This document shows positions 1 to 64,000 of a stretch of DNA of 64,000 nt, in pieces. The notes under the pieces were generated by a model. The model was not told the DNA's origin, made no database searches, and was given only the letters and a program-made list of their open reading frames with translations. Positions within the stretch are counted from its first letter, which is position 1. Every line of letters starts with the position of its first letter. Position numbers and translations under genes: made by a program. The stretch comes from the human T2T-CHM13v2.0 reference genome, Homo sapiens: the NCBI RefSeq assembly GCF_009914755.1, contig NC_060936.1; one strand, given 5' to 3'.

Positions 1-480
1 GTGTACTCAGCCCTTGTGGAGCCAGCATGTTTGTGTCAGTGCCTCACCTGCAGCTTGTTCCTATGCATTGTTCCCCCAGGAAACACAGGGAGAGTGTCAG
101 GGACTACAAGGGAAGATGCCATCAGAGCACGTTGGGTCCTTTGTGTCCAGGGACCTGGAGTTAAGAACGTTTGCCATCCCAGTAGCATCATTGACCCTGA
201 TTGGCAGAAAGAGGTGAGGCTGCTTTTCCAGACAAGCATAGGGAGAAGTCTGTGTGGGACCCAGTGGTGCATCTGAGTTGCCTCTTACTTCTCCTTCGTC
301 CCACTTTAACTGGGAATGAAAATGTGCAGTAACTCTGACGCTTCCGGAAGGAAAGTTCAAGTCCTGCCACCAGGTGGGCTGCTGAGACCTGGGAAGAGCA
401 CTAAGGGTGAGGGGCAGTTAGCATACCTGGTGGGGGGTGAGAGGATGAGAACTGATCTGATCCTGAGGCCAACTGCAGGA
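1..480 (+). mobile_element. Degenerate ERVL-class internal fragment (dUTPase-like / 3' internal region)
   Basis: The translation SSIIDPDWQKEVRLLFQT (ORF 1..276) resembles the ERVL dUTPase GVIDPDYQGEIGLLL motif. KVQVLPPGGLLRP resembles the downstream ERVL KVWVTPPGKKPRP segment. Frameshifted. Confidence 0.55.
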
Positions 481-999
481 ACGCGGGATGTGGTTGTCCC
501 ACTCCCCTCTGTAGGAGAGTCCTATGAATCCATGGCGGAGCTGCTTCCTGGGCGTGCATGGAGAGGTGGACCCATGTGGCACAGGCGGTGAGCCATGAAG
601 GCCTGAAAATGCTCTGCTCAGCTCTGCGGCCGTGAGCACCTCCTTGATTGAAGGCCACCCCCTCATAGCTGCAGAGACCATGCTTCCTGGACCTGCTCCT
701 AGATCATGACTGACAATGGCCCCGGTGCTGAGGCAGGCCCCTTTCTGCAAGCTACAGACTCCTTTTGCAGGGACTTTGGCTTGAGGATTCCCTGTCCTTT
801 TTGCTGAGTTACTTTCTGTCCAGTCCCCTGTCCTGCCTCCCCACCTTTCATAGGAGTCAGCCCTGCATCACATTCTGAAGAGTCTCTCCACTTTCTCGGG
901 TCCCTTCCATTATCCTTCATAGGTGTTTCTCCCAGTAGATCTCTAGTGGTTCATATCCCTTCCTGGCTGCCACTTCCAGGGAGAAGTTAAATTAATACA
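481..999 (+). mobile_element. ERVL LTR, LTR16-like (3' LTR of the preceding fragment)
   Basis: Follows the ERVL internal remnant and ends with an LTR16-like U5 (…tcctggctgccacttccagggagaagttaaattaataca). The 5' boundary is approximate. Confidence 0.45.
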
Positions 1000-1109
1000 C
1001 CTTGTATAAAACATGAAAGACTCACTCTGACATCTAAGTAAAATGATAATGTTGCTATGGAGTTTATACTCAAATCATCATGAATTTGTCTGAACAATGC
1101 TCAAATAAT

Positions 1110-1276
1110 AATAGTATTTTCCAAGATTTAATAAGCATTTACTCTGTGCCACATACTCTTTTAGGCACTTTGCATCATCATTTCCTTTCATGCTCACGTC
1201 TACCTTATGAAATAGTAATAGTAGTATTCCTGTCTTAGAGCTGAAGTAAATGAGGCTTAAAGATTTTAGGTATCTC
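1110..1276 (-). mobile_element. MIR fragment
   Basis: aagcatttactctgtgcca…aaatgaggcttaaaga is a typical antisense MIR core; it is interrupted by the Alu at 1277. Confidence 0.55.
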
Positions 1277-1676
<400 letters not shown>

Positions 1677-2524
1677 CTATTTTATCCCGAACTCAATTAT
1701 TGCCTTTTGAACTTTCAGCAACAACTGTGAGTGTTGTATTCGGCTATCTCCTGGCTTTTCATTATTGTTATTTTTCTGCAATCACCCCCAGTTCTTTTTG
1801 AACCAAGGAGTCTGACCACTTCTGACCTCTTTAATGATTTTCCATATCATCTGACCCATGAAATCTCACACGCGACCCCATGTTACAGCTCTTGATGGTA
1901 TTTTAAAACACAGAAAAACCCTGGTGCTTATTTACAAGCTAAAATGGCCCATCTTGTCAGAAGGCCATGGCTTTTTCCTCGTGTCAGTGCACACATAAAA
2001 TTTCTATTGTTTTCTTCCCTGAGTCTGAATTCTTGGCAGTTGGCAACAAAATCAAACATTTCTTATTATTTTTTATTTTTTCCCCCTGAGATTCACATTC
2101 TTGCAATGCCAGCTGTCTCACAAAGATAGAGAGCTCCAGGAGCAAGGCGTCTGGGGACAGTTTTCTGCGTTTATCTGAGATAGCTCCTGATGGAAAGCAA
2201 GGTCTTTAGCTAATGTGCGGCACCTAAGCACATCCTTCACTCATTGTGATTATTTGTGCAGCCTGCTTGGTGTACTTGCTGTTTTCTTGATATTGTGCTC
2301 CTGAAATTGATCAGGTGTCTCTAAACTCCATCTTACTCTTCAAGAGCATCCTGGGAATTCAGCTAAATTGTAGCTCCATACGATGCCATAATTTCATCCT
2401 CACCCAAAAAAAAAAATCCATTACATGTTTACCTTATTTCATTTAAAAGGCAGCATCTCCCTCCACATATTCCACTGGAGGGGTTTCACATTTTACTGAA
2501 ATGTCATGTTTCTAAACTTTGATT

Positions 2525-3168
2525 ATATGATGACAGTGGCTATTTGTACATTGTCAACTTGATTAATTTTGGGATCATCTTTCCTGGAACTCCTTTCCCT
2601 GTAATTCCCAGGTTGGAATTGGCCAGAAGAGGAATCCAGGCATGATGAGTGAAACAGAAAGGAAGGATCAGCCTACTGGTCTCTAAATTTCATTAGTGCT
2701 AGAAGACGTGACAGACACACAGAGAAGTGGCAGTGGGTTCCAGCCTGACCTCACCATGAAATGCATACTTAGATCTCCACCCCAGGGCCAGCCCCACTGA
2801 CAAACAGCCCCAGACTCAGCACTGGCAGCTGAGCTGCACACCTGCAGAAGCAGTCACTGCAGAAAAGTGGCCATTCTTCAGGTGTTTCCACCACCTCCCC
2901 TTCCTTGTCTCACTCCCGCAGCTGGGTGTGTGTGGCTTCCTGGATGCCCACCAGCCTCCAACACATCCACCTGGAAGTTCCTTTGTCCCAGTTCACAGCC
3001 CAATCATTCCAGAGGCCTTGTTAGTGAACTTTCTCTGATCTTCCAATGACCTATTCCATTCCCTTATTTTTTTGCTTCACTCACCATTGTAAAAGACTTA
3101 TACTTATAATAATTATTTTATTCTATAATATTCATAGCTGCTCTGCTGATTCAATTTAACTGATACAA
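2525..3168 (+). mobile_element. Old MLT2-type (ERVL) LTR
   Basis: Starts with …tacattgtcaacttgatt… (MLT2 5' motif) and ends …aactgataca; highly diverged. Confidence 0.45.
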
Positions 3169-3200
3169 TGGTATTACCTTCCATCTAATAAGTTATGTAA

Positions 3201-3605
<405 letters not shown>

Positions 3606-4210
3606 TATTGTTTTGAACTGTACTGGGAAGTGATCTTCTTCACAAAGACCAAAGCACATCCTCCTGGGCCTCTTTAAGAATTACTGTAAAGTGAACCACT
3701 GTTTATTGACAGTATATTGAAGGAGGGCCACCCCAGGAGTATCATAGCTTTTAATCCATTTAAGTCAGTGGCAGAGACAAAAAATAATCAAATATTTCTT
3801 CCTAAGGAACAAAATCTTAATAATTGCTGAATTCAGTACCAGTCACTTCAATTTGCATGCAACTTTGGCTTAGAAACTCATCTTCAGATGAGGAAATCTG
3901 AGCCATTCTTTCTTTCTCTTCATTTTCAGAAGTAAATGCCAATCCATGACACCAGAGGCACTGTTTATTAACAGAGAACTCATGTTCCCACTGTGATTCA
4001 ATTACAGGGGAAAGCTATTCAACATATAAATTACAAAAAAAGTCATTGCATCATTCCAAGTGCAAAAATAATACAATTTTGGCAGACTTTTTTTGTATCT
4101 CATTTTTTAAAAAAATCAACCATCACCAAGTATTAAGGAGGTGCAGGAAACCGTGGGTCTAGCTGTGTAGGTTCTTTAGCTACCTGAGCCTGAGATGAGG
4201 GGTGGAGGGG

Positions 4211-4598
4211 ATATTCGTCTGTTGTTGCATTGCGTAAAGAACTATCTGAGACTGGGTAATTTATAAATTAAAGAGGTTTAATTGGCTCATGGTTCTGTAG
4301 GTTGTAAAGGAAGCATGACTGGGGAGGCCTCAGGCAACTTATAATCATAGCCAAAGGTGAAGGGGAACCAGGCACGTCCTGCATGTCGGGAGCAGGAGGA
4401 AGAGAGAGAGAAGGGGGAAGTGCTGCACACTTTTAAACAACCAGATCTCATGAGAACTCACTCACTATCATGAGAATAGCAAGGAGGAAGTCTACCTCCA
4501 TGATCCAATTACCTCCCACCAGTTCCTTCCTCCAACGTTGGGGATTATAATTCAACATGAGATCTGGGGGTAGGGGAACAGAGAGCCAAATGATATCA
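4211..4598 (-). mobile_element. MaLR LTR (MSTA-like)
   Basis: gagactgggtaatttata…aagaggtttaattggctca…cagatctcatgagaactcactcactatcatgagaa…atatca. Confidence 0.85.
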
Positions 4599-4619
4599 GG
4601 GGAAATGACTACTCACAAG

Positions 4620-5115
4620 TGTGTTAGTTTCCTCTTGCTGCTGTAACAAATAATTATAAACTTTGTGGCTTAAAACAATGCAGATTCATGATTGTACAGT
4701 TCTGAGTGTCAGAAGTGCAAAATGCAGCTCACCAGACTAAAATCAAAGTATCAGAAGAACTGTGCCCTTCTGGAGGCCATAGGGGACGTTCCATTCTTAC
4801 TTCTTCCAGCTTCTGGAGGCCGCCCCTACTTCTTGACTCATGTCCCCCTTCCATCTTTAAAGCCATCACTTGCATCTCTCTTACCTCTGCTTCTGTGTTG
4901 GCATCTTCACTGGCTTTGATCCTTCTGCCTCCTTCTTATAATGACATTTGTGATTACATTTGATCCACTCAGATAATTCAGAATCATCTCCACAGCTCAA
5001 GATTCTTTACTTAATCACAATGGCAAAGTCCCCTTTGCCATGCTGGTTAACATGTTCACTGGTTCTAGTGATTAGAATGTGGACATCTTTGGGGTTCTTT
5101 ATTATGTCTAATACA
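4620..5115 (-). mobile_element. MaLR LTR (MLT1C/D-like)
   Basis: tgtgttagtttcct…gctgctgtaacaaa…ggcttaaaacaa…ttccagcttctggaggc…gattagaatgtggacatctttgggg. Confidence 0.75.
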
Positions 5116-5624
5116 ACATGCAAAAATCATCGGTGTCTTTCCTTCTTCTGTAACTAGCCATGTAGTTAAATATTCATAAATAATGCCATGTCTTAAATGC
5201 CTGTCTGTTCCTCCAGGAGAGACATCTAAAAGGCAGAATAATATTAAAAATTAAGAGCTGTGTCATACTTCACATGACATGCATTTGAATTGCATTAATT
5301 CTTATCATAAATTCAAAATTCAATTTCTAATGAGCTCAACAGCACTAGACTTTAGAAAGCTGAGTGTTATCTCTTCTGTATGCTTGCAGACCAATGGCAA
5401 AGGTTTTGATATTTGGGAAATCTGATTATTTCTTTGCCTGATGGTTCATTGTTGGACTGGGTGCAACAATTTTTACTTCTGTGATCTCTCAGGTTTTTTT
5501 TTCCATTTTCCATAAATTTGCTAAGCATCACCATTTTCTTATCTTCCTCGTTTCCACCATTAAAACCTTCCCATCACTGAAGCTTTGAATGAAAAATTAC
5601 TTTCAAAAATAATCTTTTTTTCAT

Positions 5625-5900
5625 CATTTCAATAGTATTTATTATGTGTCTGATATGTGCCATGAACGTGCCAGATTCTGGGGATGTAACAGTAAGCAAG
5701 ATAATGTCCTTGCCCTTCATTGCGTAGGATGGTCAGGGGAGACCTCACTGTGACGGTCACATCTGAACTAAAGGGAAGATGATAAGAACAGCATTCCTGA
5801 AACACAGAACAACAAGTGCAAAGGCCATGAGACAGAATTGAGCTTGGCTTGTTTAAGGAATGGAAATATAACCAGAGTCAATAAAGAGCACTAGGTGGGA
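5625..5900 (-). mobile_element. L2 3' fragment
   Basis: tcaatagtatttatt…tatgtgcca…tggggatgtaacagtaagcaaga…aagtgcaaaggccatgag. Confidence 0.55.
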
Positions 5901-6729
5901 GGAGATATGGCCACCCTTCTCTTCTCTAGACTCTGACAGCTTCCAGTCTGTGCCCTTGTCTGAAATGTATCCCAGGTATGTGTGCAGGTCCCTGACCTCC
6001 TTTATTACATGTACCTCACCCAGTGCTTACTTATAATAATCACCCAGAAACTACTTATTCAAGTATGACTACTCCATTGAAATGAGAAGTATATTACTCT
6101 GATATTTAGTAATCAACTTACCAGAAATCCTAGACAATCTTCAGGAAGCCAAGTAGGTAAGTGAGTATAATGAAATCTGAGTCCTGAAGTGTATCAGTTT
6201 ATATATTATAGATACACCAAATCCCTGGTGCATTATATTATAATAACAAATATTCTCTCCCCAAATTGCAGTGGGTTAAAGCAAATGAAAAAAGTGTTTT
6301 CATTTTGTTTTTTTTCCTTTTACTGCCTTATGTTCATTGTTGGCATACAGAGGGCCTCTGCTCCACAACGTCACTCAGGGACATAGTGATGGAGCAGCCA
6401 CTATCTTCAACATGTGAAAAAGAAAAAAAAGACATCGATGTGTGTTTAATAATTACTCAGTAGTGGTATAGAATGGGGAGGTGTGAGGAGGGAAGGCAGA
6501 AGGGAATGGTGCTTGTCCCACCCACTCCCTCACTCCTAATATCAGCCAGGCTGCTATAGCTTTGTTTATCAGTCGATGAAATTCTAGTCCAGGGCCTTCA
6601 TTTGCCTCTGCAGCTGAGAGCGCACTCTTCTCAGCTAAGAGGAATGACAGGGAAGTGGAGTGAGAGTTGGAATTTATGAGCTTTTAAAGAGGACAGAGAG
6701 CAAAAGTTGGAGGACACATTTTGGGGGAA

Positions 6730-8255
6730 AATTTTTATTTGTATTCCCTGATTAGAGGAGTGGAGGGTGAAGCAGTCTCTGGTTCATCAGCCAGAAATAA
6801 TAAGACATGTTACCATTCTCAGTCAACTCAGAAATCAAACACAGTTAAAGTGCATTTATTCTCTGGTCACACTGGGGCTTCACAAAATAGAAGAAAACAC
6901 CCCTGTCACTTTAGGAGGCTACAACCCAGTGAGAGTTTATTTTATGACTGTTTCTTAAAGCCAGGTTTACACTAGCCAAATGAAATGAAGAACTGGGCAA
7001 TTATGAATATAGTTCATTTCCAGAGACAAAATAATTCTATGAAGTTGCTGCAGTCCGGCCTATCAGAACCAACAATTCTGTTATTTTTTAGCTTGGCCAG
7101 TTTTCCCAGGGGTGTTTCCCCACTGTGGTAATTGAAGCTGGCTGAGAAAACCAGTGGGCTGCCGGCAGAGCCTGAATCTCCAGCCCCAGGGAGCTGGGAG
7201 CTCTCTCTAGCTGGGGAGAGCTCTTCAGATTGACTTCCAACCCCCTTAGGCTCGGTTCATGTTTCTCTAGTGTCTCCAGGCTTGTGGGGGGTTGGGGGGT
7301 GGGGGTGAATGATGGATTTATAATTTTTTCTGGATCGTTCTCTATTGTTTCTTTTTGTTTGATCTTTTTTTGTGTGTGTTTTAATGCACCGGGGCTCAGG
7401 TCGTCCTCTGGAGTTCTCTGGTAAGGAGGAATGTTGGTGACAAATAGGAAAGTCAGGCTTCCTTTCTGATGTTGGCCAGAGACAGTGAGGGTGGGAGCAG
7501 GACCTGCCTGGGCCATGTGGGCAGGATGGGAAGAGGTGGGGGCACTGCCAGGCACTGCTGGCTTGGAGAAGGGGTTGCAGCTGGACTCTGAGACTTTCCT
7601 TGTGAGGTTTCTGATTTCCCAAGAGTTGGCTTTTGATCTGCGGCATTCTGGAAAGAGGATCAGAATCCCGCCCTCAGGAGGCCCAGACCCCCCTAGGGCC
7701 CAAGAGACCCCTGCATCAGTAACCTGAACAGGTGCCACTGGAAGGACAGAAGAGAAGACAGAGCTTTAAAAATCAGTGGGAAAGGACGAGGGGGCGGGGC
7801 AGAGGAGTCCAGGACCCCTCTGCCTGCTTCTGCACAGAAAGGACTACAAGGGCAGGGATAAGTCTGGGGCACCCGTGTTTGATTTCCTGAGTCCCCCTAG
7901 ACTTGCACACAAGTGCATTGAGGAAAGAAATCAAACAGCGCAGGAAAAGCATGGATTGAAAAATAAAATGTTCCTCTATCCCTATGTGCCATTCCTTTCC
8001 CTTTCCCGAGGTCATCACTGTTAAGTTTCTGGTGTGGCATATGTATCTCTCCCCGCTTTTTGTGCATTTTGTTACCGCGCCCCACCCCCACCCCATGTAC
8101 AAATGTCACTATAGATCTTTCTGTGCTAAGCCACATGGGCCCCTTAACCTCCCACGTATCTCTCCCCACTTTTTTGCATCTGGGGACGGCGCCCCCCACC
8201 TCAGCCCCATGTGCAAATAGATCTTTCTATACTAAGCTGCATGGGCCTCTTTACC
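6730..8255 (-). ncRNA. Candidate spliced antisense/divergent lncRNA (intron 7738-8254) issuing from the CpG island
   Basis: Minus-strand donor GAG|GTAAAG (exon end 8255). Strong acceptor gctctgtcttctcttctgtccttccag| (exon start 7737). Minus-strand AATAAA motifs near 6935, 6855 and 6735. No long ORF across the junction. No transcript evidence available. Confidence 0.35.
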
Positions 8256-8258
8256 TCA
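8043..8258. repeat. Diverged ~110-bp tandem duplication
   Basis: gtatctctcccc…ccccatgt.caaat…agatctttct…ctaagc..catgggcc occurs twice (from ~8043 and ~8156). Confidence 0.75.
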
Positions 8259-9400
8259 GGTGTTCCCAGCAATCAAGACCAGAGCAGGGTGTGTCCCACA
8301 TAGGCTGGGGGTTGGAGAGTGCTGCCCCCCCCCCGCCCCGCAGGGCCTCGGGAGGGTGAAGGGGCCGACTGGGTCTCTGCTCCCTGGGAATCTGGCCGGA
8401 ATTCCACAGGGCTGCAGGGCCCGCCGCCCAGCGCCAAGAAAGCGGGTGGCCACATCGAAGTTTCTCAACGGGAGGAGCGGATTCGTCTGGAGACGCCGCC
8501 TTCTCCCCGCGCCTCTTCTTCCAGCACTGCCACACGGGTCCTGGAAGGATCCTGCACCCTCTGCTCAGTCCCCGCTCAGTCTCTGCTCCGGGCTGGGGGC
8601 TTTCTCCACCTGCCCGGGCGGGGGCGCCAGAGGGGAAGAGGGGGGACTGCAGGGAAAGGGGCGGGTTCGGGGGGACTGTGCGGGGCAGGAGGTGGTGGAG
8701 CCGGCGGTTGGCATCGCTGGAGGCAGAGGGGACCAGGAGCGGGAGAAGCCGGGGCCGGAAAGGCGAGGCGGGGCTGGGGCTGGGGCGGCTGCGGGGCGCG
8801 GGGGAGATGCCGAGGGGCTGGGCTGGGGCAGGGTCTGCAGGTGCGGCGGGCGGATCAGCGGCACCCGCTGCAGACGCGGTCGGCGAAACGTCGTCCCGGC
8901 CCCAGCTCGAGCAGCGGCTCCGGGTGGACCTCGCAGGGATGCGGAGCGGCCGGATCCTGCCGACTCGACTGCTCGGGGCCGCCCCAGGGTGTGGGCGGCC
9001 GGCAGGGACCGCGGGTGAGCGGTGGGCAGGTCTCAGGACTCTCTCCGGACGTGCGGTCCGGGGCCGCGCCGGGTGCTGGGCGCGCTACCCAGCCAAGGTG
9101 AGGCAGGAGCGGCGTCTGCGGTGCTGGCGCTCGGCTTTTGGGAAGCTCCCCCACTCCGCCCCCCACCGCGGTCTCTGGGGGTCCAGGCGGAGGGAGCTGA
9201 CCCTGGAGTTTGGAGATCTAGAGGGGGCGCAGGTGCACCTGGAGCGCCGGTGCAGGGCTCCTCCGCTCCGATGGGCGGGTCCCGCTGGGAGTGGCGGCGC
9301 CTTTGGGGCCAGCTGGGGGCTCCAGCCTCTCCAAGGTGTTGTCTGAGAGCGGATAAGAGGGTGTGGGTAAGAGAAAGGTTCTGAGGATCCACGGTGTCCC
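8250..9400. promoter_or_regulatory. CpG island / probable bidirectional promoter
   Basis: Very high GC with abundant CpG relative to the CpG-depleted surroundings; several GC boxes (ggggcggg). Plus-strand donors GG|GTGAGC (~9015) and AAG|GTGAGG (~9098); minus-strand donor at 8254. Confidence 0.85.
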
Positions 9401-9919
9401 ACTTCCTATCCCTATGTCAGCCAAACTGTGGTACTAGAACGAGGGACAGCCCGGTGTCTGGTTCATTTTGGCTCCAACCGTTGAGTACCTCCCTGCCTCA
9501 GCTCACATCACCTGTGCGAATAGAAAATGGCAGTAACCTTTGCGTAGCATCCCTATAGCCATTCCCCACCAGACACAGGTGCCCGTCAGGGTCTCAGAGT
9601 GGGGAATCACATCCTGTTTTCCTGGAACCCTTTCCACCTGAGAGCTCTTCAAGCCGAGCCATGAACACGTGCGACTGAACATTGCTGAGAGAAACGGAAA
9701 AGTTGCTTTTGCTTTCCTAGATGCCTCACGCACAGCCTCTAGTTCCCTGGAAACCCATGGCCTTTGAAGCTGATGGCTCCCAACTAGACCCAGATTTTCA
9801 CAAACATGCCCTCTATGGTTTAGAAAGAGTGTCCTATTTCTCCCTGGAGCTCCAAGTATACAAACATGATTTGAGAGGGGGGAATTGATAAGGGTCAGGA
9901 TAATTTCCCTTTCCTGTAA

Positions 9920-10581
<662 letters not shown>

Positions 10582-11094
10582 TAATTTTTAAAAAGGTAAA
10601 ATGCATCTTTAGGAGCAAGGTTCAGACTAAAGCTTGGTGAGTGAATAGTGAGTGACCTGGAGCTATTTTGAGTGAGTTTCTCTGAAGGTTTCCTTGAGAA
10701 GGCTGACTTTGGAGCAGAGGCTTGAATGAAGAGAGGAAGGAGAGATGTGAACAGTTAGGAGAAGCTGTCCAGGCAGGAGACGGCAAGTGAAACTGGAATA
10801 AGCTTTGTGTGTGGGAGAAACAACAAGATGGCCAGGTGGCTGAAGCAGAGGGAGAGAAGTTGGAAGTGATCGGGGCAGACCCACGTGGGCCCTGGCAGGA
10901 CATGTGTGGCTGATGCTGAAATTACCCCACCTCAGTATCCATTCTCCCCTCCCTTCGTCAGCATAGAAATCTTCGTTTTTAGCTTGACAGAATAATGACT
11001 ATATTTTCCAGCTTTTTTTTTACTCCTCATAAGGCAGGTATCCCTGTGATTAACACTTGATATGGCTGAGAGTGGTGCCTGTAATTTCCTTGAT

Positions 11095-11350
11095 TTTTTT
11101 TTTTTAACTTTTTAGATTCAGGAGGGACACATGCAGGTTTGTAATGTGGGTGTGTCGTGTGATGCTGAGGTTTAGGGTATGACTGGCCCATCGCCCCGGT
11201 AATGAGCACAGCAGCCAATAGATAGTTTTTGGACCCTTGTTCACTTCCCACCCTCCCCGTCTCGTAGTCACCAGTGTCTGTTGTTCCCGTCTTTAAGTCC
11301 ATGTGCACCCAATGTTTAGCTCCCACTTAGAAGTGAGACCGTGCAGCATT
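11095..11350 (-). mobile_element. L1 (L1PA/PB-type) 3' end inserted in an MLT1-like LTR (~10905-11640)
   Basis: ttttagattcaggagggacacatgcaggtttgt…tttagctcccacttagaagtgaga is the antisense L1 3' UTR. Confidence 0.75.
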
Positions 11351-11919
11351 TGTTTTGAAATGTTCTTAATGGAAGGAAACATGCCCCTCCTACATCCTGG
11401 TGGCTAGAATGTGGGTGTCATGACTGGATTACCAGCATTTATTTGGGGCCACACAATGAGCTTAGGAATGGAAGTTTGGCACAGTGAAGCAACAAGAGAA
11501 GGGGATCTGGGTCTCTGGAACTAGACTTGGGCTGATTGCCTCTAGGCTACAGTGGCATGAGAGAGAAATGAAACTCCTCTCTTGTTTAAGACCCTGCATT
11601 TTTGGAACCTTCTGTGACTCACAGCTCAGTCTAATCCTGTTTGATATACTGAGGTAAGAACTTTAAATTTTATTCTAATCCCAAGGAAATATTTGGAGAA
11701 TTTTATGCCAGGGAGGGACGTAACGTGCTCACTAAAGGCTCACTCTGGCTTCTAGGAGAGATCAGGCACCAAGGCCCAAGAGTAGAAGTAGGTCAATTGG
11801 TTGGGGCTCTTGCAGTTATCCAGGTAGAAGGTGATGGTTGAATTAGACTATGGTGGAAGTGCGGTGGGTGGTGATAAGTGGTCGTATTTGGAGTGGATTT
11901 ATGTACTGTGTATTTTTGT

Positions 11920-12680
11920 TTTATCAAATGTATTTTTTTTAATCTGGGGATATCATTTATATGCATTAAAACACACCCATTTTCAGTGCACAGTTAATAC
12001 ATTTTGGCAACTACATACATCTGTTCAAACACCATCACAATCAACACACAGAATACTCCATTCATCCTGAAAGTTTCCTCATTCCCTTTCACAGTCAATA
12101 CTCCCACAGACTCCAGACCCAGCAAACACCAATTTGCTTTCTGCCACTATACATTAGATCTGCCTTTTCTGGACTATCATGTAAGTAGATTCATACAGCA
12201 TATTGTTTCTAGCTTCTTTCACTTCACAAACGTTTATGAGATTCATCCTGTTGTTATGTGAATCGGTGACTCACTTCATTTTTAGTGCAGAGTAGTGTTT
12301 GTTGCTGGGAGTTTATTTACCACCATTTGTTTACCTTCTCATGTGTTCATGAACATTGCATTGTTTCTAGGCATTGCTGTTATGAACAAAACTACTACAA
12401 ACATTCATGGACAAATCTTTATGTGGTCATATGCTTTAATTTGTCTCTGACAAATGCTAAGAGCAGAATAATTGGGCAATATTGTAAGTGTAAATTTAAG
12501 CATGTAAGAAACTGTCAACCTTTTCTCCAACTGATGTATTAGGTTGGTGCAAAAGTAATTGTGTGTGTGTGTTTTTGCCATAAAAGGAATGGCAAAAACC
12601 GCAATTACTTTTGCATCAACCTATGATTCCCAGTTGCTCTTCACTCTCACCAAATCTTTGTATTGCCAGTTTAAACAATT
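11920..12680 (-). mobile_element. Old L1M 3' fragment
   Basis: acacacccattttcagtgcacagtt…gagattcatcctgttgtt…gtaagaaactgtcaacc. Confidence 0.65.
12539..12623. mobile_element. MADE1 (Hsmar1-derived MITE)
   Basis: TIR ttaggttggtgcaaaagtaattg…tttttgccat / atggcaaaaaccgcaattacttttgcatcaaccta; the left TIR carries a (TG)n expansion. Confidence 0.92.
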
Positions 12681-12794
12681 CTGTCCTTTACTTGCAGAAC
12701 CCTGCTGCTAATGTGCCCAGCTAAAAAGAAAATAAAACAAACCGGCAAACACAAAACGCTGTATTTCCCAGCAGTGCAGCCAGCTGACAAGGTC

Positions 12795-12915
12795 TGGCCA
12801 ATGAGAGGCCAGCGGAAATTCCTGGGCGGGACTTCCGGGAATTCCCATAAACTGGGCTGAGTTTCCACTCTCCAAGATGGTGGCCCAGGAAACTTTATGC
12901 CTGGGGGAATTCTCG
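12795..12915. promoter_or_regulatory. Motif cluster: CCAAT, GC box, ETS, multiple NF-kB-like sites, YY1-like site
   Basis: CCAAT 12798; GGAAATTCC 12814; GGGCGGG and ACTTCCGG ~12824-12838; perfect GGGAATTCCC 12837-12846; CAAGATGGTGGC 12873; GGGGAATTCT ~12904. Confidence 0.4.
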
Positions 12916-14080
12916 TCTCAACCCCAGGGCTTGTGAGCAGGCTTGGCTCTGAGCTGGAGCTGGTCTGCTTCTGGTGGATGGTGGCCCTGTATGGACAACT
13001 CAGGCAGCTCTTGGTCCTTGATCTCCTCACCTTGTTGCGTTAGCATAGTGGTTCCACCTTAGCAAAAGATATCACTCCTTGCACCCTCATCCGGACGTCT
13101 GGGGAATCATACTTTTGGGGGATGTGGCTAACCTTGCCCAAAGCCTTTCTGTATTTGGGTTTTGGTGGATCCTGGGTCCACAGCTAAAGGGATGCAAGGC
13201 CTGAGTCGGGCAGAGATTCGGGTTCCTTGGCTGGTTTACTCAAGGATGGGGAAGGGAACATGAGAATTTAAATGAGAGAAGTGTGGGTCTTGGTTCAGGG
13301 CTGTGCACAGAAAGCAAACCCTGAATGAGAGAGGAGGAAGTAAAAGTCCATTTAAATACACTACACGTTCCATCATTCAGACAGACAACACCTTCAACTC
13401 ATGCTTAACTTGGCAAATTGTCATTAGATACAGATAATCATCAATGGATCTTGTAGCGTCATTTACGGGCAGTTCCCAGAAGGAAGATGACATTTCAAAC
13501 CAAATGGAGTTCAAAATTTCTGCTGCTCATTCGTAAACTGCTTGTGGCCTAACTCAGTTCCCAAGAGTCCTGTTAGTAATTCTGCCTTTGTCTTTTTCTT
13601 TCCTTTTACTTTAGCATTGGAGCCCCAAGGGCTCACCATCAGCATAGACTCTTCTCACCAATACCTTACCTACCTGGGATCTGTTGTATGAGAAATTCAG
13701 AAACCCCCTTTTTGCATAAGGAAACCATCAGGAGCTAAATCATTTTTTTACATACAAAGCTAAGTGGTTTTCAATATTACATGTTAACTACAGACCTTCA
13801 TTATGGAAAATGTTGTGCCTCTGGACTTACGGCAACCTCAAAATATTTCAACCTCAAAATATTTCGGACAAACCATTAAGTTTACTTGTAAATGGAAGCT
13901 AAAAGCCTACATTTTCCAGGTGAGAAAATCTACCTGAGCAGTTTTATTTTGCCTTATGGAAGGAACTATGACAGCACCATGGAAGAAAATCACCATGCTC
14001 TTAGCGACCCCTGAGAGGTGAGAAAGCAGCTGCTGGCCTCAGGGGATCTTGCCCTGTGTGCCTCAGAACTGGAGCTTGTG

Positions 14081-14353
14081 GGCAGGTCTTGGTGGCTCAC
14101 ACCTGTAATCTCAGCGCTTTGGGAAGCCCAGGCGAGAGGATCACTTGAGGTCAGGAGTTCGAGACCAGCCTGGGCAACATGGCAAAACCCTGTCTCTACT
14201 AAAAATACAGAAATTAGCCGGGCATGATGGCATGTGCCTGTCATCCCAACTACTTGAATCCACAGAGGTTGCAGTGAGCCAAGATCCTGCCACTGCACTC
14301 CAGCCTGGGTGACAGAGTGAGACTCTGACTCAAAAACAACAACAATAACAAAC
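14081..14353 (+). mobile_element. AluS element with internal deletion in right arm
   Basis: Alu consensus; the gggaggctgaggcaggagaatcgc segment is missing (ctacttgaatcc). Confidence 0.92.
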
Positions 14354-14820
14354 GAACTGGAGCTTCTGTTCAGATAGTTCATTTTCTGATGGGATTGCTG
14401 GGAGGAAAGTCAATGGACCCAGCAGAAGGGACCCACGAGGGGCTCTATTATGCTATTTGGCAAGAGAATGAGAAAGTAGAGGACAGGCTGGATGAATAGG
14501 GTACCATTGGCTTTTAATGGGCTCATGAAAATTCTTAGCTCAGTGAATTCTGGTTGGATGTAGTGTTGTCATCTGGCAGCCTTCCGAGCCAGTCAAACCA
14601 GGAGGTATTGTCATGTTGATGTGACCTCACCTGCAGTTCTATCATTTTTTCTTCATCCTGAGTTGCTTACTTGCATAGTCAACTACTGGTATGAGAGCAT
14701 GAGGTGGGTGAGACCCTGCTTGGTGTTTTGAAGATGTGTATTTAAGAAGAGACAAAGCATTTCCAACTGCAGGGGGACAGTCATGTGGATGCACATATAC
14801 ACAAGCCAATCCCTCTAAAT

Positions 14821-14821
<1 letters not shown>

Positions 14822-14853
<32 letters not shown>

Positions 14854-15133
14854 AGACAGAGTCTTGCTCTGTCGCCCAGGTTGGAGTGCAGTGGTGTGAT
14901 CTTGGCTCACTGCAAGCTCTGCCTCCCGGGTTCTCGCCATTCTCCTGTCTCAGCCTCCTGAGTAGCTGGGACTACAGGCGCCTGCCACCACACCCAGCTA
15001 ATTTTTTGTATTTTTAGTAGAGACGGGGTTTCAACGTGTTAGCCAGGATGGTCTTGATCTCCTGACCTTGTGATCTGCCCGCCTCGGCCTCCCAAAGTGC
15101 TGGGATTACAGGCATGAGCCACCGCACCCGGCC
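14822..15133 (-). mobile_element. AluY-like element
   Basis: Long poly-T; tgcaagctc…gccattctcc…ggatggtct AluY-type positions; TSD-like tctaaattcttt on both sides. Confidence 0.93.
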
Positions 15134-15207
15134 TCTAAATTCTTTACTAATAGAAAAGGGTTGGCCAGCAACTGAACCAAAAAAAAGAAAGATGAAAGCA
15201 ACATAAC

Positions 15208-15500
15208 GTATTAGTTTCCCACTGCTGCTGTAACACATAACTACACACTTCCTGCTTTAAAACAATGTAAGTTTATTCTTTACAATTCTGGAGGTCAGAA
15301 GTGTGAAATGCGTCTCACAAGGTTAAAACCAAGATGTTGGCAAGACTGGTTCCTTTTGAAGGCTTTAGGGGATGTTTCCTTTTCTTGCCTTGTCCAGCTT
15401 CTAGAGTTGACTTTTCCTTTTTAATTGCTTTACTCATGGTCTCTTTAAAGCCAGCAGCCTCACATCTTCACATCTCTCTTCACTTTGGTTGTCACATCCC
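15208..15500 (-). mobile_element. MLT1 LTR fragment
   Basis: tattagtttcccactgctgctgtaaca…aattctggaggtcagaagt…tccagcttctagag. Confidence 0.65.
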
Positions 15501-15719
15501 CTGTGACAATGTCCCGTATATAGACCCCTGTAATTATGTATAAATCTATAGAGATTTTCTGCTTCTCACTTTTTATAGAAAGCAGTTACTGCATCCAGAT
15601 TTGGGTAAAATCCAGAACCAGCTGCTGTAAATAAGGTCATAAAGGAAGAAAGGTAAATCAATGACTTCAGGATGTCAGGGCAAACAGGATAGTGGATAGG
15701 ATCTCTCACAGGTAAAAGG

Positions 15720-15950
15720 AGGCAGTAGAGTGTTAGTTCATTGAATGGACTTTGTTTAGAACCAGGTGGTTGAAATTGTGTCCCCATCACTTACTAGCCT
15801 TGTATTTTAAACAAGTGACTTAACTCTTTTTACCTCAGTCTCCTTTTCTGTAAAATAGTATCTACTTTGCAGGATTCTTTAAGGATGAATTGAATTAATA
15901 AATGCAAAGTGTTTCCACAACACCTAGCATGTAATAAATAATTCTTAGTT
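15720..15950 (+). mobile_element. MIR
   Basis: ggactttg…acttactagc…caagtgacttaactct…cctcagt…ctgtaaaatag. Confidence 0.65.
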
Positions 15951-17078
15951 ATTGCAATGACATTTCACTTATTGGATTCTGCTGATGATACATTCATGAT
16001 AATCTCCAGACAATATTGATCTCTTCTTTTCTCTGAGCTCTGGCAATGTGTAAAACTTTAATCAAACAGTTTAATTTGGATTTTCTTTTATTGTTAGTTA
16101 GTTTATATTTCATCTGTCTCTCTATCTATATATATTTCCAACAATAACTTTTTCTTTTTCTAAATCATAAGTCCCTCAAGGCCATGGCTGTTTGTCTTTC
16201 ACTTTTTTTTGTTGTTGTTGTTCTTTCCCAACCTTGACTTTTGATTGCCTTGATAAGTTAATTCACATAGAGACCTACACTTAAGTTTGTGCTTTGTAAG
16301 AAAGCTATGTTTGTACATTGAAGAAAAGCATTGACCAAGCAATTTAGTCATGTAAGCATAAATGCTGAAGGGATGTTGATGGTACTTGAAATTATGCTGT
16401 GTGGGCATTTGAGAAATACCCATTCGCATGCATACCATTGATATGGCCATGATAACATACTTTCAATGAATCATTAAAACATGTTCTCTAGGAATATGTC
16501 ACATCACCAGGCACCATGTGTTTCATCTTCCTTCATGTGCTTGAAAACAATGGTCTGCATTGGGAAAAGGATGCACAATATTCCATACATGATGTTGACC
16601 CCCTCAAGCTAGTTAGGATTACAAGTGTGTTATTATTTACAAAGAAAGGTCAGGTCTGGGGCTATAAACTGACCCTGGTTCTGCTCAAGTGAGCTGTGAG
16701 GAACCCACATCTATTTCCCAGCCCCACTTTTTTCAGTGTTGATCACATGTAAGGCAGACTCCTCAGTATAATGAGAGGGCTAGAACAGGATACAGATGAG
16801 GGAAGTGGGCTGGGCCAGGGGAGGAGGTGGACAACAGGGAATGGTGGGAACTGTGGGGAACCTTAGAATGTAGGCACCCACCAAAGATAACAGTAACCAC
16901 GCAGATCCAGCTGCATGTCTGGGTGGACATGCATGCCAGCTAAGTGGAGGGAGCTGGGGCAGGGGCAGGGCCATATTCCTGGTTGGGTAACTTATGGATA
17001 CTTCTTACAGTATCTCTGTCTTACTGACATCATCGATGAAGACTCAGTATCTAAAGTAAGCATATTGGACATTCAATG

Positions 17079-17673
17079 TGTAACCAAAAAGCAGGTCAGT
17101 TGCTTGTCACATGCAGAGTCCAGTTAGCCAGAGTGAGGTCTGGTATAACAAAAGTAAATTTATTCTGAAGCTAGCTTGGGGGAAGGGGCACAAAGCATCT
17201 TTAAGGATGAAATGAGTTAATAAATGTGCCATTTCCCTTTTGGAGCAGAAAGCAAACACTTCCATAAGGCAGTGAGGGTCAGTGAGCAAGGGACGGGTTC
17301 CTCCTGCTAGCTCGGTGCCTTATCTACCTGACGGTTGAGTTGGCACCTTCCTGGGCAGAAGTAAGATGTAAAAATGGTTAAGCAGGCATACTTTTGATAT
17401 ACCCTCCCAGAGGCTGGAAGTTCTGAGGCAACCCCTGGAAGTGAATATTCCACAGCGGGCATGATTGGGTCTGTAAATCGATTGTTAGCTCTTCAGGAAT
17501 TAGATGATCTTGTCCTCTAAGAAGTATCTGGTGAAGGAAGAGGTAAAAGGCTGTATTTTCGTCTCTGAAGGACTAAGTGGGAAGCAGCAAGTGGGAAAGG
17601 GGAAAGGAGAAAAAGAAGAGAAAATAATTTAAAAATAATTAAACTATTAGGAAAATAGGGGTACTCGATTGCA
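17079..17673 (-). mobile_element. ERV1-type solo LTR (subfamily uncertain)
   Basis: Termini tgtaacc… and …ggggtactcgattgca; minus-strand AATAAA (tttatt at ~17159). Confidence 0.5.
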
Positions 17674-20589
17674 ATTGGGCATTGATTTATTGTGGGTACT
17701 GAGCTCATGCTCTCCATCTTATGATTCGAAAATATCCTGTTGAATCCCAACTGCAAGTTTTTTCTCTGAGGCAATTACCTTTGTGTCTGTACCATCAGGG
17801 GCATACTCTTGGTGTTTCTTTTCCAGCATCAACAGTTTTATCAGGTTGTAAATAGGCTTGCCATTGAATAATTATATTTTTAGATGCATTTTGTTGCTTT
17901 GAGCAATGCGTTGAGTAGGCATTTATGTTGGTTTTGATCATCTCTACCTAATATCGCTTGCTGTCTTGTCACAAAAATACTCTGATGAGTACTTTGGGGG
18001 ATGCACTTCTCGCGTAGCCTGTGGATCAGGGAAAACTGATATACTTCAGGTGCCCAGGGTGGGTCACATGACCATGGCTGGGCTCATCAGCAAATTCTAT
18101 TCTCCTAATTCAAGTGATTGGTTTAAAGATGGGCACATAACACATCTGATGATACAAGGAGATTCGCAAAATTCTTCTTTGGGTACTTCTTGGAAATCAG
18201 TTTTTAGTAGTTCTTGCTGAACTTGAAGGAAATCAAACATGATATTTTTCTTCCCATGAAAAGGAGATTGAATAAGGATCTGACACCGTTGAAATCAGAG
18301 TTACGAGTTGAGTAAAAATGTCTAAATGAAGTTTTCTGAACTTTGATTTTCAGCTGTGATTGGAAGTCACTCTATCTCTAGACATTCCATTTATGACTGT
18401 CATTAACTTTTGTTTAAGCTCATTTGAATTGAACTTTTTGTTTCATCACAATGGGAAGAATCCTTGTAGATGGATGGAAAGAGCGAGTGAATGAAGGCCA
18501 GTTTGAATTCGAATCCCTAAGTAAATGAACTCGACTATGACATTTATCTGAGCTGACTCTTATGTTTATGGGGCAAACAATTGAGTTACTTCATGGTGTT
18601 CTTGGTGGATATTAGGAAGTAGATCCCATGTGACGGGGGCGAAATTGAATTTCAGAGAGATGAAGTGATTTGTCTCACTAGATAATATGAGTTGATGACA
18701 GACTTAGATTTCCAACATGGATTTTTTTTTTGGCCTCTGTTATAAGCCTCAGCTGCCCCTAATCAGTTAATAACAGAGTTTTCTGAATTATTAGCACATT
18801 TCTGATACTATCTAAACAGTCTCTGAAATGTCCAATTTGGAATAAATATAAATGTAAATTGGAACAAGGTGTACACAATTTTCTACTGCTCAACAGCTGA
18901 TATTGCCTATAAATGATTAAAATTCCTATTAGATTAAGGTCTAATTTTTCTACTTAATATTTGTAGTAATGCATGCTAGTTTCACATCTGGATCCTTGTG
19001 GGCATCTAACACATCGACTTCAAATCCCTTCACTCTGGTTTCACGTTATGCCTTTTCATCTCCACTTAGCCCATGAAACTGCAATGTTGATTAAGAAAGA
19101 GCCATGTGATTTATTTCAACTTTTTATCAGGTTAAAGGGTCATAGTTGTACCAATTAAAAACTGTGTTGAGTAAGTAATTCTTGCTGCTGTAACAAATGA
19201 ACCTCCGCATTTCAGTGGCTTTCCGTGTTCAAAGTTGTATTTCTTACACCCACAATGATCTAACATCACTGATGATGGTTGGCACGTGGTTTACTTCCCT
19301 GTCTTAATTTCTGCCATGGCCTAGGGCCTTTAAATTATCTTCTCCAGCTGATGGAGGGAAAGAGAGAGATGTGTAGACACATCTAAACCATCTAACTTGG
19401 AAGTGATACTCATTTCTTTTGCTCACATCCCATTGGTTACAACTAGTACCACATCTGGAAGCAAAGCTAGGGAGGCTGTGAAACAGTCCCTATAGACCGT
19501 AGCCCTAACTGCCCCTCTTAATAATTTGCAGAAACATACATGGTAATTGAGTATACAGCAAACTCTTTCTGCCACAAAAACAATGCCTCTCTCTGCCATT
19601 TCACCACGTTTCTAATTGCAACCGGCTGTTCAGCGATAAATTTACCTGCGTGGCTACTTTTTATATTTATGGAGCTGAACTCTACTCAGTTTAAGGAAGT
19701 CTCCTCTTCTTCTGAGATATAAATTAGAAACAAATTATTGGCTTTCAATGTTTGATGTCTGGAATAACAAGCCTAAATGAGATCCCTCTAGTGTCGGGAC
19801 TTTTGTCTGAACCCAAAAGAGAAAGCCAGGTTCATTGTCCTTGCTTTATTTGTGTTTCTGGAGGAGTTCTAAGACAGAAGGAAGATGCACTTGATGACAT
19901 ACTGGGCAGGTACTGGGGGTAACTGTACATCTGAAACAAATATCAGAGCGTGGACACCAACTGAGGAGAGAGCAAGAGAAGAGAGTGCTGGTGGCTTACA
20001 GGCGGATTTGTTATTATTATTTATAAGCTGGCCTCAACCTATTTCCTACCTGAGTTTATAGCTGATGCCACCTCCTGCAAATTTCCTTTCAGATACTCAA
20101 TGTCTTTTCTGCAGTGCCCGATGGCCTTTTACATTTGTGTGCTTTTGTCAGACTGGCCCAAGTTTTCTGCAACGTCTTCTGCCTGTCCTTGCTCTGACTG
20201 GCAAACTCCTCCTTAATCCTCAAGATTCAGTGCAAATGTTATCTCTTCCATGAAGTGGTCCCTAAAAATTCTCTAGGTCATTAGTTGATCCAGCTGGTTG
20301 CTTTCATAACACTTGGAATTATTTTATTATAGCGCTTAATCACATTGCATTTCAATCTCATTTAAGAACTGCTTTCTAAGGGAAATCTTGGACCTCTCTG
20401 CAGGGGCTTGTGACTTTTGTCATTGTGCAGAGGCTGAAGGTGTTCTTAAGGTGAGCATCTTGGCTAGCCTCTTCACTTTCCATAATTCAAATATATTGAT
20501 TGCTTAAAATATAGATATAGAATACAAGTTTGTATGTAACAAAAAGTATTTTTTCTACTGTTGTTAAAGTAATACACATATACAGTAAA

Positions 20590-20852
20590 AATAGAGCAGG
20601 AAGAATAAGTTCAAGAGAACTGTTGTACAACATAGTGACTATAGTTAATAATGATGTGTTCTCAAAAATTGCTGAGAGTTGATTTTAAGTCTTCTCACTA
20701 CAAAAAATGAAATGTGAGGTGATGCATAGGTTAATGGGCTCTATTTGGCCATTCCATAAGATATGTATATATATATATATATAGTTACAACATTATTCTG
20801 TACACAATAAATATATTTAATTGTTATCTGTCAATTACAAAATAAATAAATT
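20590..20852 (+). mobile_element. L1M 3' end fragment
   Basis: caggaagaataagttcaagaga…atagtgactatagttaataat…aataaataaa. Confidence 0.7.
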
Positions 20853-22606
20853 CAGATGACCATCAGTCCCTCTCTACAGTTTGCTCCCTGTCCAGAGGCA
20901 GGCACATCTAACATCTCCTACTTTTATTTCTTTTTGTAATTACTTCTGTAACACTAAATAATGTTAACACATCTATGTCTTCCTTAAATATATTTATAGA
21001 AGCTAAGGATTTAGCATACTTTTTCTGCCTCTTACTTTCCAGTATATCATTGAGAATTGTCTTGAGCTGCAAGTAACAGAAAACTTCTCTACGGTTGCTT
21101 AGCTACATAGAGATTTGTTTAATTCTCAACATAATGAAGAATCCAGAGGTAAGTGCTCCAGGGCTATTCAAGAGAGTTATCAAGGATCTAGGTCCTTTCT
21201 GGCTTTGTACACCACCATGCTGAATGTATAACGTCGGGTCACAGTGATTGCAGAATTCCTGCTCCACCTCAGTTTCTTCTCAAGATGCCAGCATCAGCAA
21301 CGACACTGGAAAGCTTGGCATTTGGAGGTTAGCTAAATTTATTTAGAGAAGATTCCTTTGCTTTGTTTTCCACTGAGGTAAATACAAAGCATTCTAACTT
21401 CTCAGTGGGGGGAGGTAGGGAAATGGAGATGAATATTCCATACACAAAATGTTAATCAGTTTTCTTGCATTCAACCTCACTTTTCTCTCCCATCTACCAC
21501 TATATTTGCCAATGTGGAATCAGGGGCCCCTGTGGGATTCCAAAGAGGACCCTCTTGGCATCTTCACTGTTCTCCAGACTGTGGTGTCTTTTGTTTCTGT
21601 TCCATCTTACACTTTAACAGTTTTTATCCACTCTCCATCTTCCACTGTTTTAGATAAACACTTTCTCTTGCTGATGGTTTGCATCTTACACTGTTTGCTG
21701 AAAAGTATTTGTTTTGATACTTCAGTGGTATTTAGTGGGGTATCTGTGGACATGTGAGCTGAATGCATGGATTCATGGCCATGGATTCTTCAGAAAAGAG
21801 AACATCCAATATTTTAAGTCACATATTATGTAACTTTTGTGTTTGTAAATGCATTAAAATATAACCAAAGACAGTCATCATCATACTGTTCACACCCATA
21901 TCCGTGATCAAAATCTAAATTTATTGTTGGCAGAAGGAGCTTAACCAAAAGTTCTACAGTTAATTTTTAAGAAGAAGGAATTTTATCATCAATAAAATGG
22001 TGATATAGAAGGTTGTTGAGAAGACAATAATACTCCCATATAATAAAATATATTGTAAGACTACATGAATCAAACTGTCTTGGTACTAGCACTTAGAGGC
22101 GCAAATCAATGCAATATAATACACCACTCAAAAGCAGACACTAGTATTTATAAAATCTAGTATGAATTAAGGAGAAAGCAACAAGTTATTTGAACATGGT
22201 ATGGAGAAAATAACTGGCAATTTGGGAAAACACTGTTAGGGTCACTACTTCGGCCAGTATGATAATTGAGTGAAATCTGAGTTTAAAATGGAGATTGAGA
22301 GATGCATGTTAATTAGAGTGCAACTGCTCTGCCAAAAACTGAATATTTCAATTTAATTTTGAAAATTTTTACAGGAAGGAATCATTCCTCTGCTTGTTGA
22401 ATTTAGAAAAAATTCAGCAGATGTCAGTCTGTGATTTATGATCATGTTCCCATTTCACATCATATGCCAAAATAAATTTTAAAGGAATTCCAGAGCTAAA
22501 TTTAAAATCTGCAGCTAGCTAGACATACACACAGAGATAGCACTAGAAGAATATATTATATATATATGTATACATTTTTCATATATGTGAATATGAATAT
22601 CTGATC

Positions 22607-23268
22607 TTTATTAGAATTATCCAGAGAAACAGAGCCAATAATTTGAGTTATCTCCTTATTTTATATATAATATATACAATGTTATGCAATTTTATGTGTG
22701 TATATATATACACCCGTACATAAAATACATATATATGTATTTTCATGAATAAATATATATTCATATATAAAAATATATATTCATATATACATATATATAT
22801 ATATGAGAAAGACATTGGCTCATATGGTTATGAAGACTGAGAAGTCCCAAGATCTACAGTCAACAAACTGGAGACCCAGGAGAGTGGATGTGTACTTTCA
22901 GTCCAAGTTCAAAGGCCTGATAAATAGGAGAGTTGATAGTATAAATTTCAGTCTGAATGTTGGCAGCCCTGAAAACTAAGAAGAGCTGAGGTTTCAGTCC
23001 AAAACTGAAGCACAGAAAAGGCCAATATCTCATCTCAATCAGTCAGGCCAAGAGAGTTGCTTCTTATTCAACATTTTTATTCTTTTCAGCTCTTCAACTG
23101 ATTGGAGGATGTCCACTCACATTGGAGAGGGCAATCTGCTTTTCTCAAAGTTCAGCCACTCAAATGTTCATTCATCCAGAAATGCCCTTGAAGATACACA
23201 CAATATAACATCTGGCCAAATATCTGGGCACCCTGTGGCCCAGATTGACACATAAAATTAAACCTCAC
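22607..23268 (-). mobile_element. MLT2-type (ERVL) LTR with internal TA-rich tract
   Basis: ccagagaaacagagccaata…ttggctcatatggttatgaagactgagaagtccc…ttgacacataaaattaa. Confidence 0.75.
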
Positions 23269-24372
23269 CATCTTGCCTAGGGGAAGGATTTTCTCATCAT
23301 AAATGCCATTGTAGAAATCATGAAAGAAATGATTAGTACTTCCTACTGTGTCTTAAGTTTCATGCTTTTGCCTTCACTATAGAATACGCATGTGCATAGA
23401 AGCTCGTCAGAAATATATAATCTCAAACTATGCTTCTTAACTCTTATTAAGAATTCAGCTGCTCTTAGGAAGAGGTTTTACAACAAAATAATGTTCTTAA
23501 GGGTAAGAATTAGAGTCAACCTTGCACATTTGTGAGTTCTGCATTTCAGTAATACTGTATTTTCCACCTGCAGTTGGTTGAATCCATGGATGCAGAACCC
23601 AAGGATATGACGGGCCAACTGTACAAGCTATTCTCTATGGTCATGTTCTAGGTTCTCTCTCTGTGAAGTCTTACCATCCAGCAGCAATTGGCTTCTCTGG
23701 AACTACACTACTTTGTTCCCTGTGGAATCTCTTTTATTGGAATGCCCTTTTGTGGTGTACCCCCCTCCCTTTGTTTTAAAAGTTGGATAGGAAGCATCTG
23801 GATAAAGTTCATCTTGTCTGTGTGTGTAAATGCCTTTGTGTCTCTAAAGATTTTCTTCCGAGACACCCATTAGCATAATTTCTCTTAGTCCCTGTAGCCA
23901 TGAAAAACTATTGTCATTCGTCTTATAGAAAGTACCAGTCTCATATCATATTGTGATTTGAGAGCTGAACATTTCAGAGGCGAACTCGGTGTTCTTCAGG
24001 CTTTGCTTAGAGTATTAGATGTTGATTTTTGCTAACCTTTTCCCTGTCTGCATAGCATAGTGGCTAAGAACATGGACTCTAGAGCCAGGTGGCTGGAGTC
24101 AAACCCAAGCTTTGTTACTCACCAGCTCCATGCTCTTGGGAAAGGCGCTTCACTTGGAGGGTTGCTTTGGTACATATTATTGTGTGGGGGCTTCTATTTA
24201 ATAGGCCTTTTGTGCACTCAATAGAGTAAGAACTATCTGACTTCTCTCCAGATGGCTGAGCCAGTTCATGTTCAAGTCAGCAACAAATGTGGGTGCTGAA
24301 ATCCACCCATCCCTGGAAATATTTGGCATTATTCATCTTCGTAAGTTGTCCTAATTAAAAATTGTCATATAA

Positions 24373-24861
24373 CAGGTCCCGGTGTGTGATGTTCCCCTTC
24401 CTGTGTCCATGTGTTCTCATTGTTTAATTCCCACCTCTGAGTGAGAACATGCGGTGTTTGGTTTTTTGTCCTTGCGATAGTTTGCTGAGAATGATGGCTT
24501 CCAGCTTCATCCATGTCCCTACAAAGGACGTGAACTCATCATTTTTTATGGCTGCGTAGTATTCCATGGTGTATATGTGCCACTTTCTTAATCCAGTCTA
24601 TCATTGTTGGACATTTGGGTTGTTTCCAAGTCTTTGCTATTGTGAATAGTGCAGCAATAAACATATGTGTGCATGTGTCTTGCCTGTTGTGGGGAGGGGG
24701 GAGGGGGGAGGGATAGCATTAGGAGATATACCTAATGTTAAATGAAGAGTTAATGAGTGCAGCACAGCAACATGGCACATGTATACATATGTAACGAACC
24801 TGCACATTGTGCACATGTACCCTAAAACTTAAAGTATAATTAAAAAAAACAAAAAACAAAC
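24373..24861. mobile_element. 5'-truncated, 5'-inverted L1PA (twin-priming product)
   Basis: Antisense L1 3' segment 24373-~24681 joined to a sense 3' UTR and A-tail ~24682-24861; 16-bp TSD AAAAATTGTCATATAA at 24357-24372 and 24862-24877. Confidence 0.92.
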
Positions 24862-25095
24862 AAAAATTGTCATATAATATGTTGTTTTTTTATAATTTGC
24901 ACTTTATAAATACTGATGAGTTTGAAAACCTTGTCATGTGGGTGTTAGCTTTATATGTTTCCTCTTCTGCAATTGCTTACTCATATTCGCTGGATGTTTT
25001 AAGTGTTCCTTCTTTCACTCAATGATTAGCAGAAATTCTTTATATATTGTATAGGGTAATTCCTAGTTATAGACATTGTATACATAAGATACTAA

Positions 25096-25545
<450 letters not shown>

Positions 25546-25702
25546 ATGCCAGGCATTGTCAGATGGTATGAATGGAGTGAGTCAGCTGTAGTCTCTGTCC
25601 TTATGGAAGTCACTTCTGTTCATTAAGACAGGCATATAACACAAAAATTTGAATGGGCTTCATGTTTCTAAGACAGGGAGTATTCAAGAAGGCCATAGTA
25701 AC

Positions 25703-26166
25703 TGTGATGGTTAATACTGAGTGTCAACTTGATTGGATTGAAGGATGCAAAGTATTGATCCTGATGCAAAATATTGGTGTGTCTGTGAGGGTGTTGCCAA
25801 AGGAGGTTAATGTTTGAGTCAGTGGGCTGGGAAAGGCAGACCCACCCTTAATCTGGGAAGGGACCATCTAATCAGCTTCCAGCATGGCTAGAACGTAAAG
25901 CAGACAGAAAAACGTGAAAAGACTAGACTGGCCTAGCCTCCCAGCCTGCATCTTTCTCCCATGCTGGATGCATCCTGCCCTTGAACATCAGACTCCAGGT
26001 TCTCCAGTTTTGGGACTGGGACTGGCTCTCCTTGCTCCTCAGCTTGAAGACAGCCTATTGTGGGACCTTGTGATCATGTGAATTAATACTTAATAAACTT
26101 CCCTTCATCCTATTAGTTCCCTGTATCCTATTAGTTCTGTCCCTGTAGAGAACCCTGACTAATACA
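25703..26166 (+). mobile_element. MLT2A-type (HERV-L) solo LTR
   Basis: tgtgatggttaatactgagtgtcaacttgattgg…agagaaccctgactaataca; TSD GTAAC/GTAGC. Confidence 0.92.
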
Positions 26167-27838
26167 GTAGCCTTGTCTGAAAGGTGTAGAAGGTTTCTTC
26201 AGGGAGGTGACACATGAGCTAAGAGCAGAAGGACTGGACAGAGGCAACCAGTGAAAGGGTGACAGGTGGGTGGGGGTGGAAAAAAGGGGGAAAGTATGGC
26301 TGGATGCAGAGAACAAAGGGGAGTGTTGCAGGAGATTGGAAGGGTGGGAGTGGCTGAGGGAGCTGAGGCCTCAGAGGCCGTGTTAAATAGTTTGACCTTT
26401 GCCCTAATAGCAATGGAAAGTTACATCAAGGACACCAGTCTTTAGTTTTAGAAAGTGATAAGTTGACTGGCAGATCCCAGAGTGGCCGCTAGAAGACTGA
26501 GGATGAGGTGTTTGATTTGACCCAGGAGTGAGGCAATGGCTCTGGGAAACTCAGGAGAGAGTTTTAGGTGACGAAGGTGGCAAACGTAAGGCTCTTCCTT
26601 ATGAGTCTGAAAGAATTCCTCTTTGTACTTCGTGGATTTCCAAGAAACCCTTGAATAGCCGCCTCCTTTTCTCATCACTTTGTGTGGGTTTTATAGCTGT
26701 GTGTGTGTATGTGTGATAGTGTGTAAAATATATCTGCTGTGTGCCAGTGGATTATGGGGAACTGGCTCAATTTGCCTCTTTAATATTTTGTAATTGCTTT
26801 ATAATGAGTTGTGTTATAAGTGGTTTTCAGGAAATTCAAAGAGACGGGGCTAAACAGAGAGGCAGGGGACACATTGTCATATTACTTTCCTGTCTGGAGG
26901 GCATTGATCTAAGACTATTTCATCAAATCTATTCCGAACGTGGAACATGCCATGTATTTCCATGTAAGGTCTATTAGGAAAAAAAGGTTCTGCCTCTACT
27001 GTGTTTTAAAATGACTATCGCTGTCATTTATTATAAATGAAAGATTTTAAAACTTCCTTAACAAGAAGCAGGAAGATAATGAGTTATGGAATGGTGTCAT
27101 TTGTACACTCTAAAATTGCAAACCTAGGTATACTTTCTTTTTTAATTATACAAAATTGGGATTCTATCTCAGTTTTCTAAATCCACGATTCTCTTTGCAG
27201 AGAATTAATAACTTTTCTTTTTTTGTTCTTATTTTATGTAAACTTCTAGGCTAGCTCTTAAGCCAGTATATTACACCTCACCCATGCATGCCCCTGTCTC
27301 CCATGGGGAGCTCTCTGCAGACAGGATGCTGACTTGGGACTGTCTGTGTCCACAGCACCTAGCACAGGACTGTCAGCTTGTAAGCACTCATTAAGTGTCT
27401 ATTGACTTGAAGTAAGTTTGTAACACAGTATAAGAAAATTTGCCAGCCACCTCCAGAGTCTCTAGCTATGACTGTTGTTCCCCTGTGGCAATGCTGTTGC
27501 ATGTGCTACTTAATAAGTGTATTTGAGTGTTTTATCCAAATAGAAAATCACACCTTTACACAGTAATTGTGCTTTATTGGGTTTTGACAAAGGAGCTTCC
27601 TTCCTGCCCTGAGGTTTGAATGTCAGGATCAATATTAGAAGCACTTTCTCCAGAGGCGAAAAGTTAAACGATCAGCCAGTGAAACTGGTCATTTTAGATT
27701 TCCTGGGTTTGGAAATTGGTGATGATTTATAGATGCTATTTATAGCTTTCATTGAGTGAAAATATAGAAAGGCACTACTTTTCTCTGAAAATTTGCAGGA
27801 ATTTTGCCTGTGAATTAAAGGACCTGCTCTTTCTATGA

Positions 27839-28400
<562 letters not shown>

Positions 28401-28789
28401 GCTTCTCCTTTTTTCTCGGGTCTCAACTTAAGCACTTCCTTTCCTGGGACCATTTCCCTCATCATTCTGAGAACATCCCACCTCAGCTCCTTTTTGAGTC
28501 ATTATCCATCGTTATCGTCTTCACAGAACTATTGTCCATCTGAAATAATCTCAGTTGTGTTTATTTTTTTAATTTACTTATGCATCTATTAGCTGAGGTC
28601 CCCGTTAGACTATCAGCATCATGAGAACAAAGAACAGGCCAGAGAAGGCACCCCTGGATTTTTAGCACCCAGGACAGTGCCTGTGGTGTTGTCGAATGAT
28701 CTTGCCTTTAGAGGCTAGATCCAACAGTTAATTCATGGATCAAGGGTATAGGCTGATACCGTGTTTAGGAAGCGATAAAATGCTATTTT

Positions 28790-29460
28790 AATACATGTGA
28801 TGGCATAAGCCTAGGGGGGTGACCACCAGTGACTCCTGCCTCCTTTTCATGCCTATACATAATATTATCCCTGAGTGGGTGTGGGGCTTGGGAGTTATTA
28901 ATTGCTCTAACTAATATAATATGGCAAAGATGATGGGTTACTACTTTTATGATATCACACACACACATATGTCACTTATGTACAGAGAAATCTATATTTA
29001 TATCTATCCATCTCTATAATGCATATGAGCATGTCATTATATATTACATATGTAAAGTTATATGATCATACACACACACACGTATATACATAAGCAGATC
29101 CACTCCCTGCTGGTCTTGAGGAAGCATGCTGCTATGTTTGCTGTATTGTGAACTGCCTATAGAGGAAGCCACGTGATGGGGAACTGTCGGCATCCTCTAG
29201 GAGCTGAGAGCCTCAGTCCTGCGATCACGGGAACAAAGTTCTGCCTACAGCCATATGAGCGTGGAGGGTCACCTTGAGCCTCAAATGAAAATGCAGTCCT
29301 GCAACTTTGACTGCAATCCAGCAAGATCCTGAGCTGAGGATCCAGTTAATCCAGACCCAGACTCCTGACCAACAGAAACGCTGAGATGTTAAAGTGTGTG
29401 TTGCTTTGAGGCATTCATTGTTTGGTAACTTTTTGTGAAGCAACAGATGACCATTACAAC
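28790..29460 (+). mobile_element. MLT1 (E/F-like) LTR with internal microsatellite
   Basis: tatccctgagtgggtgtggg…aggaagccacgtg…aggagctgagagcctcagtcct…ttgttgctttgag…agcaacagatgaccattaca. Confidence 0.65.
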
Positions 29461-29553
29461 TTGTATCTCTTCGTTTAGAAGTTTCTTGTTAACTCTAAGG
29501 TCAGAATCCCTCATCCCCATCCTTCTTTTTATGACATTTATGTGTGTGGATAC

Positions 29554-29554
<1 letters not shown>

Positions 29555-29596
<42 letters not shown>

Positions 29597-29602
29597 GATA
29601 TA
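29555..29602. repeat. (GATA)n tetranucleotide microsatellite
   Basis: Direct reading. Confidence 0.95.
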
Positions 29603-30499
29603 GAGATATTTGATCACCAATTGGAAGATTTCAAAAGGTCAGAATAATTTACTAAAACAGGTTCAATTGATGGTTCCAGTTCTCAGCAGTCTTGTGCCCC
29701 CTGCCCTTTCATTTCAGCCCGGATTTTTCCCTGCTTGCCAAGTACGTGAAATTGTGCTAATCAATCTGTAACTTTTTGGTGCTCAATAATTTATTTTAAT
29801 TATGGGCTGCTAAAGATAGCAATAAAAGAAGAAAGAAATGTATCTGAAATTATGAATGAAAATGAGTTGTTATGTTTAATGTTTTCCAATGGAAGAATCT
29901 TATTTTACGATGGCTTCATGTTTCAGAAAAAAACCAGGGGTTAAATTACATTATGTAGCATGGTTTAAAATTCAGGGTAGCAGATGAGACATTTCTCTCA
30001 TGGAACAGATTAATACAAGACCTAATAGAATTTTCTGACCCTAAAAACCACCAAGAGAAGATTTCATTTATTTCTCTTCTGTATATAAATTTTACATATT
30101 ATAAAAATTATTTCAGAAATGTTATTGCCAACAAAAAGCATAAAATATAGTATGAACTAAGATAAAATGACAGAATACCATTTGCAAATGATTAATCTAG
30201 CCTAACATTGCTTTTTAAAAAGGCCAACAACTAGGTTTCATCTTCAGAATCTGCTTTCCAATCCCAGTGAGCTTGCTCAGTTATGAATGCAACATCCAAG
30301 ACTGCTGGTTTCACCTCCAACATGTGAATCATTTTAAAGTCACCACTCCCATTCATAAAACAAGAAAGGAGCTCAACAAACTGAAAACCCACTTTTATTA
30401 TGCACATCAGAAACTGTAGGTCACAGCACAGTTACCCCCAAACCTGGAGAGACAGGGAAATATAGATAATCACAATTAATGTCCAATGTGACTACATGG

Positions 30500-31167
30500 G
30501 GCAGAAGCATCTAGAGCCATGAAGCCAGGAAGCAAGAGTAGCCACACAATGCCCAGGAAGAACAAAGTGAGGTGACCGATGCTGCTGGCGTTGTGAAGGC
30601 CCAGTCATCTAGACTGTGTGCTATTGGAGAAAGAAAAGACAAATGGGTGGATGGAACAGAAGAGGGCCTCAGCAATAGACTCTCACAAATAGAATCAACT
30701 GACTTTTGATAGAGGAACAAATGCGGGAGAAGAGTCATTTCAACAACTGGTACTGGAACAATTCTATGCACAAAAGAAAATGGTGTGGGGGCCAGAGAAA
30801 AGAATTCAGACACACACAGTACTTACCACTGTCACAAAAAATAATGTACAGTGGATCTTAGATCTAATACAAAATAGAGTACCATAAAACTTCTAAAAGT
30901 TAACATGGGAAAAAGTCTAAACAAACTTGCCTGTGATGATGAGTTTTTAGATAACATTTCAAAAGCATGATTCATAAAAAAAGATAAGTTTGACTTTATT
31001 AAAATCAAAACTTCTGCTTTCAGAAAGTTAATAGAATTTTTTAAAAGTCAAATACTGGGAGAAAATATTTGCAAAACACATCTGGTAAAGGATTTGTATG
31101 CAAACATACAGAAAGAAACTCTTACAACTCAACAAGAAACAACCAAATGAAAAAATGGCAGAGATCT
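30500..31167 (+). mobile_element. Old L1M ORF2/3' fragment
   Basis: caactgacttttgatag…tcaacaactggtactggaacaa…tactgggagaaaatatttgcaaaac…ctcttacaactcaacaa. Confidence 0.7.
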
Positions 31168-31457
31168 GGCCGGGCGTGGTGACTCACTTCTGTAATCCCA
31201 GCACATTGGGAGGCCGATGTGGGATGATCGCTTGAGCTCACAAGTTTGAGACCAGCCTGGGCAACATGGGGAAACCCTGTCTCTACAAAAATACAAAAAT
31301 TAGCCGGCCATGGTGGTTAACACTTGTAGTCCCAGTTACTCAGGAGGCTGAGGTGGGAGGATCACTTGAACCTGGGAGGCAGAGGTTGCAGTGAGTCAAG
31401 GTCATTCCACTACACTTCAACCTGGGTGACACAGCAAGACCCTGCCTCTAAAAAAAG
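31168..31457 (+). mobile_element. Alu (J/S)
   Basis: ggccgggcgtggtgactcac…aaaaaaa. Confidence 0.92.
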
Positions 31458-32484
31458 GATATATATTAAACGACAACAGCAATAGAAACTCCGTGGCAGC
31501 TCTACTAGTAGAAAAACTGAAATAATTATTTCATACAGTAATATTAAATTGATATGTATGTATGTATATATAGACATATATACATACAGACATCAATAAT
31601 ATTAAATTGATATGTATGTATGTATATATACACACATATATATACATACACACTCACACATATATATACCTTTGATGGAAAAACCATATAAATTAACATT
31701 ATGTATTTATTATATTTTATATTACATCTACAAATTTATATATATACATATATATACATATATATATCTCAAGGTACAAATTTGCTTAGAGTTCAACTTT
31801 CTTAGAAGAAAAAAAAGGCAAGTGAATGAACAAGGAAAGGGCAAGAAATCTCAGAGATGTCACCGTGCGTTCATTTGGAAAAGTTCACAGGTACACAGAG
31901 TTTCTCTTTCACAGGTTGAATATTCAAAATTAAAATGAGTACTTTATCACACGTCTTCCTAGTGGATATGCTTTTCTAGCATTAACTTTTTTTAAGATGA
32001 TTCTAGTTCACATCATCCTTCAGAAACCAAAATTAGGCATCTCCAAGAGCCAGATGCTTGTGTAATTAGAAAAGAGAGCTACCTTGACAGTGTGGGATGT
32101 GGAGACATCCCCTTTGCTCTGCAGGCGTGCAGGTGAGTCCAGCACCGTGGGCCTCCTGTCCTCTGGGTGGCTCTCTGGAAACTTCCCCCAACGCTGTGCG
32201 TCTTGTTCTGGAATAAGCTTTCTGTGAAGAATGCCTTGCCAGCCTCTTGGCTCCCTGGGGGGAGTTGCATGCCTCTCTCTTTCTCCTTGTGATTAATTTA
32301 TCACAGAGAATGCGGTTTGCTGAAGAATCCAAATTAAAAGTGTCTCTCCTGGTGTCATTAATCACATCCTGAAAGTGCGTCAGTTCCCGGGGCTGGGGCT
32401 GTCTCATAATGCCTGCTGAATTTCAGATGCTACTTTGTCTTAGTCTCCTTGGCAAAATGCGATTTTATGGACTGTGTCTGGTGA

Positions 32485-32654
32485 AGGGTTTGGTCCCAAG
32501 TAGAATTTCTTTAGGAGTAGTCTGAAGGCCTGTTCAGACTACCCACTGAGGAGCTGTTGATTTATATATTAATACCAATTCTGGGGCCCTGTTCCAGAAA
32601 ATCTGAATCAGAATCTTGGGGAAATTGAGTCCAGAAATCTGTACGATTGACCAG
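32485..32654. mobile_element. MER5A left part (continues ~44495-44540)
   Basis: attctggggccctgttccaga…tctgaatcagaatcttgggg…ccagaaatctg resumes after the MLT2A LTR as cttgccaaattattctg…tgaaggtatga. Confidence 0.55.
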
Positions 32655-33047
32655 TGTGATGGTTAATACTGAGTGTCAACTTGATTGGATTGAAGGATGC
32701 AAAGTATTGATCCTGGATGTGTCTGTGAGGGTATTGCCAAACAGGGTTAACATTAGAGTCAGTCGCCTGGGAAAGGAAAACACACCCTTAATCTGGGTGG
32801 CCACCATTCAATCAGCTGCCAGCATGGCTAGAATATAAAACAGCCAGAAAAATGTGAAAAGGCTAGACTGGCCTGGCCTCCCAGCCTGTGCTGTACGCCT
32901 CCCACCCTCAAACATCGGACTCCAAGTTCTTCAGTTTTGGCACCCAGACTGGCTCTCCTTGCTCCTCGGCTTGCAAACAGCCTATTGTGGGACCCTGGGA
33001 CTGTACAAGTTAATACTTAATCAATGTGCGTACATATATCACTTGCA

Positions 33048-34539
33048 TTATATATATATATATATAAATATATGTTATATATATTTTATAAATATATATA
33101 ATAATATATAATATATATAAATTTATATATATTATATATAGATATATATATATCTATATATAAATATATATAGATATATATATATATCTATATATATTTA
33201 TATAAATATATAAATATATATATTATATATATATATAAATTTATATATATATATAATATATTAAATTTATATATTTTTTATATATAATATATATAAATTT
33301 ATATATTTTTATATATAATATATATATAAATTTATATATATTATATAATATATATAAATTTATATATAATATATATATTTATATATAATATAATATATAT
33401 AAATTTATATATATTATATAATATATATATAAATTTATATATATTTTGTATATACATAATATATAAATTTATATATATAAATTTATATAAATAAATTTAT
33501 ATATATAAATTTATATAATATATATAAATTTATATATGTTTTTATATATATTTTATATATATAATAAATATATATATTTTTATAAAATAATATAAAATAT
33601 ATAATATATATATTATATATAATAGGATATATAATAGGATATAATTATATATTATATATGATAATGAGGATAATTATATATTATATATGATAATATATCA
33701 CATATATTATATATGATAATATATCACATATATTATATATGATAATATATCACATATATTATATATGATAATATATCACATATAATATATATGATAATAT
33801 ATCACATATAATATATATGATAATATATCACATATAATATATATGATAATATATCACATATAATATATATGATAATATATCACATATATTATATATGATA
33901 ATATATCACATATATTATATATGATAATATATATATTATATATGATAATATATCACATATATTATATATGATAATATATATATTATATATGATAATATAT
34001 CACATATATTATATATGATAATATATATATTATATATGATAATATATCATATATATTATATATGATAATATATATATTATATATGATAATATATCATATA
34101 TATTATATATGATAATATATATATTATATATGATAATATATCATATATATTATATATGATAATAGATATTATATATGATAATATATATATTATATATGAT
34201 AATAGATATTATATATGATAATATATATATTATATATGATAATATATATATTATATATGATAATATATATATTATATATGATAATATATATATTATATAT
34301 ATAATATATATATTATAAATGATAATAGATCATATATATTATAAATGATAATAGATCATATATATTATAAATGATAATAGATCATATATATTATATATGA
34401 TAATAGATCATATATATTATATATGATAATAGATCATATATATTATATATGATAATAGATCATATATATTATATATGATAATAGATCATATATATTATAT
34501 ATGATAATAGATCATATATATTATATATGATAATGATAA
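33048..34539. repeat. TA-rich tract and ~24-26-bp AT-rich minisatellite (tatatgataatatatcacatatatta / tatatgataatagatcatatatatta variants)
   Basis: Direct reading; unit variants occur in blocks from ~33671 to 34539. Confidence 0.95.
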
Positions 34540-34957
34540 TGAGGAGAGAGGCCATTTCTCTTACTATCCCCTGTCTCCAAAGAGAAGGAGGAAGTAAAAG
34601 CTGAAAAACAACAGACTGATCGACACCACTGGTCAGGCCTGTAGGTTAAAGATTAACCCCCACCCTAATAGCTTGTGCTACCTATAGATCACAGACTATG
34701 GTATGGAGAAGTACTTGCATTGCTTATCCCCACCGCTAATGTATGTGGACATAGTCACGTACCCCATGCATGCTCACTCTATCACAACCCTTTCACGTGG
34801 ACCCCTCAGGGTTGTAAGCTTTTAAAAGGGCCAGGAATTCTTTCTTCAGGGAGCTCAGTTCTTGAGATGCAAGTCTGCCAACCTCCCGGCTGAATAAAGC
34901 CCCTTCCTTCTTTAACCTGGTGTCTGAGGGGTTTTGTCTGCAGCTCATCCTGTTACA
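34540..34957 (+). promoter_or_regulatory. 5' LTR (418 bp)
   Basis: tgaggagagagg…ctgttaca; TATA-like ttttaaaa ~34820; AATAAA 34893-34898. Confidence 0.93.
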
Positions 34958-34962
34958 TTTCT

Positions 34963-34980
34963 TGGTTTCCTGACTGAGAA
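34963..34980 (+). other. Primer-binding site, tRNA-Glu type
   Basis: tggtttcctgactgagaa versus TGGTTCCCTGACCGGGAA (complement of the tRNA-Glu 3' end), 3 mismatches, directly after the LTR. Confidence 0.85.
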
Positions 34981-35442
34981 GTGAGGTGGTTGATGGACGG
35001 TCGAGGTAGTCCCTTAGGTGGCTTAAGCCTGCCCTGCAGAGCATCCCTGCGGAGGACTCTGGCTAGCTTGAGTGACGCAGATCCTAAGAGTGCTCCCGGG
35101 TAGCCATCTGCCCTGGTGGAATGCCTCGTCAGAGAGGTGCATGGCAGACCCTGCGAGGATCAACACAGTGGCTGAACACCAGGAAGGAACCAGTGTTTGG
35201 AGTCTGGACGTCTGGAATATGGTAGGACCGGTCCTGGGAACTTGCCCCCTCCATTTGAGTGGAAGCATGGCCTGATCACCCACGGTGTGCCCTTATTGAC
35301 ACTTTGGTCTCAGTTTTGATTTTGATTTGGCTTGGCTTGTTTGAAGAAAGGAGAATGAAAGTGAGTGAATACTTGTGATTGACACGAATCTCCTCTTGTG
35401 GCATGAGTGTTCTTTTCTTTCTTTTCTTGTCTTGGGAAGGAG

Positions 35443-37075
35443 ATGGGTAAAACACAGAGTAAGCCCACTCCATTAGGAACTATGTTAAAGAATTTCAAAA
35501 AAGGTTTTAATGGAGATTATGGGGTTACTATGACTCCAGGAAAACTTAGGACCTTGTGTGAGATAGATTGGCCAGCATTAGAAGTGGGTTGGCCGTCAGA
35601 AGGAAGCTTAGTCAGGTCCCTTGTTTCAAAGGTATGGCATAAGGTAACTGGTAAAGGACACCCAGACCAAGTTTCCATACATAGACACTTGGTTACAGCT
35701 GGTTTTAGACCCCTGACAGTGGTTAAGAGGACAGACAGTAGTACTAGCGGCAAAGGGACAGACAGTCAAGGAAGACTCCTGCTCCACCCGCCGAGAGGAG
35801 TTGGCTCTTAAAGTCCTGTCAGACTCAACATCAGAGGATTAAGGGCAAGAAACAGCACCAGTGGCCCGCACTGTTACCAAGAAGGAAGGCCTCCCACTCC
35901 TGAGCCCACTGCGCCCAAGCTTCCACAAGGCCTACATACCCCTAGGCCACCCAGAGTAGAAAAGAAAGGATGTGAGACCTTGGGAGAAACCCTTCCCTTG
36001 GCAGCCTGTTTGAGGCCTAGAACTGGGATACAAATGCCCCTGAGAGAGCAATGGTATACTGGGGTAGACAAGGACGGGCATATGGTGGTGCCTTCGTGTA
36101 TCAACCCTTCACCTCTGCCGATCTCTTCAACTGGAAAAACAATACCCCATCCCATCAACCCTTCACCTCTGCCGATCTCCTCAATTGGAAAAACAATACC
36201 CCATCCTATACCAAAAAGCCTCAAGCTATGATTGATTTGCTCCCAACTATTATCCAGACCCACAACCCTACTTGGGCTGATTGCCACCAGTTGCTCACGT
36301 ACCTCTCTTTAACATGGATGAAAGGTGAAGGGTTCTCCAAGCAGCAACTCAGGGGCTAGAGGAACATGTTCCAGCTGATTACCAAAACCCCCAAGAGTAT
36401 GTGAGGATCCAATAACGAGGAACAGACCTCCAGTGGGACCCAAATGAAAGACAGGTTATGCAAAGGCTAAACCGGTACAGGGAATCCCTCCTGGAAGGGT
36501 TAAAGAGGGGATCTCAGAAGGCCACAAACTTTAACAAGGTCTCTGAGGTCATTCAAGGGAAAGGTGAGAGCCCGGCACAATTCTATGAGAGACTATGTGA
36601 GGCCTATCTTATGTATACCCACTTTGACCCTGAAAGCCCTGAAAATCTGCACATGATTAACATGGCTTTAGTTAGTCAAAGTGCAGAAGACCTTAGAAGA
36701 AAACTACAGAAACAGGCTGAGTTTGCAGGCATGAAGACTTCATAGTTATTGGAGATAGCCAACCAGGTGTTTGTGAAAAGAGATGCAGTAAGCCACAGAA
36801 CCGCAGCGAGAGTGAACGCTAAGTCCGGTGAAACGCCGAACTGCTAGCCGCAGCTATTAAAGGGGTGCCCCCGAAGGGCGAGAGAAGGGGGGGGCCGGGA
36901 AAAATACCAGTCTGGCCGTCCATGCTTGCAGAGTAACCAGTGTGCTTACTGTAAGGAAATAGGACATTGGAAGGCAAGTGCCCCCAGCTGAAAGGGAAAC
37001 AGGGTGACTCTGAGCAGGAGGCCTCAGAAGGATGAAGGGGCCTTGTTCAATCTGGCAGAAGGGTTACTGGACTGA
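35443..37075 (+). pseudogene. gag: HERV-E gag (frameshifts and stops)
   Basis: MGKTQSKPTPLGTMLKNFKKGFNGDYG matrix start; MHR KVSEVIQGKGESPAQFYERLCEAY; broken CCHC knuckle (CAYCKEIGHW) ~36942; TGA 37073-37075. Confidence 0.9.
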
Positions 37076-40000
37076 GGGGGATCAGACTCATGTGCCCCAA
37101 AGAGCCCATGGTCAGGATGACAGTCGGGGGCAAGGACATTGAGTTTCTTGTTGATACTGGTGCTGAACATTCAGTAGTAACCACCCCACTCGCACCCTTA
37201 TCCAAAAAGACTATTGATATAATCGGAGCCACAGGGGTTTTGGCAAAGCAAGCTTTCTGTTTGCCCTGGACCTGCACTGTAGCGGGGCATGAGGTAATTT
37301 ACGAGTTCCTGTACATGCCTGAGTGCCCCTTGCCTTTACTGGAAGGGACCTACTTAGCAAGCTGAGAGCCACTATCTATTTTACAAAGCATGGCTCTTTA
37401 CAGCTAAATTTACCTGGAACGGGAGTCATCATGGCCCTTATGGTTCCTCTGGAAGAGGAATGGAGACTCTTCTTAACTGAGCCAGGCCAGTAGATAGGAC
37501 CAGCCCTGGCTAAGTAGTGGCCAAAGGTGTGGGCGGAAGACAACTCTCTAGGGCTGGCTGTCAACCAGGCCCCAGTACTCATAGAAGTTAAGCCTGGGTC
37601 CCAGCCAGTCAGGCAAAAGCAGTACCCAGTTCCCAGAGAAGCCCTTGAAGGCGTCCAGGTCCATCTCAAGGGCCTGAGGGCCTTTGGAATTATAGTCCCT
37701 TGTCAGTCTCCATGGAACGCTCCCCTCCTACCTGTTCCCAAGCCAGGGACCAAGGACTACAGGCTGGTACAGGGTTTCTGCATGGTCAACCAAGATACAG
37801 TGACTTTGCACCCAACAGTACCTAACCCATACATGTTGTTGGGGTTGCTGCCAGCCGAGGACAGCTGGTCCACCTGCTTGGACTTGAAAGATGCTTTCTT
37901 TAGTATCAGACTAGCCCCTGAGAGCCAAAAACTGTTTGCCTTTCAGTGGGAGGATCCGGGGTCAGGTGTCACCACTCAGTACACTTGGACCTGGCTCCGC
38001 CAAGGGTTCAAGAACTCCCTCACCATCTTTGGGGAGGCACTGGCTCAAGACCTCCAGAAGTTTCCCAGCAGAGACCTAGGCTGCGTGCTGCTCCAGTACA
38101 TCGATGACCCCCTGCTGGGACACCCCACGGCATTCGGGTGTGCCAAGGGAACAGATACCCTGCTCTGGCACCTGGAGGACTGTGGGTATAAGGTGTCCAA
38201 GAAGAAAGCTCAGATCTGCAAACAGCAAGTATGTTACCTGGGATTTACTATCTGACAGGGAGAGTGCAGCCTGGGATCAAAAAGAAAGCAAGTCATTTGC
38301 AACCTGCTGGAGCCTAAGACCAGAAGGCAGGTGAAAGAATTCTTAGGAGCTGTAGGGTTCTGCAGGTTGTGGATCCCAAACTTTGCAGTATTGGCTAAGG
38401 GCCTATACGGAGTCACAAAGCGGGGAGACAAGGAACCTTTCAAATGGGGGTCCCAACAGCAGTGAGCTTTTCATGAGTTAAAAGAAAATCTCATGTTGGT
38501 CCCAGCCCTGCGGCTACCTGACCTGACAAAACCTTTTACACTGTATGTGTCAGAGAGAGAAAAAATGGTGTTTGGAGTTTTGACCCAGACTGTGGGGCCC
38601 TGGTCGAGGCCAGTGGCCTACCACTCCAAACAACTAGACGGGGTTTCTAAGCATTGGCCTGCATCTTTAAGGACCTTGGCAGCAACAACCCAGCTAGCAC
38701 AAGAAGCGGATAAGCTAACTCTTGGGCAAAACCTAACTATAAAGGCCCCCCATACTGTGGTGACTTTAATGAATACCAAAGGACATCAATGGCTAACGAA
38801 TGCTAGACCAACTAGATACCAAAGCTTGCTCTGTGAGAATCCCCACATAACCATTGAAGTTTGCAACACCCTGAACTCTGCCACCTTGCTCCCGGTATCA
38901 GAGAGCCCAGTTGAACATAACTGTGTAGAGGTGATGGACTTAGTTTATTCTAGCAGGCCTGACATCCGAGACCATCCTTGGACATAAGTAGACTGGGAGC
39001 TGTACATGGACAGGAGCAGCTTCGTCAACCCATAAGGAGAGAGGTGTGTGGCATATGCAGCGGTAACCCTAGACACTGTCACTGAAGCCAAATCGTTACC
39101 CCAGGGCACTTCAGCCCAGAAGGCCGAACTCATTGCTTTAATTCAGGCCTTAGAGCTAAGTGAAGGTAAGACTGTAAACATTTACACTAACTCTCGGTAT
39201 GCCTTTTTAACCCTCCAAATGCATGGGGCATTATACAAGGAAAAAGGCCTGTTGAACTCTGGGGGAAAAGACATAAAGTATCAGCAAGAGATCTTGCAAT
39301 TATTAGAGGCAGTATGGGAGCCCCAAAGGGTGGCAGTCATGCACTGCAGAGGACACCAGTGAGCTTCCACTTCGATTGCCTTGGGGAACTCCCAAGCTGA
39401 CTCAGAGGCTCGAAAGGCAGCATCCACCCCGTACTGGGTGTTAGTCACAGCCCCCCTGCTCCTTCAGTCACCTGACCTTGTGCCTACTTATTCTAAAGAA
39501 GAGAAGGACTTTCTCCAGGCAGAGGGAGGACAGGTTATAAAAGAGGGATGGATCCAGTTATTGGATGGAAGAATAGCTGTGCCACAGCTGCTAGGGGCTG
39601 CAATTGTACTGGCTTGCATAAGACCACCCACCTAGGCGAAGAGTCACTTGAAAAGTTGTTAGGCTGGTACTTCTACATCTCACATCTGTCAGCCCTTGCC
39701 AAAACAGTGGCGCAGCAGTGTGTCACCTGCTGGCAGCACAATGCTAGGCAAGGTCCAAAAGTCCTGCCCAGCATACAGGCTTGTGGAGCAGCCCCCTTTG
39801 AAGATCTCCAAGTAGACTTCACCAAGACGCCCAAATGTGGAGGTAACAAGTATTTGCTAGTTCTAGCGTGTACATACTCTGGGTGGGTGGAGGCCTATCC
39901 AACACGAACTGAGAAAGCTCATGAAGTAACCCATGTGCTTCTCTGTGATCTCATTCCTAGGTTTGGACTGCCCTTACCAATTGGCTCAGACAACGGGCCG

Positions 40001-40667
40001 GCATTTGTGGCTGACTTGGTACAGAAGACAGCAATGGTATAGGGGATCACATGGAAACTACATACCACCTATCGACCACAAAGTTCTGGAAAGGTGGACC
40101 GGATGAATCGGACTATCAAAAATAGTTTAGGGAAAGTGTGTCAAGAAACAGGATTAAAGTGGGTACAAGCTCTCCCTGTGGTATTGTTTAAGATTAGATG
40201 TACCCTTTCTAAAAGAACAGGATATTCCCCTTATGAAATATTATATCATAGGCCCCCTCCCTCACTACAGGGACTCCCAGGCACTCCGCAAGAGCTAGGT
40301 GAAATTGAGTTACAGTGATAGCTACAGGCTTTAGGGAAGATAACGACAAAAAATTTCAGCCTGGGTAAGTGAGAGGTGCCCCATCAGCTTACTCTCCCCA
40401 GTTCACCCTTTCTCCCCAGGTGATCGGGTGTGGATCAAGGATTCGAACGTAGCCCCCTTGCAGCCACGGTGGAAAGGACCCCAGACCGTCGTCTTGACCA
40501 CTCCCACAGCCATAAAGGTAGAGGGAATCCCAGCCTGGATCCACCACAGCCACGTAAAACCTGCAGCACCTGAGACCTGGGAGGCGAGACCAAGCCCGTA
40601 CAACCCCTGCAAAAAAGTAACTCTGAAGAAGACGACAAGCCCTGTTCCAGTCACACCCAGAAGCTAA
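37076..40667 (+). pseudogene. pol: HERV-E pro-pol (protease, RT, RNase H, integrase; disrupted)
   Basis: FLVDTGAEHS protease; LDLKDAFF, QGFKNS and QYIDD for RT; TSAQKAELIAL for RNase H; HHCC-like region, LQVDFT and GSDNGPAF, WKGPQTV for integrase; many stops and frameshifts. Confidence 0.93.
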
Positions 40668-40689
40668 CTGGTCCACGCATGGCCAAAGC

Positions 40690-42762
40690 ATGAGGAAACT
40701 CATCCTGGAACTCATTTTCCTTAAATTCTGGATTTGTACAGTAAGGACTTCAACTGACCTTCTTCAGACTGAGGACTGTTCCCAGTGTATGCATCAAGTT
40801 ACTGAGGTAGGGCAAAAGGTTAAAACAGTCTTTCTGTTTTATAGTTATTATGAATACACAGGAACTCTAAAAGGAACTTGTTTATATAATGACACCCAGT
40901 ATAAGGTATGCAGTCCAGAAGATGGACAACCTAGTGTTCGTTATGATCCATCTGAACACCCCATGACCACAGTGTTTGAAATAAGGTTGAGGACTGGCAA
41001 CTGGAGAAAAGCCAATAAGAGTAAAATAATAACTAGAACAGAAGAAAAGGGAGTCCCCAAACAAATTATCTTAAAAGTTGACACCTGTGCAGCAATCAAC
41101 AGTAACCTGTATAGAAATAGAATAAGATGCGGCTCTCTAGATTGGGAAAGGAGCCATACAGTAGAAAATAAGTATGTTTGTCATGAATTAGGACTGTGTA
41201 ATGATGAATGTAGTTACTGGTCCTGTGTCATTTAGGCCACCTGAAAAAAGGATGAGAAGGACCCTGTCTGCCTTCAAAAAGGAAAGAGTAACTCTTCCTG
41301 CACTAGTGGTCACTGTAATCCATTAGAACTAGTAATTACCAATCTCCTTGATCCCCGTTAGAAAACAGGAGAGTATGTAACTCTAGGAATAGATGGAACT
41401 GGACAGGATCCCTGAGTAAATATTTTAGTCCAAGGGGAGGTCCACAGGCGGTCTCCCAAACCAGTGTTTCAGACCTTTTATGAGGAGCTGAATCTGCCAG
41501 CACCAGAGCTTCCAAAAAAGGAAAAAAGAGACAAAGAACTTGTTTCTCCAGCTAGCAGAAAATGTAGTTCATTCCCTCAATGTTACTTCCTGTTATGTAT
41601 GTCAGGGAACCACTACAGGAGACCAATGGCCTTGGGAAGCCTGAGAATTGGCACTTACTGATCCAGTTCCTGACACAATTCCAGTCCCAAAGGCCCAAAC
41701 TAGCAACTTCTGGGTCTTGAAAACCTCGATTATTGGAGAATACTGCATAGGTAGAGAGGGGAAGGACTTCACCATCCCTGTGGGAAGGCTCAATTGCCTA
41801 GGACAAAAGCTATATAACAGCACGGCAGGGACAGTCACCTGGTGGGGTCTCAATTGCACTGAAAAGAGTCCATTCAGTAAATTTCTCAAGTTACAGACTG
41901 TTCGGGCCCATCCAGAATCTCATCGAGACTGGACGGCTCCCGCTGGACTATACTGGATATGTGGACATAGAGTCTACACCAAGTTACCTGACCAATGGGC
42001 AGGTATTTGTGTCATTGGCACCATTAAGCCATCTTTTTCCTACTGCCTGTAAAAAAAGGTGAGCTCCTAGGTTTCCCTGTGCATGCCTCCTGAGAAAAGA
42101 GGAGCATAGCTATAGGAAATTGGAAAGATGATGAGTGGCCCCCCAAAAGAATCATACAGTACTACAGGACTGTCACATGGGCACAAGACAGCTTGTGGGG
42201 ATGCCAAACCCCCTTCTACATGCTCAACTGGATCATACGGTTACAGGCCATCTTAAAAATAATCACTAATGAAACTGGCAGAGCTTTGACTCTTTTTTAG
42301 CCTGGCAGGAAACCCAAATGAGAAATGCCATCTATCAGAATAGATTGGCCTTAGACTGTTTGCTGGCAGCTGAAGGAGGAGTATGAAAAATTCAATTTGA
42401 CCAATTGCTGTCAGCAAATAGATGATCAAAGACAAGTAGTCAAAAATATAGTTAGAGACATGACAAAGCTGTCACATGTGCCCATGCAGGTTTCACATGG
42501 GTTTGATCCTGGATCCCTGATTGGAAAATGATTTCCAGCTCTAGGAGGATTTAAAACTCTTATAATGGTAATAATAATAGTGTTAGGAACCTGCATGTTA
42601 CTCCTCTGTATGTTACCCATATTTGTCCAGTTACTAAAAGGTTTTGTTACTACCTTAGTTCATCAAAAGACCTCAGCACAAGTGTATTACATGAGTCACT
42701 ATCGATCTGTCTCACAGGAAGATCTAGATAGTGAGGATGAGAGTGAGAACTCCCACTACTGA
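40690..42762 (+). pseudogene. env: HERV-E env (disrupted; first 181 codons open)
   Basis: MRKLILELIFLKFWICTVRTSTD signal peptide; (R)EKR furin site ~42091-42102; ISD YQNRLALDCLLAAEGGV and a CC motif ~42332-42410; TM helix VIIIVLGTCMLLLCMLPIF; first stop TAG at 41233. Confidence 0.92.
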
Positions 42763-42784
42763 GTGAGGGTCTCAAAGGGGAGAA

Positions 42785-43208
42785 TGAGGAGAGAGGCTAT
42801 TTTTCCTACTGTCCCCTGTCTCCAAAGAGAAGGAGGAAGTAAAAGCTGAAAAACAACAGACTGATCGGTGCCACTGGCCAGGCCTGTAGGTTAAAGATTA
42901 ACCCCCACCCTAATCGCTTGTGCTATCTATAGATCACAGACAATGGTATGGAGACATACTTGCATTGCTTATCCCCACCGCTAATGCTAACATATGTGGA
43001 CGTAGTCTCGTACCCCATGCTTGCTCAATCTATTACGACCCTGTCACCTGGACCCCTTAGGGTTGTGAGCCTTTAAAAGGGTCAGGAACTCTTCCTTCAG
43101 GGAGCTCCATTCTTGACAAACAAGTCGCTGACACTCCTGACTGAATAAAGCCTCTTCCTTCTTTAACCCGGTGTCTGAGGGGTTTTGTCTGTGGCTCGTC
43201 CTGCTACA
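42785..43208 (+). promoter_or_regulatory. 3' LTR (424 bp), preceded by the polypurine tract aaaggggagaa
   Basis: Homologous to 34540-34957; AATAAA 43144-43149. Confidence 0.93.
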
Positions 43209-43749
43209 ATAATATATATATGTTATAGCCTATTATATAATATATTTATATATTATATATTATATTATATATATTTTATATTATATAATTATATATTTTA
43301 TATTTATATATTATATTATTTATATATATTTATATATAAATATATATTTTATATATTTATATATAAATATATATTTTATATATTTATATATAATATATAT
43401 TTTATATATTATATATAAATATATATTTTATATATTTATATATAAATATATATTTTATATATTTTATATATTTATATATAAATATATATTTTATATATTT
43501 ATATATATTATAATATATGAATATATATTAATATATTATATATAATCTATTAATATATATGAATATATATTATAAATATATAATTATATATTGTAAATAT
43601 ATAATATGTAATTCATGCTCTATTTCTCTCTTTAGTGCTCAGCAATAACATTCAGCACAATTTTACTCTCCTTATATGTTATATATAATATATAATTATA
43701 TATAACATAGGATATAACATATTTATATATTATTGTGTATATATATATA

Positions 43750-43939
43750 ATGCAAGCAATATATATAGGCACTTTTGTTAAGTATTAACTTGTACAGTCA
43801 CAGGGTCCCACAATAGGCTGTCTGCAAGTTGAGGAGCAAGGAGAGCCAGTCTGAGTCCCAAAACTGAAGAACTTGGAGTCCAATGTTTGAGGGCAGAAAG
43901 CATCCAGCACAGTAGAAAGATGTAGGCTGGGAGGCTAGG
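43750..43939 (-). repeat. Inverted copy of MLT2A segment 32872-33050
   Basis: Its reverse complement aligns to 32872-33050, including ctgtacaagttaatacttaa and cttgcattatata. Confidence 0.9.
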
Positions 43940-43944
43940 AGATA

Positions 43945-44458
43945 CATATATATGTGTATATATATGTATACACATTATACATATATATTATATGTATACA
44001 CATTATACATATATATTATATGTATAATATTATAATATACATATAATATATATTATATGTATATTATAATATACATATAATATATATTATATGTATATTA
44101 TAATATACATATAATATATATTATATGTATAATATTATAATATTATACATATAATATATATTATATGTATAATATTATAATATACATATAATATATATTA
44201 TATGTATAATATTATAATATACATATAATATATATTATATGTATATTATAATATACATATAATATATATTATATGTATAATATTATAATATACATATAAT
44301 ATATATTATATGTATAATATTATAATATACATATAATATATATTATATGTATAATATTATAATATACATATAATATATATTATATGTATAATATTATAAT
44401 ATACATATAATATATATTATATGTATAATATTATAATATAATATTATATATATATAAA
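43945..44458. repeat. AT-rich minisatellite of ~35-37-bp palindromic units
   Basis: Unit tatattatatgtat(a)(at)attataatatacatataata; the core atatgtatattataatatacatat is self-complementary. Confidence 0.93.
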
Positions 44459-45189
44459 TTCTGTCCCTCTAGAGAACCTGACTAATACAACCAGCTTGCC
44501 AAATTATTCTGCTATGCTTGAAGGTATGATGGCCTCTGGTAGGCAGCATTTTCGTGCCTTCCCTGCCCCAGTCTTGGTGGTTGTTAGTAGTCTCTTGCTG
44601 AGCCTTAACACTTCGAGTCCTTAGAGTGACTTACTCATGTGGTTTGCCTGGTACTGTTGTATTTTAGAGTTGAAAATCCTGCATATGAAGAAACTCCTTA
44701 GTCCTCTGAAACCCGGTACAGTTTGTCACTCTAACTGCAGACTCGCAAGGTGTCCAGAGAGCACTGCCATCTCCTAGATCATCATTAAAACAATATGTAT
44801 TAAGTTCTTCTTGAGCCAGGCACATTTCTCAGCACCGGGGGGGGGGACCTACGCACCAGAGATAAGACAAAAGGAGAGTAAAATTGTGCTGAATGTTATT
44901 GCTGAGCACTGAAGAGAGAACTAGACCATGAACGGAGGACAGAAATGATGGAGAGTCGGGAGGAGCGGCCTCATGGAGAAAGCACCACTTGCCCAACGAT
45001 CTGAAGGAGACGAGTGAATGAATCATGCCAGTATAGACAGGGTGGGTGGGGGTTCCAGGTAGATGAAAACACAATGCAGGTGGCAAGAGGCTGTACAGAA
45101 AATATTCCAAATAGGTTCTGAGAAAATGTGTCTAGTAGATGGTAATGTACTGTTCACTTAAAGGGTTAAGAGTAGGTTGTTCACTCGAG

Positions 45190-45396
45190 CAGTTCTCCAC
45201 CTCATGACATTGATACTTGAGGACAAATAGATCTTTGCGCAGGGGCTGACCTGTGTATTGTAGTTTGTTTATCAGCATTCCCGGCCTCTACTCACTCGAT
45301 GCCTGTTGCAGCCCCCCAGTTGTAACAACCAAAATTGTCTCCAGACATTGCTAAATGCCTGGGGCATGCCAAGTTGCCTCCAGTTGAGAACCAGTG
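45190..45396 (-). mobile_element. MER20 DNA transposon
   Basis: ccccagttgtaacaaccaaaattgtctccagacattgctaaatg…ttgagaaccagtg. Confidence 0.85.
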
Positions 45397-47235
45397 ACTT
45401 AAACCAATCAAATGCATGCTTAAGAGGGAAATCAAGTATTCTTTTCAACCCATACAGAAGTGATTGTAGAGAGATGTCTGGCAAGAAAAGTCCAATCACA
45501 CCAAGAAACATAAATGCTACAAGAATGACTCAAAAACAAATAAACAAACAAAACATCTAAGGCAATTCTACGGAAGCCATTCTACAGAAGTCTTTATGGG
45601 GGGAAAAAAGATTTAAAATAATTTACTTCAGCCAATAGAGAATGTGCTCTTCCTGAAATTAAAGGACTTTTCTTCCAGAACTGAAGAGTCGCATCGGATT
45701 CATCAGCTCCAGAGGGAAGAGGTGGCTGTGATCCTGCTGGAGTCGGAGCAGCTCCAAAGGACACTCACAGAGAGAAGAAGGCTGAGACTGCGTGTATCGT
45801 CTCTGGATTATATACAACATTTAGTTTTTAGAGCAATAAAAATATTAGCTATAATTTCCTGAGAACCTAAAATGTACCAATCCCTCTTCTAGGCACTTTC
45901 TGTACTTTATTTTTGTCTCATTACAAAAACTTTTTGGAGTTGACGTTGTCATCATTCCCATTTAAGTGCAAGGAAATTGAGATTCAGAGAAGTTAAGGTG
46001 TCTTGTAAAGATTAAATCAACCAATAAATGTGTGGTGCTTAGACTGGTACTTACCATGTAGGAGTTGCTCAGTGGACTTTTGTTAGGAAGCTCTTTTTCT
46101 CCTGCAAAGCAGGAACTTAGGGAAGGTGATCCATGCTCATGGCCTGTGGCAAGATCAATCTGAGACCCACTGGTCTAGAGAGAGCCTGTTCCTCTGCATA
46201 TTCCCAAGTGCCACATGCACAACACTGGACACTCAGGGAACTCTTTAAATGTTGGGAATGAGTGGAAAGCCCTTTCACATTGCTTCTTTCAAGGTTCTAA
46301 CTGGCGGTCTTCTTCCTCCCTTCTCTTCCCAAGGCAAACAAAGACTGGACTTACTCATTGAGTGCAAAACACACAACAAAGGCTGAAGGCACTTCAAGCA
46401 CTCGTGGTCCAAAGATCGGGCAGAAAAATTCAGATGCATCCTCACAAAGTGAGTTGTTGGTTTTGTTTCTTTGCTTGCCACCAAGCTAAATAAAAGTGTT
46501 GTTGTCTTGGAATAAGAGGAGGGGATTATGCAGTGCAGACTCTCTGAGTCTCTGAGCCCCTCACTCTCTTATCACCATTGTCAGGGAGCTGGGAAGACTG
46601 TGGTTTGGCTGATGTCCTTCTCCTTATTCTCTGGGGAGACCCACCTCTCATTGACAGCCAACAGGATGCCCATATTTGGTTCCAAAACAGGGACGCTCAC
46701 CTGGGTTCTGAGGCTCTGCTAAGCAGCCCCCTCCTCCATCATAGACAAGTTCAATGTTTCCAGGATACCCTGAAACCCAAAATTCAACAGTGTAGCTTTA
46801 GACATAAGGGATAATGGGATGTGAAGGGAAGAGACCCTTCAGGGATTCAAATAGTGTCATTGCACCTGACCACCAGGCTTCCCACTGAGCCTGCATAGAG
46901 ATGCAGCCACAGTGACCTGCGTCTTTGACTTGAATCCGTATTAAAATATGGTGTCTGTTTTTGTAAACTTTTTACCGAATCCTGAAATATATGCAAAAAG
47001 TGAATTTATACTATAACATAGAGAAAAGTGCACATATGTGTACAGTGTGATGAATTTTCACAAACTGATACACTCAGAGCAAGAAATTGAATATTACTAG
47101 AACACCAGACTCATTCCTCATGACTATGTCTATTTATGACCCTCCCTCTTAGGGTAACATGGTACCGACTCCAACACCATGGCTTAGCTCTGCCGGCCTT
47201 AGAGGTTACTTTGTTCTCGTCTGTGTCTGACTTCC

Positions 47236-47600
47236 TGTATTAGTCTGTTCTCACGCTGCTAATAAAGACATAACCAAGACTGGAAAATGTAGGAAGGGAA
47301 GAGGTTTAATTGACTCAGTTCAGCATGGCTGGGAGGCCTCAGGAAACTTATAATCGTAGTGGAAGGGGAAGCAAACACGTCATTCTTCACATGGTGGTAG
47401 CAAGAAGTGCAGAGTGAAGCCAGGGAAGAGCCCCTTATAAAATCATCAGATCTCGTGAGAACTCACTCACTATCACGAGAACAGCATGAAGGTAACCGCC
47501 CCCCATGATTCAATTACCTCCCACCGGGTTCTTTCTACCACACCTGGGGGAACTACAATTCAAGATGAGATTTTGGTGGGGACACAGCCAAAACTTATCA
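47236..47600 (-). mobile_element. THE1-type MaLR solo LTR inserted in an old L1M fragment (~46965-48550)
   Basis: tgtattagtctgttctcacgctgctaataaagaca…ggggacacagccaaaacttatca; TSD CTTCC at 47231-47235 and 47601-47605. Confidence 0.92.
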
Positions 47601-47914
47601 CTTCCCTCTTGCAACAAGATGTTAGGAATATCATCTGTGCTATTGTGCATAGCTGTAGGTTTGGCCATTCTTATTCCTAAACAGTATGCAATTATATGAC
47701 TGTACCACATTGAATTTATTTGTTGTATTGTTTACAGGCATCTGGAGTCATTTCCTGTTTGGGCTATTATGGCAGTCCTGCTGCAAACATGCTTGTGGCT
47801 GTCTTTGGGTGAACACCTGCATGCATTTCTCTTGGATATAGTTTTGGGGTTTTTTGTTTTGTTTTGTTTTGTTTGTTTCAGATTTAGGAGTTTGAACTTC
47901 TGAGTCAGAGGGCA

Positions 47915-48385
47915 TATTACTTTCTTATTGCTACTGTAACAAATTACTACATACTTTGTAACTTAAAATAACATAAATGTATTACCTTACAGTTCTGGAG
48001 GCCAGAACTTCAGCTTTACAGGGTGAAAAACAAAGTTCAGTGGGGGCTGCTTCCTTTTGGTACTAAGAGACTGTGTTTCCTTGTCATTTCCAGCTTCTAG
48101 CGGTGTCCACATTCCTTGGCTCCTGGCCCCTTCCTCCACCATCAAAGTGCATTGTTCTCATCTCTTTTGTCATCACCTCCCCTTATTCTGACTTAGGTCC
48201 TCCTGCTTCCCTTTTACAAGGACCCTTGTTATGACATTGAGCTCAATAAGATAATCTAGGATCATCTGCCATCTCAAGGTCCTTAGCTAGTCACTTTTGC
48301 AGACCTTGTACCCTGGAAGATGACATACTCCCGGGCTTCGGGTACAATGTGAACATCATTGGAGGGCCAGTATTCTATCTGTCAC
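47915..48385 (-). mobile_element. MLT1 (C/D-like) LTR
   Basis: ttgctactgtaacaaattac…cagttctggaggccagaa…ttccagcttctag…aaggacccttgt. Confidence 0.7.
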
Positions 48386-49420
48386 ATGGGATAAACCTCA
48401 ATTCAACTTTAGTAGACATTTTGGTGAATGTACCAATTAACCTCCCAATGACAATATTTGTAATTTCTCTCAGATCTTTGCCAGCACTCAATATTTTCTG
48501 CTTTTTTAGTTTCTTTTCAGCCATTCTAATGGATATGTGTCTGATTTTTGTACTATTGAGTGGTGAGTGATGAAATAATGCTGCATTTTATTAAAAATAA
48601 CTTGATGTTGGGACTTGCTGGAATGGATTAATAATAAGAAGAAAACATAGAAAAGTTATTTTTCAAAAAATCCAAAAGTGGGTCAGTGCTGCGGTAGCTG
48701 ATGAATGACTCTCCCACATAGACGTGGGCTCCTTGGTACACACGAAGGTCTGTCCACGCTGCGCTCTTTCCAAATGATGTTCCTGTCTGAGCATCACTCT
48801 TTGGGAGGAATTTATCCTTGGAATTCTAGATGCAACCAACCACTAGGAAAGAAGGTGTGATTTCTGGAGTGTCCCTCTTTCCTGGAAAATTTGCCCAGCC
48901 AAAGTGTCAGAATTCCATATGTTCCAAGTTGCTATGGCAGCCAATTTTTCTTCCTGAGATTCATCTGTCTTTTGCCTTGGAGTTTCCTGGGGCAGGGAGG
49001 GGTGACTGTTCTCTAGGAAAGCATAAGAAGCAGAAATGTTGTTGTGAAGATGGAAGGAAAGAGCAGTTGTGCTTGAGCTTTTAGCCCTAAGTAAAGTGCT
49101 AGGGTATGTGTTGAGGGGTGGATGTTAAAGGTCGGGATGGAGAACATGAGCCAGTAAAGTTTCAGGAGAGAAAACCAAGATGCCCCAGGAAGGCAAGCCC
49201 CTGCGTGGCTACTGGGATGCACTTTTATTTGGGATCTAGAAAGAATAAAGAGGCAGGTGCAGAATTGAGACTTGAGCAGCAGATAGCTGGAAGGCATATT
49301 TGGCATCATGTAGACAACAACCCTGCCAACACCTAGAAATCATCCTGGGCTGTCCCCCACCTCTACTCAAATGCAATAACCTCCCTCAGGTGACACACCC
49401 CGGAAGTGCACGTGGACGAT

Positions 49421-50398
49421 CTGATGGTTCTCCAGACACATCCACAGCACTGGGGCGGGTCCTCAGGCTGCCCGTGGAATCCCAGCAGTAACCAGACGCC
49501 TCTGTCATAACCCAGGGGCCATATTTTTAGAATCAGGTACTAAGTGCCATGTGCACAGACTTTGAGTTCTGGCAGTTTCACTTCTTTATGGCACGTGGAC
49601 GATGGGTGGCAGCTGCTGCCCCAGGTGCCCTGCCGTGTCATCCAATCATCTCTGTCTCCTTGTGGGGCTCCACTTCTGGGATACCTGCACCCAACTCTGC
49701 AAGGCCATCAGCAGAAGTGTCAGTGGCTAGCACAGCAGGTGGATCTAGAACCAGCTCTCAGCTCTGTGCCCGCCACGCCATTTGTTAAATACTTTGAAAA
49801 CCATCCTTAGGCAGAAACATTCTGCCTTTGCAAGCTCCAAAGAACATTTCACCCACCTCAGTGCTCTCTGTGTGGATTTGAAAAATACAGCCAGAAGGGC
49901 AGCTTGTAGGGAGGCATCGCCACCTGCCTTCAGTGGACTCTGTCTGCAAGTACACAGAGAATGATGCTATTATATTTTGGTAGTAAGAGGAACAAAATAA
50001 TAATTAAAATAAACGCAGAGGTGCCCAGAGCCTCACAGGACATTTCTCACTGGTACACAGGCCTCTGGGAAGCAGAAGGGAATTGATCTCCTTTGCAGCC
50101 AAAACCATGCCGACCTCTGCGGTTTTGATTTATGCCTCTGAAAGTCCAGGCATGTCATTGGGGTATGACTTCCATATAATTAAGGCACAGCAAGCCGTGG
50201 GTATTCCACAGCCCTGCCATCATCCTGATGGTTCTCCAGACACATCCACAGCATTGGGGCAGGTCCTCAGGCTGCCCGTGGAATCCCCGCAGTAACCAGG
50301 AGGCCTCTGTCATAACCCATGGGCCATATTTTTAGGATCAGGTACTAAGTGCCACATGCACGGACTTTGAGCTCTGGCGGTGTCACTTCTTTATGGCA
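49421..50398. repeat. ~173-bp direct repeat pair (49421-49593 and 50225-50398)
   Basis: ctgatggttctccagacacatccacagca…cacttctttatggca is present twice with scattered substitutions. Confidence 0.92.
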
Positions 50399-50914
50399 GA
50401 AGGACCTGCCTTCTTGGCTCTTCCTCACAGGAGGGAGGTCTGCACACTTTATACCCAAGCATCAACCGTCCACATTATCCCACAACACTGTTTGTGTTTC
50501 TTTCAAGTGTGTGGTCACCCTCATCTTCCTTACCTGTGTGCTCAGCATGTGCCCGCTTCCTCTGACTGTCATAGCCCCTGAACTGACAAAGCATGTGCGG
50601 CGTCCCCAGCTCTGCCTTGCAGCACCCAGGGACTCCCCCTAGGGCTCAGATCACACCAACGCATCCTGGATGGGTTGAGTTTGAGTTTTATGTCACACCG
50701 GAGCCCCTGAAGCAGAAAGTGACCTTCTTCCCAATCAATATTTGTAAATAGAAAATTCATGACCTTGGAAAAATGATGGGGCTACAAGATGCTTTTTAAA
50801 GGAAAAGCACTGAAAAAATCCTTACCACAACTCCCCAAAGGGAAAGGTAGAGGTTCGTATCTTTTTCCTTGGGGACTGGCCCAACGGTGCATACACTCTC
50901 TCTATCTCATTTCA

Positions 50915-50923
50915 TATATATTC

Positions 50924-50967
<44 letters not shown>

Positions 50968-51230
50968 ATGTGTGTACACATACATATATACATACACATA
51001 TGCATGCACATACAAAGAAATATAAAAATAATTGTATTACCTACTTGTATGCATGTATGTTCATGTGGCCTCATATGTATGTGTGTATGGTATGTGTGTG
51101 TATATATACATTTTTATATATGATGCTATTATATTTTGAGAGTAGAAGGAACAAAATAAAAATGAAAGTAAACTCAGAGGTGTGTCTGTATATATATACA
51201 TGCACACGTACATATAGACATACGTGTGTG
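50915..51230. repeat. (TG)n/(TA)n/(CA)n compound microsatellite
   Basis: Direct reading. Confidence 0.9.
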
Positions 51231-51989
51231 TTTTTCCATCCAACAGAATTATGGCAGCAGCAAGTAAGAAGATAATGATCCTGAGAATCAGCACCCAAGA
51301 CCAGTGGTCAGTCCAGCAGGAAAGAGATAAAGGTGGCATGGGACAAGCGCCACCCTCACCTCTGGGGACCATCCCCCAGACACCAAGCAGGTGAGCAGGA
51401 AGAGCCTCAGGTGCTGGGAGTGGGTGTAGGATGCAAGATCCCTGTCAACACCAGGTGTCTGTTCTGGGAAATCGGTGCTTCCGGTGTAATAGGAGATGCA
51501 GGCCCTCTGCTCTTGGGCAAGCTTCAGCCACACAGCTTCTCCCTATGCACCACCAGCATTATTATGTCATTATATTGCTTTTTATTTTCCACAGGAAACA
51601 GCTAAGAGTTAACATGGGGAAAGATAGAAATGCTGTAAAAGGCAGGAGAAAGTCTCATATATATGTATATATATATATATCTCAGTTATATGTAATATCT
51701 AATTACATAGATATATATTATTAATATACAGGTTTTATATATAATATATATTTACATAGATGTTATATATTTATAGATTAAATATAATATCTGTTTACAA
51801 AGATATTATATATTATATACAACTTATTGATACAATTAGAGACCTACAAATGTTATCAGAATAGTACAAAGAATTCTCAGTTTCTCTTCACCCATATTCC
51901 ACAAATGTAACTCTTTTATTACAATCAACTCCCCCCTTCTCTCTCTCTGTTACCACGCACACAACCACCACCACCCTCAACACACACAC

Positions 51990-52460
51990 AGAATATTATT
52001 CTGCCTTTAAAAAGAAGAAAATCCTGCCATTTATAAAACATGGAAGCTGCGGGACATTTTGCTAAGTGAGATAAGTCAGAAACAGAAAGACACTGAAGGA
52101 GCTCACTTATAGGTGGCGCCTATGAAAGTCTAACTCATAGTAAGAGTAGAATGATTGCTACTAGGTCAAGTGCAGGGAAGAACTGGGTTGATTTGGTTAA
52201 AGGATGAAAAATTTCAAGTCTGTATGATGAATACATTCTAGTATGTTCAGTATGGCAACTATGTATAGGTAGTTATACTCTATTTGCAAACTTGAAATTT
52301 GCTAAAAGAGTACATCTTAAGTGTTCTCACAACAAAGAAAAAATGGTAACTTCATAAGGCAATGAATATGTCAATATGTCACTTGAGTGGAGTAATTATT
52401 TCACAACGTGTGTGTGTGTAAACATTACATTGTTCAAGTTAAATAAATGTAATTTAAAAA
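51990..52460 (+). mobile_element. L1M 3' fragment
   Basis: gaatattattctgcctttaaaaagaagaaaatcctgccattt…gctaagtgagataagtcag…aaatttgctaaaagagta. Confidence 0.75.
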
Positions 52461-52569
52461 ATCAAACAAAAATTGTGTACCATCCATACTAAGAGGTAGT
52501 ATACAGCCACTAGAAAGAATGAAGTAGCTCTGCATTTGCTGAGATACAACAATCTCCAAGGAACAATTA

Positions 52570-52930
<361 letters not shown>

Positions 52931-53106
52931 TTATAGTATTTTTCCATTTGTGAATGCTGTAAACAGTCCTGTCTCCAGAGATGTTCACCTTGGTCATTTG
53001 GTTAAGGCAGTGAGTGCCAGGTTTATCCACTATCAGGTTAGCATATATTCTTTGTCATCAATATGTATCTTTTGAGGAGATGCTTTCAGACCATTTAAAC
53101 ATCCAC

Positions 53107-53405
53107 GGCCAGGCATAATGGCTCACACCTGTAATCCTAGCACTTTGGGATGCCAAGATGGGAGGACTGCTTGATCCCAGGAGTTTGAGACCAGGTTGGG
53201 CAACATGGTGAGATCCTATCTCTACAAAAATTTACAAATTATCCAATGAGAGGCACATACCTGTGGCCCCAGCTACTTGAGTGGCTGAGGTGAGAGGATC
53301 ACTGGAGCCCAGGAGGTTGAAACTGGAGTGAGCCATGGTCACACCACTGCACTCCAGCCTGGGTGACACAGAATGAGACCCTGTTCCCAAACAAAAAAAT
53401 AAATA
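53107..53405 (+). mobile_element. AluJ-like element
   Basis: Alu consensus with A-tail. Confidence 0.9.
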
Positions 53406-53616
53406 AATATCCTGTGAAGAGTCACAAGAGTGAATTTGAAAATTAAATCATTTTCAAATCCACAGATGAATCTTTTGGACTGAAATTTAATGCTTGATAC
53501 ATGGTGAACTTCTAACTCCACCATTGCTTCAGCATTCATCAGAATAATGTTACTTGATTTCTGCAACAGGGAAAATCTTTCCCTTCTCTCCATGTATTTA
53601 TTGACCGTTTATCTCT

Positions 53617-53975
53617 CTGTAATGGACTGAATGTTTCTGTTCCCCCCAAATTTGTGTGTTGAAGGCCTCAAGCCCAGTGCAATGGTATTTGGAGTTGGGG
53701 CCTTTAAAAGGCTGTCGGGTTTAGAGGAGGTCCTGAGGACAGAGCCCTCGTGAGGGGATCAATGTCCTTATAAGAAGAAACACCAGAAAGATTGCTCATT
53801 CTCTCTGCCTTGTGAGGGCGTGGTGAGAAGCTGGCCTTCTGCAGGACAGGAAGTAGGGCTTCACCTGAAAGTGATCAGCTGCCCCTTAATCTAGGACATC
53901 CCATCTCCAGAACCATGAGAAATAAAGGTTTGTTGTTCAACAACTCAGTCTATAGCAGTCCGGACTGACTAAGAC
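53617..53975 (+). mobile_element. MLT1A-like MaLR LTR
   Basis: tgtaatggactgaatgttt…ccccccaaattt…tccagaaccatgagaaataaa…gactaagaca. Confidence 0.8.
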
Positions 53976-54717
53976 ATCATTAGTCAATCCATCGATATCA
54001 GGATGGGCTCATGGATTCTTACGGTATTCAGCAGGTTGTATTCCTTGATTATCATTATTTTATGCGTAACTGGTTCTGCATTTGCCCAGTGGCCGTACCT
54101 TCAAGCTGGCTTTCGTGTCCTATTGACAAATCTCCATCATTTTTTAGTCTTTCCCTGCTTTTTCATTCCCCCAAAAGTCTTCAGGCTCATCTGTTCTTTT
54201 CCTGTGCCAGCCCTGCTCAGCCATTCCTAGGTGAATGCACTTTTTAATGTGTCAAACCAGGGCCTGGGTAGCTATTGAGTTACGGCCCCTTAGCACTTGC
54301 TTGCAATTGTTTTGCAAATACCACAGCTGAGGTATAGACTATGGATAAGGTGGAACACATCTCATATCTCACAGTATTAAGCCCGATGAGCTTTGTATGT
54401 CTGGCAAGCAGTCTGCGTCTCTCCAGTTTAGAAGCCACTTAGAATTTTGGGGGTTGAACTTCCGTGGGAAGTGGAGAGGGTTCATTTTGAGTAGTCTTCC
54501 GTGAAGACATGCAACTTGCAGAAGGAACCCTCATTCCTATGGTAACAGCCTGATCTAGACCGTCTCTGCTTCTCTTCCCTCTTCTTACCCCCTGCCACCT
54601 TTCCTTTGAGTGGCATGCGTCTTGCATGGGGCTGTTTAAGGGGTCTGTATAATGCACAACTCCAGACGCGTCCCTCCTTTGCTTTTGGGAAAGCTGTCAG
54701 ATTTAAAATACTCACTC

Positions 54718-55115
54718 TGTCAAACCCTGACAAAATGAAGCCAGGGAAAACCATGAGAGGAGCCCCTTATGCATATTTGCCTGATAATGAGAACCATCTC
54801 AGGAGACCGCCAGAAACCACAGCCCTGCACCAAGGCCACTGCAACCTTAGACACAACGTGCTCCTGCAGGGGCATCTGCCCAGCTGCCTCGGGCTGTCGC
54901 CACCCTTGTGATTAATTCTTGTAGCCAAGGATGATTATTTTTAAACAACTTATGTAATCATCCTCATTTTACTTTTAAAATCCCTTGTCATCCTTTGTCT
55001 TCCTGAATGCACCCATGGTTGCCTTGCCAGGCATGTTTTGCATTGCAAGGCCCTGCTATTCCTGATTAAACTCAAAATCTTCAGTGCCTCTCTTTGTTTG
55101 TTATTTAGATTGACA
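54718..55115 (+). mobile_element. ERV1-type solo LTR (subfamily uncertain)
   Basis: tgtcaaacc… to …ttatttagattgaca termini, with an ATTAAA signal at ~55065. Confidence 0.5.
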
Positions 55116-57013
55116 CCTTATAGCTGTCGGTGAGACCCAAACTTAGCTCTCCTTCTGAGGCCCTTCGGGGACTAGTACTGATCATCTTGTGTTTTTATCA
55201 CCCGTTCTCTTTTTCTTCTTTACTTCTTTAAAAAGTTGAGCTTTACAGTGTTAGGCACAAAGGCTTTTTCTAATGAAAGTATAAGTGAGTGAGTGAGAGC
55301 AGGTAGGTTAGGTTGGAACTTCCTTTTGCAATGGAATTGGACAGGGAGGGCCACATTTTTGGTGACCCCAGAAAATCTTGTCTGGAATTGTTTTTTGCCC
55401 GCTTTTGAAGATCTCTTCCAATGAGTATAACGTTACTGTGGTTGAATGGTCAAAGCCTTCTAGGCAGATAGCAATTGATGAAGGTACGAAACTAGATAAA
55501 TCCAATCTCAATCTCTTGGTTACACTCCATTACAGCTACCAGAAAGGACTTCTTGAGGTGACTTTTTATCCCCACAGAGCTTTTGGAAATCTGCATACAC
55601 TTGCTAAGCATCCTGTAAATCTCAATTGCAAATACGTGGAGAGGATGTGAGATTTGTGTGTTATTTAGAATGATTTCAATTGCAGTTAGTAGAATATTAT
55701 GTAAAAGTGGCTGAGATTATAGGAATTTATTGTATTGCATAACAGACATTTCAAAAGTGGTCATCTCCAGGTTCTTTCTAATTCAGTGACGCACACCAGC
55801 ATTACTCCAGTGTTTCTATCTTTCCCTTCCATTATGCCCAGTGCATTGGCTGTCATAGTTCAGCTTGTGTCCTCATAGTCACAATATAGCTGCAGCTCTT
55901 CCAGACATCACAGACTCACCCATTTATATCCAAAGGCAAGAAGAGGCATGTATGTCCTCATTTATGTCATTTTACCAAAGAACAAAACCTTTCCACAAAT
56001 CCTGTCACCAGTCTTCTCTTTAGATCCCACTGGTACACAGTGGGTCCTAGATTGAGAGACTCTGGGGATGTGCATATTTGACATTATTAAGCTGCATAGA
56101 TGGGAGCAGGTCCTGCGGTTAAGGAAGAGGCGTGAGAGAATGACTGATTGGTAGGCAGCCATGAGTCAGGCCTTCTCTTTCCAGGTGGCATCTGTTGGAT
56201 TCTCTGCATTGTGTGGGGCCCTGTGAGTTTGCACCCCCAGTGGGAGACTTCCTCTTGGTTTCTGGGCTTATCAGGTGGCTTCCTCCAATTGATGTAATTA
56301 GGTGCCACACTAATGAAGTTCCTCATGCACGTGGAGAAGTTCGGGGGTGGCCCGGTACTAGGAATCTGGGGTCAGGTGCTCAGGCAGTGTTTTTAACATC
56401 CTGTCTCCCTGTCCTGGCTCTTTCTCAGGCCTGCCTTTCCTTCCTGGAGGCAAGATAGCCCTGCTAGCAGCTCCCGGCATCCATCTACTGACTTGGCCAC
56501 TGCAGGGAGAAAGCTGCTCTCCCCAGACAGGCCCAGCACAAGTCCCAGGGTGGGTGATCACTGCCTTTGTGTGGCATAACTTAGATTATACATCCACTCT
56601 GAACCAATCACTGTAGCTAGACCCAGAACCAGGGTTCAGACCAGCGCCGCCTGAATGGCTTCGGTAGATAGTGGGAGAGAGGTTCTAGGTGGGCAGCAAA
56701 TGCTGATGGGGACAGGAACTGGAGAGGGCACCAATCCGGTTACCACAGTCTCATGGGTCCTGCTGTCGTGCCATAGGAGTCCGAATGGGATTTTCCAGCT
56801 CCCCACCCTCAGAAATCACTGTCTGGGTACATCACAGTAATATCTGTGGATTTGGCATGGGGCACACATTTTCTTAAACTATCTGGTCAAGAGTTGCTGT
56901 TTTCAAGTTGACAAACCAACACAGATGATGGTTATCACCTTTGTTTTGTGAGAATAACTTCCGCATTATTTTTAGAATGTATAAGAGAGATTGCTTAAGA
57001 AAAAGTAATTATG

Positions 57014-57416
<403 letters not shown>

Positions 57417-58115
57417 TTATGGTGTTAGACGTGCAGAAAGCTTTGCCTTGGCATGGCAGTGTGTGCCTATCTAATACGCCTGTAAAAATCCATTCCATAA
57501 TATAAGTACATAGCGTTTCTTTTTATCCTTTTTGTTGAATTATGCTATCAAATGAGATGTTAAATGCAGGCTCATGGGGTGTGTTTGACAGCTAACAAAG
57601 TGAATATATGAATATATTTCTAACAAAACGTTGCACGGAGCTGTAATCTCTGAATTGTGACAACCTTGGGTGGAATCGTTTTACTAGAATATAATGTACA
57701 AAAGGCCTGAAATATTGTGATAAGAATTTTAAAAGCTGATGCATGCAAAGACCCAATGCACTGGATGAGAAAGGCAGAGAAGGTCTAAATGTAAAATATT
57801 TTAGTGAACGCTCATTGTGAGGACTGAAGGTGAGAATCATGTGATTATAAGAAGGAAAGAAGACAGTGGAAAATAAGCAAGCTTGGAAGTGTCTGTACAG
57901 CTAATGCCAAGCCACAGGAAACAGAAGTTAGCTGAGAGACTCCTTGCATGGGAACTGGGTACACCCACATAGGTCAGCACTGAGGCTCTTTCCTAAGTGG
58001 ACATTGTCAGACATGTTTTCTTATGTGCACTTAAATATACCTGGGAATAAAATTACTGGGTCAACGTGTACGTGGGTCTTCAGCATGATTAAACATTGCC
58101 AAGTGCTTCTTATAA

Positions 58116-58435
<320 letters not shown>

Positions 58436-59799
58436 AAACTTTCAGCAGTTATACTCTTATCCTCACTTCCTGATTTCAGCCTTGGTTATTTTGAACAATC
58501 TGATAGGCATGGAATGGAATCTCATTTAAATTTGTGTTTATCTGACTACTGGTGAAGTTGGGCATTGTCTTAGACGTTTACTAGCCATTTTGTGTTTTCT
58601 GTGAATAACACATTGAAAAGAAAGCCATTCCCCATTCTTCACATGACTGTGACCCACCCAAATATAGGAGAGCCTTGACTTGTGGGACCTGCTGGACAGA
58701 TGGGTCCCGCAGGAGACTCTAAGCAAGATATGAGAGTGCATCTGCAGAGGGGAACCCAGAACGCTGAGATCTTCGGCCCATATCCTGCATGTTAGTCACG
58801 AAATGAGTGATGGTGAATATTTCTCCAATTCCCACTTACGTGTCTCTGTATAAGGTGATGACATTGATTGAAATGGGTGATGACGAAGAAGCTAAACTGC
58901 ATTCTTTTAACTTACCTAGGCAAAAGGTCATCTATCCCTGCAGAATGTTCTAAACTTTTGGGTTAATGATATCTGCATGATTTTTATTTTAACTCAACCT
59001 AATCTGCTTCATTTTATTATTCATTATGTCACCGTGTGAATCCCAACCCGCTCACTGGCAAAGTTTAATTTCTGGGAAGTCTGATTGGCACAACTCAGCC
59101 AAGAGAAGGTTATGGGAAGGGAAGTGATGGGATTTCCAGGGAGCGGGGGGATAACAGCTCAAGGGTCTTCTCAGCTTCCAGAGTCCCCTCCTGCCCATGC
59201 AGAGATTATGATGTAAACATGGCTGAGATTGTAGGAGCTTATCGTATTGCGTAACAAGCATTTTAGAGGTGATGGGCTCTGGGTCTTGTTTCGTTTTGTT
59301 TTGTTTTAATTCAGTGACACACTAGTGTTATTCCAACCTTTCTATCTTTATCCAATGTTTCTGTCCAATACTGTATTGGAGCTGACATCTGAAATGACAC
59401 TTCTCCCCTTTACGGGAGAAGGACTTGGTGGGGACAAGATGGCCATTACAGGTGTTTCTGCCAAGGTAGCCACCACCTTTTCTGTTGGGGTCATTCGTCC
59501 CCACTTCGCTGTTTCTTTTGGAACCAGTAACTGCTAATGAGGCTTCTCCTGGCCTGTGAATAATTTGGGAAAAAATAAATAAGTATTGAGAGTAGAATGG
59601 ATATATTGTCTCCATTTGGATGACATGAACAGCTAAGCAGGAGAAAAACAAAAGTATAGCATTTCCCCACAGCTCCACTCTTACATGTAATTCAAAACAA
59701 AAAAACAATCAGAACTCTAACATGAGCCTCAGAGTCAAATAAATTCTGATTTTCCCCTCATAATATATATTTTATATTGAAGATTGAAAAATTAAATTT

Positions 59800-60041
59800 T
59801 GACTTTTCCCCTTTTTCCTGTTTCCTTTCTTTCCTCTAACTTTTCTCTCCTTTTCTTCTCTCTCCTCCTTCATATCCTTCCCTTCCTCCCTGCCTCTCTC
59901 CCTTCCTTCCCTCCCTTCCTTCCTTCCTTTCCTTCCTTCCCTCCCTTCCTTCCTTCCTTTCCTTCCTTTCCTTTCCTCCTTCCTTCCTTCCTTCCTTCCT
60001 TCCTTCCTTCCTTCCCTCCCTCCCTCCCTCCCTCCCTCCCC
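59800..60041. repeat. Polypyrimidine (CCTT/CCCT)n tract
   Basis: Direct reading. Confidence 0.95.
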
Positions 60042-61201
60042 AGGTGATGATGGGGGCCCTCTCCACTAATGCCCGAAATACATGCTTAGCAAGCTTATTA
60101 CCAACATATTATATGTGCAGTGAATGTTTCAACCTATTGAGTCATGCAGACTTGCTGGTTTTGTTTTTTTTTTTTAAATTATGTCGTGGTGTTACAGGTG
60201 GCCTGTGATGGTACATACATTTGTTCAGTCTGTGGCTAGGAATCCATGGTAGCTTGGAGAAGTAAAGAGGCCCAGGATAGAAATGGGAGTGAGTATATCA
60301 CTGCTGGGCAGCATTGATCAACAGCAGAGGTTGGGCTGTGTGGTAGACTTTATTACAGTTCCAGACTGTTTGCTCCCTCTCTCTGTAAGAGGAGTCTGTG
60401 TCCTTTTCAGTGTCCTGTGACGCTTTGTGTGCCAGTGAGAGAAGTATCCATGACTTCTTATTATGCCTGGCACAGAGTAAGGGATCTCTAAGTGCTAACT
60501 ATTATAGTCATATTTTTTTAATGTAACTTCAAAAGGGAGACCAAAAGAGACATGCATTTATAAAATGAGAGAACACTTTTGTGTGTGTGCATGGAGACAA
60601 AGAATATCTGTATATGATTAATCCGCAAACATAGGGTCTCCATCCTGCCGCACCTCGCACAACATGCTAGAGTACAAACTAGAGTTGAGGGCGGGGAGGA
60701 ACGTGATGGCAAAATGTGAGTGGACCAATCCAATAGCACTCCAACTTCAACAGAGGACATAAAGCAGCTTGCAGCAGTTACCGTTTGATTTAACCATAAA
60801 TAACAGGAGAAGAAGATGTAGGGTGAAGGATTACTTTACTGTTAAAAAAGACTTATCAAAGAAAAAAAGCAAACATGCAAGGAAATTGATTTTATATGGG
60901 GAAGTGCACTAGAGACAGCATCCCTCGTCCAAAGATCAGAGCCCTTAGCAGGTTGGTTTTGCCTTAGCCTTTTGTAGGGAAAAGGAGATAAGCTACAAAG
61001 AGAGTGACTAACAGCTGAGAATATTTTCCAATCATGGCAAGTCTCAGGCACTTAGCTGAAGAGGCAATGTTTACCTTGGTGTCTACCTAGTTTTAGAGTT
61101 TCAGGGAAACAATTCTGGTCTCAGCCAATCACTCAGGAAATGAGAGAGACGTTGGATGGTTTGTGTTTGGCCCTGTCACAGGCAAATAAAAGAGTCACCG
61201 T

Positions 61202-61530
<329 letters not shown>

Positions 61531-61968
61531 TTATGGGAGCCATGAGAAAACACAGACATTATTAAGCCTTTTTTTTTTCCTATCAGCAAAAGGATAAGGA
61601 CAGAAGAATTCAGTAAACAAAGGTTTTTTTTTTTTTTTTTTTTTTTTTCAGGAAGACGAAGCTCAGGTCACATTCATCATGGCTGAACTCCAGGTCACCT
61701 GTGGTGCAGAGAAAGTGGCTGGCTCAGATGTCCAGGCCTGTGAGTAGGAACAATGACGGGGCTTTCTCTGAAGCTTGCATTGCACTTATCCGCAGCGGGG
61801 AAGGGGTTGCGGAATGACCTCTCTCCTTGTGAACTCCAGCAGAGCAGTTTTTCTGTGTATTCGTTTTCTATTTTTCTTGTTATTGTTTTGTTTTCTAATT
61901 TTACAAATTGAAAATGATATATGACCAAGTTTACTCTTCTCTCCTTGGAGACTGAATAATTTTTCAAA

Positions 61969-62242
61969 TCTTCTCTTTCTCATGGACGAATCGTCCCTTC
62001 CTGTGTTTAGAAGTGCAGTGTTGTGTTGAGCATATGGACATGACTGTGAGTCCCTGGATGTCTTCTGTTTCTCATGGAGGAATTGTCCCTTCCTGTGTTT
62101 AGAAGTGCAGTTCTGTGTTGAGCAGACAGACATGACTGTGAGTCCCTGGCCGTCTTCTGTTTCTCGTGGAGGAATTGTCTCTCCCTGTCTTTAGTACTGC
62201 AGTGCTGTGTTGAGCAGACAGACATGGCTGTGAGTCTCTGGG
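61969..62242. repeat. 3 x 92-bp tandem repeat
   Basis: Units start at 61969, 62061 and 62153: tcttctgtttctcatggaggaattgtcccttcctgtgtttagaagtgcag…catgactgtgagtccctgg. Confidence 0.93.
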
Positions 62243-62599
62243 CTTGTGCCCTGGCCCAGTCATTGCCTAGGCAACTCCCTCCCCACGGGCACCTGGCCTC
62301 TCTCCACTTTACTTTCTGAACCTGTAAAATGGGTAGGAGGATGGAGGATGGTACGTCCTACCTCATAGAGCTCATGAGAGGATTGGTACAGATGAAAGCA
62401 CTCGGAACACTGGCTGCAATATGATAGGTCCTCATCCAATGTTAATTACCATTATAATTATAAGCGTCTTTCAAAAGTATTTGTCATAATACCTTTTTAT
62501 GTGGATGGAAAGAGTGATATAAATTTTCCCTGTCATGATGTGAACAGAACCTGGAGCACGCTTGGGTGGAGCCTGGAACTTTGGGTTATTGAAGAGCCT

Positions 62600-63230
62600 G
62601 CTAGCACTAGTTCTAACAGCTGAGATATAGAATCAGTCCAGGTGTCCAATAATACATGAATGGATGAAGTATCCATGCAGATACATGAATTGAAAATGTA
62701 TATACACATACACTTTAAAATTTGTGTATACACAATGGAATACTATTCAGCCATAAAAAGAATGAAATCCTGTCATTCATGGCAAAATGGTTGGAACTGG
62801 AGGACACCGTGCTCAGTAGAACGAGCCAGGAACACGAAGTTAAACGCCTCATGTTCTCACTTATTCGTGGAAGCTTAAAAATGCTGATCTCATAGAAGTA
62901 AAAGGTAGAACAGAAGATCCTAGAGGCTGGGAAGGATTGGAGAAAGGGAGAGATAGGGAGAGATTTGTTAAAGAATACAAAATTACAGCTAGACGGGAGG
63001 AATAATTTCTAGTGTTCTATACCACTGTAGGATGACTACAGTTAACAATAATATATAGTTTTAAATAGCTATAGGGAGGATATTGACAAGGAAATAATAA
63101 GTATTTGAGATGATGGAGATGCAAATCACCCTGATCTGATCACTGTAAAACATATGTATTAAAATTTCCCTGTTTACCCCCATGAAGGTGTACAATTATT
63201 ATGTGTCCATGAAACATAAATAAAGTAAAT
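62600..63230 (+). mobile_element. L1MA-type 3' end
   Basis: caatggaatactattcagccataaaaagaatgaaatcctgtcatt…atacaaaattacagctagacgggaggaataa…aaataaa. Confidence 0.85.
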
Positions 63231-64000
63231 TTTTAAGACTCCAACAAATGCTGAAGTAGGAAATCTATCTGTTTCATGAGGTAATTGACATCAGGCCTCA
63301 GGAGAAGCAGGAATGCTCAGCATGGTAGGCAGGGACCCTCACTGTTACAGTGTCCTCATCACTCACGCTGCCCTGTTAGTGCTTGTGCGGTAGCTTCACT
63401 TAACTGGTCATCCCAGGAGCAGGCCAGACCCAGCAGAAAGCACTGCCTGTTCTTGCTCATGGGTTTACCTACCGCACATGGCTGGGGAGAGCTGAGTGCA
63501 GCTCTTAAGTGAGTCCATCTTCTTGGGTCACAAGGACATTTCAGCTCCAGCTCAGAACACCCCCCAAGTGGGTGCTAAGAATGCGGACTGTAAGATCAGA
63601 AAGTGCAGGAATCATTATGAGACGGTGATAAGAAATGTAATTTTGATCTGACATCTGAAATAAATTAACAAGAACATTTCAATGAAGTCCCTGCAACTGT
63701 TCTTTCTGGCCTCAGTGGTTCATTGTGAGCCACTGTATAAATAAGCAGTAAAAGATGTGCAGGGGAAACTACAGACAGGAATATGTGGTTGCTGAATCAT
63801 CTCAACTTTCCCTGGTGATCAGGTCATGAAGTACGGGTCCTCTTTGTGTCAGCAAACATGTGCCAGCAGCAAGCTTGGTATGTTGATTATTTAAAGTTTT
63901 TTTTTTGTTCCATATAGTCATTTTCAGTAAAGAAATGTTAATAGAAAACATCTTGCTTTAAATGTAGGAGAGAAAATATTTTGGTCAGACAGAAATATGC

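What the first reader, a model, noticed from the sequence alone, without database searches (positions are those of the whole stretch)
32872..43939. HERV-E provirus sits near the centre of a hidden AT-rich fold-back palindrome
Seen: 43750-43939 is the reverse complement of 32872-33050. The two arms share ctgtacaagttaatacttaa and cttgcattatata, which are absent from the intact MLT2A copy at 25703-26166, so this looks like a local inverted duplication rather than a second insertion. Symmetry continues inward: ataaatatatgttatat (~33064) pairs with atataacatatttatat (~43712), and tataataggatataa (~33630) pairs with ttatagcctattata (~43223). With the provirus and the 33671-34539 array removed, these inner arms are only ~30 bp apart, giving a ~1.5-kb PATRR-like palindrome with the integration site at its tip. 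By hand count, arm divergence is ~21/175 (~12%) and LTR-LTR divergence is ~44/418 (~10%). Established: AT-rich palindromes extrude cruciforms and are unstable, and retroviral integrases favour distorted or hairpin DNA in vitro. Inference: either the cruciform tip attracted the integration, or the 8.7-kb insert acted as a spacer that stabilised an otherwise short-lived palindrome.
Basis: partly seen in the sequence, partly recalled or inferred. Interest (0 to 1): 0.8.

Follow-up and report, generated by a model that had tools for sequence, protein, structure and literature searches.

The report
Provirus inside a locally inverted LTR
A catalogued HERV-E provirus lies in the unstable AT-rich tract of a much older solo LTR that also carries an old, locally made inverted duplication; this is an ordinary nested-repeat locus, not a 1.5-kb palindrome with the virus at its tip.

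Summary
The inverted repeat is real. The proposed AT-rich inward symmetry (33080-33670 against 43213-43724) is no better than direct-orientation or shuffled controls.

What is there is one old solo LTR, 32655-44489, with a perfect 5-bp target duplication (ACCAG). Three things have filled its internal TA tract:
- about 2.5 kb of AT-rich arrays;
- a HERV-E provirus (34540-43208, duplication ATAA; listed as RetroTector rvnr 3915);
- an inverted patch, 43612-43939.

The patch is a reverse-complement mosaic of two local sources, the LTR body and 71 nt of unique flank from 44862-44932. It is therefore a local template-switch or inverted duplication, not a second LTR insertion.

The left arm actually continues to the right of the provirus (43209-43262 pairs with 43681-43737). 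The provirus and its neighbouring arrays therefore interrupt the left arm, 261 nt from the symmetry centre. The spacer is 420 nt. The arms are about 50% AT and 11% diverged, so they fail the PATRR criteria.

The 37-nt palindromic-unit array at 43996-44453 is PATRR-like in sequence. The order of the events cannot be settled here. The locus is ordinary and of low interest.

The parts
32650..32654 (.). Left copy of the 5-bp target-site duplication (ACCAG) of the old solo LTR
   Evidence: Read and printed; identical to 44490-44494.
32655..33079 (+). It starts with the same 8 bases as the intact copy at 25703.
   Evidence: 80% identity to 25703-26097 over 395 columns; alignment.
32872..33079 (+). 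Left arm of the inverted repeat, outer part
   Evidence: 183 matches, 23 mismatches, 3 gap events against the reverse complement of 43715-43939. A 13-nt deletion is private to this arm.
33080..33670 (.). AT-rich tract TA1 (97% AT), grown inside the LTR's TA tract
   Evidence: It is not specifically complementary to the right-hand tract.
33671..34539 (.). AT-rich minisatellite of 26/47-nt units (TRF period 78, 91% AT), abutting the provirus
   Evidence: (family D1).
34540..43208 (+). HERV-E provirus, 8669 nt, with LTRs at 34540-34957 and 42785-43208. All genes are broken into short frames. The 4-bp target duplication ATAA lies at 34536-34539 and 43209-43212.
   Evidence: Pfam hits Gag_MA, Gag_p30, RVP, RVT_1, RT_RNaseH, RNase_H, zf-H2C2, rve and MLVIN_C, plus TLV_coat below its cut-off, in 9 of 14 frames scanned. 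LTRs 10.1% diverged; TSD and termini. Catalogued as HERVE/LTR2, rvnr 3915, chr12 hg19 127965514-127973862 (PMC4724089 supplement 1; its 18-mer found at 34704-34721).
43209..43262 (+). Continuation of the left arm and of the old LTR, including its CCTATTA word at 43229
   Evidence: Reciprocal best inverted match with 43681-43737; 45 matches, 4 mismatches, 4 gaps. G/C landmarks are in exact register. GTTATA.CCTAT occurs once per strand in the whole window, at 43222 (+) and 43707 (-).
43263..43611 (.). AT-rich array TA2 (period 27/115), which forms most of today's spacer. Its units resemble the arm end in direct orientation.
   Evidence: In one search, 33040-33085 hits 43320-43357 on the + strand at 92% (56.4 bits); the best inverted hit scores 46.8 bits.
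43612..43682 (-). Reverse-complement copy of unique downstream flank 44862-44932, lying between the arms
   Evidence: 65 of 71. It is the only other hit in the window, E 1e-22 to 1e-23.
43683..43939 (-). Right arm: reverse-complement copy of the old LTR from about position 215 to its CCTAT word, truncated at 43939
43940..44458 (.). AT-rich array of 37-nt palindromic units (12.5 copies at 43996-44453, 94% matches, 94.3% AT). It folds as one long hairpin.
   Evidence: arms 44132-44248 / 44249-44365, 95%, 0 nt between.: -161.7 kcal/mol against -94.0 +/- 3.7 for shuffles, z -18.4, 0 of 100 shuffles as good. for AT content.
44453..44489 (+). 3' end of the old solo LTR
   Evidence: 89.5% identity to 26129-26166 over 38 columns; alignment.
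44490..44494 (.). Right copy of the 5-bp target-site duplication (ACCAG)
44862..44932 (+). Source of the inverted 71-nt flank piece

Best explanation
A single old ERVL/MaLR-type solo LTR (32655-44489, target duplication ACCAG) has a TA-rich tract near its 3' end that became a hotspot for change.

Step 1 (inferred): replication template switching in that tract wrote a reverse-complement mosaic of two nearby sources into it. The sources are the LTR from about position 215 to its CCTAT word and 71 nt of unique flank 370 nt downstream of the LTR. The result was a fold-back with arms of about 260 nt and a spacer that contained the 71-nt piece from the start.

Step 2: the TA tract duplicated and grew into AT-rich mini- and microsatellite arrays, now about 2.5 kb.

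Step 3 (shown): a HERV-E provirus integrated canonically (ATAA duplication) into the AT-rich inner part of the left arm.

The provirus and the arrays to its left now split the left arm by 10.1 kb. Nothing indicates a function. The locus is a record of repeat instability, and its present hairpin-prone parts are the AT-rich arrays, especially 43996-44453.
For: One LTR, not two. The 5' part is 80% identical to 25703-26097 and the 3' end 89.5% to 26129-26166. The 5-bp duplication is perfect, ACCAG/ACCAG; the reference copy shows GTAAC/GTAGC, and the LTR's first and last 8 bases are identical in both copies.

Local origin of the patch. The 71-nt flank copy matches 65 of 71 and is the only other hit in the window. 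Reading the patch in reverse complement gives the same order as the parent locus. The two arms share words absent from the other copy. In three-way columns, the arms agree against the other copy in 18 of 149 ungapped columns; the right arm agrees with the other copy against the left arm in 10, the left arm with the other copy in 3, all three differ in 1, and 117 are identical. Thirteen further columns are gapped.

The left arm continues right of the provirus. The matches are reciprocal best hits at 54.5 bits, next best 41.1 and 46.8. The G/C landmarks are in exact register, and GTTATA.CCTAT occurs once on each strand of the window.

Canonical integration. ATAA/ATAA duplication and TG..CA LTR termini.

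HERV-E identity. Pfam domains and the published catalogue row.

Patch before provirus (parsimony only). The patch is collinear with the parent once 33080-43215 is left out.
Against: With one outgroup copy the shared differences cannot be polarised: 18 columns also fit private change in the other copy. The right arm is nearly as close to that copy (138/162, 85.2%) as to the left arm (135/149, 90.6%).

Private changes in the two arms are unequal, 10 against 3, which is odd for sister copies.

The mosaic lacks the LTR 3' end and 370 nt of flank. A single switch therefore does not suffice: either two switches or a later deletion must be assumed.

The order of events rests on parsimony. Slippage between the roughly 20-nt direct repeats that flank 33080-43215 could have skipped that block in a later copy.

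The three divergences (arms 11.2%, flank piece 8.5%, provirus LTRs 10.1%) do not differ (Fisher p 0.68-0.90).

The match at 43209-43262 is short and mostly AT.
Confidence: 0.68

Rival explanations
1. The locus is a roughly 1.5-kb AT-rich, PATRR-like palindrome whose arms run inward through 33080-33670 and 43213-43724. The provirus sits at its tip, either because a cruciform attracted the integrase or because the provirus later stabilised the palindrome as a spacer.
For: The outer arms are real. A dust-filtered blastn extends an inverted alignment across 32886-33603 / 43912-43215 at 77% over 744 columns. Parsimony puts the fold-back before the integration. In print: MLV integration in vitro correlates with target DNA folding (PMC3279379, abstract), and fixed ERVs lie in AT-rich, microsatellite-rich regions (PMC4911145, abstract and passages).
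Against: The AT-rich part of that alignment is an extension artefact. The inverted score is 169.5 against 170.0 direct, and shuffles reach 169.5. Landmark words do not favour inversion. Flipping the right tract changes the fold by 2 kcal/mol. The left arm continues right of the provirus, so the site lies inside an arm, 261 nt from the centre. A 71-nt unpaired piece lies between the arms. The PATRR criteria of more than 90% AT, near-perfect symmetry and no spacer (PMC4940405 passages) are not met. In one meta-analysis MLV sites were, if anything, depleted near cruciform motifs, though not significantly (PMC9962126 passage).
Confidence: 0.06
2. The right arm is an independent, truncated insertion of a second copy of the same LTR family, in opposite orientation, into the first copy's TA tract. 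This would be nested insertion, not duplication.
For: The right arm is 85.2% identical (138/162) to the unrelated copy at 25932-26097, not far below its 90.6% (135/149) to the left arm. It keeps 13 nt that the left arm lacks. Three sequences always fit a star tree.
Against: A 71-nt inverted copy of unique local flank lies 65 nt from it in the same orientation. The arms share a 20-mer and a 13-mer absent from the other copy, and they share a TA-tract layout up to GTTATA.CCTAT. No target duplication or LTR termini bound the piece: both its ends are truncated in AT-rich sequence.
Confidence: 0.05
3. The same local inverted duplication, but made after the provirus had integrated, so the fold-back played no part in integration. 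The copying skipped 33080-43215 by slippage between the roughly 20-nt direct repeats that flank that block.
For: The divergences of the arms, the flank piece and the provirus LTRs are indistinguishable. Direct repeats do flank the block (33056-33080 and 43209-43227). The patch already needs at least one other skip, over the LTR 3' end plus 370 nt of flank.
Against: It needs one more precise skip, of 10.1 kb, than the patch-first order does.
Confidence: 0.2

Closest known systems
Palindromic AT-rich repeats (PATRR11, PATRR22 and others)
   Same: This is an inverted repeat in an AT-rich setting. One array here (43996-44453) is 458 nt, 94.3% AT, and folds as a near-perfect long hairpin.
   Different: PATRRs are described as more than 90% AT, nearly perfect and without a spacer (PMC4940405 passages). 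No translocation or polymorphism data exist for this locus.
Replication template-switch inverted copies (four-point model of Loytynoja and Goldman; FoSTeS/MMBIR at larger scale)
   Same: [quoted passage not shown]
   Different: The copies here are about 260 nt plus 71 nt from two sources more than 1 kb apart. At least two switches, or a later deletion, are needed. The four-point model explicitly covers single short-range events only.
FRA10B / FRA16B-type AT-rich minisatellites
   Same: AT-rich (91-94%) units of 26-47 nt in tandem, hairpin-prone. FRA16B has 33-bp units, FRA10B about 42-bp units at 91% AT (PMC9714581 passages).
   Different: The arrays here are 0.46-0.87 kb (about 2.5 kb of AT-rich sequence in all). 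That review states that FRA10B is fragile above 5 kb. No cytogenetic data exist for this locus.
HERV-E proviruses (LTR2 group; prototype 4-1)
   Same: LTR-gag-pro-pol-env-LTR with gammaretrovirus-type domains and a 4-bp duplication. It is listed as HERVE/LTR2, rvnr 3915.
   Different: Nothing unusual about the provirus itself; only its landing site is unusual.

Membership tests
PATRR (applied to the fold-back 32872..43939) | More than 90% AT | tested here: not met
   Arm bodies are 48.9% and 54.2% AT. Only the inner 60 nt or so is AT-rich.
PATRR (applied to the fold-back 32872..43939) | Nearly perfect palindrome | tested here: not met
   183 matches, 23 mismatches, 3 gap events covering 19 nt.
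PATRR (applied to the fold-back 32872..43939) | No spacer | tested here: not met
   The spacer is 420 nt even with 33080-43215 left out, and it includes a 71-nt unpaired piece. Today the arms lie 10.65 kb apart.
PATRR (applied to the fold-back 32872..43939) | Breakpoint of recurrent or non-recurrent translocations; size-polymorphic alleles | not testable with these tools
   No population or breakpoint data are available here.
PATRR-like sequence (applied to the array 43996-44453) | Several hundred bp, more than 90% AT, near-perfect palindrome without spacer | tested here: inconclusive
   458 nt and 94.3% AT. Arms of 117 nt are 95% complementary with 0 nt between, but only 80.7% ungapped over 212-nt arms. 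Hairpin z-score -18.4. It is a tandem array of palindromic units, so it has many centres rather than one.
HERV-E provirus | Two LTRs flanking gag-pro-pol-env of gammaretrovirus type | tested here: met
   Pfam matches in 9 of 14 frames scanned, env below its cut-off. LTR pair.
HERV-E provirus | Closest to HERV-E references (LTR2 / HERVE internal) | tested here: met
   Published table row: chr12 hg19 127965514-127973862, canon HERVE, RepeatMasker LTR2 + HERVE, best reference HERV-E 4-1 at 82% (PMC4724089 supplement 1). Its 18-mer is at 34704-34721. That this row is the same locus is inferred from the chromosome, an expected-coordinate range that I worked out from recalled assembly offsets (no call), and the 18-mer.
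HERV-E provirus | Primer binding site for tRNA-Glu | tested here: inconclusive
   A TGG-initiated 18-mer lies 5 nt after the 5' LTR, at 34963-34980. Its likeness to a tRNA-Glu site is recalled, not tested. RetroTector scored its own PBS and placed it inside the LTR.
   ACCAG/ACCAG here and GTAAC/GTAGC at the other copy; the first and last 8 bases of the LTR are the same in both copies.
No repeat library is held.
Single short-range template switch (four-point model) | One reverse-complement fragment from one nearby source explains the change | tested here: not met
   There are two source segments (32872-33079 plus 43209-43262, and 44862-44932), and 415 nt between them is absent from the copy.
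FRA10B/FRA16B-type expanded AT-rich minisatellite | AT-rich tandem units of a few tens of bp | tested here: met
   37-nt units x 12.5 at 94% matches, plus the 26/47-nt array.
FRA10B/FRA16B-type expanded AT-rich minisatellite | Expansion to several kb, with cytogenetic fragility | tested here: not met
   The arrays are 0.46 and 0.87 kb in this assembly. Fragility itself is not testable.

The most novel reading that the evidence does not exclude
A fold-back of about 0.6-0.9 kb, made by template switching in the TA tract of an old LTR, already existed when HERV-E arrived. Its hairpin-prone AT-rich inner arm guided the integration to within about 50 nt of the arm-spacer boundary. The same structure then drove runaway growth of palindromic AT-rich minisatellites of the FRA10B/FRA16B kind. 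If so, this 12q24.32 locus would be a candidate seed for the unmapped BrdU-type rare fragile site FRA12C, listed as '12q24, not mapped' in PMC9714581 (passage).
Probability: 0.06. Interest if true: 0.55.

Novelty: new member of a known kind. Interest (0 to 1): 0.22.

Why it matters
The value is mainly a correction. An apparent 1.5-kb hidden AT-rich palindrome dissolves once direct-orientation and shuffle controls are run, because TA-rich DNA is self-complementary and aligns equally well either way.

What remains is a clean worked example of one LTR's TA tract collecting three kinds of change: a template-switch inverted mosaic, minisatellite growth, and a provirus. Both sets of target duplications are intact, so the nesting is unambiguous. 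It could serve as a test locus for ordering such events across primate T2T assemblies.

The 37-nt palindromic-unit array is a plausible site of structural polymorphism. It does not open a long-standing question.

Tried and rejected
1. I rejected it as an extension artefact.
2. The three-way column count with the only other LTR copy in the window cannot polarise changes.
3. I considered the idea that the G/C word at 33620-33645 marks a mirrored arm. It matches 43707 in direct orientation as well as it matches 43229 inverted, so I dropped it.
5. The literature search 'HERV-E' + '12q24' returned 10 papers. In the one I opened (PMC7232394), both mentions concern an HML-2 locus at 12q24.33. 'LOC105370067' returned 0 papers. 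No title or abstract start in the listings concerns this locus's fold-back.
6. In the supplement of PMC4724089, cytoband terms and 'chr12' found nothing. A search on coordinate prefixes found the row.
7. The script stopped on an indexing slip after printing the register plot. The alignment was redone.
8. Dating: the divergences of arms, flank piece and LTRs cannot be told apart, so I claim no order from clocks.

Full report
**Observation**

The repeat finder reports arms 32886-33073 and 43725-43912, 188 nt ungapped and 87% complementary, 10,651 nt apart. A gapped alignment of 32872-33077 with the reverse complement of 43715-43939 gives 183 matches, 23 mismatches and 3 gap events covering 19 nt, i.e. 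11.2%. One of those gaps is a 13-nt deletion private to the left arm.

They are missing from the other copy of this LTR at 25703-26166. The provirus LTRs (34540-34957 and 42785-43208) differ at 42 of 417 aligned positions plus 3 gap events, 10.1%.

**The claimed inward symmetry fails its controls**

TA-rich DNA is close to self-complementary, so it aligns with anything TA-rich in either orientation.
- The tract 33074-33670 scores 169.5 against the reverse complement of 43209-43724. It scores 170.0 against the same tract in direct orientation and 169.5-171.0 against the unrelated array 43940-44446.
- Thirty dinucleotide shuffles give 152.3 +/- 7.7, with a maximum of 169.5.
- Among 10-mers carrying at least two G/C, 1 is shared in inverted and 2 in direct orientation. 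No 12-mers are shared either way.
In the fold the tracts pair mostly with themselves (224 and 167 pairs) and little with each other (75 pairs).
- The 744-column inverted alignment that a dust-filtered blastn produced is an extension seeded in the true arms.

**What the locus is**

The left arm belongs to an LTR that begins at 32655 and is 80% identical to 25703-26097. The last 37 nt of the same LTR lie at 44453-44489, 89.5% identical to 26129-26166. The five bases before 32655 and after 44489 are both ACCAG. The reference copy has GTAAC/GTAGC at the same places, and the first and last eight bases of the LTR are the same in both copies. One solo LTR was therefore inserted once, and everything from about 33080 to 44452 lies inside it, at the TA-rich tract near its 3' end. 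I could not check the family name (MLT2A in the finding), because no repeat library is held.

Inside that tract lie:
- AT-rich arrays, about 2.5 kb in all;
- the provirus;
- an inverted patch at 43612-43939.

**The provirus**

It is 8,669 nt long and has TG..CA LTR termini and an intact ATAA/ATAA duplication. Its frames give Gag_MA, Gag_p30, RVP, RVT_1, RNase H, zf-H2C2, rve and MLVIN_C, plus a sub-threshold TLV_coat, in 9 of the 14 frames scanned. All are in short, broken frames.

It is already catalogued. Supplement 1 of PMC4724089 lists rvnr 3915 on chr12 at hg19 127965514-127973862, classed HERVE with LTR2, best reference HERV-E 4-1. That row's 18-mer is found at 34704-34721. I read only that supplement row and its header. 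That it is the same locus is inferred from the chromosome, a coordinate range I worked out from recalled assembly offsets, and the 18-mer.

**New evidence on the patch**

Immediately inward of the right arm, and in the same inverted orientation, 43612-43682 is a reverse-complement copy of 44862-44932 (65 of 71). That source is unique sequence 370 nt downstream of the LTR and has no other match in the window. Read in reverse complement, the patch runs LTR position ~215, then the TA tract, then the CCTAT word, then flank. This is the order of the parent locus, with the LTR 3' end and 370 nt of flank missing.

An independent LTR insertion would not bring local flank with it. The patch is therefore a local inverted duplication. 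Replication template switching with at least two switches, or one long copy followed by a deletion, is the simplest mechanism. This is inference; compare PMC5453318, passages read.

The three-way column count is compatible with local duplication but cannot prove it with a single outgroup. The columns are: 117 identical, 18 arms-against-other-copy, 10 right-arm-with-other-copy, 3 left-arm-with-other-copy, 1 all different and 13 gapped. The right arm is 85.2% identical to the other copy and 90.6% to the left arm.

**Corrected geometry**

The 54 nt just right of the provirus (43209-43262) and the AT-rich inner part of the patch (43681-43737) are each other's best inverted match in the whole window: 54.5 bits, with next-best scores of 41.1 and 46.8. 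They align with 45 matches, 4 mismatches and 4 gaps. Their G/C landmarks are in exact register about a centre at 43470. The word GTTATA.CCTAT occurs once on each strand of the window, at 43222 and 43707.

The left arm therefore continues to the right of the provirus. The block 33080-43215 (two AT-rich arrays plus the provirus, 10,136 nt) interrupts that arm. With the block left out, the fold-back is about 930 nt, with arms of about 260 nt and a 420-nt spacer (43263-43682). The spacer is made of an AT-rich array and the unpaired 71-nt flank piece.

The integration site is 54 nt from the arm's inner end and 261 nt from the centre, so it is not at a tip. The right-hand array's units resemble the arm end in direct orientation, not inverted.

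**Order of events**

The patch is collinear with the parent only when 33080-43215 is left out, so parsimony puts the patch before that block and hence before the provirus. A later copy that slipped between the roughly 20-nt direct repeats flanking the block is not excluded. Divergence does not help: arms 11.2%, flank piece 8.5% and LTRs 10.1% give Fisher p values of 0.68-0.90. A review quotes about 0.3% per million years and HERV-E waves at about 45 and 25 million years (PMC4379568, passage). All three events would then fall in the catarrhine era; this is inference.

**Comparison with known kinds**

PATRRs are described as several hundred bp, more than 90% AT, nearly perfect and without a spacer (PMC4940405, passages). 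The fold-back fails three of these four.

The array at 43996-44453 comes much closer. It has 37-nt palindromic units in 12.5 copies at 94% matches and 94.3% AT. Arms of 117 nt are 95% complementary with no spacer. It folds as one long hairpin at -161.7 kcal/mol, against -94.0 +/- 3.7 for 100 shuffles. It also resembles the FRA16B/FRA10B minisatellites in unit size and composition, but it is far shorter than the more than 5 kb quoted for fragility (PMC9714581, passages).

The general idea that ERVs end up in AT-rich, microsatellite-rich DNA, and that (AT)n cruciforms might be recognised by integrases, is already in print (PMC4911145, abstract and passages). One meta-analysis found MLV sites not enriched at cruciform motifs (PMC9962126, passage).

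**Verdict**

The 'local duplication' inference holds and is strengthened. The 'PATRR with the provirus at its tip' reading is not supported. The locus is an ordinary, if tidy, nested-repeat locus. I saw nothing about this fold-back in the listings, and one search returned no papers. Primate orthologues, which these tools cannot reach, would settle the order of events.

Noticed in passing
window 38187-40806: By the hub's annotation, the first exon of the predicted lncRNA LOC105370067 lies wholly inside the provirus (reverse transcriptase to integrase region), on the provirus's own strand. The transcript therefore starts in HERV-E internal sequence, not in an LTR. No paper mentions the gene.
   Followed up: partly
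window 36100-36207: A 54-nt tandem duplication (2.0 copies, 94-96% identical) lies inside the gag region of the provirus.
   Followed up: no
window 43996-44453: A tandem array of 37-nt units that are themselves palindromic. The whole 458 nt can fold as one hairpin (z -18.4). It is a likely site of length polymorphism and a PATRR- or FRA16B-like sequence in miniature.
   Followed up: yes
window 34704-34721: The primer-binding-site string that the RetroTector catalogue gives for this provirus (PBS score 0, type T) lies inside the 5' LTR, not after it. A better TGG-initiated candidate sits at 34963-34980, 5 nt after the LTR.
   Followed up: partly
window 33056-33080 and 43209-43227: Direct repeats of about 20 nt flank the whole block of arrays plus provirus. 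The right copy starts at the provirus's target duplication. This suggests a tandem duplication of the LTR's TA tract seeded the arrays before integration.
   Followed up: partly
window 31151-31456: An Alu-like element with 13 similar copies elsewhere in the window (71-79% identity) lies just upstream of the old LTR.
   Followed up: no
window 44840-44848: A run of nine G lies 14 nt upstream of the flank segment that was copied into the inverted patch.
   Followed up: no
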